Origin: Trichormus sp. ATA11-4-KO1
GTDB lineage: Bacteria > Cyanobacteriota > Cyanobacteriia > Cyanobacteriales > Nostocaceae
Assembly: GCA_019358915.1 (NCBI GenBank)
Contig: JAHHIM010000036.1
Location: 443,588-507,587 of the forward strand
DNA: 64,000 bases
Reading direction: 5' to 3'
The notes under the pieces were generated by a model that worked only from the letters and a program-made list of their open reading frames with translations, had not been told where the DNA came from and did no database searches. The position numbers and the translations under genes are program-made. Positions within the stretch are counted from its first letter, which is position 1, and each line of letters opens with the position of its first letter. Shown here one piece after another: positions 1 to 64,000 of this stretch.

Positions 1-587
1 GTAGGATTGCGATAGGGGTCTTGAAGTCCTTTAATGTTACCGCACAATAATGGAGTCAGACCAATACTTTTGACAAATCGGTAGAGATTCATTTCTACCC
101 CTGGCTGATCACCATCACAGGCGCTGAGAATGACTCCGGCTTTGTCGGCGTATACTTTTAGGATGGGGCCAATAGTAGCGTCGAGTTCGGCATTCATCAT
201 AATCACATGTTTGCGATGAGCGATCGCCTCCATAACTACATGAGCGCCAAATTCTACTGCACCGGTGACTTCGATGATGGCATCAATTCCCTCTGCTTGG
301 CAGAGTAATTGGACATCTTCGGTGACTGCATATTTATGGTTGGCGATCGCGTCTTCTAATTCAGTTACAGTTGTCACAACTTGCATATTTTCTAGCCCCG
401 CTTCTGTATAAGCTCGTTTAGCTGCATCAACCTGACGGCTAAAAATAGCAACTAACTCCATTCCGGGAACTGAATTAATAATCTGATTAGCAATCCCTCG
501 ACCCATAAAACCAGCACCAATCATCCCCACTTTCACTGGATTACCTGCTGCGGCGCGGGCTTGTAAGGCACGATCAATAATAATCAT
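1..587 (-). CDS. NAD(P)-dependent oxidoreductase, homoserine-dehydrogenase-like/SAF family; 3' part lies outside the window
   Basis: Not in the ORF track. Manual translation from ATG 587 gives MIIIDRALQARAAAGNPVKVGMIGAGFMGRGIANQ (Rossmann GxGxxG). An AGGA RBS lies upstream. Confidence 0.8.
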   Translation of the reverse strand, partial: MIIIDRALQARAAAGNPVKVGMIGAGFMGRGIANQIINSVPGMELVAIFSRQVDAAKRAYTEAGLENMQVVTTVTELEDAIANHKYAVTEDVQLLCQAEGIDAIIEVTGAVEFGAHVVMEAIAHRKHVIMMNAELDATIGPILKVYADKAGVILSACDGDQPGVEMNLYRFVKSIGLTPLLCGNIKGLQDPYRNP

Positions 588-649
588 TAGTTAAATTCCT
601 GTATTAATTCTAGTTTGAGCAAGAAATTTCCGAACCCCGGTTTCTCAAC

Positions 650-1225
650 TCATGAATGATTGAGCATTGATATAGAATCTGCACAACCAACGGGGATCAT
701 TTCTAATAAAGTCCAATTTAAGTCTTTCTCAGAAATTTCAGTTACTGCTAGAGGCCATTCAATATTAAAAAACGGGTCATCATAGCGTAATCCTCGTTCA
801 TATCCTGGTGTATAAAATTCACCCACTTGATACATTACCTCAGCATCATCTGTGAGAGTTTGATAACCGTGGGCAAACATTTCTGGTACATACAAAGCCC
901 GGTGATTTTCTGCGGTTAATTCCACACCAATATGTGATAAAAAAGTCGGCGATTCAGGACGCATATCAATAATTACGTCATAGATAGCGCCTTTGGTACA
1001 GCGCACTAATTTTGTTTCTGCGGCTGGAGAAACTTGATAATGCATTCCCCTCACAGTGCCTTTTTTGTGGTTGAAAGAAATATTACATTGGGCAACTGTG
1101 GGCTTCAAACCATGTGCCACAAATTCTTGAGCGCAGAAACCACGGGCAAAAAAACCGCGATGATCTGGCTTTTTTTCTACGTCAATAATGAGTGCGTCTT
1201 GGAGTGCAGTGGTGGTAAAAATCAT
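650..1225 (-). CDS. rfbC: dTDP-4-dehydrorhamnose 3,5-epimerase family
   Basis: Motifs D.RGFF, GTVRGMHYQ, KLVRC..GAIYDV.ID.R, P..FAHGYQTL, ISEKD. Confidence 0.92.
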   Translation of the reverse strand: MIFTTTALQDALIIDVEKKPDHRGFFARGFCAQEFVAHGLKPTVAQCNISFNHKKGTVRGMHYQVSPAAETKLVRCTKGAIYDVIIDMRPESPTFLSHIGVELTAENHRALYVPEMFAHGYQTLTDDAEVMYQVGEFYTPGYERGLRYDDPFFNIEWPLAVTEISEKDLNWTLLEMIPVGCADSISMLNHS

Positions 1226-1383
1226 AGAAATTATCAGTATTTAACTAAGGAAGAAGGACGAAGTGATAACTTTAAGGGAGTTAGACACGCAGTTGATTAT
1301 TGCTAAAGAAGTAAAATTACTTGCCCCTGAAATGTTTGATTCTGCTTTAAAAGAGGTTGATGAAATGTAGCGTATTCTAGTAT

Positions 1384-2259
1384 CTACTCTGCAAAAACTG
1401 CCACGATAGCCCTTCCTTCTTCCTTAAGCCCTATCCTTTCATCAACTTCTCTGTTTAAATTTGGTCTAGGATATGTATTATCCCAGTAATGAGTACAAAG
1501 TTCTGGACGCTTGGGAGGGTTGGCAGTATAGACAAAAAACAGTGTTGACCGTTCTTCAGTGCGGAGAGTACCATGATGTAAAATTCGTCTGGTATCAGCA
1601 AAAATAACAGTACCGGCTGGACCTGGACAAGACTTCCACGCGGATTTTGGGACAATTTTATTTAGCGTTTGATCATCAATTCCTCCTAAGTTTTTAATTT
1701 GGCGTTTAATTCGATAAGCTTGTGATCGGGAAATTAAAGATATTGGCACATATTCAAAAGGCCCATGTTTTTCCTCCACATCATTTAAGTAGACAATAAT
1801 TTTGAGAACTCGGCGGTCTTCTATATCTCTATGCCATAGTAATGTTTGAAACTGCTCTGTGTTGGCAAAGTCTTTGCGTAAATGTACACCATGATAAGCA
1901 ACGGGAAGACCAATGTAATTTTCGATAATGTTGAACAGCCTTTGTTCTCTTCCCCAGTTATAGAATGCTGGTAAATCTGTAACTATGTAAATTTCTGGCG
2001 GATTTTGGCTGGAACTGCTATAGTTAGCTGCTCCCATACTTGGCAATAGACTGTAAGCAGAATTGAGTAATTGTGAGGTGGAAGTTAATCCTAACTCTGT
2101 GAGGTTTGTAATGTGAATTCCGTCACGTTTAATCGAGTCAAGAATTATGCGATCGCTTGCTGCTAATACAGGCAATTTTTTTCCATGTTGCCAAGATGAT
2201 ACTCTGTAATTTAACTCTGATTTTAGGGAAAACAACTTGTCACCAACATTAGTAAACAT
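1384..2259 (-). CDS. PhyH-like 2-oxoglutarate/Fe(II) oxygenase-fold protein
   Basis: WHRD (HxD), VYLNDV....GPFEY, GPAGTVIFADT and a distal HHG. Confidence 0.7.
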   Translation of the reverse strand: MFTNVGDKLFSLKSELNYRVSSWQHGKKLPVLAASDRIILDSIKRDGIHITNLTELGLTSTSQLLNSAYSLLPSMGAANYSSSSQNPPEIYIVTDLPAFYNWGREQRLFNIIENYIGLPVAYHGVHLRKDFANTEQFQTLLWHRDIEDRRVLKIIVYLNDVEEKHGPFEYVPISLISRSQAYRIKRQIKNLGGIDDQTLNKIVPKSAWKSCPGPAGTVIFADTRRILHHGTLRTEERSTLFFVYTANPPKRPELCTHYWDNTYPRPNLNREVDERIGLKEEGRAIVAVFAE

Positions 2260-2297
2260 GGTGTAATTGAGGTTTGAATTGTGTATGTCAGTTGTTA

Positions 2298-3446
2298 TTA
2301 ATTTCTTACTTCTGCTACTTGCGCCACATTTTCCCCTGCTTCAACTCCCAATACAGGAATTTCTCGTGGTTGAAAATATGCAAGTTGCATAAACTGCTGA
2401 ATTTGAGCTTGGCTCTTTTGCTTCATGTCATAGCCTTGTTGCCATGCTTTTGTCCAATCAACTATCCAAGCTAAGGCTGTTGCTAAGTCTAATTGGGGTT
2501 CCCAGTTGATTTGCGTCCGAGCTTTAGAACAATCCAAGGTTAAATAATTGGCTTCGTGGGGTTGAACTCTACTATCTTTAGTCCAAGTAGCATCTTTACC
2601 CCAAAACTGTTTGAGTTGTTCAACTACCCAAAATACTGTTTTTACTCCTGACTCATCCGGCCCAAAATTCCAACCTCCGTTGTAAAGTGAACCTTGAGTA
2701 AATAGTTTTTCTGCCAGCATTAAGTAACCATTGAGTGGTTCCAAAACATGCTGCCAAGGTCGGACGGCTTGGGGATTTCTAATCACTACTTCTTTTCCTG
2801 CCAGCCAAGCGTTGAGAATATCAGGAATTAGACGGTCTTTAGCCCAATCTCCGCCACCAATCACATTGCCGGCGCGAACAGTGGCTATAGCTACCCCATG
2901 TTGTCCGTAATCAGCAGGATTGAAAAAAGATTGACGATAAGCTGTTGCAACTAACTCAGCACATCCTTTACTACTGCTGTAAGGGTCATATCCTCCCATA
3001 GGATCACTTTCCCGGTAGCCCCAAACCCATTCCCGATTTTCATAACATTTATCGGAGGTGATGCTGACTACAGCTCTGACGCTAGATACAGACCGTACTG
3101 CTTCCAACACATTCACCGTACCCATGATATTGACAGCATAGGTATCTACTGGGTTGTGATAAGATTCCCGCACCAATGCTTGAGCTGCCATATGAATGAC
3201 GATATCTGGTTGGTAGGATTGCATTACTTGCTTGAGCAAGTTTAAATCTTTGATATCGCCTACTACTGATGTCATTCCATGAGCAACGTTAGCTAACTCA
3301 AACAAACTGGGAGATGTTGGGGGAGCTAAAGCATAACCAATCACCTCAGCCCCTAACATTTGTAACCATAGAGATAACCAACTGCCTTTAAAGCCTGTAT
3401 GTCCTGTAACAAAAACTTTTTTTCCCGTCCAAAAATTCGCTGACAT
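2298..3446 (-). CDS. rfbG: CDP-glucose 4,6-dehydratase
   Basis: FW.GKKVFVTGHTGFKGSWL, TSDKCY, DPYSSSK, RPWQHVLEPL. Start moved to ATG 3446 because the longer ORF N-terminus is translated repeat DNA. Confidence 0.93.
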   Translation of the reverse strand: MSANFWTGKKVFVTGHTGFKGSWLSLWLQMLGAEVIGYALAPPTSPSLFELANVAHGMTSVVGDIKDLNLLKQVMQSYQPDIVIHMAAQALVRESYHNPVDTYAVNIMGTVNVLEAVRSVSSVRAVVSITSDKCYENREWVWGYRESDPMGGYDPYSSSKGCAELVATAYRQSFFNPADYGQHGVAIATVRAGNVIGGGDWAKDRLIPDILNAWLAGKEVVIRNPQAVRPWQHVLEPLNGYLMLAEKLFTQGSLYNGGWNFGPDESGVKTVFWVVEQLKQFWGKDATWTKDSRVQPHEANYLTLDCSKARTQINWEPQLDLATALAWIVDWTKAWQQGYDMKQKSQAQIQQFMQLAYFQPREIPVLGVEAGENVAQVAEVRN

Positions 3447-3498
3447 CACCACACCTTCAATTTTGCTTGACCAGAATTCCACATTTTTTCGAGAGACT

Positions 3499-3579
3499 GT
3501 GGGGGAGTGGGGAGATGGGGGGAAAGAACTTATATTAGTAATCTCCCCTTGTCCCCTTGTCTCCTTGTCCCCTCTCCCT
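3499..3579. repeat. Short tandem repeats (GGGGAG-rich and TCCCCTTG units) between rfbF and rfbG
   Basis: A G-rich tract followed by tccccttg/tctccttg units; partly self-complementary. Confidence 0.7.
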
Positions 3580-4351
3580 ACCACACTTTCCAAGGAGCCT
3601 GGCCACTCTTCCATAGCTCTTCTAGATAGTTTTTATCGCGTAATGTATCCATCGGCTGCCAAAAACCTTGATGTTTGAAAGCAGATAGCTGATCCATTTC
3701 AGCTAGCTTTTCTAATGGTTCTTTCTCCCAAACCGTAGAGTCATCAGCAACCAAGTTAATTACTTCTGGTTCTAAAACAAAATAACCGCCATTAATCCAG
3801 GCTCCATCACCTTCAGGTTTTTCCCGAAAGCTGTTGATTTTAGTTTGTTCTTGACCTAAGGAAATAGCACCAAAGCGTCCAGCTGGTTGCACTGCACTGA
3901 GTGTCGCTAAGGTTTTTTGCTCTTTATGAAACTTAATTAGTTCTGTAATATTTATATCACTTACACCATCACCGTAAGTGAAACAAAAAGTATCATTACC
4001 AACATGCTCACTGATGCGTTTTAAGCGTCCGCCTGTCATTGTATAGTCACCTGTATTGACTAAAGTGACACGCCAGGGTTCGGCATAACCAGAATGTATA
4101 TTCATCTGATTAAATCGCATATCAAAGGTCACATCTGACATGTGTAAAAAGTAATTAGCAAAATACTCTTTAATGATGTAACCTTTATATCCACAACAAA
4201 TGATGAAGTCATTAATTCCGTGGGCAGAGTAAGTCTTCATGATGTGCCAGAGAATTGGTTTTCCACCAATTTCCACCATTGGCTTGGGTCTGATACTAGT
4301 TTCTTCACTGAGGCGTGTACCAAGCCCTCCAGCCAGAATCACCGCTTTCAT
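3578..4351 (-). CDS. rfbF: Glucose-1-phosphate cytidylyltransferase
   Basis: MKAVILAGGLGTRLSEET..RPKPMVEIG, TYGDGV, GFWQPMDTLRDK, APWKVW. Start placed at ATG 4351. Confidence 0.95.
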   Translation of the reverse strand: MKAVILAGGLGTRLSEETSIRPKPMVEIGGKPILWHIMKTYSAHGINDFIICCGYKGYIIKEYFANYFLHMSDVTFDMRFNQMNIHSGYAEPWRVTLVNTGDYTMTGGRLKRISEHVGNDTFCFTYGDGVSDINITELIKFHKEQKTLATLSAVQPAGRFGAISLGQEQTKINSFREKPEGDGAWINGGYFVLEPEVINLVADDSTVWEKEPLEKLAEMDQLSAFKHQGFWQPMDTLRDKNYLEELWKSGQAPWKVW

Positions 4352-4684
4352 ACAATTACCTTGGAGATTTACAGGTAGTTTTTCATTTAAATTTTTCGCC
4401 ATGAAGAAGATGCACTTTAATTGGAGAAAATTCTCTAAATAATGTCTTTTCCTCCGTACATAATCTAACGATTATTTCTATCGAATTCATAAAGAAAATG
4501 TAAATAAATTTCTTTTATATATAAAACCTCTATAAATCTCTAATTAAATAACTTAATTACAGCAAAAAATAGCTAAAAATAATCAGAACTAGCCAAAGCC
4601 AATCCTGATTATTTTTACTTTTATATCATCAGATATCAAAAGCAGTTACTAAACAACTAGTAAGACAATTTACTAGTTTCTCAA

Positions 4685-6865
4685 TTAATTTGTGCCTGTA
4701 TATTCCCACATAGCAGAGCTTTGTAATAAGGCAGTACATTGACTTTCTACGATTACACAAATACTGCTAAGTGCTTGCTGGTAATTTTCCGTATCCTCTT
4801 GTTCTAGGGAAAGTTTAGCGGCTGTCTGTAAATCTTCAATAGCTTTCAAATTATTAGGATCAGATTCACTACCAGCATATTGTGTAAGTTCATAGCGAAT
4901 CATCCCTCGTTTGAGGTAGACTTTCGCTAGTTTGTCATTAATCTTTAATGCTTGGTTAAAGTCAGCGATCGCCTGTTGATATTCTTGAATAAAATCGCTA
5001 CTAAATTGAGCCATTTTATGGCGAACTTCACCTCGCTGAAAATAAGCTTCGGCGTTGGATACGTTCAGTCGAATTGCTTGGGTAAAATCAACAATTGCTT
5101 GTTTGTAATCTTGCACAGATTCGCTACTGTATCTAGCCATCTGAGAACGGACAATACCCCTTCTAATATAAGCTTCGGTTTCCTGATTATTAATCCGGAG
5201 GGCTTGATTAAAATCAGCGATCGCTTGGTTATATTCTCGATCAGGATCGTTGCTGTATTCAGCCAGCATGTAGCGGGCATTGCCTCGATTCACAAAAGCT
5301 TTGATTTCATCAGGATTAATTTGCAAAGCTTGGTTATAGTCTTTGAGTGCGCCTTCGTAATCTTTCAAGTTGTAGCGAGCATTGCCTCGGTTGACATAAG
5401 CTCTGGCATTTGTGGGTTCCTGTTGAATGGCTTGGCTAAAGTTTTCCACCGCTTGCTCATAATCTCGGATTTGGTAAGCAGCATGACCCTGCTGATAGTA
5501 ATCTGCGAAAGTCAAAGTCTGATCATTGGTTTGAGGACGAGCCATCAACGTTTGTTGCGTGTAAGCATTTTGGGAAACATACGGACGCGTAAATTTAACC
5601 ATCACGTCCAAATACCCCAACACACCAAAACCCAGTAAGCACAACACAGCCGGATAAACTTTTGTCTTCTTCTGCCGTTGATAAGACGAATAGCTAGGAG
5701 TAGCTACTGGCTGCCAATAATTTGCTTGGTACAGAGGCATAACTGGTTGTGGCGAACGTGGCCGCTGGGCGTAACGCCGTTGCGGGACAACTCGCGGTCG
5801 CAGATGTTCGCGATTTTCCACTGCCCGAGATGACGGAAATGGGTCACGTCCACCCAACCGCAAGGCACGTTCACACCAAGGACAGCTATCTAGGTGGTTA
5901 TTATAACGATGCTGAGGATTGACAGTGCAGGTAATTAGACTATCTTCGGCTTCAGCTACTGCCGACAGCCAAGCTTGGGCGCTGGGGCGTAGCTGTGGGT
6001 CGTTATGACCATCTTCAAAACAACGTAAAAAGAGTTCCTGTAACTTGGGATGAAGAACTTCCCAAGCAGGTGCAATAGGAGTAGGCAGATAAGGTACTTG
6101 CCGCTTTTGACTGTAAGTAAAGTGTCCAGCAGCAATCCGGGCTTCGTAGGGCGGTGGCTCAGGAATACCTTGAAATATTCCAGAGAAGGGGTGAGTACCT
6201 TCCATTAACAGTTGAAAAATCAACACCGCCAAGCCAAACAAGTCATGAGGAATATCGCGATCGTGTTGCGCAAAAATTTTATTTTGGAGTTCCGGTGGGG
6301 TAAACTCTGGTTTACCTACTGGACAACGGTAAACAACATTGCTGTCTGGATCACGCACCTGAAAAGAGTCTGTGTCTACCAAGGTTACCAATGCTGTATC
6401 GCTGACGAGAATATTTGACTCATTCACATCGCCAACACAATATCCACTATTGTGCAAAGCAGCAAAAGCCGCCGCTAGATTACGCGCTGTGCGAAGTAGG
6501 TACTGATAATTGAATAAAGGACAGTGTTGGCGACGAGTTCTGGGGTTGTAAAAGTCAATAATTGGGCGCATCCCGCGAATCCGAGGCATCAAAAAGCCGA
6601 TGATGCCATTGTTTGCATCTACTGCTCGTAAGAGATCCTGTGGCCAAGCAATAGAAATATGTCCTAAGCTAGCCGTAGGATTTTCCGGTGGGTTAGCAAG
6701 CATCGCCCGCAGTTTGTGGGCGTGAGCAACTGTTGGCTGATGATAAACCTTCGCTACTAAATCACCACAGGACGGTACTGCATAGATACACGCTTCACCG
6801 CCACGCCCCAAACTAACGCTGAGGTTGATAATTTCTTGCTTGGGAAGACAACGTAGAACCTGCAT
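4685..6865 (-). CDS. YegI/TerY-P-type Ser/Thr kinase with Cys/His cluster, one TM helix and C-terminal TPR repeats
   Basis: LGRGGEA G-loop, VAKVY, GDVNESNILV, DTDSFQ, C..H...CPWC, hydrophobic VYPAVLCLLGFGVLGYL, and repeated AYxxRG...A..D..QA TPR units. Confidence 0.85.
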   Translation of the reverse strand: MQVLRCLPKQEIINLSVSLGRGGEACIYAVPSCGDLVAKVYHQPTVAHAHKLRAMLANPPENPTASLGHISIAWPQDLLRAVDANNGIIGFLMPRIRGMRPIIDFYNPRTRRQHCPLFNYQYLLRTARNLAAAFAALHNSGYCVGDVNESNILVSDTALVTLVDTDSFQVRDPDSNVVYRCPVGKPEFTPPELQNKIFAQHDRDIPHDLFGLAVLIFQLLMEGTHPFSGIFQGIPEPPPYEARIAAGHFTYSQKRQVPYLPTPIAPAWEVLHPKLQELFLRCFEDGHNDPQLRPSAQAWLSAVAEAEDSLITCTVNPQHRYNNHLDSCPWCERALRLGGRDPFPSSRAVENREHLRPRVVPQRRYAQRPRSPQPVMPLYQANYWQPVATPSYSSYQRQKKTKVYPAVLCLLGFGVLGYLDVMVKFTRPYVSQNAYTQQTLMARPQTNDQTLTFADYYQQGHAAYQIRDYEQAVENFSQAIQQEPTNARAYVNRGNARYNLKDYEGALKDYNQALQINPDEIKAFVNRGNARYMLAEYSNDPDREYNQAIADFNQALRINNQETEAYIRRGIVRSQMARYSSESVQDYKQAIVDFTQAIRLNVSNAEAYFQRGEVRHKMAQFSSDFIQEYQQAIADFNQALKINDKLAKVYLKRGMIRYELTQYAGSESDPNNLKAIEDLQTAAKLSLEQEDTENYQQALSSICVIVESQCTALLQSSAMWEYTGTN

Positions 6866-6950
6866 GATTAAATCACGGTGAATGGGGTTATTTAAAAGAC
6901 TGATATAGTAGAATCACCAAAACATTACTCACATTACAAGTGCTTTCTTC

Positions 6951-6981
6951 ACTCAGCACTCAGCACTCAGCACTCAGCACT
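6951..6981. repeat. Heptamer tandem repeat (ACTCAGC)x4
   Basis: Read directly; it supplies the last codons and stop of the PP2C gene. Confidence 0.9.
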
Positions 6982-7758
6982 TTTAAAGGCAGCTATAATC
7001 AGTGTCAAATCATCATCAGTACGTTGCGTAATCCGCTCAGAACTTAAAAATTTCACTAACTGCTCTTTTGCTACTGTTTTATCTTCGGCATTCTCTACAA
7101 AGTCGAATAAGGGAAAAAAGAACGGTTTATGAGGTTCACCAACAACCATATTTAAAGCCAGCATTTGCAGTCCATCGGTGAGGATAGCAACATTAACTAT
7201 GGTTTCACGCCATAATCTCATCTGCGCTATGTCTAAGGCGTCAGGCGAAGTTAAAAAATTTGTCTCGTTGATGTATTCGCCATTGTCAGGTATGGTCAGT
7301 GCCAGTAAGTTACCTTGATCATCCTTGGCTACTGCCAAACCATCACCAATCTGTACGACTGCCACCATGTCTGGTGTAGCCACCATAATAATTAAGGTAG
7401 TTGCTAAATCTTGAGGCTGTTTGTTACAAGCCACTGCTTCATCCTCTACCGCTTTTCTAGCAGCTAGCAAAGCCTCATTCAATAGCGTTTGCACAATTGC
7501 ATCATCTGCAAGGGAGTCTCTAGTAATTTCTTTGATGGATAGGGTTTCGACGGCTGTTTCCACAGCTACCATCGCGCCTACTTTTCCCTGGCTAGCAGAA
7601 CCTGCACCATCAGCAGCAGCAGCCACCAACACATTACCTGGTAATAGTTGCCAGTGGTGAGCATCTTGACACAGCTGCTTGTTTTTGACGTGGCTAGTAC
7701 CACATACAGATGCGGCGACTACCCGCCAATGAGATATCTGTTTTGATGTTGTGTTCAT
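6967..7758 (-). CDS. PP2C-like protein phosphatase (YegK/TerY-P type)
   Basis: SV.GTSH....CQDA, ADGAGSA, QIGDG, GEYINETNFLT, TDGLQ, DDDLTL. Confidence 0.88.
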   Translation of the reverse strand: MNTTSKQISHWRVVAASVCGTSHVKNKQLCQDAHHWQLLPGNVLVAAAADGAGSASQGKVGAMVAVETAVETLSIKEITRDSLADDAIVQTLLNEALLAARKAVEDEAVACNKQPQDLATTLIIMVATPDMVAVVQIGDGLAVAKDDQGNLLALTIPDNGEYINETNFLTSPDALDIAQMRLWRETIVNVAILTDGLQMLALNMVVGEPHKPFFFPLFDFVENAEDKTVAKEQLVKFLSSERITQRTDDDLTLIIAAFKSAEC

Positions 7759-7803
7759 AGATTTTTTAAAGCAGCTAGCTGTGTGAGTATCAGCCGCGAG
7801 CGA

Positions 7804-8478
7804 TTAAAGAGTCCCCCAGCCAATGGGTGGTAGTGCTACCTGTTCGTCTATTTGGGAATGGGAAACTGCTGACATACTAGCTGATAACCAAACAAACATT
7901 TCAATAAAGTTAAGTCCTTTGAGTTTGAGGGGAGTCCGCACAGCTAATTGATTTAGACGCATCATATTAGCGTTTTCTACACCTACTGTAAAGAAGGCGA
8001 CACGTTTATTGGCTTCATCACCTTGCAAACGTTGCGCCGCTTGCTCTATCAGATGATCTAATTCACCTTGTGGCTCTCCATCTGTAATCATAAATACCCA
8101 AGGACGATAATAAGCAATGCCATTGGCACGATAGAGGGATTTACGTTCTTGCACCATGTCTAACGCTTTATGAATTCCCGCACCCATAGTCGTTAGTCCC
8201 TGTGCAGTCAAGATAGGCGGATTGAATTGATCAGCTGTTACAAAATCTTGCACTATGTTGACATGACTATCAAAAGTAATTATCGCTACTTCTACTCTTC
8301 TGGCTGCCAAGGAATTTTTCATCAATTCATCTTTCAAACTTAGCAAACCCTGATTTAAAGCTTCTATGGGATCTCCTTGCATTGAGCCTGATGTGTCCAG
8401 CAATAAAACACAAGGACAACGTGGTTCTGGATTTTCAGCAAACTCCACTACTTCATCAAGTTTTAAGGTATCAGGCAT
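7804..8478 (-). CDS. TerY/YegL-type von Willebrand factor A domain protein
   Basis: ENPEPRCPCVLLLDTSGSM (MIDAS), YYRPWVFMITDGEP, WLSASMS. Start placed at ATG 8478. Confidence 0.9.
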   Translation of the reverse strand: MPDTLKLDEVVEFAENPEPRCPCVLLLDTSGSMQGDPIEALNQGLLSLKDELMKNSLAARRVEVAIITFDSHVNIVQDFVTADQFNPPILTAQGLTTMGAGIHKALDMVQERKSLYRANGIAYYRPWVFMITDGEPQGELDHLIEQAAQRLQGDEANKRVAFFTVGVENANMMRLNQLAVRTPLKLKGLNFIEMFVWLSASMSAVSHSQIDEQVALPPIGWGTL

Positions 8479-8520
8479 AACGTTTTGTTTTATCTTATAG
8501 TCCAACGCTTTATTTTCCTT

Positions 8521-8549
8521 TTTTCAAAGTATATAGTTTGGTTTCCGGA
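8521..8549 (-). promoter_or_regulatory. Candidate DIF1 (heterocyst-specific) promoter
   Basis: Minus strand reads TCCGGA (8549-8544), 18 nt, then GAAAA (8525-8521), about 45 nt before the vWA ATG. Confidence 0.6.
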
Positions 8550-8783
8550 GCCTACAAGACCAAAGATAGATGTTTGATGGTAATTGGTTGAATCTTTATT
8601 AAATAAATAGTTTTCACCAAATTATCTACATATTTATTTAATAAATTCTTCATCATGACTTAGTTGAGGACACGCTAATTCCTGAGGTTTAGTATTACCT
8701 AATGAGTATAATTACTAAACCATATAATAATTGTGTATAGCAAACACAGAATATAACAAATATACGAATTTACCCATATAAAT

Positions 8784-8889
8784 AGGACTTACGCAATAAC
8801 TCTCTGAAACCCTCTTTCCTTCGTTTCCTTTGTGGTATGCGCAGCGCGCACGCTTCGCGAACGTTTTTTCATAATTTTGCGTAAGTCAT
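8784..8889. mobile_element. MITE-like element, TIR AGGACTTACGCA...TGCGTAAGTCAT
   Basis: 12-bp terminal inverted repeat with 1 mismatch; related copy at 10694-10830. Confidence 0.7.
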
Positions 8890-9200
8890 GATAAAATTTT
8901 TAAGATTATATTTAAGCAAAACTAATTACAAGTAATATTATCAGCATAAAAATTCTGCATGTGTAGCCATAAGAACTTAAAATTGAAAAATGCCTAAAAA
9001 ATATTAGCTATCGGTGGATAGTACGAAATATAACAAAGCCTTGAAAGCATAATTTTTATACATATTTTTTAATATATGTACATGTTTTACCCAAAACAAT
9101 ATTTTGTTTTAGGAAAATATTAAGTAACGCAAAATCCTATCTATTGGAGACTCCAAATATACATATTTTTTTGTATAATTACTTAAAAATCCTCCAAAAT

Positions 9201-10604
9201 ATGAAGAATTTTGGCACCTTCACAACACTACGTCCCCAAAGTTTGTTAAGACATTTATTTAGCTGTTGTGACACTACTTGTTTAACAGCCTCTAGTAACT
9301 TAGTTACTTGGTCAATTTACCTCAAGCAGGGGACAATAACTTACGCGACCCATTCCATAGAACCTTTTGACCGATTAGAACGTCATTTGCGTCGTCTGAG
9401 TCATCAAATTCCCCGGCTGACTAGTGAAATTCGTGTGCAATTACGCTTAATTTTTGAAACTAACTTACACAGTCAGGTAGTCGAAGATCAGAGAGCAGTG
9501 AGCAATCAACCTGCTGATTATCATGCTATTCACTGGCTGATTAATCAAGGATATCTGGATGCGTCACAAGCCACATTGTTGATTCAAGAATTAGTTAAAG
9601 AAGTAATTGAATCATTTCTGTTACTTAAAAACGGGACTTATGAGTTAAGTGACTCACAGCAAAGAATATCAGAAATATGTAGACTGGATGTAGAAAAAGT
9701 TATAGAATACTGCCAAATTCAATTACAAGATTGGCAGACTTTATCGCCTTACATCTCTTCACCTTATCAGCGTCCATATGTCTTAATTACCAGTAAAGTT
9801 CACAATAACAATTTCCCAGACCTCCAATCAAATTTAACCAATTGGATGAAGGGTTTTAGCTTACGTCATCTTGCTGTGATAATGAATCAAGATGAAATTG
9901 CATTGGCTAAAAAATTATATCCTTACATTATCAAAGGAGAAATTATATTACATGAACCAGACCCACCTTTTGAGCAGTTACCCTGGACTGTGGCAAAATT
10001 AACATCATCTACTGTCCATAAAACAGCATTACTGAATAAAAGTTTAGGAGGAGTGTCCGTAGAAAACAGTAACAATATTACTCAAAATTCATCTGTTATT
10101 CCTGTAAAAAATCTCACTTTTATAGAGCGTTTTCAAAATGTTTCTGCTCCTGCAACCAAAAATGATCAAGGATTAACAATATCAGATAACATAAATTCCC
10201 CATCTGAAAGAGTAACGGCTGCTACTATCACCACCAAAAAAGTTTATAAAATTGTTTCTGTAGATGATAGTCCGACTATCCTTAAAGAAATTAGCCGTTT
10301 CTTAGAAAGTGAAAATTTTGCTGTAGTCGCCATTAATGATCCGCTAAAAGCTGTGATGTCGATTATTAGGCACAAACCAGACTTAATTTTACTGGATCTC
10401 AACATGGCCGGAATTGATGGTTATGAGTTGTGCCGGATTATACGAAATAATTCCATGTTCCTAAACACACCGATTATTTTTGTCACAGGTTATAAGGGAA
10501 TTGTAGACAAGGTAAAAGCGAGATTAGTAGGAGCATCTGGGTATTTAACTAAACCTTTTACACGTGCAGAATTATTAAAAATTGTCTTTATGCACTTGAT
10601 TTGA
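9201..10604 (+). CDS. PatA-family response regulator (PATAN-like N-terminus plus C-terminal receiver)
   Basis: N-terminal W.IYL..G.I.YATHS. Receiver motifs VDDS, PDLILLDLNM..IDGYELC, GA.GYLTKPF. Start placed at ATG 9201. Confidence 0.85.
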   Translation: MKNFGTFTTLRPQSLLRHLFSCCDTTCLTASSNLVTWSIYLKQGTITYATHSIEPFDRLERHLRRLSHQIPRLTSEIRVQLRLIFETNLHSQVVEDQRAVSNQPADYHAIHWLINQGYLDASQATLLIQELVKEVIESFLLLKNGTYELSDSQQRISEICRLDVEKVIEYCQIQLQDWQTLSPYISSPYQRPYVLITSKVHNNNFPDLQSNLTNWMKGFSLRHLAVIMNQDEIALAKKLYPYIIKGEIILHEPDPPFEQLPWTVAKLTSSTVHKTALLNKSLGGVSVENSNNITQNSSVIPVKNLTFIERFQNVSAPATKNDQGLTISDNINSPSERVTAATITTKKVYKIVSVDDSPTILKEISRFLESENFAVVAINDPLKAVMSIIRHKPDLILLDLNMAGIDGYELCRIIRNNSMFLNTPIIFVTGYKGIVDKVKARLVGASGYLTKPFTRAELLKIVFMHLI

Positions 10605-10693
10605 TTTAGTATAAATTATGAAGCGTGCTTGATGCTATAGATATAGGATTGCATTTCATTTTTGAACAACACATAGTGGACTGACACACTTAT

Positions 10694-10830
10694 AGGACTT
10701 ACACAAAATACTTCTCTAACTCTCATTCCTCCGTGTTACGCCATTTGCTACAACGCGGGGAACCCGCGCAACGCAATAGCTCCTCTGTGCCTCTGCGGTT
10801 TGATTCTTCCGTAACTTGTGCGTAAGTCCT
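10694..10830. mobile_element. MITE-like element, TIR AGGACTTACACA...TGCGTAAGTCCT, with a nested GC-rich hairpin
   Basis: 12-bp TIR with 1 mismatch; internal cgcggggaacccgcg hairpin. Confidence 0.7.
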
Positions 10831-10868
10831 AACTTAAAATGATGCAAAAAATTTGTAGGTTGGGTGAA

Positions 10869-12014
10869 CTATTCTTCGTGTGGCAAAGCATTATCAATTG
10901 GTTGTTGATCGTCAGTGGGAATTTCTGTTGTCCCATTAACATCTGACATAGAAGATTCAGAAATTATCACCAACTCCCTTTCTTTTGGATGGTTATGTCC
11001 CCATTCATCCAGAACATCTTTAATCAATACTTCTTGTACCCAAATCTTGGCAACAACGGTTAAGGGTAAAGCTAAAAATAAGCCTAAAAAGCCAAAAAAA
11101 GTGACGAAAAAGATTTGGGAAATTAACGTCACAGCTGGCAGCAATGAGACTTGCTGCGCCATGACAATAGGTGTGATAAAATTACTCTCAGCCTGTTGAA
11201 TGAAAAAGTAGAGAATCAAGACAGCAACAGGTTTCCAGGGAGTATCCAACAGCGCGATCGCCATTGCTGGAACTACACTCAAAGTCGGGCCAAGATTGGG
11301 AATTAAGTTCAAAAACCCCGCGAGAATAGCTAAAGCTAATGCTGCCTTCACACCCAAAATTGATAAGCCAACGACACTCATTAAAGCCACTACACACATG
11401 GCAATAAAAGCGCCTGTAATCCATCCCTCCAGTGAGACTTCGCATTGATCTAAAATCCCTTCCACCCGTTGGCGATAAAATGAGGGGAATAACCGCACAA
11501 ACACTTTGCGGTAGGCTGGGGGATCTGCTAAAAACATTCCGGTTAAAACCATGACTAGCAGAACTTTTAGGACAACTTCCAAAGAACCAGAGACAAAGGC
11601 GAAAGAACTGCCTAGTAACCGATTGATAAATGGTTGTGCTTGTTGGATGAGGCTGTTGATATCAGGTACATAGGGAATTAACTGACTAGGAACTAAAGTT
11701 TTTAGTTGGTTAAACCAACTATTAAAGCGCTCCAAACCTTGGGGAACTCGATAAGTTAGTTCATTAAACTGAGTGGCAAAAGGCGGTACAATCAGCCAGA
11801 AAAAGCAGATAATGCCCATAAAGAAGATAGCCACCGACATGAGAACTGCGAATCCACGTTTTATCCCTAAGTGTTGAAAACGTTTCGCCAGGCGATTTAA
11901 TGTAGTAGCTAGCACAACTGCGGCAAATACCAGCAATAGCACTTGCCGAATTTGCCACAAGATATACAAAGAAAGAACTATGGCGATTAAGCCGATCCAT
12001 TGACCAAGGTTCAC
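10869..12014 (-). CDS. AI-2E family (PerM-like) transporter
   Basis: Multiple TM helices; NLIPNLGP, QQAESNFITP, GLFLALPL. Confidence 0.88.
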   Translation of the reverse strand: MNLGQWIGLIAIVLSLYILWQIRQVLLLVFAAVVLATTLNRLAKRFQHLGIKRGFAVLMSVAIFFMGIICFFWLIVPPFATQFNELTYRVPQGLERFNSWFNQLKTLVPSQLIPYVPDINSLIQQAQPFINRLLGSSFAFVSGSLEVVLKVLLVMVLTGMFLADPPAYRKVFVRLFPSFYRQRVEGILDQCEVSLEGWITGAFIAMCVVALMSVVGLSILGVKAALALAILAGFLNLIPNLGPTLSVVPAMAIALLDTPWKPVAVLILYFFIQQAESNFITPIVMAQQVSLLPAVTLISQIFFVTFFGFLGLFLALPLTVVAKIWVQEVLIKDVLDEWGHNHPKERELVIISESSMSDVNGTTEIPTDDQQPIDNALPHEE

Positions 12015-12085
12015 AGGCTGATTCTTCGCTGTCTAATTCAAATTAGGTTAGCTGATTTTAGCAACATCCGCCTAGATAATTTGTG

Positions 12086-12280
12086 TTAATTTTGTTTCTG
12101 TGCTGCCTGAAATCGCCAAAATAAAGCGATCGCCATGATCACAGGTGGTAACAAAACTATCATCAATGCGTTGGTATCTGTTGCCGGAATCGATAAACTC
12201 GGCGCTGCATACTTAATTAATAGGGACAGTACACCCGAAAGCACAAGCAATTTCACAATAAATCCGAGATTATTTTCCAT
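12086..12280 (-). CDS. Small two-TM hypothetical membrane protein
   Basis: MENNLGFIVKLLVLS...IKYAAP...ALMIVLLP; two hydrophobic segments. Confidence 0.65.
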   Translation of the reverse strand: MENNLGFIVKLLVLSGVLSLLIKYAAPSLSIPATDTNALMIVLLPPVIMAIALFWRFQAAQKQN

Positions 12281-12573
12281 AACAGTACGGCAATACACAT
12301 TTTTCTGTGGGGTATACCCGATATTGGGCTGCTGTCTTTAGTTTCTAGAATAGATCTAACAGACACAAATAATAGAGAACAAGAAATAGGGAAGTTATAT
12401 TTCTGGAAAAAATGCGCTGATAAATACCGCCATCACCACAAATCGTGAGTTTTCAGCCTTTTCGTAGTTACCGTGTAGTCCTCATAAATAAATTTTGTAC
12501 ACCAGACCTATGAAAATCTTCTTCCCTAACCCTTAAAGCCTAGTCCCTGTCGCATTTGGAGGGTACATCTTAA

Positions 12574-14511
12574 ATGCCTGTAGAAACTAATAACAAAAAA
12601 CCAACCAAACCGCCGCAAACAAGGCAGTTTGGCGGTAGTTTACTCATTCTGCTAACTTTTTTATTACTGCTTAACTTAATTGTTCCGAGTCTTTTAGAGA
12701 CACGTCAATCACAAGTTCCCTATAGTGAGTTTGTTGCTCAGGTTCAAGATGGCAAAGTTGAGCGAGCCATCGTGGGTAGCGATCGCATTGAATATACCAT
12801 CAAAACCCAAACCCCTGAAGGCAAAACTGTTGAACAAGTATTTACCACCACACCAGTGGCTATTGATCTAGATTTGCCTAAAATTCTCCGGGAACATGAT
12901 GTAGAGTTTACAGCACCACCTCCAGCACAAAATGGTTGGATTGGCACATTACTTAGCTGGATTGCTCCACCATTAATTTTCTTTGGAATATGGGCTTTTT
13001 TAATCAATCGTCAAGGCGGTGGCCCGGCTGCACTCACAATAGGTAAAAGCAAAGCTCGGATCTATTCTGAAGGTAGTACTGGTGTGCAATTTACTGATGT
13101 GGCTGGTGTTGATGAAGCTAAGTCCGAATTAGAAGAAATTGTCGATTTTCTCAAAAATGCGGCTAAATACACCAGATTGGGAGCAAAAATTCCCAAAGGT
13201 GTGTTGTTGGTAGGTCCTCCAGGAACTGGTAAAACCATGCTAGCAAAAGCGATCGCTGGTGAAGCTGGCGTTCCCTTTTTCAGTATTTCTGGTTCAGAAT
13301 TTATTGAATTATTCGTGGGCGTAGGTGCTTCACGCGTCCGCGACTTATTTGAACAAGCCAAACAACAAGCTCCCTGTATTGTCTTTATTGACGAGTTAGA
13401 CGCACTGGGTAAGTCTCGCGGTGGTGCTGGACAAATTATGGGTGGTAACGATGAGCGCGAACAAACCCTCAACCAATTACTCAGCGAAATGGATGGCTTT
13501 GATGCTAACACAGGGGTGATTATCATCGCCGCTACCAACCGTCCCGAAGTGATTGACCCCGCCTTACGTCGTCCTGGTCGATTTGACCGTCAAGTTGTGG
13601 TTGACCGACCTGATAAAAGCGGTCGTGAAGCTATTCTCAAAGTCCATGCCAGAAATGTCAAATTGGCTAATGATGTGGATTTATCAATTATTGCCGCCAG
13701 GACTCCTGGTTTTGCTGGTGCAGATTTAGCTAATCTTGTCAATGAAGCAGCATTATTGGCAGCTAGGCAAAATCGTCAAGCAGTATTCATGGCAGATTTT
13801 AATGAAGCCATTGAGCGTTTGGTGGCTGGTTTAGAAAAACGCTCTCGTGTTTTGAATGAAGTGGAGAAAACAACTGTAGCTTATCACGAAGTCGGTCATG
13901 CTATCATCGGTGCATTAATGCCTGGTGCGGGGAAAGTCGAAAAAATTTCTGTTGTCCCCCGTGGTGTCGGGGCGCTGGGTTATACAATTCAGATGCCAGA
14001 AGAAGACCGCTTCTTGATGATAGAAGACGAAATTCGCGGACGGATTGCCACTTTGTTGGGTGGACGTTCTGCCGAAGAAATTGTTTTTGGCAAAGTTTCC
14101 ACAGGTGCAGCTGATGACATCCAAAAAGCCACTGACTTAGCTGAACGAGCCATTACCCTCTATGGGATGAGCGAAAAATTAGGGCCTGTAGCTTTTGAAA
14201 AGATTCAACAGCAGTTTTTAGAAGGTTATGGCAATCCCCGCCGTGCTATCAGTCCCAAGGTGGCTGAAGAAATTGACCGGGAAGTTAAGCAGACAGTAGA
14301 TAATGCTCACCACATAGCTTTAAGCATATTACATCATAACCGTGAGTTGTTAGAAGAGACAGCACAGGCATTATTAGATAAAGAAATTCTCGAAGGAGCC
14401 AAACTGCGGGAACGTCTCAACCGAGTGCAAGCACCAGATGAGCTCAATGAATGGTTACGGACTGGTAAGTTATCAGAAGATAAACCGCTAATGCAATCAC
14501 TGCTAGTGTAA
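12574..14511 (+). CDS. ftsH: ATP-dependent zinc metalloprotease FtsH (FtsH4-like)
   Basis: Two TM helices, Walker [27 protein letters not shown] zinc motif. Confidence 0.96.
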
Positions 14512-14529
14512 AAATTTGGCATTGAATTG

Positions 14530-14565
14530 AAAAGCGATCGCCCATTTCCAGAGCGATCGCTTTTT
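14530..14565. terminator. Bidirectional hairpin terminator made of two HIP1 sites
   Basis: AAAAGCGATCGC-N11-GCGATCGCTTTTT between the convergent ftsH and DUF2795 genes. Confidence 0.65.
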
Positions 14566-14601
14566 GCATATTCTTAATACTGTTACCCACCACATTAGGA
14601 A

Positions 14602-14793
14602 TTATTTAACTTCACCAAACGCATGTTCTACGTCTGCCATGTTGTTATATTCCCGCTCTGGCATTTGTTGAAGGACGTTGATGATTTCTTCGTTAGCATT
14701 TTTCTCTCTGGCATGGTTGACTAAATCCTGTTTATTTGCCGGAAAATCTATGCCACTGAGAGTTCTTGAAATATCAATTGCAGATACTGCCAT
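14602..14793 (-). CDS. DUF2795 family small protein
   Basis: L.GIDFPANKQDLV.HA.....LP.REY....DV pattern (MPEREY here). Confidence 0.8.
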   Translation of the reverse strand: MAVSAIDISRTLSGIDFPANKQDLVNHAREKNANEEIINVLQQMPEREYNNMADVEHAFGEVK

Positions 14794-15141
14794 AACTTAC
14801 CTCTGTTAGTTGGTTGTTTGATATATGTCTAGGCTATTGGCGATCGCTATCTCTAATTCTCTACCTGCAGATGTATCTTATACCTCGAAATTTTTGTAAT
14901 CTCATATACATGATTTTTCTATTTTAGATACTCTTGAAAAATCTCTTTTTGTTCTTTAACTCTGTGATCTCTGTGGTAAACGTTTCCTAACCCAGCACAA
15001 TTAACTTGCCAGACTACTAAAATTTATTGTCCAAAAACCGAGAAAATTTGGGAATTTTCTCTTAAAATATCTATTTGTTTTTGAGGATTATGGCGCAAAA
15101 TTGCTTAATTGACGAGAAAAAATGCTACATTGCAATGTTAT

Positions 15142-15597
15142 TCAAGAATGCTGTTGTTTCCATTTCTCCCACAGAGGACGTACATCCTCTGGTTGCCTAT
15201 CGTAGTTAAGCAACTGGTCTGAAATTATCACCCACGGCTGGGCATTGCGTGTCCAAAGATTGCCAACTGGATGCAACCAGCTTGTATCATCTAGCGTTCC
15301 AGCTTTGACATTGATCGTGTTTGGGCTGTAAGTCCGCTCATGAAATAATCGCGTTCCGCAGTCACCACAGAACAGATTTTTTACTTCACGTCCGCTATCA
15401 GCTTTGCGAATCCAAGCTTTTGGTTGCCCGTGAATAATGACCACAGCATCTCGTGGTACAGTCAGTGACATACCAAAGGCACTAGAGGATTGTTTTTGAC
15501 ACTCTTTGCAGTGGCACACATAAAGAGTTAATGCTTGGGCGCGGATTTCGTAACGAATCTGACCACATTGACAACCCCCAGTATATGGAAGACTCAC
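15142..15597 (-). CDS. GFA family (CENP-V/GFA) zinc protein
   Basis: GGCQCGQIRY, CHCKECQK, FCGDCGT, GTLDD. Confidence 0.92.
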   Translation of the reverse strand: MSLPYTGGCQCGQIRYEIRAQALTLYVCHCKECQKQSSSAFGMSLTVPRDAVVIIHGQPKAWIRKADSGREVKNLFCGDCGTRLFHERTYSPNTINVKAGTLDDTSWLHPVGNLWTRNAQPWVIISDQLLNYDRQPEDVRPLWEKWKQQHS

Positions 15598-16043
15598 AAA
15601 TTTTTTCTCCTCAAGAATTAGCTATTACTCTGTGCAACTAAGGCTATCTCACTTTTGAAGCAAGCAAATTTTAGCAAATAAAGTTAGCCCAATATCGCTT
15701 TTCTAATTTCGCTTGAACCTCACTTTTGCCAAGTAATCTGGCACCAGAAAAGTGGATAAAGCTCAGCCTACGCTAACTCGTTGAAGAAATAATCAATGCT
15801 TAATCTAATTACAAAGAAGTATTAAAGTGACGCTGCTAAATTTGCATTGGTTTAAGTGCAATTTTAATTGTATCAACTGTCTCGTTTGAATTGCCAAATC
15901 AAGGGATAGTAGAGCGCGTTTAGCAGTCTACTGCTAACTTTAAGTACTCCTTTAAAACCTTTGCCATGCATTGATACAACTTTTGTCAAGGGGGGAAATT
16001 CAGTTTAGTCTGAACTTCCCCCAAGCAAAAAACACTGATTTTA

Positions 16044-17846
16044 TTAACTTCGTTGCCAAATTTTAATTGTCTTATCCAAACTACCACTGACTAACATTTC
16101 CCCGGAAGCAGTGAAAGCTAAAGCTGTGATTGTATTGCCATGACCTGTAAAAGTACCCAACAATTCACCTGTTTCTAAATGCCACAACTTAATAGTTTGA
16201 TCAGCGCTACCACTAGCGATAATTTGTTCATCAGGACTCAGGGCGATCGCATACACTTGATCTCTATGGCCTTTCAGGGTGCGAATTAATTTCCCAGTTT
16301 CCAAGTGCCAAATTTTTATTGTTTGATCCCAACTACCACTGACAAGCAGTTTACCATCTGCACTGAGTGCCAGGGAACGCACAATATGCGAATGACCTGT
16401 GAGGGTGTATAACGGTTGTGCATCTTTGAGAATTTTCCCTCTGCTGGGGTGTGAGGTTTGCCAAACTTTGATTTTGCGGTAGCTACCTGTTACCAAAGTT
16501 TGTCCATCTCGACTGAGAACTAGGGAATGAGCAACTGTATCATCTAAAGATAAGGCGATCGCTACTTGACGTTGCATCAAATCCCAAAATAGAACTTTTC
16601 TGTCATCTCCACCAGTGGCTAACATCCGTCCATCTGGTGTGAACGCCACGCACCGCACCATGCCATTATGCTTGTGCATAATATCTATCAAATCTAGTGC
16701 GCCTATGTGCCAAATCTTAATTGTGGAATCTGCACCACCACTGACTAAAGTTTGTCCATCAGCACTAAAGGCGAGGGAATTCACTTCATCCACTAACCCA
16801 GATACCACCCAAGGATACTCTGATAATGTCTCTATTAATTCGCCCTTACTTAAATCCCATAGCTTTGTCTCACCACGACTACCACTTGCTAATATGGGCG
16901 CAGTTGTGCCATTATTGCACCTGGAACTAAAGGCTAAACAATTAATTCCTCTAGTGTGACCTTTTAATGTCTGCCAGCATTCCCAGTCACCGATTATATC
17001 CTTGCGGGGATGTTCTGGCGGCAAAGTCTGAATTGTTTCTGCGATCGTGTTTTCATCAACTAGTAATGGGATATCTTCTTTGGCGATTTTTTTGGTAATT
17101 AATGATTCTAAATACCAACTTAATCCCCCCGCATACAACAAATTACTCGGAGTGACGTACAGTTTTGGTTCGGTAAATTCAATTTGCTTAGTAGGTAAAA
17201 AACCAGTAATTACCGCATGTTTTTCCGAGCCTAATTTACTAGGAGATAGATAAAATAAACATAGAAAAATTAATACTTGGTGATTCCTCAAATCCTCTTG
17301 CGTAACTGACCACCTAATTTTGTTTTTCTTAATACCGTTAAAACTTTCTCCATCAGCTGCGTAAACTTGAATACTCAGCTTCGGGTTATTTGCAAGCAAG
17401 TAAGTAAATTTGCTCTCACCGCGTAAGTTTCCCTCATCATCTAACACCATGTTTCGCAAGGTATCTTGTGGTAACTTTTTCACCAACTTACCCAGACGTT
17501 CAGTCATTACCTGTCCGACAATTTGCTCTCGCAAAAGATAATCTTCTGCTTGTTGCTGGAAGTATTTGGGAAAAGGTATCACCCAGTCAGGAGGTTCAGG
17601 ATATTCAGGTGGTGTAGGCGGGGGATTTTTAGCCAAAATTTCGGCTTGTTGACGAGCAAATTTCCGGATTTCGACCAATGGCTCGCCCGAAAATGCCATA
17701 ATTTCACTGTGACATCCTTTAACTTGACTTTCCAACAAAGATAAATCGTAAGTTTTAGGTTTTTTCACACGTTGAAGAAAGTCGGCTTGTTGAGCTTTTA
17801 GTAAGCTAATCCAATCCATTTGCATTCCAGCAGCACAATATTGCAT
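16044..17846 (-). CDS. WD40 repeat protein with an uncharacterised N-terminal domain
   Basis: About 7 GH...LVSGS.D.TIKIW repeats in the C-terminal half. Confidence 0.9.
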   Translation of the reverse strand: MQYCAAGMQMDWISLLKAQQADFLQRVKKPKTYDLSLLESQVKGCHSEIMAFSGEPLVEIRKFARQQAEILAKNPPPTPPEYPEPPDWVIPFPKYFQQQAEDYLLREQIVGQVMTERLGKLVKKLPQDTLRNMVLDDEGNLRGESKFTYLLANNPKLSIQVYAADGESFNGIKKNKIRWSVTQEDLRNHQVLIFLCLFYLSPSKLGSEKHAVITGFLPTKQIEFTEPKLYVTPSNLLYAGGLSWYLESLITKKIAKEDIPLLVDENTIAETIQTLPPEHPRKDIIGDWECWQTLKGHTRGINCLAFSSRCNNGTTAPILASGSRGETKLWDLSKGELIETLSEYPWVVSGLVDEVNSLAFSADGQTLVSGGADSTIKIWHIGALDLIDIMHKHNGMVRCVAFTPDGRMLATGGDDRKVLFWDLMQRQVAIALSLDDTVAHSLVLSRDGQTLVTGSYRKIKVWQTSHPSRGKILKDAQPLYTLTGHSHIVRSLALSADGKLLVSGSWDQTIKIWHLETGKLIRTLKGHRDQVYAIALSPDEQIIASGSADQTIKLWHLETGELLGTFTGHGNTITALAFTASGEMLVSGSLDKTIKIWQRS

Positions 17847-18231
17847 ACCTAAGGTAAGCTATACCAACGTAATTACTCAAGTTTATAACTTCTAGTTAAT
17901 TAAAAATTACGTGAACCTCGCAGTCTAATGGAACACATTTATGGTCATATGTTCGTGAGTAGTACACATCTAGGCAGCACTCAGACGATTAATCGACTAA
18001 CATGACTGCGGTATGGTTAATTAGATGATGTCTGTCAATTCTAACTAACCTGAACAACGAGATACTGTTTTCCTAGAAACAGTTCTATCCGCAAAAGAAA
18101 GTATGATTTAAGAAAAACTCTGATATTCGCAGTGACGTTAAGCCAACAATTAGCTATGACTAAACAATTAGCATCACTATATCTAGTGTTTATGTTTTAA
18201 ATTGCTCATAAATCAAGCATATTGGCTAATA

Positions 18232-18603
18232 TTAAGCTTTGTCTTCATTGATAGTAGGCTTAGTACTATCACTTATTTCTAGTTGTTTAATTTTCATCCG
18301 TAAATCAAAGTCATCACTGCTCACTATTGTTTCCAAATTGACTAATCTTTGCTCTAAAAGTTCTATTTGCTGAGATTGCAAATACTGATTTTTTGATTTT
18401 TTTTCATCAGCACGCCATATGGCAATAGTCCCAACTGCTGCACCACCAATAGCGGCTAAAGGAAGAATGGGACCACTTTTAGTAACAGATGAAAGTGGGA
18501 TGCAAATTCCTAGAATACCAACGGTCATTCCCCATATCTTTGTGGTAGCAGTTAATCTGATGTCTTGAGATGATTCTATGTCTTTTTGCGGTTGTTTACT
18601 CAT
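18232..18603 (-). CDS. Small two-TM membrane protein with a PspC-like C-terminal helix
   Basis: Two hydrophobic segments, then LEQRLVNLETIVSSDDFDLRMKIKQL. Confidence 0.65.
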   Translation of the reverse strand: MSKQPQKDIESSQDIRLTATTKIWGMTVGILGICIPLSSVTKSGPILPLAAIGGAAVGTIAIWRADEKKSKNQYLQSQQIELLEQRLVNLETIVSSDDFDLRMKIKQLEISDSTKPTINEDKA

Positions 18604-18826
18604 AAGTCTCTCTGAGAAGATTTACTTGTTAGATTCGCATAATCCCTGACAAATATACCTCCTACAACTGGTTAAGTATAATTGCTCTACGTGAACTGAG
18701 GAAGTTTTAAATTACCGTGTTTAAATTTTAACATTCCCATATATTTCTTGATTTATTTGGCTTAGATGCTAGCTAAAAACTGAATGAATACGCAGATTTT
18801 TTAGAAGTGATGTGAGGAAGCCGCAG

Positions 18827-19810
18827 ATGAATATCCGAGCCATTGTTGAAGCTGCCAAAGTTGATGATGCTCAATCTCCTTACGATACCATCCACCTGAA
18901 AATTCTCTATCCGGCGTTGATTTTGAAGAGTGATGTAGAGAAAAATATGGGAATTATGCCTGTTAATCCAGAAAAGGCTCCTTTCCCGGTGGTGATTCTC
19001 TTCAGTGGCTTTAACTGTGATGCCCAACAATACCAATGGTTAGGAGTTAAACTGGCTGAACGTAGACTAGTTGTAGTGTTGTTTAACTGGATTGCGGAAA
19101 CCCTACCAGGAATGACTAGTTTTACCCCTGGGTTTAATTTAGAACATAGAAAACCAACACTTTATCGTACCGCTCCCACGGCTTCGGCTTTACCAGCAGT
19201 GCTGGCTACATTAGAAAAGTTACAAACCAGGGGGATTTTAGCTGGAAAGCTTGACTTGCAACGCATCATTTTAGGTGGGCACTCAGAAGGTGGTAGAGTA
19301 GCCATGGAAAACGCTGATCCTCAGTTTTTCCCTCAAGTTGCAGCATCATTTGCTTACGGTACACATACAGCCGGAATGATGATGTTGGGACATGAAGCCA
19401 ATCATATTTTGCCTCTACCAGATTCTCTGCCTCTGCTAATCATGGGCGGAACTTGTGATGGCATAATTGCTAACAGCAACCCTCATTATGGCTTGATTGC
19501 AGGAAATGCTACTACTCCAGTCATACGTACATTCCATGAAGCAATTACAGGCGGAAGAAATGACAGCTATCTAGTAATTTTGGCAGGAGCAAATCATTTT
19601 TCGATAGTTGACTCCTACGACGAAACAGCCGCCATACCCTTTGTTGACTTCCCTGCTACTCAACCCCAAGCAGATATCCGGTTGCTGATGGCTGAAATTA
19701 TTGGTTCATTTATTGATACTTGTGTACGCCACCAACCAGAGATATTTCCAGAGCTTGAGGAATTATTAAATACTGCCAATCCTTTGATAAAATCCTTTGA
19801 GCGTAAATAA
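18827..19810 (+). CDS. Alpha/beta hydrolase (chlorophyllase/dienelactone-hydrolase-like)
   Basis: FPVVILFSG, GHSEGG nucleophile elbow, GGTCDG, GANHFS. Confidence 0.8.
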   Translation: MNIRAIVEAAKVDDAQSPYDTIHLKILYPALILKSDVEKNMGIMPVNPEKAPFPVVILFSGFNCDAQQYQWLGVKLAERRLVVVLFNWIAETLPGMTSFTPGFNLEHRKPTLYRTAPTASALPAVLATLEKLQTRGILAGKLDLQRIILGGHSEGGRVAMENADPQFFPQVAASFAYGTHTAGMMMLGHEANHILPLPDSLPLLIMGGTCDGIIANSNPHYGLIAGNATTPVIRTFHEAITGGRNDSYLVILAGANHFSIVDSYDETAAIPFVDFPATQPQADIRLLMAEIIGSFIDTCVRHQPEIFPELEELLNTANPLIKSFERK

Positions 19811-19837
19811 TTAATTTGTAAGTATTGAAACAATTTT

Positions 19838-20518
19838 ATGACAAGTACATCTTACATTTTTCTGGCTGGGGCAAGTCGTGGCGTTGGTCGAGAAATTGCC
19901 CAATACTTGACAGCACAAAATCTTCAGGTGAAAGCATTCCTGAGAAATGAAGCTGCTGCTGCTGAACTAGAAGCGATGAATATTCAGCCTGTTATGGGAG
20001 ATGCTTTGAATGTGGATGATGTAGAACGCGCCATCTTGACAAATGAGCCTATCCACACCGTTATTAGTACCATTGGCGGTTTACCTACACAAGGTGAAAG
20101 AGCAGATTATCTTGGTAATAAAAATCTCATCGATGCCGCAGTGAAAGCAAGAGTACAAAAGTTTATTCTGGTGTCTTCCATCGGTACTGGTAATAGTGCC
20201 GATGCTTTACCTCCGCAAGCTTTGGCAACACTGGGGCCTGTATTAGTCGAAAAAGACAAAGCTGAACAACATTTAATAGCTAGTGGACTCACCTACACAA
20301 TCATTCGTCCTGGTGGACTAAAGTCAGAACCAGCAACAGGTAATGGTATTTTAACTGAAGATCCGCGTATTGTTGGCAGTATCAATCGTGCAGATGTCGC
20401 CCAGTTAGTTTGTCGCTGTTTAAATTCTGAGCGTTCTCACAATAAAACTTTGTCTGCAATGGACAGAAATATGTTATATGAGGGACAACCAGAGTTTGTA
20501 GAATTTACTTTAGATTAA
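19838..20518 (+). CDS. Atypical SDR NAD(P)H-binding protein
   Basis: GASRGVG, LVSSIG, YTIIRPGGL, INRADVA. Confidence 0.88.
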   Translation: MTSTSYIFLAGASRGVGREIAQYLTAQNLQVKAFLRNEAAAAELEAMNIQPVMGDALNVDDVERAILTNEPIHTVISTIGGLPTQGERADYLGNKNLIDAAVKARVQKFILVSSIGTGNSADALPPQALATLGPVLVEKDKAEQHLIASGLTYTIIRPGGLKSEPATGNGILTEDPRIVGSINRADVAQLVCRCLNSERSHNKTLSAMDRNMLYEGQPEFVEFTLD

Positions 20519-20608
20519 TAGAGCAAACCTTTTAGAAAATTCAAAAGTCAAAATGAAACTTTTTGACTTTTGAATTGAGTTGTCTCCCTCATTGCTTCAT
20601 GAGCTTTC

Positions 20609-20860
20609 TTACTCTCCTGATATTTGCAAAAACACAGTTCCTTTACGAGGCCCGTCTAACTCAAAAAACAACACAAATTGCCAAGTTCCCAAAGCTAATT
20701 TACCTTTTACAATGGGAACTACTTCACTTGTAGTCAGCATCATTGCCATTAAGTGGAAATGAGCATTTATGGGTTCATCTTCTGGAACATCCCTTAAATG
20801 CAAGTCGTTATTTAAGTAACGATCTGATTCAGGAGCTAATTTACGCAAAAATACGTCGAA
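20609..20860 (-). pseudogene. 5'-truncated YjbQ (UPF0047) family gene
   Basis: C-terminal motifs NAH.HL, G.L.LGTWQ.V.F.ELDGPR are present, but the N-terminal HTTA-type region and a credible start are missing. Confidence 0.7.
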
Positions 20861-20961
20861 AATATTATCTTCTTTCTTAACTAACCTGCGGAATGTGGGT
20901 TCCGTGCGTGGGCAAGACAGCAAATAGGAGCGATTTAGTTACAATTTTTAGAATTGGCTAC

Positions 20962-21816
20962 TCAAAAAGAATGATTATCATTGTGGAAAACTGTATATTT
21001 TATTTTCTGGAATTCTCTAGCTTCCTCTGGGTCGTATTTTCTACCTTGACAAAACTCATCTACCCAAGAAGCCAGACTACGAGCATTAGTACTGGGTGAT
21101 AGATTAACCTTACGGGGAATATCTTGTGGTTGTATCTTTACATAGTTGCCGTTTTCTAGAGAAGGTAGAGTTTTGGCTTTGCTGGGAACCTCAGTAGTAA
21201 TTGCCAGAGGCGATCGCACTGGATTATGTTGACGTAATAAGCCGGAAGGTGGCTTGGCAAAGTGTAGCATCTTGGCGGGAGATGGAGAAGTATCCTTAGT
21301 CGCAACAGCAACCGATGACACAAGTTTTTGTGTACGAATCACCTCAGTAGTAGCTGTAAAATATGACATAGGTTTGTGTGCCTGTGGCAAATCAGAGGTC
21401 AGCTTTTCCGAATGTAGGGTTTTGGCTGGAGAATGGGAAGCAATCTTAGTTGCAATTGCCACCAATGGTACAGTTTGACTCTCGGCACATTTATCTTGTA
21501 CAGAATCGCTTTCAACTTGGTTAGCAGCCGGAGAATGCTCGAATTTGATTAAACGTAACTCTTCATCAGGATTGAAGTTAAGACCTAAAGCTGCGACTAT
21601 CTTATCGGGATTGTCATTCAGATCCAGGATAAAAGGAAGTATTTCATCAAGCTGCGGCTCTAAAACCGACAAAGTAGCCAAAATAAACCCAGATGAAGGA
21701 CGACGCAGACCATTGTAGGTGCCCCAAACTCTCATTTTGACTAGCCAAGGACGATTTTGCTTGTAGTAACCCAGCCACTTCATTTTTAAAGATTGACGTA
21801 GCTGCTGAATATTCAT
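20962..21816 (-). CDS. DUF5331-like cyanobacterial protein
   Basis: MNIQQLRQSLK.KWL.YY.QNR.WL, RRPSSGFILATLS.LEP, low-complexity middle, LASWVDEFCQG. Start placed at ATG 21816. Confidence 0.75.
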   Translation of the reverse strand: MNIQQLRQSLKMKWLGYYKQNRPWLVKMRVWGTYNGLRRPSSGFILATLSVLEPQLDEILPFILDLNDNPDKIVAALGLNFNPDEELRLIKFEHSPAANQVESDSVQDKCAESQTVPLVAIATKIASHSPAKTLHSEKLTSDLPQAHKPMSYFTATTEVIRTQKLVSSVAVATKDTSPSPAKMLHFAKPPSGLLRQHNPVRSPLAITTEVPSKAKTLPSLENGNYVKIQPQDIPRKVNLSPSTNARSLASWVDEFCQGRKYDPEEAREFQKIKYTVFHNDNHSF

Positions 21817-21871
21817 TTGATGCCTCGCTTCAGTCAACAATTTGTGCAGTCTTTTGTATATGCAATTTGCT

Positions 21872-22204
21872 TTATCCCTGGGGATGAAACCGATAATAAA
21901 GCATCTGTTGAACACTTTTACCACTTAGCAAATGTTGTTCTACAACTAGAGGCACTTCATGGGGTCGAACGCCGCTATACCAAACCATGTCTGGTAATAC
22001 CAGTACCATCGGCCCGTTACCACATTGTCCTAAACAGCAGCTAGCCGTTACGGTCATATCAGGGATTGGTAAAGCGGCAAAAGCTGCTAATACCTTTGCT
22101 GCACCTTGCTTTTTACAAGTGCGATTTTGACATACTCGCACGCATTTAGAAGCAGAGGATGAATCTGTTTTTGGTAGTTGTGATGATTGATTTATATTTG
22201 TCAT
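21872..22204 (-). CDS. Thioredoxin-like (2Fe-2S) ferredoxin
   Basis: VCQNRTC..QG, CLGQCGNGPMV.V.P..VWY. The longer ORF N-terminus is repeat-derived, so the start is placed at ATG 22204. Confidence 0.85.
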   Translation of the reverse strand: MTNINQSSQLPKTDSSSASKCVRVCQNRTCKKQGAAKVLAAFAALPIPDMTVTASCCLGQCGNGPMVLVLPDMVWYSGVRPHEVPLVVEQHLLSGKSVQQMLYYRFHPQG

Positions 22205-22302
22205 TTGTGAATGAGTGGACAAGGAGATGGGGAGACAAGGGGACAAGGGGATAAGAAAAATTATTTCTACCTTCCTATCTCCCAATGCCCAATGACTAAT
22301 GA

Positions 22303-23277
22303 TTAATCTACTGACAACCCTTTTGAGGCTAGCCATTCGCGGTTGAAGATTCGTGACTGATACCGGGAACCGCTATCACATAAAATGGTAACAATGGTGT
22401 GTCCTGGCCCTAACTGCTTTGCTAAAGCCACAGCAGCCCCAACATTAATACCAGTAGAACCGCCCATTAATAGCCCGTCTTTCCGCAGGAGTTGATAAAC
22501 AACCCGCAAAGCTTCTGTGTCATCTATCTGGATGGCATCATCAGTGGGTGCGCCTTCCATATTTGCAGTGACACGACTGTTACCAATGCCTTCGGTGATG
22601 GAATTACCCTCCATTTTGATTTCACCAGTTTTGATGTAGCTATAAAGTCCACTACCCAGGGGATCGGCAACTACGCATTTAACAGCCGGATTTTGTGATT
22701 TCAGATACAAGGCTACACCTGCAAAAGTACCTCCAGTACCAGTTGCAGCCGTCCAAGCGTCAATTTTACCGTTTGTCTGTGTCCAAATTTCCGGTCCTGT
22801 GGTTTCGTAGTGGGCGCGGCGGTTAGCTAAATTATCAAACTGATTTGCCCAAATTGCGTTATCTAACTCGGCGGCAATTCTCCCAGATAATTTGACGTAG
22901 TTATTGGGGTCTTTGTAGGGGACAGCCGGCACAGGACGCACTTCTGCACCCAAAGTCGTCAGTGCATCAATTTTTTCTTGGGATTGGGTATTAGGAATAA
23001 TAATCAGGCATTTGTAGCCTTTGGCGTTGCAAATATGTGCCAATCCGATGCCAGTATTCCCGGCGGTTCCTTCGACAACAGTGCCACCGGGTTTGAGTAG
23101 TCCCTTTTGCTCTGCATCTTCGACAATGTAAAGTGCAGCGCGGTCTTTGACGGAACCCCCAGGATTAAGAAATTCTGCTTTACCAAGGATTTCGCAACCT
23201 GTTTCTTCACTAAAGCTGTTTAAGCGAATTAGCGGTGTGTTGCCAACGGTGCCGACAAATCCATTTTTGATATCCAT
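22303..23277 (-). CDS. cysK: Cysteine synthase
   Basis: GNTPLIRL, NPGGSVKDR (PLP lysine), GTAGNTG, GTGGT, LCDSG.RY. Confidence 0.93.
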   Translation of the reverse strand: MDIKNGFVGTVGNTPLIRLNSFSEETGCEILGKAEFLNPGGSVKDRAALYIVEDAEQKGLLKPGGTVVEGTAGNTGIGLAHICNAKGYKCLIIIPNTQSQEKIDALTTLGAEVRPVPAVPYKDPNNYVKLSGRIAAELDNAIWANQFDNLANRRAHYETTGPEIWTQTNGKIDAWTAATGTGGTFAGVALYLKSQNPAVKCVVADPLGSGLYSYIKTGEIKMEGNSITEGIGNSRVTANMEGAPTDDAIQIDDTEALRVVYQLLRKDGLLMGGSTGINVGAAVALAKQLGPGHTIVTILCDSGSRYQSRIFNREWLASKGLSVD

Positions 23278-23373
23278 TTTGACTTTACCTGAGTTCTTGT
23301 CTATAAAAATTTTGGCTTATAGCGGTGGTTAGATTTACAGATTTTCAAAATACTAATACGCGATCGCTCCCCT

Positions 23374-23444
23374 CTCTGCGTCTTTGCGCGGCAGTCGCTA
23401 CAAGTCGGGAAACCCGCAGGGCGCGCTGCCTTGTCTTTGCGTGA
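23374..23444. repeat. CTTTGCG-type repeats with an inserted GC-rich hairpin
   Basis: ggcag..gctacaagtcgggaaacccg...ctgcc, related to the insert at about 10740-10782. Confidence 0.6.
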
Positions 23445-23660
23445 GATTAATTCATATTTCTATTTTGCAACGCTAGAAAAATTAATATAAAGATTTCTGG
23501 AAAGTAAGTGCAGCTTTGAGAAGCTAATTTCCGGTTCAGGTTAAGCAACCCACGACAGGATATTACTGAGCTTAGCAAATTTACATGTAAGCTAATATAC
23601 AATTGGGTTGGGTTGTGAGTACTGTTATCATTTCATTGTCTTTAGATGGAGTACAGACCG

Positions 23661-23987
23661 ATGACATCTCAAGATGACCGCCAAAAAGAACTAGAGCAAC
23701 GGGAACGCATACTGCGAGAACGAGAAGTTGAATTACGACTTCGGGAAATGGACGCTGACATCCATGCACCCAATGCACCTTTTCATAAAACTGTCAAGCA
23801 TCAGCCGGAAAACTCCCAAAAACCCTGGATGAAGAAACTGATTCTCGGGGGAAAGTTATTTGCTTTCGGCGTTGCGGCGCTGGTAGCGGTGAGAATAGCC
23901 TCAGCAGTTGCGGGGATAATGATTATCGCTGCGTTGGCGTGGATATCTTACAAATTATTTTGGGAATCAAAAAATAATCGTCGTTAA
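23661..23987 (+). CDS. Small protein with N-terminal coiled coil and two C-terminal TM helices; first gene of the dynamin operon
   Basis: E/R-rich helix, then two hydrophobic segments; 16 nt gap to the dynamin ATG. Confidence 0.8.
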   Translation: MTSQDDRQKELEQRERILREREVELRLREMDADIHAPNAPFHKTVKHQPENSQKPWMKKLILGGKLFAFGVAALVAVRIASAVAGIMIIAALAWISYKLFWESKNNRR

Positions 23988-24003
23988 TTACGAGGAAATT
24001 GTA

Positions 24004-26085
24004 ATGACTTATCAAGTCGGAACTGACAGATTCATCAACGACTTAGAACGAGTTGCTCAAGTGCGCTCAGAAATTTCTGTATGTCTGAGTAGCATCGCTG
24101 ATACCATAGATCAAGCAGAATTAGCAGGAGAATTTTCATCAGGCAAACTCAGCTTAGAACGAGATATAGAAGATATTAAAGCAGCTAGTAAAAACCTCAA
24201 AAAAGGTGTATTTCGTCTTTTGGTTTTAGGTGATATGAAACGGGGAAAAAGTACGTTTCTCAATGCCTTGATTGGAGAAAATTTACTGCCAAGTGATGTT
24301 AATCCCTGTACTGCTGTATTAACGATTTTACGTTATGGTTCAGAAAAAACAGTCACCATTCATTTTAATGATGGTAAAAGTCCCCAAAAGCTAGATTTTC
24401 AAAGTTTTAAATATAAATATACGATTGACCCAGCAGAAGCAAAAAAACTAGAACAAGAGAAAAAGCCAGCTTTTCCTGATGTTGATTATGCTGTTGTGGA
24501 GTATCCCTTACCACTACTAGAAAAAGGGATTGAAATTGTTGATAGTCCAGGGTTAAATGATACGGAAGCACGCAACGAATTATCTTTAGGATATGTCAAT
24601 AATTGCCATGCAATTTTGTTTGTGATGCGAGCTTCCCAACCTTGTACATTGGGGGAACGTCGCTATCTGGAAAATTATATTAAAGGTCGTGGTTTGAGTG
24701 TATTTTTCTTAGTCAACGCTTGGGATCAGGTGAGGGAATCTTTAATTGATCCTGACGATTTAGAAGAATTACAAGCATCTGAAGTCAGATTACGGCAAGT
24801 CTTCAAAGCCAATTTAGCAGATTATTGTTATGTAGATGGTCAGGATATTTACGACGAACGCGTATTTGAACTTTCATCAATTCAAGCGCTAAGGCGACGA
24901 CTGAAGAATCCCCAAGCTGATTTAGCCGGAACTGGCTTTCCAGAGTTTATGGGTTCTCTAAATACATTTCTTACCAGAGAACGGGCGATCGCGGAACTGC
25001 GTCAAGTCAGAACATTGGCCAGACAAGCTTGCAATCATACTCGCGAAGCAGTGGCTAGGCGTTTACCTTTACTCGACAAAGATGTCGATGAATTGAAAAA
25101 ACGCATCGATTCTGTAGAACCAGAGTTTAATAAACTCACAGGGATTCGAGATCAATTTCAAAAGGAAATTCTCAATACAAGAGATACCCAAGCAAGAAAA
25201 ATTTCCGAATCTTTTCGTGGCTACGTTTTAAATTTAGGTAATACTTTTGAAACAGATTTCTTACGCTATCAACCTGAGTTAAATGTCTTAGATTTTCTCA
25301 GTACTGGTAAACGAGAAGCATTTAACCTAGCGCTACAAAAAGCCTTTGAACAATATATAGCTGACAAAGCTGCGGCTTGGACTTTAACAGCTGAAAAAGA
25401 TATCAATGCGGCTTTTCGAGAACTTTCTCAGAGTGCTGCACAGTATGGCGCGTCTTACAGCCAAGTAACAGACCAAATTACAGAAAAGCTCACCGGACAA
25501 AAAGTTAATGTCAATACTACCAGCACATCAGAAGAAGACCAATCTCCTGGATGGGCAAAATGGGCAATGGGATTGTTATCTTTGTCTAGGGGAAACTTAG
25601 CAGGTGTGGCTTTAGCTGGTGCTGGCTTTGATTGGAAAAATATTTTGTTAAACTACTTTACTGTGATTGGCATTGGTGGGATATTGACAGCAGTTACAGG
25701 TATTTTTCTTGGCCCTATTGGATTTGCTTTGCTAGGTTTGGGAGTAGGATTTTTGCAAGCAGATCAAGCGCGTAAGGAGTTAGTCAAAACTGCGAAGAAG
25801 GAGTTAGTCAAATACTTACCACAAATAGCGCATGAGCAATCCCAAACTGTGTATGATGCAGTGAAAGAGTGTTTTGATAGTTACGAAAGAGAAGTTAGTC
25901 AACGAATTAATGATGATATTGCTTCTCGCAAATCTGAGTTAGATAATCTGGTGAAGCAAAAACAAACCCGTGAAATCAATCGTGAAAGTGAGTTACAGCG
26001 ATTAAAAAAATTACAGGAAGATGTCATAACGCAAATCCAGAAAATTGAGGCAGCATATAGTAATTTATTGGCTTATTATAGCTAA
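24004..26085 (+). CDS. Bacterial dynamin-like protein, BDLP1 orthologue (693 aa)
   Basis: G1 GDMKRGKS, G3 DSPG, G4 NAWD, Gly-rich paddle. Length and sequence match my recall of Nostoc punctiforme BDLP. Confidence 0.93.
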   Translation: MTYQVGTDRFINDLERVAQVRSEISVCLSSIADTIDQAELAGEFSSGKLSLERDIEDIKAASKNLKKGVFRLLVLGDMKRGKSTFLNALIGENLLPSDVNPCTAVLTILRYGSEKTVTIHFNDGKSPQKLDFQSFKYKYTIDPAEAKKLEQEKKPAFPDVDYAVVEYPLPLLEKGIEIVDSPGLNDTEARNELSLGYVNNCHAILFVMRASQPCTLGERRYLENYIKGRGLSVFFLVNAWDQVRESLIDPDDLEELQASEVRLRQVFKANLADYCYVDGQDIYDERVFELSSIQALRRRLKNPQADLAGTGFPEFMGSLNTFLTRERAIAELRQVRTLARQACNHTREAVARRLPLLDKDVDELKKRIDSVEPEFNKLTGIRDQFQKEILNTRDTQARKISESFRGYVLNLGNTFETDFLRYQPELNVLDFLSTGKREAFNLALQKAFEQYIADKAAAWTLTAEKDINAAFRELSQSAAQYGASYSQVTDQITEKLTGQKVNVNTTSTSEEDQSPGWAKWAMGLLSLSRGNLAGVALAGAGFDWKNILLNYFTVIGIGGILTAVTGIFLGPIGFALLGLGVGFLQADQARKELVKTAKKELVKYLPQIAHEQSQTVYDAVKECFDSYEREVSQRINDDIASRKSELDNLVKQKQTREINRESELQRLKKLQEDVITQIQKIEAAYSNLLAYYS

Positions 26086-26094
26086 TAAATTACA

Positions 26095-26127
26095 AGATTC
26101 CCGACTTCTTGAAGAAGTCGGGAATCT
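26095..26127. repeat. Perfect palindrome AGATTCCCGACTTCTT-G-AAGAAGTCGGGAATCT
   Basis: 16-bp inverted repeat between the two dynamin genes. Confidence 0.9.
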
Positions 26128-26156
26128 GAGTTTTTCCAATTTCAAATAGGGTAAAT

Positions 26157-28322
26157 ATGCAACAACAGAATGAAAGTTACAGGGATTTAGCAAATTCTCT
26201 CAAATCTGTATCTACATTACTGGAGTTAGAACGTCAATCACCACTGCATCAAGATATTCTTACTGTCTGCAATCATTTGGTTAATCCCAGTTTTCGTATT
26301 GCGGTTTTTGGCCCTTTTAATCATGGCAAATCTACTTTATTAAATGCCATGTTGGGAAATCGCACATTACCGATTGATTTAATTCCGACAACAGGCGCAG
26401 CGATTACTGTAAAGTATGGTTCTGATGTGCGGACTCGGATCATGTTGGTAGATGGTACAGAAATATATCGCAGTGGTACAGAAGTTTTACAACAATTTGC
26501 TATTCTTGACGGTAATAGACAGATGCGAAAAGATGTCGCGTCTGTAGAAGTTTTTTGTCCTCATCCTTTCTTAGCAACTGGTGTAGAATTTATCGATTTA
26601 CCGGGAACTAATGATAGGGAAGAACAAGATAATTTAGTTAGAGAACAACTTTTAAGTGTAGATTTAGTAGTCCAGTTATTGGATGCACGTAAGTTAATGA
26701 CTTTAGGTGAACGAGAAAACTTGCGAGATTGGTTATTAGATCGGGGTATTAAAACAGTTATATTTGTGGCTAATTTTTTGAATTTACTGGAACCAGAAGA
26801 GCAAAAACAAGTGCAAAACCGTTTGCTGTTTGTAGCAGAAAGTTTTCGTGCTGATTTACCTCCAGGTTTTAGTAATTTATATCGGGTTGATGCTTTACCG
26901 GCTTTAAGAGCTAGATTAAAAGGTGATGTTGCTGCTGCTAGTAGTAGTGGTTTAGTGGCGTTTGAAGCTGCTTTGCAAAATATTGCTGGTATTTTACAAC
27001 CAAATCGGGGTAGTGTAAGGTTGCCAAGGGCACAGGCGATCGCTTCTCAAATTCAATTATCACTAAAAGCTAAAATTGACCCTCTTGTTAATGAAATTAA
27101 AGTCTTTAATGATAAACAAAATGCTAAATTTGCAATAAAAGAAAAAGCTGCTAATTTAATTAATCAAGGCTTTGCTAAAAGTATAAAAGAGTTATGTGAT
27201 TGGCTGGCTTTATCTAATTTACTCGCAAAATATCAAGCTGATGGCGCTGTTGCATTGGCAGAAAATAACTTTAAAGCTTGGCAAGTAAATACACTTAAAA
27301 AAGACCTAACAGAGTTGCAATTAACTGTAGTCAAATGGCTTTATCAAGCTTACGAATTCTTTCAAGAAGAACGACCAGAAGATTTATTAATTCCTTTGCC
27401 TAGTGAACCACAAGTAATACTACCACCAAAGCCAAGTAATACCGATGATTTGAGTGAACCTGGTTCAATAGCTGTCGGCGGTGGAATTGGCTGGTTATTG
27501 GGTGGCCCTGTCGGTGCGGCTGTCGTTGGGAGTATTTCTTATTTATTAAATAAGAATATCCAAGAACAAGATGATAAATTAGCAAATGAATCTTATCATC
27601 AGCAAGTTGCTAAAGTTTGTATAGCAGCGATTGAGGATTATTTATCCCGCTTGAGTAATCAAGGATTAGCAATTTTAGCTGAGTATGAACTAAAAGCTGA
27701 AAAAATTATTCGCTTTACAATCAGCCAGGAAACGCCAGAAATTACTAAAAAATGGGAAGATTTGCAGCAATTACAAAATGGTTTCAATCAGTTTTTGCGA
27801 GAGTTAGAAAAAGTAAAATTATCTGGCAATTATCAACCTTATTTAGAAATATCAAAACCCCAAAATACTAAACGTGTATATATCCCTAAAAGAGTAAGAG
27901 TTCAAACTTCCTCGACCAAAAATACTGCTAACAATACTCAGACAAGGGTAGAATCTCCGCGTCCTAAAACTGCTCCCCGTCCACAAGAAGTAGACGCGAA
28001 ATTTCGCAATTGGGAACTAGATGAGGAGATAGCACGCATGAAAGCAGAAATGCGCTCTCCTAATTCATCTAAAAATCAAAGTAATAAAGCACCGAACCCA
28101 CCCAAAACCCAAGCAGAAAAAGATAAAATTGCTCACGCTTATAGTATTTTAGGATTAAAATCGAGCGCTTCTCTCGCTGAAGTCAAACAAACTTATCGAA
28201 ATTTAGTGAAAAAATGGCATCCAGATTTATTTGTAAATCAGCCGCAGATGCAAAAACAAGCTCACGAGAAAATGCGATTAGTTAATGAGGCTTATAGAAT
28301 ATTAAGTTCGCTAGGGATTTAA
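26157..28322 (+). CDS. Second dynamin-like GTPase with a C-terminal DnaJ domain
   Basis: G1 GPFNHGKS, G3 DLPG, Gly-zipper paddle, and J-domain AYSILGL...YRNLVKKWHPD...VNEAY.IL. Confidence 0.9.
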   Translation: MQQQNESYRDLANSLKSVSTLLELERQSPLHQDILTVCNHLVNPSFRIAVFGPFNHGKSTLLNAMLGNRTLPIDLIPTTGAAITVKYGSDVRTRIMLVDGTEIYRSGTEVLQQFAILDGNRQMRKDVASVEVFCPHPFLATGVEFIDLPGTNDREEQDNLVREQLLSVDLVVQLLDARKLMTLGERENLRDWLLDRGIKTVIFVANFLNLLEPEEQKQVQNRLLFVAESFRADLPPGFSNLYRVDALPALRARLKGDVAAASSSGLVAFEAALQNIAGILQPNRGSVRLPRAQAIASQIQLSLKAKIDPLVNEIKVFNDKQNAKFAIKEKAANLINQGFAKSIKELCDWLALSNLLAKYQADGAVALAENNFKAWQVNTLKKDLTELQLTVVKWLYQAYEFFQEERPEDLLIPLPSEPQVILPPKPSNTDDLSEPGSIAVGGGIGWLLGGPVGAAVVGSISYLLNKNIQEQDDKLANESYHQQVAKVCIAAIEDYLSRLSNQGLAILAEYELKAEKIIRFTISQETPEITKKWEDLQQLQNGFNQFLRELEKVKLSGNYQPYLEISKPQNTKRVYIPKRVRVQTSSTKNTANNTQTRVESPRPKTAPRPQEVDAKFRNWELDEEIARMKAEMRSPNSSKNQSNKAPNPPKTQAEKDKIAHAYSILGLKSSASLAEVKQTYRNLVKKWHPDLFVNQPQMQKQAHEKMRLVNEAYRILSSLGI

Positions 28323-28907
28323 AATAATAGTCAAATCTATAACAAAACCAGGCAAAACTTCTTCACCGGAAAGTTGAGGAGGGTTATTAAAAGAAAAATT
28401 TAAAACTTCTACATCTTGTCCTGGTCGATAAATTTCTACTAAAGGCGTTTGCGGGTCAATTAACCAACCTAAACGCGCACCATTTTCTTGATATTCCCGC
28501 ATTTTAGCGCGTAACTTATCTAAACGATCGCTTTCTGAGGGCAGTTCAATGACAAAATCAGGACAAATAGGCGGAAAACGTCGTTTTTCATCTTGCGTTA
28601 ATGCTTCCCAACGTTCTAACTTTATCCAAGCCGCATCAGGACAGCGATAAGCACCATTGGGTAATTTGAATTCGGTGGAAGAGTCAAAGACTTTCCCTGA
28701 TTTGGTTTGACGGTTCCATAAATTTAAATCTGTTGTTAAATCAGAATTTCTAATTCCACTTTCTCCGCCTGTGGGAGGCATAATGATTAATTCTCCAGTC
28801 TGGGTAAGTTCTAATTGCCAAGGTTCGTTAGCAATGCAGAGTTGATAAAATTGCTCATCGGTTAAACCTACTGCTGGAGGTACGTTTAAAGTGAGGGTTT
28901 CCATCAT
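28311..28907 (-). CDS. Uma2 family (DUF820) endonuclease-fold protein
   Basis: GELIIMPPTGG, PDAAW, CPDFVIEL, GARLGWLIDP, GEEVLPGF. Confidence 0.9.
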   Translation of the reverse strand: MMETLTLNVPPAVGLTDEQFYQLCIANEPWQLELTQTGELIIMPPTGGESGIRNSDLTTDLNLWNRQTKSGKVFDSSTEFKLPNGAYRCPDAAWIKLERWEALTQDEKRRFPPICPDFVIELPSESDRLDKLRAKMREYQENGARLGWLIDPQTPLVEIYRPGQDVEVLNFSFNNPPQLSGEEVLPGFVIDLTIILNP

Positions 28908-28978
28908 GATGTTTTACCAAAGGAGTTAATTCTATTATCGTGGGTGAAAATTATAAGTAGAATGTAAGATAAATTTTT

Positions 28979-29043
28979 GTTCGTAATAGGCGATTTATCG
29001 CTTTCTTACAAGATTTTAAAGGCTAGAGCCACTGACTACGAAC
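28979..29043. repeat. Degenerate REP/MITE-like element GTTCGTAAT...ACTACGAAC
   Basis: 9-bp terminal inverted repeat with 1 mismatch, between the two Uma2 genes. Confidence 0.5.
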
Positions 29044-29132
29044 TTTTATTTTATTAAGTCTTACTACTTAATTGCTATATCCAACCTCAGTAATTGGCTG
29101 GACATGAAATTACACATTCATGGAAGAATCAG

Positions 29133-29717
29133 CTACCAAATTTTACTCATATTCAAGATAAATCCAGGTAACACAGGGTCAGCGTTAATAGTATCAGGAT
29201 TATCTAGACATGCAACTGGTTTTCCAGGAGAATAAATATAAACTTGGCGATGTTTGCGGTCAATTAACCAGCCTAATTGTATTCCTGGTTCCTGCATATC
29301 TTCCTCCATTTTTTCCTGCAAAAGTTGGAGGCGATCGCTCGGTGATCTCAGTTCAATGATAAAATCTGGACAAATAGGGGCAAATTTTTGTTTTTGTGCA
29401 GATGATAGAGTATTCCACCGTTCGAGTTTCATCCAGGACGCATCGGGAGAACGTTCTGCACGTGTTGATAGTTTAAATCCTGTGCTGGAGTCAAAACAAA
29501 TACCCGTACCATCTTGTTCTGCCCACACTCCTAATTGTACAGCAACATTAAAGTTCCGATTGCCTGTTTCTGAACCTGTAGGCGGCATAATTGATATTTC
29601 TCCCAACTTATTCCGTTCAATGCGTAAGTCACGGTTAAACTGACAGAACTCAAAGAATTGTTCGTCTGTCATTTGTATTGATGGTGGAAATTGCAGCACC
29701 AAGGGAGATGAAAACAT
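29133..29717 (-). CDS. Uma2 family (DUF820) endonuclease-fold protein
   Basis: IMPPTGSETG, SPDASW, CPDFIIELRSPSD, LGWLID. Start placed at ATG 29717. Confidence 0.88.
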   Translation of the reverse strand: MFSSPLVLQFPPSIQMTDEQFFEFCQFNRDLRIERNKLGEISIMPPTGSETGNRNFNVAVQLGVWAEQDGTGICFDSSTGFKLSTRAERSPDASWMKLERWNTLSSAQKQKFAPICPDFIIELRSPSDRLQLLQEKMEEDMQEPGIQLGWLIDRKHRQVYIYSPGKPVACLDNPDTINADPVLPGFILNMSKIW

Positions 29718-29750
29718 ATGCTGACCCGAATAGGCTTTATCTTTATTCTC

Positions 29751-29797
29751 ACGCAAAGACGCAAAGACGCCAAGCTATAACTTTGCGTCTTTGCGTC
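29751..29797. repeat. Inverted octamer repeats ACGCAAAG / CTTTGCGT
   Basis: Read directly; the same family occurs at about 23375 and 34997. Confidence 0.75.
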
Positions 29798-29865
29798 TCA
29801 TCTGAATATAGAAAACGGACTTGGTTGGGATATGATTTTACTCAGCACTCAGGAAGGAAGCACTT

Positions 29866-30504
29866 TTATTTATTAGGCTGAGGAGTCATTCGCAAATAAG
29901 GTTTGATTTCCTGGTAACCTTTGGGGAATTTTTCTTTGAGTACTTCTGGATCTTTGAGTGAGGGGACGATCACGCAATCTTCACCGTCTTTCCAGTCGGC
30001 TGGTGTAGCTACGCTGTAATTATCGGTTAATTGCAATGAATCAATTACCCGCAAAAGTTCATCAAAGTTGCGTCCGGTGCTTGGGGGATAGGTGAAAGTT
30101 AGACGCAGTTTTTTGTTAGGGTCAATGACAAAAACCGATCGCACTGTCACGCTAGCAGCAGCATTCGGGTGAATCATGTCGTAAAGGTCAGATACTTTAC
30201 GATCGCCATCGGCCAAAATTGGGTAGTTGAGAGTAGTGCTTTGAGTTTCTTCAATGTCTCCTACCCATCCATTGTGGGAGTCAACATCATCAACGCTGAG
30301 TGCGATCGCTTTGACATTACGCTTGTCAAATTCTGGCTTCAGTTTGGCAACTGTGCCTAACTCGGTTGTGCAGACTGGTGTAAAGTCAGCAGGGTGGGAA
30401 AACAGCACTACCCAGCTGTCACCTGCCCATTCGTAAAAGTTGATGTCGCCGTGTGTAGAGGCTTGCGTAAAATTGGGTACTGTATCACCAAGACGGAGAG
30501 TCAT
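29866..30504 (-). CDS. 1-Cys peroxiredoxin (Prx6 family)
   Basis: FSHPADFTPVCTTE, YP.STGRNFDE, ATPADW. Confidence 0.95.
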   Translation of the reverse strand: MTLRLGDTVPNFTQASTHGDINFYEWAGDSWVVLFSHPADFTPVCTTELGTVAKLKPEFDKRNVKAIALSVDDVDSHNGWVGDIEETQSTTLNYPILADGDRKVSDLYDMIHPNAAASVTVRSVFVIDPNKKLRLTFTYPPSTGRNFDELLRVIDSLQLTDNYSVATPADWKDGEDCVIVPSLKDPEVLKEKFPKGYQEIKPYLRMTPQPNK

Positions 30505-30694
30505 GCGAGATTCCCTGTAATTAGAAAGGCATATGTATTCTACTTTGCGATCATGACATAAAACACCGGTTACCCAATCGGTATTTAGTCGCTTTTAACA
30601 AAATTTTAACTCTTGAGCGTTGAGAAAGTTTTGAGAATGTAATTATTATACAAAAAAGTGGCTTTTCATTAACATTGCAGAGATAATCGGGTAC

Positions 30695-31810
30695 ATGATG
30701 CTCAAAAAAACTCTGTTAATTCCGCGTCTTGCAGTAGCCTGTGGTTTATTCTTGCTAACGGCTTGTCGCGGTAACCCTAACTCATTGCAAATCAAACTGT
30801 TAGTTGGTAGTGCCTTAGGGGATTTTTGCCACCAAGCCGCCCAAAATTTTAATGCTACACAACCTCAACTAGACAATGGTAAGGCTTTTCAGGTAGGGTG
30901 CGAAGCCAAGGGTAGTGGTGATGTCGTCACCAAGGTAGTTTCTTTGGCAACTCAGCTCAAGAATGGAACATTGCAGGCTGATGCAGCAGATTTTCCGACG
31001 ATTATTTCACTAGATGGAGATATTTATCACAGTCAGCTTATTTACCGGATGAATCAACTGTTTCCGGGACAAAATTATATTCCGGAAGTCACCGAGTCGC
31101 CGCTTGTGGCAAATACGCCAATGGTATGGATGGCGCAGGTGGATGTTGCTGGAGAACTGCGCCAAGCTGCCAAAAAGCATGGTGTTATTCAGCCAGTACT
31201 ACCGTTAGCCGTTCAATATGTGCATACTGTGCCTACTCGTTCTAATTCTGGGTTACAAACTTTAGTAGCTCAATACGCAAATATATCAGGAAAGCGTCCT
31301 GAAGAACTCACGGTTGCTGATGTGCAAAAATTGCAGCCGCAAATGCAGCAAATTCACAACCAAATTATCGGTTACGGCATTTCTACTAATTCTCTCGCCC
31401 AAGCAATTATTAAAAATGACCAATTTAAGAATTTTGTCGGGTTGGTGTACGAATCTAGTGTGATTGCTGTCAATTCTGCATTACCACCAGACAAACCACG
31501 CTATCAGGCAGTTTATCCTAGGGCAACATTTACTTCCAATATGCGGACAATTTTGCCTAATGCACCTTGGGTAAGTGCTGATGAGAAGGCGGCGGCGGCA
31601 AAATTCATTAATTATTGGCGATCGCCAGCCACTCAAAAACTGGCTACCGATTTAGGTTTGCGACCGGGAACGCCAGGAGTCGCTTTAGGTGCAAAGTTTA
31701 CCCCAGAATTTGGTGTTGATTCCCAAGCCAAGTATGATTCATTAAGATCACCACAGCCAGAAGTTGTAGAAATTATACTGGAAGCTTGGCAGGAAGCGGT
31801 TAAGAAGTAG
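30695..31810 (+). CDS. Lipoprotein with extracellular solute-binding domain; apparently lacks a C-terminal vWA domain
   Basis: Lipobox LLTAC, GSGDVV, PTRSNSG, YESSVI, G.RPG. Confidence 0.75.
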   Translation: MMLKKTLLIPRLAVACGLFLLTACRGNPNSLQIKLLVGSALGDFCHQAAQNFNATQPQLDNGKAFQVGCEAKGSGDVVTKVVSLATQLKNGTLQADAADFPTIISLDGDIYHSQLIYRMNQLFPGQNYIPEVTESPLVANTPMVWMAQVDVAGELRQAAKKHGVIQPVLPLAVQYVHTVPTRSNSGLQTLVAQYANISGKRPEELTVADVQKLQPQMQQIHNQIIGYGISTNSLAQAIIKNDQFKNFVGLVYESSVIAVNSALPPDKPRYQAVYPRATFTSNMRTILPNAPWVSADEKAAAAKFINYWRSPATQKLATDLGLRPGTPGVALGAKFTPEFGVDSQAKYDSLRSPQPEVVEIILEAWQEAVKK

Positions 31811-31908
31811 ATAGCGGCCAATTTTACACTATACTAATTATTTAACATTGAACTTCTAGCAAAAGTTGAAATCATGAATAATTAATCGCCGAGCAACGCA
31901 GATAAAAC

Positions 31909-32634
31909 ATGATAAAACTAGCAAATCCACTTTATTATCCAGTAGCTGTATTAGCTGGTGGCATTGTTCTGGTGGTTGGTGTACGTCTGGCTCAATTACC
32001 TAGTAAACTTATTTTACCTGTAGCAGCTGGTATCGCTACTGCTGGAGCTAGTTTTTTGCAATACCGCGAACCTCAAGATTTTGAATTAGATAATTCTGAA
32101 TTAGAACAGGAAATTACAGCAGTGCAAATTGCTGCTTTTTCTTTGGCGAATCAAGCTAATAAACTGCGTTTAGAAGCCAAAAAACTGTTAACTAATTCTT
32201 CCCAGGGAGAACTTTTAGCATCACTACAAATAAGTTGCGATCGCGCGGTTGAATTACCAGAAAAACTTCGGGCTATAGTCTGGTATTTATATGGTAGTAA
32301 TGCTTTAATTTCCGTCAGTTCATTAAAACAGCAATTAGCAGTAGTTCAACAACAACGTCGATCTAGTTCGGGCGTAAAAAAGCAACAAATCAACCAACTG
32401 AAAGACTTTCTTAGACACAACATCAAATTAGCCAAAGCTGGTAAAGATACCCGTTTAGCAAGAATTACCAAAATTTCTAGTCTGATTCAAGATTCTACTG
32501 CTGTGTTTTATAATTTGCAAACTAAATTACGTAGTTTTGACTTTAGTAACTCTGAAAAAATTTATGAGTTGCAATTACTAAGTGAGCAACTTAGTAGCTT
32601 AGAAGTCAGTCTCGATGTGTTAGTTCGCAAATAA
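31909..32634 (+). CDS. Two-TM coiled-coil hypothetical protein
   Basis: Two N-terminal hydrophobic helices followed by a long heptad-rich region. Confidence 0.75.
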   Translation: MIKLANPLYYPVAVLAGGIVLVVGVRLAQLPSKLILPVAAGIATAGASFLQYREPQDFELDNSELEQEITAVQIAAFSLANQANKLRLEAKKLLTNSSQGELLASLQISCDRAVELPEKLRAIVWYLYGSNALISVSSLKQQLAVVQQQRRSSSGVKKQQINQLKDFLRHNIKLAKAGKDTRLARITKISSLIQDSTAVFYNLQTKLRSFDFSNSEKIYELQLLSEQLSSLEVSLDVLVRK

Positions 32635-32649
32635 TACAAAGTATGCAGA

Positions 32650-33783
32650 ATGGTCAATAAACCCGCAAAATGGCCCCAAATTGTTACTTCAATTGCCATC
32701 ATCTTAGCAGCATTAGGTTTAACTTATGCCCCTATTCCTGGGTCAAAGCAAACAGTGATAGTTGTCAGTGGTACAGAACTCCAAGCACCTCTGCAAAATC
32801 TAGAGGCAAAATTTAGGCAAATAAACCCGCAGATTAAATTAGAGTTAAAGTTTCAAGGTTCCCAAGAATTGGTGAACAGATATATTAATAAAAGGGATGA
32901 TTTTCAACCAGCAGTTTTCATTCCAGGAAATGGAGAAATTCTATCAGAATTAAGCGATCGCCTGCGTGCTATTCACAACAGTGAACCTTTTTATGACTCT
33001 CCCCAACCCATAGCCAAAACCATGTTAGTAGGTATTGCTTGGCCAGAACGGGGGAAAATCCTCTTCCCCAATAACCGCTTTCAATGGTCAAAAATTGAAC
33101 AAGCTATGCAAGCAATGACTTGGGGAGAAATAGGTGGTTCTAGTGATTGGGGTAGCTTTGATTTTGTGATGACAGACCCCACCCGTTCTAATAGCGGTCA
33201 GTTGACGTTAGATTTATGGATACAATCAAAATTAGGAGCAAGCATCAATAGCATAAGTTTCAAAAATTTATCTGTGCGATCGCTATTGAGTTTAATTAAA
33301 AAATCAGTTTATCAACCACCCCGTTCTACAGATATTCTCCTACAAGAATTTATTGTCAAAGGTGCAAACGAGGCTGATGTCGCTACAGTCTATGAAAGCA
33401 TAGCCCTTTATCGTTGGCAACAATCAATTGCTAATCAAGGTCAACCTTACCAAATTTATTATTTAGATCCGTCAATGGAGACTACTGCCACAGCTGCAAT
33501 TATCCGTCACAATGTTGATGTTAATACAGCCAAAGCTGCCAGAGAGTTTCTCAATTTTCTCATCCAACCAGAACAACAAGCTGTATTCGTGCAGTATGGT
33601 TTTCGTCCAGTGAATCATACTGTTGATTTGACAACTGTAACTAATAGCCCGTGGAAACAGAATATTCCCGGTGCCGAATTGCAGCCGAATATAAAAATAT
33701 TACCACCTCCAAATCCCCAGGCGATCGCAGAAATTCAGCGTTTGTGGGAAAGGGCAGACTGGGGAGTAGGGATTGGAGATTAG
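32650..33783 (+). CDS. Extracellular solute-binding protein, paralogous to 30695-31810
   Basis: N-terminal anchor, GSQELV, DPTRSNSG, VYESIA, YGFRP. Confidence 0.8.
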   Translation: MVNKPAKWPQIVTSIAIILAALGLTYAPIPGSKQTVIVVSGTELQAPLQNLEAKFRQINPQIKLELKFQGSQELVNRYINKRDDFQPAVFIPGNGEILSELSDRLRAIHNSEPFYDSPQPIAKTMLVGIAWPERGKILFPNNRFQWSKIEQAMQAMTWGEIGGSSDWGSFDFVMTDPTRSNSGQLTLDLWIQSKLGASINSISFKNLSVRSLLSLIKKSVYQPPRSTDILLQEFIVKGANEADVATVYESIALYRWQQSIANQGQPYQIYYLDPSMETTATAAIIRHNVDVNTAKAAREFLNFLIQPEQQAVFVQYGFRPVNHTVDLTTVTNSPWKQNIPGAELQPNIKILPPPNPQAIAEIQRLWERADWGVGIGD

Positions 33784-33785
33784 AA

Positions 33786-34982
33786 TTATTTGGCTAATAT
33801 TTGTTGATAGGCGGAGATGATTTGACGGGCGATCGCATTCCAACTAAAGTTTTGTAAAGCATATTGTTGGGCATTTAATCCCCGTCGCTGTCGTTCTTGG
33901 GGATTTTGCAAAGCTTCTTGCAGTAATTCTACGAGTGCTTGCACTTTTGTTACACCTACCCAACCCGACTCACTATCACGCACCTGCTGCCAAATATGCA
34001 CTTGGTCAGATATGACTACAGGTATTCCTGCTACCATTGCTTCAGCGACAGCGATACCAAAGTTTTCATAGTATGAAGGCAAAACGAATAAATCAGCAGC
34101 TTGCAGTAAACTAGCCTTTAGTTCACCACTGACAAAGCCTGTAACTGTAGTGTGCGATCGCAGTGATGAATTTGCAATTTGGGATTTTATTTTTTGCTCA
34201 TAATCTGGGTCTTGAGAATTTGTCCCAGCTAAAACAAAATGAAAATCGACTCCGACAGCTAGCAACTTCTCTAGTGCTGGAATCAACAGATTTAACCCCT
34301 TTTTCTGGTCAATTCGCGACATAAACAGCACCAAAGGCACATCTTTTGGTATCCCCCACTGATTACGTGCTACACTCCCCCCATCTCCCACTCCCCCCAT
34401 CTCCCCATCTTCTTCATGGGGAATCACACCCAAAGGAATTACCAAATCTTGCGTAGATACCCCAAAGCGTGCTGATATTTTCGCTTCTTGGTCACTAGTA
34501 AAATGAATTGCTGCTGCACCAGCTATATTACGCCGTTCCACAAGTCCAACATAAAGCTGTTTTAATTGCTTTTTCTTACGTAAATCCGCCGGGTCAAGAG
34601 TACCCAAAGGACGCAAAATATAAGGTAGCTTTTGCTGACGACACACAATTGCCGCCGCACTACTTACAGGGGAGAATAAAGCATGAATATGTGCTAGGTC
34701 AAACTCACAGGCATGAATTCTTAGCCATTGTAATAAGTCAAGGGAAAACTTGTAGCGACGAAAAGGGGCGCAACGAAAATAAATTATTTCATAACCATCT
34801 TGTTTAACTGGATTATTTAAAGGTACATCCAGGGGTTTTTGCCCACTATCACCATTACTATCAGTTGTGAGTATCGTAACCTCCACTTTCTCTTTTGCCA
34901 ACGCAGCAGCCAGCCCCAAAACCATTTGACTAGGGCCACCATAAACTAGAGAAATTGAAGGAACAACTTGTAAAATTTTCAT
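33786..34982 (-). CDS. hpsP: GT4 glycosyltransferase, hormogonium polysaccharide HpsP-like
   Basis: MKILQVVPSISLVYGGPSQMV, ENFGIAVAEAM; last gene of the cluster. Confidence 0.78.
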   Translation of the reverse strand: MKILQVVPSISLVYGGPSQMVLGLAAALAKEKVEVTILTTDSNGDSGQKPLDVPLNNPVKQDGYEIIYFRCAPFRRYKFSLDLLQWLRIHACEFDLAHIHALFSPVSSAAAIVCRQQKLPYILRPLGTLDPADLRKKKQLKQLYVGLVERRNIAGAAAIHFTSDQEAKISARFGVSTQDLVIPLGVIPHEEDGEMGGVGDGGSVARNQWGIPKDVPLVLFMSRIDQKKGLNLLIPALEKLLAVGVDFHFVLAGTNSQDPDYEQKIKSQIANSSLRSHTTVTGFVSGELKASLLQAADLFVLPSYYENFGIAVAEAMVAGIPVVISDQVHIWQQVRDSESGWVGVTKVQALVELLQEALQNPQERQRRGLNAQQYALQNFSWNAIARQIISAYQQILAK

Positions 34983-35057
34983 GATTTTGCAATCTTCTTT
35001 GCGCCTTTGCGTCTTTGCGCGAACTTTTTATATTATTCAGCAGCGCCAAAATACTGA

Positions 35058-36230
35058 TTAACTATTAACCAATTCCTGATAAAATGCAAACTGCTGCTTT
35101 GCCAAAGCCTTGTTAGTATATTTAGTCATGGCTTTTTGATAACCCATTTCACCGAGACTGTGCGCCAAATCTGGTTCTTCAATTAATTGAAATAAGCAAT
35201 TAGCTAACGCTTTCACATCACCTTCAGGAAAGACTAAACCAGCATCACCAATTACATGAGGAATTTCCCCAGAATTGGAGCCAATAACAGGAACTCGGCA
35301 AGCCATAGCTTCTATTAAGACATGACCAAATTGTTCTTTCCAACCAACGGCAGTTAATGTTTTAAATTTGTAGGTAGTTTCTGATGGCAATACTAAAGTA
35401 TTCATCAAATTGATATAACTAGCAACTACATTATGGGGGACACTTTCTATAAAAATTACCCTTTCTTTAACGTTGTTTTCTGTAGCAATTTTAATTAATT
35501 CTTCCTGTAACTCACCCCGTCCTAATAGCAATAACTTCCAAGGTTTATTTGGGATTGTGATTAATGCTTTTAACAAGGTCAATAAACCTTTTTCTGCAAC
35601 AAAACGCCCCACAAATCCCACAACAAAATCTTCAGATGTAATACCTAACTTAGCCGCCAACTCTGGTTGGACTTGGGGAGTAAACAAGTTTTCGTCTACA
35701 CCCAGTTGTGGCATAACTTTAATTAGCCCTTGATATCCCCGTTGTTGTAGAACATTTGCCCCATCCTGATTACCAGAAATGATTCCGTGACTATGATTAA
35801 GGTTATATTTTTCTAATAAAGCAACCGGAAATTTTAGTTCATATGGCAGATTCCACCAAGTAAAAAATATATTTTTTGCCTTCAGTCCTAATAGCTGATT
35901 GAGGACAATCATCTGAGTATAAGCCAGTCCTCTAGACCCTTGTTCCACCTGGATAATTTGCGGGCGAAATTGTTGAAATAAAGATATTAAATCAGTGCCA
36001 AAAGTAAGTAACCCTTGATGATTTTGGCTAAAATTAGATACTGGAACTATTTTAAAATTGCCTTCATCACGGTATTGGGTTGCAATCACTTTGTTTTGTA
36101 CACCGCCAGGTCTCCAGGTTTTAGGGACAACAACTGTAACTTCAATTCCTGGTTCTAGTTGAGCTAGAGCGCGTAATTTTTCACAGTTAAGGTCTACGAT
36201 ATAGGAATGACTGGCAACTAAGATTTTCAT
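35058..36230 (-). CDS. hpsO: GT4 glycosyltransferase, HpsO-like
   Basis: MKILVASHSYIVDLNCEKL, WKEQFGHVLIEAM. Confidence 0.78.
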   Translation of the reverse strand: MKILVASHSYIVDLNCEKLRALAQLEPGIEVTVVVPKTWRPGGVQNKVIATQYRDEGNFKIVPVSNFSQNHQGLLTFGTDLISLFQQFRPQIIQVEQGSRGLAYTQMIVLNQLLGLKAKNIFFTWWNLPYELKFPVALLEKYNLNHSHGIISGNQDGANVLQQRGYQGLIKVMPQLGVDENLFTPQVQPELAAKLGITSEDFVVGFVGRFVAEKGLLTLLKALITIPNKPWKLLLLGRGELQEELIKIATENNVKERVIFIESVPHNVVASYINLMNTLVLPSETTYKFKTLTAVGWKEQFGHVLIEAMACRVPVIGSNSGEIPHVIGDAGLVFPEGDVKALANCLFQLIEEPDLAHSLGEMGYQKAMTKYTNKALAKQQFAFYQELVNS

Positions 36231-36280
36231 GGGTATTAGGTAATTATTGATTTTCCTTACTAATGACCAATGACTAATAA

Positions 36281-37261
36281 CTAAACTTGTTGATCTAAAC
36301 GAGTGTAGATTTGACCATCATTCCAGATTGATTGGATGATAGTACCTAAAGCTTTAAAAAAACCCAAAGTGAAGAAAATACCACGAGTTGCAATTTTTAA
36401 AGGAGAACCGCTTTTATTACAAGGAGGGTGTCCTAGAACGTGACAGTCAAATAAACGGGCGTACAGGCGCAAAGCTTGAATAGCATTGAGGTTTTTCAGC
36501 CCCATTAAGAAATGATTGTGGTAGAAGGTGAGTTGATACTTGAGCGATCGCATACTAATATCATGACAACCCCCCGTTTCTTCTCCTAAATGGATTAAAT
36601 AAGCCTCTGGGTCATACCAAATCTTATATCCTGTCTGTCGCACACGTAAACAAAAGTCCGACTCTTCGCGCACAGCACTACCGCGAAACCTCTCGTCAAA
36701 CTTTAGTCCATATTTCGTAAAAATTTCGCGGCGAAACGACATATTGCAACCCCTAGCTGTTAGTACCTGCTGGGGTTTGATTGTATGGACTAAATCAATG
36801 TGATACCAGGCGATTCCTGGGTCCATTGCTTGGGGAGGCAAATATTCAATCTGCAATTCTCCGCCAGAATCACCTAGTTTCATTCTGTCAAATACCCGGC
36901 CAGCCACAGCCCCTATGTCTGGGTTCTGTAAATAATTTTTGGCATGGGCTGCTAAAAATTCCGGGGTTAACTTCACATCATCATCAATAAATAAAATTAT
37001 TTCCCCTTTTGAGCGTCGTACACCATAATTACGCGCCCCTGGTAAACTCGCCCAATCTAAGCGAAACCATGTAATTTTATTGGCTGCGGTTAATTCTTCT
37101 AGGTAAGCTTGAACTTCTGGTTGGTGGGTTGGGGATTGGTCTACTACCAAAACTTCAAAGTGGGGATAGTCTTGATTTAAAACATCTATAATACTATCTC
37201 GTAGTATTTCTTCTCGCCCATAGGTGGGGATAATTACAGAAATCAAAGGCAAATTATTCAT
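36281..37261 (-). CDS. hpsN: GT2 glycosyltransferase, HpsN-like
   Basis: ISVIIPTY, ARNYG, FIDDD, GCNMSFR. Confidence 0.78.
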   Translation of the reverse strand: MNNLPLISVIIPTYGREEILRDSIIDVLNQDYPHFEVLVVDQSPTHQPEVQAYLEELTAANKITWFRLDWASLPGARNYGVRRSKGEIILFIDDDVKLTPEFLAAHAKNYLQNPDIGAVAGRVFDRMKLGDSGGELQIEYLPPQAMDPGIAWYHIDLVHTIKPQQVLTARGCNMSFRREIFTKYGLKFDERFRGSAVREESDFCLRVRQTGYKIWYDPEAYLIHLGEETGGCHDISMRSLKYQLTFYHNHFLMGLKNLNAIQALRLYARLFDCHVLGHPPCNKSGSPLKIATRGIFFTLGFFKALGTIIQSIWNDGQIYTRLDQQV

Positions 37262-37343
37262 GTTTTTTTGATATTAATCATTAAATCGCCTGCTGTAGTT
37301 ATCATGTCCATTTTTATTTCACTGGCAATGAGAGGATAATCAA

Positions 37344-38993
37344 TTAAACTTTTACTTGAAAAGGTTTTTTCTTTGTTGTTTGTTGCGGATCAACATTTTG
37401 TTTTTCTTGTTTATCCAGTACTGCCAATTTGAACAGCACTCCCGCAAAAAACCAGTAGTATACAGCCACTGGATCAACATCTAAAGGATAATAGTAAGTG
37501 TTATAGCTAATAAACAGTATAAACACCCACAAAGCAGCTGCATAAGTGCGGAAATTACGGTTTTTTATGGAACGATAAGTCTTGAATCCAGTAATTGTCA
37601 GGGTAGTGACTAAAGCTACAAATCCCAGTAACCCCAAAATGCCCACCTCATATAGCACTTTCGGGTAATATGTTTCCACTAGCTTAGTTGTGCCTAATGC
37701 CCTAGCAGAGTTAGTCGCCCGACCTAAACCACTTCCCAATGGCCCACGCACATTTCGCCAGTTTTCCTCAAATTGCTGAACGATAAACTCTTGGGGTGGT
37801 GAAGCTTCCCAACGGCCAAATAAACTATCTATCCGTTCTTGGACGACATCAGGATAAGCTGCCATGGCTATTCCCAGCATGAGGGCAAGTACTAGCCCCA
37901 TGGGGATAAAGCGTTTCAGGTTACGAATTTGACCAGTTAGCAGTAGCAAAATGACGAAGCAGACTGGTACTAAAGCTAGGGCGATTCTCTGTCCTGAAAC
38001 TACTGCATTGATAAAGACTGATGCCAATGAACTCAAACCTAGCAATCGCCAAAGCAAAGAAGGGTCAGTGAAACCTGTGGCAAAGGCAAAAAAGGTGCTA
38101 GAAATCAAGAACCATGCCCATTGCCAAGGTGCGACAAAGGTTCCTGGTAAGCGAATCACTCCTTGGCTAGGGCTGTAGAGTAGAGAACCACCAAAATAAC
38201 ACCGAGCATCTAATGTTGCTCTAAATAATTCATCTCCTGTGGCATTTCTAGTGCCTTCACATACTCCAGTTAGTAGTAACAGGTATTGAATAAATCCCAG
38301 CGCACAACAAATCAGGATGATAACAACCTGTAAGCGCGATAAAAATAGAAAATCCTGTTTATTGCGAATTAAATAGTAAGCACAACCAATGAGGGGGACA
38401 TAGCCTAAAAATACTTTCAACCCCAAAATCCCCATACCTATGGGCATTTCATTGGGTGGTGTTTGCAGAAGTCCCACAGTGGGAGGATTGAGTTGTTGTC
38501 CACCATTGATAAACAGTAGTGTAAGTAGGCACAAGCCCAATAAAACAAATAGTGGAGTTTTAATGGCTTTGGGAAGTATGAGAGGTAGCCCTTGCTTATT
38601 ACATGTTTGCCAAAATGCAATCAGGGCTGGAATGTAGAAAGAATCTTTAGCTAATTGCAGGACGGGACTATTGCCAACGTAGTAAGTGATAGTACCCCCG
38701 AATGGTACGTAAATGAGGAAGGCATACAAGGCTTGGCGGGGGTATTTGTAGGAAAAGGACATGACTAAGATTCCCAAAACAGCTGGAGCTGCCACCTTAA
38801 TTCCACCTACTAAGAAAAGTAGAATGCCAAAGAAGACGCTACCAAAAGTAGCTGCGGTCAGCAAGCTGATGAATTCTTTACGGGCTTGGGCTGCTTTACG
38901 CTTTTGGGTTAATCGTTCTTTGAGGCTGAGGGTAGGAGCTTCCTGGGTATTTTGCTTTGGAGATTTTTGCGACTTTGGCTTAGTTTTCAGCAT
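37344..38993 (-). CDS. hpsL: O-antigen ligase/polymerase-like membrane protein, HpsL-like
   Basis: About 11-12 TM helices, RLPGTF, SGQR, GSGLGRATNS. Start placed at ATG 38993. Confidence 0.78.
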   Translation of the reverse strand: MLKTKPKSQKSPKQNTQEAPTLSLKERLTQKRKAAQARKEFISLLTAATFGSVFFGILLFLVGGIKVAAPAVLGILVMSFSYKYPRQALYAFLIYVPFGGTITYYVGNSPVLQLAKDSFYIPALIAFWQTCNKQGLPLILPKAIKTPLFVLLGLCLLTLLFINGGQQLNPPTVGLLQTPPNEMPIGMGILGLKVFLGYVPLIGCAYYLIRNKQDFLFLSRLQVVIILICCALGFIQYLLLLTGVCEGTRNATGDELFRATLDARCYFGGSLLYSPSQGVIRLPGTFVAPWQWAWFLISSTFFAFATGFTDPSLLWRLLGLSSLASVFINAVVSGQRIALALVPVCFVILLLLTGQIRNLKRFIPMGLVLALMLGIAMAAYPDVVQERIDSLFGRWEASPPQEFIVQQFEENWRNVRGPLGSGLGRATNSARALGTTKLVETYYPKVLYEVGILGLLGFVALVTTLTITGFKTYRSIKNRNFRTYAAALWVFILFISYNTYYYPLDVDPVAVYYWFFAGVLFKLAVLDKQEKQNVDPQQTTKKKPFQVKV

Positions 38994-39071
38994 ATTGATT
39001 TTAAAATTGGAGATTTTGGATTTGAGATTAATTGTTAATCCCAAATCCGGCCATCTGAAATCCAAAATACT

Positions 39072-40547
39072 CTATTCTGCTAAGTGTTGCTGGACTTGAG
39101 ATACTAATTCATTTGTCCAGTGGTTAGCCAATTTTGCATTGGCGGCTTCTACCATGACTCTGATAACTGGTTCTGTACCAGAAGCCCGGACTAAAATTCT
39201 CCCAGCATCTCCCATTGCGGCTTCGGCTGAAGCGATCGCTTGTTGCAGTGGTTGGCACTCTTGCCAATTCAAGCGGCGATCGCGGTTTATAACTCGCACG
39301 TTCCGTAATAATTGGGGATAAGTTTGAAAGCTCTGGTCTACCATTTCGCTGAGAGATACACCGGCTTCTTTAACTAAAGCGGCTATATGTAAAGCTGTTA
39401 ACAAGCCATCACCAGTAATTGCGTAATGGCGGCAAAGAATATGGCCAGATTGTTCACCGCCTAGCATTCCTCCAGTGCGCAGCATTTCTGCCTGGACGTA
39501 TTGATCACCAACGGCGGTACGAATCAATTTACCACCTTGTTGTTGCCAAGCCCTCTCAAAGCCTAAGTTGGCCATGACTGTGGAAACAATGAGGTGATCT
39601 GGCAATTGTTGCTGTTGTTGTAGGTGCCGTCCCCACAAATAAAGAATGTAATCGCCATCTACTTGCCGTCCGGTATGATCTACAGCTAAGACGCGATCGG
39701 CATCGCCATCAAAGGCAAAACCCAAGTCGGCGTTATGTTCCTTCACTGTTGCTTGCAGAATTCCTAGGTGAGTGGAACCGCAGTTAACGTTAATGCGATC
39801 GCCATCTGCTTCATGATGTAAGCAAATGACTTCTGCTCCCATTGCTGTAAATACTGATGGTGCCAAGCCAACTGCTGCACCCCATGCTAAGTCCAAAACA
39901 ATCTTCAATCCCTGAAGATTTACTTTGTCCTGTAAAGGTTGTTTTAAGGCTTCGCCATACTGATCCACTAATTCCCGCCGGGAGTAATGCCGTCCACAAT
40001 TACTTACATTACCTGCAATTAATGTCTGGCCTCGCAGTCCTGCTTCAATTTCTGCTTGCAATGCTGGTGATAACTTCCCACCATTCCCACCAAAAATTTT
40101 AATGCCGTTGTCTTCTGGCGGGTTATGACTGGCAGAAATCATGACTCCACCAATGGCATCAGTGATGCTGGTAAGATAGGCGACAGTGGGTGTTGGACAT
40201 AAACCCAAATACCAAACTTCTAATCCTGCTGCCGTTAAACCTGCACTCAAGGCCATTGCCAGCATATCGCCGGAGTTTCGCGAATCCTGTCCCAGAATTA
40301 CTGGCCCCATCTGACCAGCATGATTACGTAAAACTATACCCGTCCAAAAACCCACTTGTAATGCTAAGGGCGCATTGAGTAATTCTCCTACTCGTCCACG
40401 AATCCCGTCTGTACCAAATAAGGGAGTTGTCGGTAATGTTACTAAGTTGATTGCAAAATTGCCCTCACAACCTTTTCCCGATTTATGCGATTCGGACGCA
40501 TAACTCCCGCGAATGTCACTTTGGATGCGAGTGATAGATGAAACCAT
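39072..40547 (-). CDS. glmM: Phosphoglucosamine mutase
   Basis: [41 protein letters not shown]. Confidence 0.95.
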
Positions 40548-40995
40548 ACGTTTAAACTCCCCACACAGTCAAATTGGAAAATATCACTGTACACTTTAAA
40601 TCAGCAATTCCAACTGAGATAATCGTTTGTTTGTAATATATACTGATTTTTCTTTTGGGAATGAGTTTAACACTCACTCGCTTAAGTAAATATACTGGAA
40701 AAATTCTGATTTATTGTTAATATTTTATGTGGGATATCTGTTGGTTGATGGCAAAATTATTAGTTTAATTTTTGACTAACATATTGCTCAATAACTTAAT
40801 TTGCCAATTGATTTCAGGCTGAACAACTGTTACATAGCCCCTGTGCATCTTAACAAAAGTACAAATTTTAGTTGCTTAAAAAATTTTAATATAAATTCTC
40901 ATCAAATAGTTTTAAGGTAACGTTTTAATGGCATTTCTTAGCCATTCGTAAAACGCAACTCTGGCAGTTGACCTTTTTAAGTTGAGAAATTTAGT

Positions 40996-41712
40996 ATGAG
41001 CAGCAATTTAGCAGCCAAATTACGTGTAGGCACGAAAAAAGCTCACACGATGGCGGAAAATGTAGGTTTTGTCAAGTGCTTTTTAAAAGGAGTGGTAGAG
41101 AAAAACTCTTACCGGAAGCTAGTTGCTAACTTTTACTTCATCTACTCCGCGATGGAAGAGGAGATGGAAAAGCACAGTCAACATCCGATTGTCGCCAAAA
41201 TTAACTTTCCCCAACTCAACCGCAAACATAGCCTAGAGCAAGACTTAAGTTACTATTTTGGTGCTAACTGGCGAGAGCAAATTAAACTATCGCCAGCAGG
41301 TGAAGCTTATGTGCAACGCATCCGCGAAATATCTCAAACAGAACCGGAATTATTAATCGCTCATTCTTATACTCGTTATTTGGGTGACTTATCCGGTGGT
41401 CAAATCCTCAAAAACATTGCTGTAACGGCGATGAACCTTGCTGAAGGGCAAGGTACTGCCTTTTATGAATTTGCAGACATTACCGACGAGAAAGGCTTTA
41501 AAGCCAAATATCGTCAAACTTTGGACGAACTGCCTTTGGATGAGGCTACAGGCGATCGCATTGTCGATGAAGCTAACGCTGCCTTTGGCATGAACATGAA
41601 AATGTTCCAAGAATTGGAAGGCAATTTGATTAAAGCGATCGGCGTTATGCTGTTCAACAGCTTGACACGGCGTCGTGTTCGTGGTGCCACCGAACTCGCC
41701 ACCGCCGAGTAA
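40996..41712 (+). CDS. ho1: Heme oxygenase (biliverdin-producing)
   Basis: GTKKAHTMAEN, AHSYTRYLGDLSGGQIL, EANAAF. Confidence 0.93.
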   Translation: MSSNLAAKLRVGTKKAHTMAENVGFVKCFLKGVVEKNSYRKLVANFYFIYSAMEEEMEKHSQHPIVAKINFPQLNRKHSLEQDLSYYFGANWREQIKLSPAGEAYVQRIREISQTEPELLIAHSYTRYLGDLSGGQILKNIAVTAMNLAEGQGTAFYEFADITDEKGFKAKYRQTLDELPLDEATGDRIVDEANAAFGMNMKMFQELEGNLIKAIGVMLFNSLTRRRVRGATELATAE

Positions 41713-41736
41713 AAAGTCAACACTCAAAATCAAAAT

Positions 41737-41892
41737 ACTAAGCTCGACTTTATCCAGTCAAACGGTTCCATAACATTATTTCTCAAAGCTTTCAATCCTG
41801 AACTGGGAACTTTAAAAAGTTCAGAGCCTTGATAAATATGGGTTCCAGCCTATGCGTTCACCATGAGGTAAATGGATAAAGTTGAGCTTAGT
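41737..41892. mobile_element. 156-bp MITE-like element
   Basis: 20-bp TIR ACTAAGCTCGACTTTATCCA / TGGATAAAGTTGAGCTTAGT with 1 mismatch; non-coding interior. Confidence 0.75.
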
Positions 41893-42028
41893 TTAGTTTT
41901 ACTTCACTTTTTTGCAAAATAAGACTTTGAACTATTCCTGACAAGTCAAGTTAGCATTTGCTATGGTTAATTAGTCACAATATTTTTACTAGAAAATACT
42001 TAGATTATAAAACTTAAGGAATAAGAAT

Positions 42029-42892
42029 ATGGAAGTTTTGTTTTGTTTTGATGGCAAGTATGAACAACACTTTGGTGTAGCGGTAACTTCCTTGATATTG
42101 AATAACCTGGAAAATTTAACAAAAGTCCATATAATCACCAAAAAAATAACTAGTAGCTTTAAACAAAAAATTGATCAACTCAAGACAAAAGCTAAAATTG
42201 ATTTTTTAATTTATGAAGTAGAAGATAGAGAAGTTGCAAACTTAAAAGTCTCTGAACATATATCTTCTGCTGCATATTATAGATTACTTGCTCCTGATAT
42301 TCTGCCAAATCATCTCAGTAAAATACTGTATCTTGACTCAGATTTAATTGTTAATGGTTCAATTCTGGAGCTATATAGTTATGATATATCAAATTATATA
42401 GTTGCAGCTCATGGCAAGAAAGTGGTTACCACAAAAAAAAGGCTGGAACTTAATAATAACTACTATTTCAACTCAGGTGTCATGTTGATTAACTTAGAAA
42501 ATTGGCGCAACATGAATATCGGTAAGCAATGTCTTGATTTTATTCGCAATTATCCTCACATGATCAAGTTATGGGATCAAGATGCCTTAAATAAAGTGAT
42601 TGATGGTCAATTTCTGAATTTAGATCAAAAATGGAATTCATTAGTTGATTTATATGAGGGTCATTCCCAGGCTAATGACCAATCAATTGTAGTTCACTTT
42701 ACTGGTTCTTTAAAACCGTGGCATGGCTGGTGTATTAGTTCAGAAAAAGAGCTTTACTGGTCATACTTAAGAAAATCACCTTGGTCAAATTGTAGTCCAG
42801 AAATACCTAAGAATTCCAAACAAGTTTTATCTGCAATTAAGGCACTTTTCAAACAGCTACAAAACTTGAAAAAGTCAAGTAAAAATAAGTAA
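42029..42892 (+). CDS. Glycosyltransferase family 8
   Basis: YYRL, YLDSD, YFNSGVMLINL, DQDALN, HFTG..KPW. Confidence 0.92.
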   Translation: MEVLFCFDGKYEQHFGVAVTSLILNNLENLTKVHIITKKITSSFKQKIDQLKTKAKIDFLIYEVEDREVANLKVSEHISSAAYYRLLAPDILPNHLSKILYLDSDLIVNGSILELYSYDISNYIVAAHGKKVVTTKKRLELNNNYYFNSGVMLINLENWRNMNIGKQCLDFIRNYPHMIKLWDQDALNKVIDGQFLNLDQKWNSLVDLYEGHSQANDQSIVVHFTGSLKPWHGWCISSEKELYWSYLRKSPWSNCSPEIPKNSKQVLSAIKALFKQLQNLKKSSKNK

Positions 42893-42904
42893 AATTTTTA
42901 AATC

Positions 42905-42931
42905 ATCCCCCAGCTGGAGTACGGGGGATTT
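42905..42931 (+). terminator. Hairpin after the GT8 gene
   Basis: ATCCCCC-N11-GGGGGAT followed by TT. Confidence 0.45.
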
Positions 42932-42982
42932 CGAGTCATTAGTCATTAGTACTAATGACTAATAACTAATATTATCAATTCA

Positions 42983-44599
42983 ATGATATACAAACTACAT
43001 TTCTTACAACCTGTTTGGCGGCAAATACGTCTATCGGCGGTGTTTCCCCACATCAGTTTACTAGTTTGGCTACTTCCCTTATTGCTATTCAATTCTGGGG
43101 AGAATAGCTTAATGGCGCATGATGAAGGGCTTTATGCTCGGCGATCGCGCGTGATGTTTGAATCTGGTGATTGGATTGCTCCTTGGGGGACTGTCCATCA
43201 TAAAACTCCTGGCCCTTATTGGCTCATTGCCATTTCCTATCAGCTATTTGGTATTAGTGAAGCTAGTGTCAGATTACCTAGCATGATTACTGGTATTTTG
43301 AGCATATTATTAATATATGAAATCGGTAAAATCCTGCTAAATAAAAAATTAGCTTGGCTAGCAGCAGCAATTTTGAGTGTGCAGTTTCTCTGGTTGCAAT
43401 ATTGTCGCTTGGGTACACCAGATGTCCCAATGATTTTTTTGGTACTTTTAGCTATTTTGTCTTTTCTAAAAGCTGAATTATATCCTAAATATCGCTATTT
43501 TTGGAGCTTTATTGCCGGCTTAAGTTTAGGTTTAGGCTTCTTAGTCAGAAGCTTTATGATTTTTTTGCCAATTATGGCTTTATCACCTTATTTAATTTGG
43601 GAGCATCGCCGTCATCATCATCTGAGCAACCCAGCTTTATATTTAGGTTTTGTAGTTGGTTTAATTCCTACTTTCGGTTGGCTATGGCTCAGTTGGCTGC
43701 GCTATGGCAATGATAGTTATAAAGAATTATTGAGATTTGTTTTTCAATTGGGGTCTAGTGAGCGTAGTGGAAATGGAGTAATATTTTATTTCTGGAATGT
43801 TCCAGCTAAAGCGTTTCCTTGGTTCTTTTTTAGTCTTTTAGGCTTGGTTTTGGCATGGCGTCGTCCCCTTCCTCGGTACCATTTGATTTTAGTTGGTTTT
43901 CCTTTGGTGCTATTTGCTGAACTGAGTGTTTTCTCGACTCGTTTGTCTCACTATAGTCTTTGTCTTTATCCCTTTATAGCTTTGTTAGCGGCTGTGGGTT
44001 TAGATTGCTTGGGGAGAATTTATAGAGATGGGGAAATGAGGGAGAGAAAAATTCCGCGTTACCTCAGTTATGGTTTGGGATTATTAGGTATTTTACTGGT
44101 GCTTGGGAGTATAGTCGCTTTTGTTTGGGGTGATGTTGACATTCGCAAGTATGCAACTGTTGGCTTAATTATGGGTTTAGGTTGGTTAATTTTACCTGTG
44201 GTGTGGATTAGTCATCACCACTTCCAGCAGAAGTTTTTCACAGCTCGTTACTGGCTGGCGGGTTGGTTAATTCCCTGTTGGCTGGCTTTGGCTGCGGCTG
44301 GTAGCCTAGGCTTATTAGGTGACTATAACCCTGATATTAAAACTTTTATTCAACAGCCTGCGATCGCCTCTATTCTGCAAACTCATCCAATTTACTTTGT
44401 GCAAGTAGGCGGGAAAACTGGGGTATTACTCAATTTTTACACTCCCGTTCACGGTGAACAAGTAGAGTCTATTTCAGAATTACCAGCAGCTAGTTATGCT
44501 TGGATCTCTGCAAACCAGGCGGGGGAATTAACTACATCTCACCGCGTTTTGGGAACTGTGCAACAACATCAGTTGATTCAACTTGAAGAAGGGGAGTAG
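42983..44599 (+). CDS. ArnT/PMT-family (GT-C) membrane glycosyltransferase
   Basis: HDEGLYA, HKTPG.YWL.A, RLPS, many TM helices. Confidence 0.85.
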   Translation: MIYKLHFLQPVWRQIRLSAVFPHISLLVWLLPLLLFNSGENSLMAHDEGLYARRSRVMFESGDWIAPWGTVHHKTPGPYWLIAISYQLFGISEASVRLPSMITGILSILLIYEIGKILLNKKLAWLAAAILSVQFLWLQYCRLGTPDVPMIFLVLLAILSFLKAELYPKYRYFWSFIAGLSLGLGFLVRSFMIFLPIMALSPYLIWEHRRHHHLSNPALYLGFVVGLIPTFGWLWLSWLRYGNDSYKELLRFVFQLGSSERSGNGVIFYFWNVPAKAFPWFFFSLLGLVLAWRRPLPRYHLILVGFPLVLFAELSVFSTRLSHYSLCLYPFIALLAAVGLDCLGRIYRDGEMRERKIPRYLSYGLGLLGILLVLGSIVAFVWGDVDIRKYATVGLIMGLGWLILPVVWISHHHFQQKFFTARYWLAGWLIPCWLALAAAGSLGLLGDYNPDIKTFIQQPAIASILQTHPIYFVQVGGKTGVLLNFYTPVHGEQVESISELPAASYAWISANQAGELTTSHRVLGTVQQHQLIQLEEGE

Positions 44600-44604
44600 G
44601 AAGT

Positions 44605-44706
44605 GGGGACAAGGGGACAAGGGGACAAGGGGACAAGGAAGATTCTTCCCAATGCCCAATACCCAATGCCCAATGCCCAATGCCCAATGCCCAATGCCCA
44701 ATGCCC
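44605..44706. repeat. (GGGGACAA)x4 followed by (CCCAATG)x8 tandem repeats
   Basis: Read directly; one heptamer unit is CCCAATA. Confidence 0.92.
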
Positions 44707-44822
44707 TATTTCCTGCCTTTTTTGGTGGTGAATACGGTAGTAAACATCATCAGCATTCCACCAACAAGAATAGCGATCGCTAGTCCCCCTGTGATTAAGT
44801 CGAGTAAATTGCTGTTTTCCAT
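44706..44822 (-). CDS. 38-aa single-TM small protein, below the ORF-track cutoff
   Basis: Manual translation MENSNLLDLITGGLAIAILVGGMLMMFTTVFTTKKGRK*; starts 29 nt after the cobO stop. Confidence 0.65.
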   Translation of the reverse strand: MENSNLLDLITGGLAIAILVGGMLMMFTTVFTTKKGRK

Positions 44823-44851
44823 TGTTAATTATTATTTCCGCACTTTCAGGC

Positions 44852-45988
44852 TTAAAAATCAACTCCGCGTTTGGGTTCTACACCTTGATTGGCATAGTGT
44901 TTGTGGCAGTATACCTCGGAGTGAACGCTGGCTAAATCGAAGTAGGCTGGTTGTTGTTGACAGCGACCAGTGATAATGATTTCGGTGTCGCGGGGTTTGC
45001 GCAGTAAGGCTTGGACTATGGGTTCAACGGGAAGTAGTTCTAAGTCAACGGTGGGATTAAGTTCATCAAGAATAATTGTTTTGTAAAGTCCAGAAGCAAT
45101 CGCGGTTTTGGCAATTTCCCAACCCCTCTCGGCTTCTACATAGTCTAGTTCTTGTCGGGAGTTGCGCCAAACGATCGCATCTCGACCGCAGCGTTGATGA
45201 TCTACTACCTCTGGATATGATTGTTGCAAAGCTGCGATCGCCGCGTCTTCTGTGTAGCCACTACCACCTTTGAGCCATTGCATAATTAACACGCGGGTGG
45301 AACCTGGGTGATTGATTCCTCTACCAATGGCTTGTAAGGCTTTACCTAAAGCACTGGTAGATTTGCCTTTACCCGCGCCAGTATAAATTTCAATCCCCTC
45401 CAGAAATAAGGCTTTTGCTGTGGGGTGGTCTTGGGGTTTCATTTCGGAGTGTAAATCCGCAATATCAAGTAAATCTTGCGGTGCGGCGCGTCCGGTGGCG
45501 ATGATTTCTAATTCTTGGGGTTTGGATTTCAATGTCCGGACTACTTCATCAACTGGTAGCAAACCCAAATCCAAGACGGGGTTAATTTCATCCAAAACCA
45601 CCACTGAATATAAACCAGAGGCGATCGCGCCTTTAGCTACATCCCAACCCCGCGCCGCTTCCTCTCGGTCAAAAGCGGTAATTTCTTCCGGCCCAAAAAA
45701 TTCTGCTCTCCCAGTGCGCACTTGGTCAATTAAATGTGGGAACCCGCGCTGCAAAGCGGCGATCGCGCCATCTTCGTCATAATCACGTTCTGGCCCTTTT
45801 AAAAACCGCAGCAGTAAGACACGGTTAGAATTGCTCGGTGTATTTATTCCCAAGCCAATTGAGCGCAAAACTACTCCTAAAGCCGCTTGGGACTTACCTT
45901 TACCCACACCATCGTAGACGTGAATTTGACCAGTGAGCCGTTCAGGACGCACTTGCGCCGTGCGAATACCGATGCCGTTCCTTGTCAT
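44852..45988 (-). CDS. cobO: Cob(I)alamin adenosyltransferase-like protein with two tandem CobA/BtuR domains
   Basis: YDGVGKGKSQAA / YTGAGKGKSTSA, LDEIN / LDELN, IATGR / IITGR, C-terminal GVDF. Confidence 0.85.
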   Translation of the reverse strand: MTRNGIGIRTAQVRPERLTGQIHVYDGVGKGKSQAALGVVLRSIGLGINTPSNSNRVLLLRFLKGPERDYDEDGAIAALQRGFPHLIDQVRTGRAEFFGPEEITAFDREEAARGWDVAKGAIASGLYSVVVLDEINPVLDLGLLPVDEVVRTLKSKPQELEIIATGRAAPQDLLDIADLHSEMKPQDHPTAKALFLEGIEIYTGAGKGKSTSALGKALQAIGRGINHPGSTRVLIMQWLKGGSGYTEDAAIAALQQSYPEVVDHQRCGRDAIVWRNSRQELDYVEAERGWEIAKTAIASGLYKTIILDELNPTVDLELLPVEPIVQALLRKPRDTEIIITGRCQQQPAYFDLASVHSEVYCHKHYANQGVEPKRGVDF

Positions 45989-46307
45989 CTCTTGAAAAGC
46001 TGTAACGTGGCAGTCTTCAATTTTACCGAACGTTTTGTACTATCAGCCAGAAAAAATCTCATTTTAGCTCCTCCATATAAGAACCGACAGGATATATTAA
46101 CAGAATAAATGGGGGTATACTGGCATACCAAGATGCTAACTAGCCTTGTTGTCGTCATTCAACACATTAATCCCAGTTTATGAAAAAAAGTTAGGTTCAA
46201 AACCGAGTGGCTCCCCCTTGTGGGTGGCTGTATTTAATTTTTAATTTTTAATTTTTAATTTTGAATTGATTCATCCTCTCAACGTTAACCCTTACTATTG
46301 ACACTTT

Positions 46308-46859
46308 ATGTTTGGACTTGAAGATATTACAATTCCCCAAATTTTGCCTCTTGGTGCAATTTTGTTTGAATTTTTGTTTTTACTGATTGCTATTCCCATA
46401 GAAGCGTATGTTTTTAACAATAGGCTAAAATTCGACAAAAAAACTAGTATGTTTTATGCCATATCTATTAATCTTTTTTCTAGCACTTTTGGTTGGTTGA
46501 TATTTTTTTTCTTAGAGCCAATATTACCAGTAGATTTAAAATCAGAATTAATTAGTTACATATTTTTTAATACATTTAGACAGCAAAGTACACAAGCCAT
46601 CTTGATTTTAGCTGCGTTTATCATTTTCTTTATGACATTTTTAATGAAGTTCTTTATTCTCAAGTTTCTTGTGTTTTCCTTAAATGAAGACTTGATCAAA
46701 CCAGTAGACAGTACACCAGAATCTAATCGGTTGAAATGGCGACGCAGCAGTGTTATTAGACTACAAAATACAAATTTAGTTACTACAGTATTGATAGCAA
46801 ATTCACTAAGCTACAGCGCCATTAGCATAATTTTGTTACTTAGCAGACGAACGAGTTAA
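46308..46859 (+). CDS. fraC: Filament integrity / septal protein FraC
   Basis: About 180-aa multi-TM protein, [24 protein letters not shown]; first gene of the operon. Confidence 0.85.
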
Positions 46860-46902
46860 TTGATATTATTCAATACAGATTAATAAAACCAAGGTGTGAG
46901 AT

Positions 46903-47934
46903 ATGGAATCATTATTTAAAGATTTCTTTGGACTGTTCAAATTTGTGGGAGGGCTGTATGAGGGAATTAAAAAATTATTAGTTCCACCTAAAGCTTATTC
47001 TTGGCAGACATTTATTTACTTAAGTGTGTTTTCTTGGGCACTTGCATATTTTGCTGTTGGTTATATCAGCAATATAATTGCATTTTTAGGTTGGTTATTT
47101 TTAATTGCTGGTACAGCTTGGTATACCACTGATGATCCTTTAAGAGTTCCTGGTACTTTTATGCCGGTGGGGGCAGTAATAACCGGATTTTTAGTCAGTG
47201 TATTTGCCTTTGGTAATCAAGAGGATATAATTACCCCCAGAACAATAGTTCTATGGCCCACAATTTCTGCGTTAATTACGGCAATTCCTGATTTTATTGA
47301 AGGCAATGATACTGATGCAAAAGCCAAAGTTCCCAAACCGGAGGTTAGGGAAAAAATCATAATTTTGGTGGCTAGCTGTATGCTAATCAGTTGCTGGATT
47401 CAGTTCTATTTTGTTATGGATAAATGGTTAACACAGTATCCCAGTGTCCTCGCAGATAATTTTCAGCGTAGTACCTTTGTGGTGAGTAGAGAAGTGCCAA
47501 AAGAAATACCAGAAAATGGTGTTTTAATCCTCGAACAAATTCAACCGATAGTAGAAAAACAAATAGCTAGAAGACCTTGGTCAGAAGTAGAAAAATGGTT
47601 GCTAGATGCAAAAAAACAAGTAGAAACTTTGGGAAATCAAGTGATAAATGCAAATTTGGCAGAACTTGAAGAAAAAGAATTATGGCGTGTTGAACCGCGT
47701 GTAGCTAACATCAAATCTGGGTATAGATTAGACTTGCTAAGTATTTGGTCTGGGCCAAGTTCTAACTCACAAGGGTATTATCTACAAAAATCTTGTCGGA
47801 TTGAACCAATTGCAGTATCCGCTAGAACTGCCATCATTACTACTAGCCAAGTAGAAGATAAAAATACAGTTGCAGAAATTGAATGCGATCGCCTCAGTAA
47901 ATTGATGGCTGGTGCGCCACCCCCACAGCAGTAA
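46903..47934 (+). CDS. fraD: Septal junction protein FraD
   Basis: 343 aa, five N-terminal TM helices (PPKAYSWQT), periplasmic domain with a Cys pair. Confidence 0.88.
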   Translation: MESLFKDFFGLFKFVGGLYEGIKKLLVPPKAYSWQTFIYLSVFSWALAYFAVGYISNIIAFLGWLFLIAGTAWYTTDDPLRVPGTFMPVGAVITGFLVSVFAFGNQEDIITPRTIVLWPTISALITAIPDFIEGNDTDAKAKVPKPEVREKIIILVASCMLISCWIQFYFVMDKWLTQYPSVLADNFQRSTFVVSREVPKEIPENGVLILEQIQPIVEKQIARRPWSEVEKWLLDAKKQVETLGNQVINANLAELEEKELWRVEPRVANIKSGYRLDLLSIWSGPSSNSQGYYLQKSCRIEPIAVSARTAIITTSQVEDKNTVAEIECDRLSKLMAGAPPPQQ

Positions 47935-47978
47935 AAATGAGGGAATAATCTAGATAACTCATCATTAAATAAACAGCT

Positions 47979-48758
47979 ATGAATTTCGGTAGAGTTTTAG
48001 TAATTGCCAAGAATGTCTTTCAGGAAATGGTACGCGATCGCATCCTGTATATTATCGGGTTTTATGCGCTAATACTGGCTGTTGCTCTGCGCGTGCTACC
48101 TGAATTTGCAGCTACAACTGAAGATAAAATGTTTTTGGACTTTGGTATAGCAGCAATGAGTATGTTGACTTTAATTGTGGCTATATTTATCGGTACGGGA
48201 TTAGTTAACAAAGAAATTGATAAACGTACTATTTTGGTGTTAATTGCCAAGCCTATCAGCCGCAGCGAAATTATTTCTGGTAAATTTTTGGGTTTATCAG
48301 CTGTACTGACTGTACTTGTCGCCGCCATGACAACAATTTATTTGGTATTTTTGCAGATGGGGAATATTCCGCATTCCATACCAAGCATTATCATTGCGGC
48401 AATTTTTCTATGTTTGCAGTTATCTTTAATAACTGCTGTGGCTATAGCCTTCGGTGTCTTTACCAGTTCCCTGTTAGCGGTCACTTTAACATTTGCAGTG
48501 TATCTAATGGGGAATATTACTCCAGATTTAGTCAAACTTGGTCGCTTGAGCAGCAATCCCGTAATGGAAAGCATCACTCAAGGCTTGTATTTGATCTTGC
48601 CAGATTTATCGCGATTAGATTTAAAAAATGATGCTGTTTACGGTTTGCTAGCGTTACCTGATACCACTGCACTAATGAGTAATGCAGGTTATGGTTTACT
48701 TTACAGTGTTATGCTGTTGGCGATCGCTAATTTCATCTTCTCACGGCGTGAGTTTTGA
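47979..48758 (+). CDS. fraE: ABC-2 type permease FraE
   Basis: EIDKRT...IAKPISR...GKFLG, C-terminal FSRREF. Confidence 0.85.
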   Translation: MNFGRVLVIAKNVFQEMVRDRILYIIGFYALILAVALRVLPEFAATTEDKMFLDFGIAAMSMLTLIVAIFIGTGLVNKEIDKRTILVLIAKPISRSEIISGKFLGLSAVLTVLVAAMTTIYLVFLQMGNIPHSIPSIIIAAIFLCLQLSLITAVAIAFGVFTSSLLAVTLTFAVYLMGNITPDLVKLGRLSSNPVMESITQGLYLILPDLSRLDLKNDAVYGLLALPDTTALMSNAGYGLLYSVMLLAIANFIFSRREF

Positions 48759-48786
48759 AAAAGTGCTTCCTTCCTGAGTATACTTG

Positions 48787-48806
48787 CCCTGAGCGAAGTC
48801 GAAGGG
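48787..48806. repeat. Small dispersed repeat CCCTGAGCGAAGTCGAAGGG
   Basis: Short imperfect hairpin between the convergent fraE and fraF genes; resembles REP-like units common in Nostocales. Confidence 0.55.
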
Positions 48807-48851
48807 GAGTTCATGAGAGTATACCTAGCAAAAATCTGTTCTTTTTCCCAC

Positions 48852-49532
48852 TCAATCCATAATCACTATCTGAGGTTCATGAGTTATACCATCAGGCATA
48901 ATAGTATCCCACAACTTGGTATAAATTAATTTTGTCTCCCCAAGATTTGCCTGGCTCAAGTTGGCCTTAGTTAAGTTTGTCCATGTCAGGTCTGCACCAG
49001 TTAAATTAACTTCAGTTAAATTGGCTTCTAGTAGAGTAGCTCCACATAGCTTTGCTCCTGCAAGATTAGCTCTAAATAAATTAGCTTCAATCAAGGATGC
49101 TTCAATTAATATAGCTGCACTTAGGTCGGCTTCAGTTAAATTTGTATCACATAAAGAAGCTCCCCAAAGATTAGTCTTACTGCATTGTGTCCGCCACAAG
49201 AAAGATCCACACAAATTGGCATATGTAAAATCCGCATTAGTTAAATTAGCTTCTGACAAATCAGCATTAGTTAAACTAGCTCCACATAAAGTAGCTTGTA
49301 TTAAATTTGCCCCATTGAGGTTAGTATTGGTGAGGTCTGAATTAGATAAATTGACCTCGTGTAAATCTGCTCCCATCAAATTAATACCGCTCAAATCAAT
49401 TCCCCTCAAGTCGATTCCGCTTAAGTCACAGCCACTGAAATTCTTACGCTGACAACATTTATCTTTGATTTGATTTAATATTAGTTCCTGTTGGTCAGCA
49501 TAATTTCTCATGGTATTCACCTCAAATGTCAA
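48852..49532 (-). CDS. fraF: Pentapeptide repeat protein FraF-like, convergent with fraE
   Basis: A(N/D)Lxx repeats, TIMPDG end, and position after fraCDE. Confidence 0.75.
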   Translation of the reverse strand: MTFEVNTMRNYADQQELILNQIKDKCCQRKNFSGCDLSGIDLRGIDLSGINLMGADLHEVNLSNSDLTNTNLNGANLIQATLCGASLTNADLSEANLTNADFTYANLCGSFLWRTQCSKTNLWGASLCDTNLTEADLSAAILIEASLIEANLFRANLAGAKLCGATLLEANLTEVNLTGADLTWTNLTKANLSQANLGETKLIYTKLWDTIMPDGITHEPQIVIMD

Positions 49533-50002
49533 TAATCACAAAGAGCAATTTTCAGTAGTCCTGAATAAGTTTGTACTCAGGACTAATAACTTTGTCGATG
49601 AGAGTTCACTGTATATCGAGAGTACACCTCAAAAGCCAATCAGCTCGCACAAATTCCAGTAAATAATTGCTCATAAACGGAAAATAAGCTGAAAAGGTAG
49701 TTGGGAAAACAAAAAATGCTGACATAAGTCATGAAAAATTGATAATGTAAAAAATATCAAGGTTATAAGTTAATAGCTAATCTACTGTACAGGTTTCATA
49801 ACACGCTTAATTATTACTGAGACACAACTTTGAGTATGACTCATGAATCTCTCACAATAAAGGTAAATTCCTGGATAACACCTATCTTGAGGAGGATTTA
49901 TTTACTTCCCAAGTTAGATTAAAAGAAAACGGATATTTATATCAGTAAAATATGCCAAAATTGGGTCAAAATCTGCTGTTTAAGATTTATTCCAGAAATT
50001 AA

Positions 50003-53000
50003 ATGCAATTTTTTGCCAAAAATTTCACGCTGAGTTCATCTAAAGCAAACAAGATGCAAAATCAAGAAAAGTTTGATTATCACTTGGCTGACCAGAACTT
50101 AGACGACACTCCACACAGCAATCCCAAAATCGCTACTGTGGAAGAGGGGATGGTACTTCAGTTGGCAGACGGCAGTGTACAAGCTTGTAATGCTAGCGCC
50201 CAGATGATTCTAGGACTCACGACTGAACAAATACAGACATGGACTTCCCCTGATTCCTCTTGGCGATTCGTTCACGAAGATGGCTCACCCTTGACTGTGG
50301 CAACTCATCCAGTCATGAATGCCCTGCGTACAGGCAAGCCCTGCTTCAATGTTGTTGTTGGTTTATATCAACCAAATACAGAGTTAAAGTGGCTGTTAAT
50401 GAACTCCCAGCCTTTATTCCTAGCTCACGAAACTTCGCCTTACGCAGTTGTATATACATTTTCTCATATCACTAAGCAAAAACAAGAGCAAATTGAGGAT
50501 AATTCTGGAGCAAGAGATCCAGTTACTCACATCACCCAGATGCCAAAATTAGAGATGGCTCACTCAACTGCTGATGTGGAAACAGCAAAGCTATTGGCAG
50601 CAAGCGAAAGCAAATTCAAAAAATTATTTGACTCAAATATTATTGGTATTGTTTTGGCAGATTTTGAAAAAATTATAGAAGCTAATGATATTTTTCTCCA
50701 GATGGTGGGTTATAGCCGTGAGGATTTGCTTGCAGGAGAAATCTGTTGGCGGCAAATGACACCTCCTGAGTATCACCATCTAGACGAAAAGGCATTACAA
50801 GAATTGATAAATTTTGGTAGCTTTACTGCCTTTGAAAAACAATATATCCGTAAAGATGGTAGTCTGATACCAATTCTGATTGGTGGGGCTATTTTGCAGC
50901 AATCTCCGCCTAATTGTGTGTGTTTTGTGATGGATTTAACCGAGCAAACACAGGTGCAGAATTCACTGCGGGATGTGCTGCAAAGGCTTACTTTCCATGT
51001 AGACAACTCACCCCTGGCAATCATTGAGTGGGATGATGAATTTCGCATATCTCGTTGGTCACAAGCGGCTGAACGAATTTTTGGCTGGCAAGCTGAAGAA
51101 GTGATAGGCAAAAAGTTCCAGGATTGGCAGTTTGTCTTTGGGGAGGATGTAGAGTTAGTCAATGATATAGTCAGACGCTTATGTGACTGTAGGGAATCCC
51201 AGGTAGTTTCCCGAAACCGCAACTACACCAAAAATGGCTCTGTTGTCCATTGTGAGTGGTATAACTCTGCCTTATGTGATCAATCAGGCAAACTGATTTC
51301 CGTGCTGTCTCAGGTGTTAGATGTGACTCGAAGCAAAGAAGTAGAAGCTGCATTACGGGAAAGTGAAGCCCGATTTCGGCAAATGGCAGATGCATCTCCT
51401 ACTCTGATATGGATGTCTGACACTAGCAATCTTTGTTTTTACTTTAATAAGCCTTGGCTGGAGTTTACGGGACGAACCATGAAGCAAGAAATGGGTCACG
51501 GTTGGGCACAAGGAGTGCATCCTGAAGATTTACAGCGCTGTTTTGAAACTTATGTCAATGCTTTTAACGCCCGGCAAGATTTCACAATGGAATATCGGCT
51601 CCAACGTTTTGATGGCGAGTATCGTTGGATTTTAGATATGGGGGTACCACGCTTGACATCAGAAGGTAAGTTTCTCGGTTACATCGGTTCATGTATTGAC
51701 ATAACCGATCGCAAACAAGCAGAGGCAGAACGAGAACAAATGCTGGCGCGATCGCAGCGCTACACCAGGCAACTGCATGGATTAACAGAGGCAGCCTTAG
51801 CAATTAATTCAGCCCTCACTATTGAAGAAGTTCTCCGAGTAATTACTGAGCAGGCACGTGAGATTATTGGCGCACATCAATCAGTTACCAGCATGACACT
51901 TGATGATGACTGGGCAAAATTGATGAATTCCATTTCCCTGTCAGATAAGTATGCTGTCTGGCGAGATCATCAACAACCGGGTGGCTTAGGCATTGATGCT
52001 AATGTCCGCCAGACCAATCGTCCCATGCGCATGACTCAAGCTGAACTTACCGCCCATTTTGGTCAGCAACTAGACAAGCAACCACCAATGCGTGGGTGGC
52101 TGGCTGCACCCCTGATTGGCAGAGATGGTCACAATATAGGACTAATTCAGTTATCCGATAAATATGAGGATGATTTCACCAAAGAAGACGAAGCCATTAT
52201 TGTGCAGTTAGCCCAAATGGCATCGATAGCTATTGAAAACACCCGGTTGTATGAAGCCGAACAGCAGGCGCGTACCCAAGCTGAAGAAGCCAATTGTATT
52301 AAAGATGAATTTTTGGCTGTGCTTTCTCACGAACTACGCTCTCCCCTAAATCCGATCTTGGGTTGGTCTAAGCTACTCCAAACCCGCAAATTTGATCCAT
52401 CAAAGACAGCCACCGCCTTGGCCACTATTGAACGAAATGCCCGTTTACAAGCCCAACTGATTGAAGACCTGCTAGATGTCTCGCGAATTCTTCAGGGTAA
52501 ACTGAGATTAAATGTTGATAAAGTAAATTTGGTAACTACGATTGATGGTGCATTGGAAACAGTACGTTTAGCGGCTGAAGCCAAAAAAATCGATTTAAAA
52601 TTTTTACCTGTTACCAATTTGGCATTAGGAGATACTAATAGCATTTCTCATCCCCCATGTTTAGTAATGGGTGATCCTAACCGTTTGCAACAAGTTATCT
52701 GGAATCTCCTTTCCAATGCTGTCAAATTCACACCTCAAGGTGGCCGAGTACGCGTTTGCCTAGAACGCGTTGATTCCCATATTCAGATTCGAGTCATTGA
52801 TACAGGTAAAGGGATTAACCCTAAATTTTTAGCTCATGTATTTGACTACTTCCGGCAAGCAGATAGCACCACCACTAGAAAGTTCGGGGGACTGGGACTG
52901 GGACTAGCAATTGTGCGACAGTTAGTAGAACTCCACGGGGGTACAGTTTTTGCAGAAAGTGCAGGTGAAGGACAGGGGGCGACATTTACAGTGCAGTTAC

Positions 53001-53461
53001 CAGCCTTGCAAACACAATTAACAGCAGCAGATAGCCAGGACGATAGAGAAATGGACTTCAACTTAGGCAATCTTGAGGGCATCAAAATATTGGTTGTAGA
53101 TGATGACTTTGATTCGCGGGACTTTATTAGCTTTGTCCTCGAAGAAGAAGGCGCTGAAGTTATATCAGTTTCATCAGCTATTGAGGCACTGCAATCACTG
53201 CCAGAATCACAAGCAGATGTGCTATTGAGTGATATTGGGATGCCGGAAATCGACGGCTATATGCTGATGCGCCAAGTCAGGACTTGGAAACCAGAAGCAG
53301 GAGGAAAAATCCCGGCGATCGCACTTACTGCCTATGCTGGAGAATATAACCAACAACAGGCGTTATCAGCAGGCTTTCAAATGCACCTTACCAAGCCAGC
53401 AGAACCGTCTGAATTAGTTGCCGCCGTTGCTAGGCTAGCTGGACAAAAAATCACATCCTGA
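50003..53461 (+). CDS. Hybrid histidine kinase (4 PAS, GAF, HisKA, HATPase, receiver)
   Basis: FLAVLSHELRSPL, NLLSNAVKFT, DTGKGI, GGLGLGL, LLSDIGMP. The start could be ATG 50054. Confidence 0.93.
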   Translation: MQFFAKNFTLSSSKANKMQNQEKFDYHLADQNLDDTPHSNPKIATVEEGMVLQLADGSVQACNASAQMILGLTTEQIQTWTSPDSSWRFVHEDGSPLTVATHPVMNALRTGKPCFNVVVGLYQPNTELKWLLMNSQPLFLAHETSPYAVVYTFSHITKQKQEQIEDNSGARDPVTHITQMPKLEMAHSTADVETAKLLAASESKFKKLFDSNIIGIVLADFEKIIEANDIFLQMVGYSREDLLAGEICWRQMTPPEYHHLDEKALQELINFGSFTAFEKQYIRKDGSLIPILIGGAILQQSPPNCVCFVMDLTEQTQVQNSLRDVLQRLTFHVDNSPLAIIEWDDEFRISRWSQAAERIFGWQAEEVIGKKFQDWQFVFGEDVELVNDIVRRLCDCRESQVVSRNRNYTKNGSVVHCEWYNSALCDQSGKLISVLSQVLDVTRSKEVEAALRESEARFRQMADASPTLIWMSDTSNLCFYFNKPWLEFTGRTMKQEMGHGWAQGVHPEDLQRCFETYVNAFNARQDFTMEYRLQRFDGEYRWILDMGVPRLTSEGKFLGYIGSCIDITDRKQAEAEREQMLARSQRYTRQLHGLTEAALAINSALTIEEVLRVITEQAREIIGAHQSVTSMTLDDDWAKLMNSISLSDKYAVWRDHQQPGGLGIDANVRQTNRPMRMTQAELTAHFGQQLDKQPPMRGWLAAPLIGRDGHNIGLIQLSDKYEDDFTKEDEAIIVQLAQMASIAIENTRLYEAEQQARTQAEEANCIKDEFLAVLSHELRSPLNPILGWSKLLQTRKFDPSKTATALATIERNARLQAQLIEDLLDVSRILQGKLRLNVDKVNLVTTIDGALETVRLAAEAKKIDLKFLPVTNLALGDTNSISHPPCLVMGDPNRLQQVIWNLLSNAVKFTPQGGRVRVCLERVDSHIQIRVIDTGKGINPKFLAHVFDYFRQADSTTTRKFGGLGLGLAIVRQLVELHGGTVFAESAGEGQGATFTVQLPALQTQLTAADSQDDREMDFNLGNLEGIKILVVDDDFDSRDFISFVLEEEGAEVISVSSAIEALQSLPESQADVLLSDIGMPEIDGYMLMRQVRTWKPEAGGKIPAIALTAYAGEYNQQQALSAGFQMHLTKPAEPSELVAAVARLAGQKITS

Positions 53462-53472
53462 CCAAATAATTA

Positions 53473-53587
53473 CTAATTCGTAATTCGTAATTCGTAATTA
53501 AAGAGGGTACAAGCCCCCACTGATTGTAACTACGAATTACGTACAGCCTGGCGGCATCCGTAGGCTCTATTATCAATTACGAATTAT
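53473..53587. repeat. Inverted arrays of the heptamer AATTCGT / ACGAATT
   Basis: taattcg units on the left and tacgaat units on the right, between convergent genes. Confidence 0.75.
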
Positions 53588-53662
53588 GTTGACTCTCTCC
53601 CACTACCCTGCGCCAAACAAGCGATCATCACGGCATAACTACGCTTACCGCATACCGCACTT

Positions 53663-54238
53663 TTAGGCCTGTGAAGCAAATAAACGCGCAACTTCGCAAT
53701 GAAAGTTAGGCAGCAAAGGAGATGTAATCACATCATCGACTAGCAATGTGATGACCAACGTGAGTTGAGCATTGTGGCGACGGTAAATTTCCACTCGTTG
53801 GGCAATGCGATCAACAATCCAATATTCCTGAACACCCTGCACTGAATACAGTTTTAGCTTGGCTAATCGGTCGCAGTCTTCATTTGCTTTTCCGGGAGAA
53901 AGCACTTCCACAACCAACTCCGGTGCGCCGCGAAAATGCCCTGCTTCGTCTTGAATTTGAGCCAGCCGTTCATAACTCACCCACACCACATCAGGAGCAA
54001 CGTTGTCTGAATCTGAAAAAATCAGACCGGGCATAATGGAGGGTTCTCCTAAGCCACTATCTAAAGACCAACTGTTCAGCGATGCAAAGATGCACCCAAT
54101 TACATGCTGATGTTTATGGTGAGGCGATCGCGTCACAAACAACTCTCCGTTGATGATTTCATAGCGTACCCACTCGTTATTAGGTAACGCTTCGACATCC
54201 CGAATCGTCCAGCGAACGCCGCCTGTAGTTTGGCTCAT
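53663..54238 (-). CDS. Uma2 family endonuclease-fold protein
   Basis: YEIINGEL, PDVVW, APELVVEVLSPG, GVQEYWIVD, SPLLPNF. Confidence 0.9.
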   Translation of the reverse strand: MSQTTGGVRWTIRDVEALPNNEWVRYEIINGELFVTRSPHHKHQHVIGCIFASLNSWSLDSGLGEPSIMPGLIFSDSDNVAPDVVWVSYERLAQIQDEAGHFRGAPELVVEVLSPGKANEDCDRLAKLKLYSVQGVQEYWIVDRIAQRVEIYRRHNAQLTLVITLLVDDVITSPLLPNFHCEVARLFASQA

Positions 54239-54401
54239 AACAGTGCCTTTGAGGATGAGGATACTCTAATTTTATCCTTTGCCCCACTACTATTGGTTTT
54301 CACTCCTAAACTCAAAAGAGAAAGGTAATAAGTACCTACGCATAAATATTTAGCCATGTATTCCCACACTGTCACCTGTAACCTATCCCCTATTCCCTTC
54401 C

Positions 54402-55283
54402 CTACTCCTCTCCCCAGGTTTGTAACTGTAAGTACACAAATACCAAGGTCACGGCTAACAGCACTGTGGCGGCGGCGGCGGCGTAACCAAAATCAAATTG
54501 AGCAAAAGCCTCTTGGTAAATGTAATAAACCAGTAAGTTAGTAGAATTAAGCGGGCCACCACCTGTAATTACATATACTTGCTCAAAACTGCGTAAAGTA
54601 AAAATCGCCGTGGTGACTGTGGCAAATATCATCGTAGGTCGCAATCCAGGCAAGGTAACATGCCAAAATTGCTGCCAAGCATTGGCACCATCAAGTTCCG
54701 CCGCTTCGTAGCGACTGGGGGGGATTGCTTGCAACCCTGCCAAGAACACCACCATATTAAAACCCAATTGCTTCCAAATACTTAATATAATCAGGACTGG
54801 CATTGCCCAAACTGTACTGCCTAGCCAAGGAATCGCTTCAATGCCAAATAAACCTAAAAATGTGTTTGCCGGGCCAGCCGTTTGAAATAGCCAGCGAAAG
54901 CCTAAACCAGCCGCAACCAAGGAAATAATTGAAGGTAAAAAATAGGCACTCCGCAGCATTCCCCGCAAGGCTAAAGATTTGTCTAATAATACTGCCAGCC
55001 CCAAGGGAATTACTAAGCTAGGAATGACTGTAGCAACGGTAAAATAAATCGTGTTACCTAGAACTTGCCAAAAATCAGGGGTAAGCAGCAAGCGCCAATA
55101 GTTTCTCAAACCTACCCAATAAGTACCTGATGAGGTAAAACTACCAGCAGTAAAACTGAGGTAAAACAAATAAGCGATCGGCCAAATGATGAAGATACCC
55201 AGTAAAATCAGTGCGGGGGACAGAAAAGTCCAAGCGGCAAGTGTATCATTATCCAACCATGACTTAGTATATGTTTTTGCCAT
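54402..55283 (-). CDS. Carbohydrate ABC transporter permease (MalF-like)
   Basis: EAA loop YEAAELDGAN.WQ.FWHVTLP.L; six TM helices. Confidence 0.92.
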   Translation of the reverse strand: MAKTYTKSWLDNDTLAAWTFLSPALILLGIFIIWPIAYLFYLSFTAGSFTSSGTYWVGLRNYWRLLLTPDFWQVLGNTIYFTVATVIPSLVIPLGLAVLLDKSLALRGMLRSAYFLPSIISLVAAGLGFRWLFQTAGPANTFLGLFGIEAIPWLGSTVWAMPVLIILSIWKQLGFNMVVFLAGLQAIPPSRYEAAELDGANAWQQFWHVTLPGLRPTMIFATVTTAIFTLRSFEQVYVITGGGPLNSTNLLVYYIYQEAFAQFDFGYAAAAATVLLAVTLVFVYLQLQTWGEE

Positions 55284-55307
55284 CTATAATTTTTCCTCTT
55301 TGCTGTT

Positions 55308-55967
55308 ATGACTCTTTGCCCTGATTCTACCGTTAGCCTGGTTGCTCCCAGCATTAGTAATAACCAATTTGCCCCAAGTACTCCTTTAAAATTGGGGATT
55401 ATGGCTTCTGGTAGTGGCAGCAATTTTGAGGCAGTTGCCCAAGCTATTGAAAATGGGCAACTCAACGCTCAAATTCAAGTTTTAATTTACAATAATCCTT
55501 CAGCGAAGGCAGCAGTTAGGGCAGAAAATAGAGGATTGTCGGCTGTACTGTTGAATCATCGCGACTATCAAAGCCGTGACGCGTTTGATGGACAAATTGT
55601 CCAGACTTTTCGGAAATATGATGTTGAATGGGTGATTATGGCGGGTTGGATGCGACTGGTAACACCTGTGTTAATTGATGCCTTTCCCGAAAAAATCATT
55701 AACGTCCATCCGAGTTTGTTGCCTAGTTTTAAGGGTATCAATGCTGTAGAACAAGCCTTAGCGGCTGGGGTGAAAATTACTGGCTGTTCAGTACATCTGG
55801 TTTGTTTAGAAGTAGACAGCGGCCCCATATTAATCCAAGCAGCTGTGCCAGTGTTGTCAGACGATACACCAGAAACACTCCACGCCCGAATTCAAATTCA
55901 GGAACATCGAATTTTACCACAGGCGATCGCACTGGCAGCCATCAGGCGATCGCTCCAACCAAGATAA
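55308..55967 (+). CDS. purN: Phosphoribosylglycinamide formyltransferase
   Basis: SGSGSNF, AGWMR, NVHPSLLPSF.G, GCSVH, DSGPI, EH. Confidence 0.95.
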   Translation: MTLCPDSTVSLVAPSISNNQFAPSTPLKLGIMASGSGSNFEAVAQAIENGQLNAQIQVLIYNNPSAKAAVRAENRGLSAVLLNHRDYQSRDAFDGQIVQTFRKYDVEWVIMAGWMRLVTPVLIDAFPEKIINVHPSLLPSFKGINAVEQALAAGVKITGCSVHLVCLEVDSGPILIQAAVPVLSDDTPETLHARIQIQEHRILPQAIALAAIRRSLQPR

Positions 55968-56115
55968 TCTAATTTTTCTTGGTGTCTTCTTGCTCACCAC
56001 CAAGACACTAAGACACCAAGAAGATTTTATAATCAGCCTAACTAGCGCTTAAATTTGCAATGGTAATTTGCTTATCTACAAGGTTTTGGTCACTATCAGT
56101 ATCAAGTAGATGGAA

Positions 56116-56697
56116 TTAAACCCGCCGCAACTTCCAAAAAAAGCTAGAAATCCAATTGGTCATCATGTGGGCAACAATAGGCACTAACAAGTTGCCACTT
56201 AATAAGGCACCATATCCCAGTATTAAGCCAATAATCGTTGCCCAAATTACATATGGCCATTGCTGGGGTCCACTAAGATGCAAAACACCAAAAGCCAGAC
56301 TAGATACAACTACAGCTACATTATCTAAGCCTAAAGCCGGTAGCATCACACCTCGAAATAATAGTTCTTCACTTAATGCCGGCAGTAAACCCAGCCAAAT
56401 CAAGTCCGGTAAAGCTAAGGGTTTGAGTACTATTTCTAAATAATAGTCTGCACTTCTACGGTAGGGAGGGCAAAGCCGATAAGCTAAACCACTCAAAAGA
56501 GTGATGATTAACCCCAACCCCATCCCCAAAATTACATCACTGACTGACCAGCGCCACCTCAAGAGGTAAAAGTTGCCATAGTACAACCATACCCTGGCGA
56601 CTACCCACAACAGGATTGCAGTTACTCCCATAGCTACTAGTACTTGGGTGCGTGTCAGGTATGGAATTTCTGGTTCTTGATTTTGTTGATCAATCAC
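56116..56697 (-). CDS. CPBP family (CAAX/Abi) intramembrane metalloprotease
   Basis: EELLFRG, FGVLH, H...N motifs. Confidence 0.9.
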   Translation of the reverse strand: MIDQQNQEPEIPYLTRTQVLVAMGVTAILLWVVARVWLYYGNFYLLRWRWSVSDVILGMGLGLIITLLSGLAYRLCPPYRRSADYYLEIVLKPLALPDLIWLGLLPALSEELLFRGVMLPALGLDNVAVVVSSLAFGVLHLSGPQQWPYVIWATIIGLILGYGALLSGNLLVPIVAHMMTNWISSFFWKLRRV

Positions 56698-56727
56698 GGG
56701 TTTTAGGGGGAGTAGAGATTGGGGAAA

Positions 56728-57795
56728 TTAGATGATGACTGGCTGTAAGGAGGATATTTGGGGACGGAGGACAGAGGGATTGATCCCTGCTTTGTGCGCT
56801 GCTAATACGCCTACGGCTTCTAAATATGAGTTTACTTGTATGGATTTGATTCCCAAAGGTTTAGGGGGAACTTGGATGAAAGTTTTATTTTCTTCCACTG
56901 TAATTATTTGGCATTGCCTCTGACTTAAACTCAGTAAGGCACTACTACCACAAGCGTTTGCAGGTGCGATCGCGGCATCTACTTGATCCGCCCAAATATC
57001 ATCTGGTAAGGATGTCATGGACTCTCTTTCAATCATAAATTGGGGAGCGCCGCTTAAACCGACTAGTACACACGGTAAAAAAGTATAACCTAATTCTTCG
57101 GCAGCCGAACGCGGTGATAAATTTGGGTCTGGGGGTGCGGTTGCTAAAGCGGGAGAATGGGCGCACGGTATATGGAAGGTGCGCACGACTAAATGACTAA
57201 TTACGGCTTCTGCACCAGCTAGAAAATCTACGCCTGTGCCATAACGATAGTTTTGTAATGCCTCTTCATCCATATCATCGGGGAAACGGGCGACAACTGC
57301 GATCGCTTCTGCCCCGGCTTTGTTAATTAATACTTCAGCTGCCCTCAGTAAACTGTCAGGGTTGCCAATTGTCCCCCAACTAGCCCCTGATGTCGATGTA
57401 CGCAATTCTACATTTAAAGGTGCATCTGTAATTACATAATCTGTGAGAGTTAAACCCAGGGTGGCTCTAGCTGCGTCGGCTGCTTGGATGTGTCGTAGAC
57501 GTAGTTCTGGTTCAATACCTTGGTCTAAAAGTAGACCTATTTTATTATGACGAACGGGACGCAAACCCCAGCATCCAGCAGCAAATTTGTCAAGTCCGTA
57601 ACCTTCTACATAGAAAGCATTGGGAATATTCCAGTACAAACTCGCACCATTGAGGACATTGGGGTGAGTAATCAAGCGATCGCAAACCTGTGATATGACT
57701 TTTGCTACTGGCAAAGCATCGCCGGCATAACCGCCAATCGCTGCCCCCACACCAGTAGGTACAATTAAGATAACAGTGTATGGGCGTTGATTCAC
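56728..57795 (-). CDS. DUF3326 family protein
   Basis: IVPTGVGAAIGGYAGDA, THPNVLNGA, GAEAVISH, AAEELG.TFLPCVL.GL. Confidence 0.85.
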   Translation of the reverse strand: MNQRPYTVILIVPTGVGAAIGGYAGDALPVAKVISQVCDRLITHPNVLNGASLYWNIPNAFYVEGYGLDKFAAGCWGLRPVRHNKIGLLLDQGIEPELRLRHIQAADAARATLGLTLTDYVITDAPLNVELRTSTSGASWGTIGNPDSLLRAAEVLINKAGAEAIAVVARFPDDMDEEALQNYRYGTGVDFLAGAEAVISHLVVRTFHIPCAHSPALATAPPDPNLSPRSAAEELGYTFLPCVLVGLSGAPQFMIERESMTSLPDDIWADQVDAAIAPANACGSSALLSLSQRQCQIITVEENKTFIQVPPKPLGIKSIQVNSYLEAVGVLAAHKAGINPSVLRPQISSLQPVII

Positions 57796-57980
57796 TCGAC
57801 TAATGAAGAGTCCAAAGTTACCACAGCTTCTACAGTAGCCTTTTCTTGTGCTTCATCCACAGAAGTAATTGCCCAACGCAGAGGTTCACCTTGTTTTTGC
57901 AATTCCGCTTCAATCACCTGTTGCAACTCAGAAGGAGTTTCTTGTAAATCAACTTCTGCGGTAATAAAATGAGTTGTCAT
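57792..57980 (-). CDS. Small conserved hypothetical protein
   Basis: GEPLRWAIT motif; stop overlaps the DUF3326 start. Confidence 0.75.
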   Translation of the reverse strand: MTTHFITAEVDLQETPSELQQVIEAELQKQGEPLRWAITSVDEAQEKATVEAVVTLDSSLVE

Positions 57981-58048
57981 CGTGGTAAATCCTTTTTCTT
58001 GCCAGTTTCTAGAATAACTGATATCAGCTACCAGTCATCAATTAATAT

Positions 58049-58140
58049 GAGACATCGACCGAATTCAAATATACCTTTTATATCACCCTTGTAGAGACGT
58101 TCCATAGAACGTCTCTACATTCTTTGTCGCCAGATGTCTA
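58049..58140. repeat. REP-like palindrome TGTAGAGACGTTC-N4-GAACGTCTCTACA inside AGACATC...GATGTCT inverted ends
   Basis: 13-bp perfect stem at 58090-58119; 7-bp outer inverted repeat. Confidence 0.7.
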
Positions 58141-58167
58141 TGACATTACTGATAACTGTTCACTGAA

Positions 58168-58488
58168 TTATTGGTCTTTACCAAATTGCAATTGATAAAC
58201 AATGTCTTCCTTTTCCGTTTCCACTTTCAAATCAGAACGGGGATAAGCAACACACAGCAAAGCATAACCTTGTTTTTGCAGTTCTGGACTAACCCCCATC
58301 CCATCAGTTTGATCTACAGTTCCCTCAGTAATTTGACCAGCACAGGTAGTGCAAACGCCTGCATGACAAGAACTCGGTAAATCTAAACCAGCAGCATCGG
58401 CCACTGATAAGATAGTTTCATTTTCAGGAACTTGCAAAGTATGAATTTTACCTTGGTGGTTAATTTCAACGGTGTAAGTCTTAGACAT
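58168..58488 (-). CDS. Plant-type 2Fe-2S ferredoxin with C-terminal extension (Fed2/FdC2-like)
   Basis: LPSSCHAGVCTTCA, LLCVAYPRSD, VYQLQFG tail. Confidence 0.88.
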   Translation of the reverse strand: MSKTYTVEINHQGKIHTLQVPENETILSVADAAGLDLPSSCHAGVCTTCAGQITEGTVDQTDGMGVSPELQKQGYALLCVAYPRSDLKVETEKEDIVYQLQFGKDQ

Positions 58489-58740
58489 AATACTAAAAAG
58501 CCGGATGCAACGAACAGACTAATTATTTTATCTGATAAATAGACTCACCGTACAACCAAATTAAATTAACAGGTTTCTTGTGTAGTCTGGCTAATCTATC
58601 ATGACAACTAGATTGATTCTACATCAAAAAGCGAACTTGCTTCACACAAACCCAGCTAACAAAATGATTTACGCTATAATTTTAACAAAACCTTATGTAG
58701 CTTTTTATGAATACAGTATAAATCCGTTTCATTTCCTAAT

Positions 58741-59139
58741 TCAAAAGGTTGAATTAGCAATAGATTTTATATAGATATTTTTCTTGAGATAATCTTTACC
58801 ATGACAATTTACCGACCTAGCGACCCAAGTTGTAAAGCTAAGTTGTGTTCTATTCAAACCTTGGACTAAAAAGAAATTAGCATAATAGGAAGTAACAAAA
58901 CCCCAACTAAAATATCCTTGTTTTATCAAATAGTCAGTGGCACAAATATTTAAAACTGATTTAGATAAAAGTTTTTCAATATCCGTCAATATATAATTGT
59001 TTACATTTGAAATTATAAATCCTGTTTCATAATCTTCTTTGGATTTATATAAATTAATCAAATAGTCTTTGAAAGAGACTTTAGCATCACCATTACAGTT
59101 AGTAAAAGCAATGGCAATTTCTTCAAAATTTAACGACAC
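58741..59139 (-). CDS. AT-rich hypothetical protein, possibly a truncated HEPN-like protein
   Basis: SWGFVTSYYANFF resembles the first HEPN helix; GTG start with AGAG upstream; ends abruptly. Confidence 0.4.
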   Translation of the reverse strand: MSLNFEEIAIAFTNCNGDAKVSFKDYLINLYKSKEDYETGFIISNVNNYILTDIEKLLSKSVLNICATDYLIKQGYFSWGFVTSYYANFFLVQGLNRTQLSFTTWVARSVNCHGKDYLKKNIYIKSIANSTF

Positions 59140-59514
59140 TCTTTCTAATCTCCAATCATCATCACCGCAAAATCTTCTCTAACTGCATTTTTAAGGCGAC
59201 TAACCATCATTTTACCCACTTCTTCTTGTGCTTTAAAACCTCCCCCGCTTGGTAAGTTTTCTCTATCAAATTTAAAATCTTGAATTAGGCTGAAAGTTGT
59301 ATAGTGGACATAAATAGCACACTTGTTAATAACATGTATCTTTTATATTATATAAGCACTCTTCTATTGTTGCGTTGATAATTTGGGTTACATTATCCAA
59401 AAGGATTTAGCAGTCATGCTTTCAGCCATAAGACTAAGGTAAACTTTTATAGCCAAGGCTTGCCTAAAAATATTTCATAATTAAGGGGAGAACATCCCAA
59501 TGGAGAACACAAAA

Positions 59515-62142
59515 ATGCTAGAACAATACCGTCAGCATGTTGCGGAACGCGCCCAACTCGGTATTCCCCCCTTACCATTGGATGCGAAGCAAACCTCAGA
59601 ATTATGTGAATTACTGAAGAATCCACCAGAGGGTGAAGAAGATACATTATTACATTTATTGCGCGATTGCATTCCCCCTGGTGTAGATGAAGCGGCTTAT
59701 GTCAAGGCTGGATTCCTCACTGCTATTGCTAAAGGCGAAATCACTAGTCCTTTGGTTTCTCCCATCGCCGCCGTAGAATTACTGGGAACGATGGTAGGCG
59801 GCTATAATGTCCAGTCTCTCATTGACTTGTTACAAATTTCCAGCACGGACTCAGAATCAGGCGAAGCACCTTTAGTTATGCGGGGGGAAGGTAGAGAACC
59901 CATCGCCGCCCACGCCGCCGCCGCCTTGAGTAAAATTCTCTTGGTGTATGATGCCTTTCATGATGTGTTGGAATTATCCCAAAGTAATCCTTTTGCTAAG
60001 CAGGTAATTGACTCTTGGGCGAAGGCTGAATGGTTTACCAGTCGTCCCAAATTACCAGAAGCTATCACCGTCACCGTGTTTAAAGTCTCTGGGGAAACCA
60101 ACACCGATGACTTATCCCCTGCTACCCACGCCACCACGCGCCCGGATATTCCTTTACATGCTTTAGCCATGCTAGAGTCACGGCAACCGGGAAGCTTAGA
60201 ACTAATTGCCGAGTTAAAGCAAAAAGGACATCCCGTAGCTTATGTAGGCGATGTTGTGGGTACTGGTTCTTCGCGGAAATCTGCTATTAACTCAGTATTG
60301 TGGCATTTAGGAGAAGATATCCCTTATGTACCAAATAAACGCGCCGGGGGGTATATTTTAGGTAGTGCGATCGCTCCTATTTTTTTCAACACAGCTGAAG
60401 ATGCAGGTGCTTTACCGATTCAATGCGATGTCACCAACTTAGAAACAGGTATGGTGATTACCATTCATCCCTACAAAGGCGAAATCACCAACGAAGCAGG
60501 CGAAGTTATCTCCACCTTTACCCTCAAACCCGATACCATCTTAGATGAAGTCCGCGCCGGGGGACGCATACCCCTACTCATTGGCCGTACCCTCACAGAC
60601 AAAACCCGTGAAGCCTTAGGTTTAGCACCCAGTACTGTATTCATTCGTCCGCAGCAACCCAATGATACAGGTAAAGGCTATACCCTCGCTCAGAAAATGG
60701 TCGGTAAAGCTTGCGGTTTACCTGGCGTACGTCCGGGGACATCTTGCGAACCCATTATGACTACCGTTGGTTCTCAGGATACCACTGGCCCCATGACCCG
60801 CGACGAATTAAAAGAACTCGCTTGTCTGGGTTTCAGTGCAGACTTGGTAATGCAGAGTTTCTGTCACACAGCAGCTTATCCCAAACCAGTAGACATCAAA
60901 ACTCACCAAGAACTACCAGATTTCTTCTCCTCCCGTGGTGGTGTGGCTTTACGTCCTGGTGATGGGATTATTCACTCTTGGTTAAATAGGATGCTGTTAC
61001 CCGACACTGTGGGAACAGGCGGCGACTCCCACACCCGCTTCCCCTTGGGTATATCCTTCCCAGCCGGTTCTGGATTAGTCGCCTTTGCGGGTGCATTGGG
61101 TGTCATGCCTTTGGATATGCCAGAATCAGTTTTAGTACGCTTCAAAGGTGAATTGCAACCTGGTATTACTTTGCGGGATATCGTCAATGCTATTCCTTAT
61201 GTCGCCATTCAAAAAGGTTTGCTCACAGTAGAGAAGCAAAACAAGAAAAACATCTTCTCTGGCAAGATTCTAGAAATGGAAGGCTTACCAGATTTAAAAG
61301 TAGAACAAGCCTTTGAACTCACCGATGCTTCAGCAGAACGTTCTTGTGCAGGTTGCACAATTAAACTGAGTTTCGAGACAGTTGCTGAATATCTGCGTTC
61401 CAATGTATCGCTGTTAAAGAATATGGTAGCAAGGGGCTACCACGATGAGCGTACCATCATGCGCCGGGTAGCCAAGATGGAAGAATGGTTAGCAAACCCT
61501 GTGCTAATGTCAGCTGATGCTGATGCGGAATATGCAGAAATCATTGAAATTGATTTGAACGAAATCACAGAACCAATTGTCGCCGCACCCAACGACCCCG
61601 ATAATGTGAAATTATTATCGGAAGTTGCCAATGACCCAGTACAAGAAGTATTTGTCGGTTCTTGTATGACCAATATCGGTCATTATCGGGCAACTAGTAA
61701 AGTATTAGAAGGTGCAGGTGAAGTCAAAACTCGTCTGTGGATTTGTCCCCCCACTCGCATGGATGAACACCAACTGAAAGAAGAAGGTGTGTATAGCATT
61801 TTTGAAGCTGCAAATGCACGGACAGAAATGCCTGGATGTAGTTTGTGCATGGGAAATCAGGCGCGAGTTGCTGACGGGACAACGGTGTTTTCTACCTCAA
61901 CCCGTAACTTCAACAATCGCATGGGTAAAGATGCGCGAGTATATCTTGGTTCTGCCGAATTAGCCGCAGTTTGCGCACTGCTAGGACGCATCCCCACAGT
62001 GCAGGAATATATGGATATTGTGGCGCAGAAAATTCATCCGTTTGCTGATGATTTGTATCGGTATTTGAACTTTGATCAAATTGCTGGTTTTGAGGATGAA
62101 GGGCGAGTGATTTCTAAGGAGGAGGAAACTTTGTTGGTATAG
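59515..62142 (+). CDS. acnB: Aconitate hydratase B
   Basis: [53 protein letters not shown]. Start placed at ATG 59515. Confidence 0.97.
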
Positions 62143-62150
62143 TTTAATTA

Positions 62151-62176
62151 GGGTGAGTCTTGATGGCTCACCTTTA
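62151..62176 (+). terminator. Hairpin after acnB
   Basis: GGTGAGTC-N5-GGCTCACC followed by TTT. Confidence 0.55.
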
Positions 62177-62207
62177 CTGTAATAATTCTCATGAGGAATG
62201 ATTACTA

Positions 62208-62546
62208 ATGACTCAACCCAATTTAATTAATCAAGCTGAAGTTAGCCAGATTAGTGAAGAAACTTGTCTGATAGAAATTTTACAAGAAATTCAAGAAACG
62301 CCTCAAGAATACTGGTCAAATTTGCTAGAAATTATCCGCGTTTTTCGGAAAAGTGTAACTATTAAACCAGAATTATTAAGCCATTTTCAACAAGAAGATT
62401 GGAATAGACAAAATCAAGAAATTTTAAATCACCAACATCAAGCACTTAAAGAATTAACTAAAGAATGGTTAGAAGCAGGAGATGAACAAGAGCAAACAGA
62501 GACTTGGGAATATTTAAATCAAGCAATTGATGATAATCCCTTTTAA
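62208..62546 (+). CDS. Acidic small protein, putative antitoxin
   Basis: E/Q-rich, W...GDEQEQTETWEYL..AID; directly upstream of a PIN gene. Confidence 0.65.
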   Translation: MTQPNLINQAEVSQISEETCLIEILQEIQETPQEYWSNLLEIIRVFRKSVTIKPELLSHFQQEDWNRQNQEILNHQHQALKELTKEWLEAGDEQEQTETWEYLNQAIDDNPF

Positions 62547-62563
62547 AGTTGGCATCAATTTTT

Positions 62564-63019
62564 ATGAATAAATTGATTTTCCTAGATACAAATGTTTTAG
62601 GAATGGTAACAAATCCTAAAAACACTAATACTCTTTGTCAAGAGTGTAAACAATGGTTAGATGCACTACCATTAAAAGGATATCAAATAGTTTTACCTGA
62701 AATTGCTGATTATGAAGTGAGACGAGAACTACTGAGAGCAGGAAAAACATCAGGTATTAAACGCTTAGATCAATTGAAACAAGTGATTACTTATTTACCA
62801 ATTACTACTGCTGTAATGCTTTTAGCTGCAAATTTTTGGGCTGAAGTTAGAAAAACAGGAAAAACTACTGCTGATCCTAAATCACTTGATGGTGATGTGA
62901 TTTTAGCAGCACAAGCAAAAATTGAACAATTAAAAGGGCATCAAGTAATTATTGCTACTACTAATGTTAAACATTTATCATTATTTATAAATGCTCTTGA
63001 ATGGCAGAATATTAATTAA
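62564..63019 (+). CDS. PIN-domain (VapC-like) ribonuclease toxin
   Basis: IFLDTNVLG, PEIADYEVRREL, LDGDVILAAQA, ATTNVKHL. Confidence 0.85.
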   Translation: MNKLIFLDTNVLGMVTNPKNTNTLCQECKQWLDALPLKGYQIVLPEIADYEVRRELLRAGKTSGIKRLDQLKQVITYLPITTAVMLLAANFWAEVRKTGKTTADPKSLDGDVILAAQAKIEQLKGHQVIIATTNVKHLSLFINALEWQNIN

Positions 63020-63212
63020 TATGACTAAATAATAAGTTTTATTATGGATTAATTTATATATTTAATAACTTATTAAATATATAAATTAAGTATACCAATT
63101 TTTTGAGTATGAAGAATATGTGATTTCTAAAGAGCAGGAGAATTTGCTGGTATAATTTAAATAGGTGCATTTTATCCTCACTTATTTGATATAGGAAAAC
63201 TCATTACTCTTT

Positions 63213-63707
63213 ATGTCAACTACTCCCACTATTGAATCTAAAAATTTAAGCATTTCAGGTGTTTTTCAAGATTTTTATACTGTTCCCGATTTTCAGCGTG
63301 AATATATTTGGAAAAAAGACAATGTTATAAAACTACTTGAAGATTTATTTGAAGGTTTAGGTTTATATGAAGGAGAATTTTCTACAAATTCTTCTGAATA
63401 TTTTTTAGGTTCGATTGTTGTATGTCCAGATTTTACAGATGACCAAAAAACTTTTCAATTAATTGACGGTCAACAAAGACTAACAACCATATATCTTATT
63501 TTTTGTGCTATTAGAGATTTTATTCAAGCTATAGGAGATAAATCCAAAGCGATAGAAGATTTAATTATGGGATCTACACATGATGTTAATACAGGTGACG
63601 ATATCGATAAATATCGTTTGTTACTTCAATATGATAGTTATGGTGCAAAAGTAATGAATTGCATATTGTTGAAAGAAAATATTGACCGTTCTTTAGAGGA
63701 TGTTTGA
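63213..63707 (+). pseudogene. DUF262 (GmrSD N-terminal) gene truncated by an IS insertion
   Basis: VPDFQREYIW, YFLGSIV, LIDGQQRLTT. The stop codon lies inside the IS terminal repeat. Confidence 0.85.
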
Positions 63708-64000
63708 AAAGTTTTAGGAAGTCAAAAATTAAGCCAATCGCTTCAGCATAATACGGATCATTGCAAGGTAGATAAAGGTTTCTGAGGTTTCGGGCAATAA
63801 TTCATAATCTCTGACCAATCGTCGACATCCCATAAACCAACCAAAAGTGCGTTCCACCACCCAACGTTTTTTAAGCAAAACAAAGCCCTTAGTTTGCTCT
63901 GGTCGCAGCACCACCTGAACAATCCAGCGACAAAAATTCATCACCCATTGCATGAAAGGCTCTCCATCAAACCCACCATCAACCCAAATGGTGGTTAAGC
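63696..64000 (-). mobile_element. IS5-family (IS1031-like) element; end and 3' part of transposase (63729 to beyond 64000)
   Basis: Transposase reads WVDGGFDG...KRWVVERTFGW....RRLVRDYE. Terminus GAGGATGTTTGAAAAGT at 63696 follows TTA. Confidence 0.9.

Follow-up and report, generated by a model that had tools for sequence, protein, structure and literature searches.

Which client does a J-domain serve when it is carried by a dynamin-like GTPase? This question is raised by three plus-strand genes in the window, that is, the whole 64,000-nucleotide stretch of DNA from Trichormus sp. ATA11-4-KO1 that was analyzed. The initial annotation had read them as three closely packed same-strand genes for a small TM protein, BDLP1 and a second dynamin ending in a J-domain, and the ORFs as well as the domain searches agree with it on each of these points, including the intergenic gaps of 16 and 71 nt. 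Its interpretation was supported in part: the make-up of the locus held, the account given of the J-domain less so. The first two genes and the gap that follows them contain the following features:

23661..23987, + strand: small membrane protein, 108 aa (gene 1), from ORF, profile and homologue searches
24004..26085, + strand: BDLP1 orthologue, 693 aa (gene 2), from domain and structure-sequence matches
24229-24255, + strand: P-loop of BDLP1
24715-24726, + strand: G4 motif N-A-W-D of BDLP1
aa 546-586 of BDLP1: hydrophobic paddle
26095..26127, no strand assigned: 33-nt palindrome between BDLP1 and DLP2, terminator-like and one copy of a repeat dispersed in the genome

A gene-neighborhood survey found the three-gene order kept across related loci, with a BDLP1-DLP2 gap of 26-2140 nt (median 159) in 75 of them. 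The palindrome within this gap scores as terminator-like and recurs in 18 genome copies at ≤5 mismatches; since it is a dispersed repeat, with similar sequence in just 7 of the 75 orthologous gaps, we rejected it as an operon-specific element. The promoter scan returned 5 sites versus 13.6 expected. Membership in a defense system was not accepted, as the corresponding scan (PADLOC) produced weak matches only, namely to LeoA, LeoBC, LeoB and mad8.

Gene 2 aligns with BDLP1 of N. punctiforme (PDB 2J68) with a score of 1375 bits across residues 1-693, matches PF21808 (E 4e-185) and, judged by these matches, is the full-length BDLP1 (Tandem B) orthologue; its G4 motif N-A-W-D is found in 118 of 123 BDLP1 proteins. 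According to a recent preprint (bioRxiv 10.1101/2025.05.27.656310), N. punctiforme BDLP1 tubulates membranes in a GTP-dependent manner; on its own it forms scaffolds that are stable, shows weak stimulation of its GTPase and drives no fission or fusion. By analogy with this orthologue, the present copy is a predicted membrane tubulator. The protein encoded 5' of it is charged and coiled-coil-like at its N-terminus, and its single unbroken hydrophobic stretch (aa 59-101, about 23835-23963) would form two membrane helices. Its likely start is the ATG at 23661, since the database protein and most homologues comprise 108 aa and a GGAG lies just 5'; starting from an alternative in-frame ATG, at 23646, the protein would be 113 aa long. 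DUF3040 scores 17.3 bits on gene 1 and thus below the Pfam gathering score of 24.7, PF11239 is present in many homologues (11-25% of Atlas cluster members), and the Atlas matches of the protein are to cyanobacterial hypothetical clusters only; going by these matches, the family is cyanobacterial and weakly DUF3040-like. The expectation that the small gene is conserved next to BDLP1 was borne out in 71 of 80 loci, and in the phylum sample it is located directly 5' of BDLP1 in 30 of 33 BDLP1 genomes. A function as membrane anchor or adaptor of BDLP1 would be plausible.

Gene 3 encodes a bacterial dynamin-like protein with a G-domain, a helical neck and trunk and a hydrophobic tip, in which a BDLP-like core extending to ~aa 552 is followed by a disordered linker, an alpha5-like helix and the J-domain:

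26157..28322, + strand: DLP2, the 'Tandem A' partner, 721 aa (gene 3), from domains, fold and position
26772..26783, + strand: G4 motif N-F-L-N of DLP2, with Asn in place of the BDLP1 Asp
27468..27548, + strand: aa 438-464 at the tip of the DLP2 trunk, a weakly hydrophobic segment rich in Gly
27981..28052, + strand: isolated conserved helix of 24 residues, aa 609-632, matching the TIGR04376 C-terminal helix and Vipp1/PspA alpha5
28110..28310, + strand: J-domain, aa 652-718, with HPD at 28218-28226, from profile match and predicted helices

Dynamin_N (PF00350) covers aa 48-206 (E 4.5e-26), and the top fold matches are BDLP (2J69/2J68), IniA and MFN2. By position and domain order, DLP2 is the orthologue of the BDLP1 neighbor UniProt B2IZD2 / Npun_R6512. 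It has G1, G2 and G3; its G4 reads N-F-[LIMT]-N in 92 of 108 proteins, the remaining 16 being unparsed, and N206, F207 and N209 are invariant among 57 aligned DLP2 proteins. The Gly-rich segment is likely the membrane paddle. DLP2 presumably binds BDLP1; in the phylum sample, BDLP1 occurs in all 31 DLP2 genomes and is adjacent in 29.

The tail of DLP2 is a J-domain protein of the class C type. As the initial annotation had it, the J-domain is intact: DnaJ (PF00226) matches aa 661-717 (E 4.6e-14), the J-domain helices of the predicted structure lie within aa 652-718, and the HPD motif is kept in 71/72 fused and 18/18 stand-alone proteins. It would stimulate the ATPase of DnaK, and the genome itself holds five full-length Hsp70 matches. 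Its supposed standing as a core component, and with it the candidate notion of a J module universal in the dynamin pair, had to be given up: the J part was detected in 32 of 126 DLP2 genomes, and no J module lies within ~2 kb downstream of any of 20 further DLP2 genes checked. Likewise, we rejected a Nostocales-only addition because of split genes elsewhere: in Nostocales the J part is fused to DLP2, in other families it is a separate gene just 3' of DLP2 (directly 3' in 19 of 21 inspected cases). The module is fused to or beside DLP2 across at least five families and 32 of the 35 module genomes have DLP2, which supports a tie to DLP2 even in the unfused state. Carriage of the module by phages was not confirmed in the viral contig set. 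An Atlas search with the stand-alone helix-J protein returned only generic DnaJ leads, under 0.9, and among 12 representative matches from a search for other helix + J architectures, the helix occurs in stand-alone proteins, in DLP2 and DLP2 fragments, and in P0265, a protein of 177 aa with an unrelated N-terminus. The chaperone-coupled architecture, thought to be uncharacterized, has in fact been named: the pair with its J fusion is already published (Liu 2018; Jilly 2018), and Liu, Noel & Low 2018 (PMC6104087) describe the C-terminal DnaJ-like domain and propose that it binds DnaK or dimerizes with BDLP1.

The auxilin analogy as originally stated took the dynamin polymer for the client of DnaK and overlooked the alpha5-like helix, which would point at least as much to a client of the PspA/Vipp1 family. 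In the AlphaFold model (pTM 0.47) aa 609-632 form a free helix flanked by disordered segments, with a moderate pLDDT of about 63-65, and across 73 fused proteins the mean column identity of the helix amounts to 0.81 versus 0.51 and 0.62 in its flanks. An HMM of this conserved island, run against 12,325 ORFs of its own genome, identified the C-terminal helix of the TIGR04376 protein as the best non-self match (E 5.9e-5), while the best E-values of 20 column-shuffled control HMMs were 0.12-10; Vipp1 and PspA of the same genome gave no significant match (E 0.6 and 4). Reciprocally, the TIGR04376 profile retrieved the DLP2 linker as its second genome match (E 7.5e-4), and a 47-aa piece compared with 18,950 NCBIfam models matched TIGR04376 alone, at positions 166-189 of 189 (E 0.0045). 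Profile-profile comparison by hhalign, for which, as for the fused/split comparison, windows were chosen by a pattern with F, W and E, gave 97.4% to TIGR04376 167-190 and 92.3% to Vipp1/PspA 191-216. The HMMER alignment placed the last helix of TIGR04376 on Vipp1 alpha4; hhalign and NCBIfam placed it on alpha5. The F position, the W-or-L position and K629 are each fixed in fused DLP2 (73/73), TIGR04376 (36/36) and Vipp1 + PspA (22/22), and E624 is found in 73/73, 36/36 and 21/22, respectively. The F and W/L positions (F616 and W619 in DLP2) are the equivalents of Vipp1 F197 and L200, whose mutation severely inhibits self-assembly according to PMC8281802; as established elsewhere, alpha5 binds the hairpin tip of neighboring subunits and Vipp1 polymers need it. 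At the level of sequence, these comparisons show the helix to be homologous to alpha5 of Vipp1/PspA. Its invariant positions are kept in both fused and split forms, helix and J-domain travel jointly as a single gene of 108-146 aa, and genome G441 has two tandem copies of the helix, with partial duplications in G455, G432 and G285. Since the helix was retained after fusion, the DLP2 chain itself is unlikely to be its sole target. The locus yielded neither a PF04012 match nor the hairpin (alpha1-alpha2/3); with the helix only, the gene 3 protein is not an ESCRT-III subunit.

The candidate client lies outside the putative operon:

G000:C36:339100-339672, about 128 kb from the operon: PspA-like TIGR04376 protein

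It scores under the PF04012 cut-off, and hhalign relates it to Vipp1/PspA at 96.6-98.1%, with alpha4 missing. The model has helices at 4-21, 23-79, 82-155 and 167-190 and shows a predicted Vipp1/PspA fold with alpha0, hairpin and alpha5; the best 16 rows of its Foldseek search are all Vipp1/PspA structures. Co-occurrence with DLP2 gives no signal because, of 221 genomes, 91 have TIGR04376 and 60 of these 91 lack DLP2; in G474, the module is present and TIGR04376 is apparently split near residue 144. No PspA-family gene was found beside the operon in 18 wider split loci, where the TIGR04376 profile matched the small J genes only. A literature search covering titles and openly readable text found neither a paper on TIGR04376 nor a description of the alpha5-like helix.

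The explanation we tentatively favor, at somewhat below an even chance, is that the helix docks on a polymer of the PspA/Vipp1 family, at its hairpin, with the TIGR04376 protein as the most likely partner, and that the docked J-domain would deliver DnaK there. DnaK would then cap or dismantle the polymer at the membrane site under dynamin remodeling, the small protein would anchor BDLP1, and the physiological setting would be membrane-stress repair. Docking is suggested by the conservation island, the reciprocal matches and the shared invariant alpha5 positions, as well as by the tandem helix copies, which are expected of a binding repeat. In chloroplasts, the J protein CDJ2 is established to act on Vipp1 polymers together with Hsp70, and PMC13051332 lists Hsp70/DnaK and CDJ2 as known Vipp1 partners. 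Against docking stands that the genomic partner of the module is DLP2 (32/35), which equally fits a dynamin client, that in the split form a PspA-bound helix and a DnaK-bound J-domain would have no obvious tie to the dynamins, that the match is confined to 24 residues forming a helix of charged, amphipathic character, and that about three quarters of the DLP2 genomes show no module. The lack of a PspA-family gene beside the operon in the wider split loci, the distance to TIGR04376 in this genome, the absent co-occurrence signal, the non-significant matches to Vipp1 and PspA, the HMMER placement on alpha4, the pattern-based choice of windows and the apparently split TIGR04376 of G474 also count against docking. 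We regard it as possible, if doubtful, that the module acts as an ESCRT-III alpha5-mimic co-chaperone which, fused to or transcribed with the dynamin pair, plugs into the PspA-family hairpin and recruits DnaK. The hairpin partner in the mimic reading is either the alpha4-less paralogue TIGR04376 or Vipp1/PspA.

The same helix, borrowed from a PspA-like C-terminus, might instead now bind a helical bundle of BDLP1 or DLP2, so that the J-domain, auxilin-like, recruits DnaK, which would assemble the BDLP1 filament or strip it. The stable scaffolds of BDLP1 alone, devoid of fission and fusion, make such a helper plausible, the module sits on or directly 3' of DLP2, and in a split module only the helix, the one conserved part outside the J-domain, could find the dynamins; yet a repurposed helix should drift, whereas the invariant alpha5 positions are kept in fused and split forms alike, and most DLP2 loci do without the module. 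This reading is doubtful but a close second to the favored one. In class B J proteins, helix V folds on the J-domain as an autoinhibitory lid. That the acidic helix likewise forms a lid over the basic face of the J-domain in its own chain, opened when a membrane or polymer is bound, would agree with its constant position N-terminal to the J-domain, the short disordered linker between them and their joint travel, but would require neither the tandem copies nor the kept alpha5 positions, and is unlikely also in view of the moderate model at the helix. Quite unlikely, too, is a role mainly in assembly, whereby the J-domain, alone or jointly with the helix, pairs DLP2 with BDLP1 and DnaK binding is secondary: it was proposed by Liu et al. 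2018 (PMC6104087; cf. the assembly domain of Campylobacter DLP1) and fits the constant company of BDLP1 (31/31, 29 adjacent), but most lineages keep the pair and have no J module, a J-domain encoded by a separate gene cannot covalently tether DLP2, and the HPD motif is kept throughout but for a single protein. The short match with its modest E-values and the many DLP2 loci without a module would also be expected if the likeness of the helix came from convergence on a common amphipathic, charged pattern and the J module were a generic stress co-chaperone under shared regulation, without specific link to a PspA-family or dynamin polymer; we hold this to be very unlikely, as the matches are reciprocal and unique, shuffled controls fail, and the module is beside or fused to DLP2 in at least five families.

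The survey names parts that are missing from the BDLP1 experiments: the small membrane protein, DLP2 with its unusual G4, the helix-plus-J module and a second BDLP1 paralogue, which is often present. If the favored docking on a PspA-family polymer were true, a J protein bearing a copy of the helix that locks the polymer would account for the targeting of DnaK to such polymers and tie two membrane-remodeling systems together. In the mimic reading, the module would physically link Hsp70 with the dynamins and ESCRT-III of bacteria and constitute a candidate bacterial stand-in for Vps4-type disassembly; cyanobacteria are, in PMC13051332, described as being without direct homologues of other eukaryotic ESCRT proteins. 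The stand-alone helix-J protein of ~110 aa is cheap to test.

Among known systems, the closest is that of Nostoc punctiforme, where BDLP1 (Npun_R6513, PDB 2J68/2J69/2W6D) corresponds to gene 2 and Npun_R6512 / UniProt B2IZD2, the J-fused BDLP1 neighbor noted by Liu et al., to gene 3; in the clades of Jilly et al. 2018, BDLP1 is 'Tandem B' and DLP2 'Tandem A'. The accessible literature on this pair makes no mention of the upstream membrane gene, the split or absent J states, the helix or the G4 Asn. Adjacent DLP genes with a BDLP-like fold also occur as Campylobacter DLP1/DLP2, Bacillus DynA, Mycobacterium IniA/IniC and E. coli LeoABC, for which the accessible sources describe neither a J-domain nor an alpha5-like helix; the Campylobacter pair has, according to these sources, an N-terminal assembly domain, unlike the C-terminal J-domain of DLP2. 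With alpha5 of Vipp1/PspA, the bacterial ESCRT-III, the 24-aa DLP2 helix aligns and shares the F197/L200 equivalents, while DLP2 helix and TIGR04376 both lack the insert of 3-4 residues found in Vipp1/PspA alpha5. Auxilin-Hsc70 acts on clathrin. CDJ2-HSP70B on VIPP1, as PMC13051332 describes it, likewise combines a J-domain with a targeting element to bring Hsp70 to a membrane-shaping polymer. In contrast to both CDJ2 and auxilin, the J-domain here belongs to a dynamin-like GTPase or is encoded next to one, and the putative targeting element looks like part of the ESCRT-III polymer itself.

The three open reading frames, the gaps of 16 and 71 nt between them and the HPD codons all agree with the initial annotation:

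window 23661-23987, forward strand: gene 1, small membrane protein
window 24004-26085, forward strand: gene 2, BDLP1
window 26157-28322, forward strand: gene 3, DLP2

Gene 1 encodes 108 aa with a charged N-terminus and a single long hydrophobic stretch, gene 2 is orthologous to Nostoc punctiforme BDLP1, and gene 3 combines a dynamin G-domain with a C-terminal J-domain. In the predicted DLP2 structure (mean pLDDT 76, pTM 0.47), whose best fold matches are BDLP, IniA and mitofusin, a BDLP-like core extends to about residue 552 and is followed by a disordered linker, which contains a single helix at residues 609-632, and by the J fold. The flanking genes all lie on the reverse strand (window 20962-21924, 22303-23277, 28311-29756 and 29866-30504): a divergent upstream PALP-family enzyme, which we take to be cysteine synthase-like, two Uma2-type genes (one domain-scanned) and a presumably peroxiredoxin-like gene downstream; the same gene order recurs in other Nostocales. 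Judged by its related loci, the window itself falls within the Nostocales. A 33-nt palindromic repeat (window 26095-26127) has 18 genomic copies at ≤5 mismatches.

The locus is real and of a known kind, and its J fusion is published. The view that a J-domain dynamin was an uncharacterised architecture has to be withdrawn: The accessible text of Liu, Noel & Low 2018 (PMC6104087) describes a DnaJ-like domain at the C-terminus of the DLP encoded next to BDLP1 and suggests for it either DnaK binding or dimerisation with BDLP1, and that of Jilly et al. 2018 (PMC5827413) defines tandem A/B clades and tabulates the DnaJ-like neighbour. The basic finding, a dynamin pair with a J fusion, was therefore already known. 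What we add is the tight link between the small gene and BDLP1, the three states of the J module (fused, split or absent), an Asn in the G4 motif and, chiefly, an α5-like helix.

The expected conservation of the small gene next to BDLP1 is borne out: among the best 80 (of 291) BDLP1 loci, in which Nostocales are over-represented, 71 have it upstream. Rivularia or Calothrix titles account for six of the nine exceptions, and in two of the nine the upstream DNA is shorter than 800 nt. In a phylum sample of 221 genomes, BDLP1 and the small gene each occur in 33 and DLP2 occurs in 31; all 31 DLP2 genomes contain BDLP1 (adjacent by coordinates in 29), and the small gene is immediately 5′ of BDLP1 in 30, leaving three BDLP1 genomes without it. 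Three small genes occur without BDLP1: two are followed by remnants of both dynamin genes, and the third contains internal stop codons. At L244 and L245 (genomes G118 and G181) the operon is deleted to such short remnants, with the small gene still open. The link spans five families, counted over related genomes that are not independent. We infer that the small protein might be a BDLP1 anchor or adaptor.

Conservation of the J fusion beside BDLP1 held only in part: every full-length DLP2 in the 80 loci (72 proteins) terminates in a J-domain, 71 of them with HPD, but elsewhere the domain is absent or split off. The single exception (L097) has HHD. All 14 DLP2 proteins of the phylum sample outside the window's family, and one inside it (genome G022), end at ~540-580 aa. 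A profile built from three stand-alone proteins and run against 351 genomes of the order matched 38, which, minus 3 J-only partial matches, gives 13 fused and 22 stand-alone forms. Among 21 inspected stand-alone J genes (G351 left out), 19 lie immediately 3′ of a J-less DLP2, the exceptions being those of G115 and G285. DLP2 occurs in 126 of the 351 genomes and the module in 32 of these (E 1e-20 or better); 20 further DLP2 loci have neither J nor helix within ~2 kb downstream. Two BDLP1 paralogues are present in 13 of 18 wider split loci (L280-L297, e.g. G368:C76, G383:C80, G474:C27, G441:C126); given a sufficiently long flank, the order is small gene, BDLP1a, BDLP1b, DLP2, helix-J. Genome G028 also has two paralogues, the J gene being absent; G115 holds an orphan helix-J gene (L199:1492-1821), DLP2 not being found in that genome; and G020 carries a divergent second DLP pair, whose 835-aa BDLP1-like member (L223:6111-8618, reverse strand) has an N-terminal extension whose Cys pairs hint at a zinc ribbon. 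In a midpoint-rooted tree of DLP2 cores (24 of the 72 fused, 17 split and 17 J-less proteins) every fused protein falls into one 100/100 group with G022 nested within, consistent with a single fusion event in Nostocales followed by a loss, the direction being read from the midpoint root.

The DLP2 linker is variable apart from one conserved island, the helix. Searched against its own genome, an HMM of the island has its best non-self match (E 5.9e-5, against 0.12-10 for shuffled control HMMs) in the final helix of a TIGR04376 protein (281 bits) encoded ~128 kb away:

G000:C36:339100-339672, reverse strand: TIGR04376 protein, α4-less PspA/Vipp1-fold paralogue (locus L122/L153)

The match is reciprocal, and TIGR04376 is the sole NCBIfam match of a 47-aa linker piece; direct Vipp1 and PspA matches in the genome scan were not significant. 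TIGR04376, under which name our literature search found no paper, occurs as a single copy in 91 of the 221 genomes sampled, aligns along Vipp1/PspA with α4 missing, and has a predicted model that matches Vipp1/PspA structures. Profile-profile comparison, in windows chosen by pattern, places the helix on TIGR04376 167-190 (97.4%) and on Vipp1/PspA α5 191-216 (92.3%). Column counts come from full-length alignments not so chosen: F616, E620, E624 and K629 are kept in 73/73 fused DLP2 and, at equivalent positions, 36/36 TIGR04376 proteins, W619 in 72/73 and 35/36, and the Vipp1/PspA equivalents F197, L200 and K213 in 22/22. Against this, one HMMER alignment set the TIGR04376 last helix on α4. The accessible text of PMC8281802 reports that α5 of Vipp1 binds adjacent subunits at the tip of their hairpin, that Vipp1 lacking α5 forms neither rings nor filaments, and that assembly is severely impaired by F197K/L200K. 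Stand-alone J proteins at L292, L293, L294 and L295 have a repeated helix; in G441 both copies are complete, and in the rest the second is partial. Elsewhere in the own genome, a 266-aa protein (G000:C55, L121:1495-2295, reverse strand) joins a long Gly/Ala-rich hydrophobic N-terminal half to a PspA-like C-terminal hairpin fragment, with a weak J-domain match ~360 nt away (C55:168496-168600).

Most simply, the module would be a targeting helix plus a predicted DnaK-activating J-domain. We tentatively favour a PspA-family hairpin as the target, the TIGR04376 protein being the candidate client, because the α5 interface positions are kept in fused and split forms and the helix is kept after fusion and sometimes duplicated. 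A dynamin as the client, which we consider somewhat less likely, stays in close contention since DLP2 is the module gene's only genomic partner and no PspA-family gene was seen near the module.

In other GTPases, replacing the G4 Asp by Asn either weakens the recognition of guanine or switches it. DLP2 has Asn in place of the BDLP1 G4 Asp and may therefore be the regulatory member of the pair. BDLP1 and DLP2 would likely form a heterotypic membrane-remodelling pair, by analogy with other bacterial DLP pairs; BDLP alone tubulates membrane with no cutting and no fusion, and partner DLPs have been suggested, as the accessible part of a 2025 preprint reports (10.1101/2025.05.27.656310).

The accessible texts of two PSP/ESCRT-III surveys contain no occurrence of DnaJ or DnaK (PMC11237479) and of DnaK, Hsp70 or dynamin (PMC7619361), and we found no paper joining bacterial dynamin, Vipp1, interaction and DnaJ; subscription papers and bioRxiv supplements, which lay outside the search, may affect novelty. 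The α5-like helix makes a dynamin/ESCRT-III/Hsp70 link directly testable, and for a PspA-family target there is precedent in CDJ2 and Hsp70, which act on Vipp1 according to the accessible text of PMC13051332.
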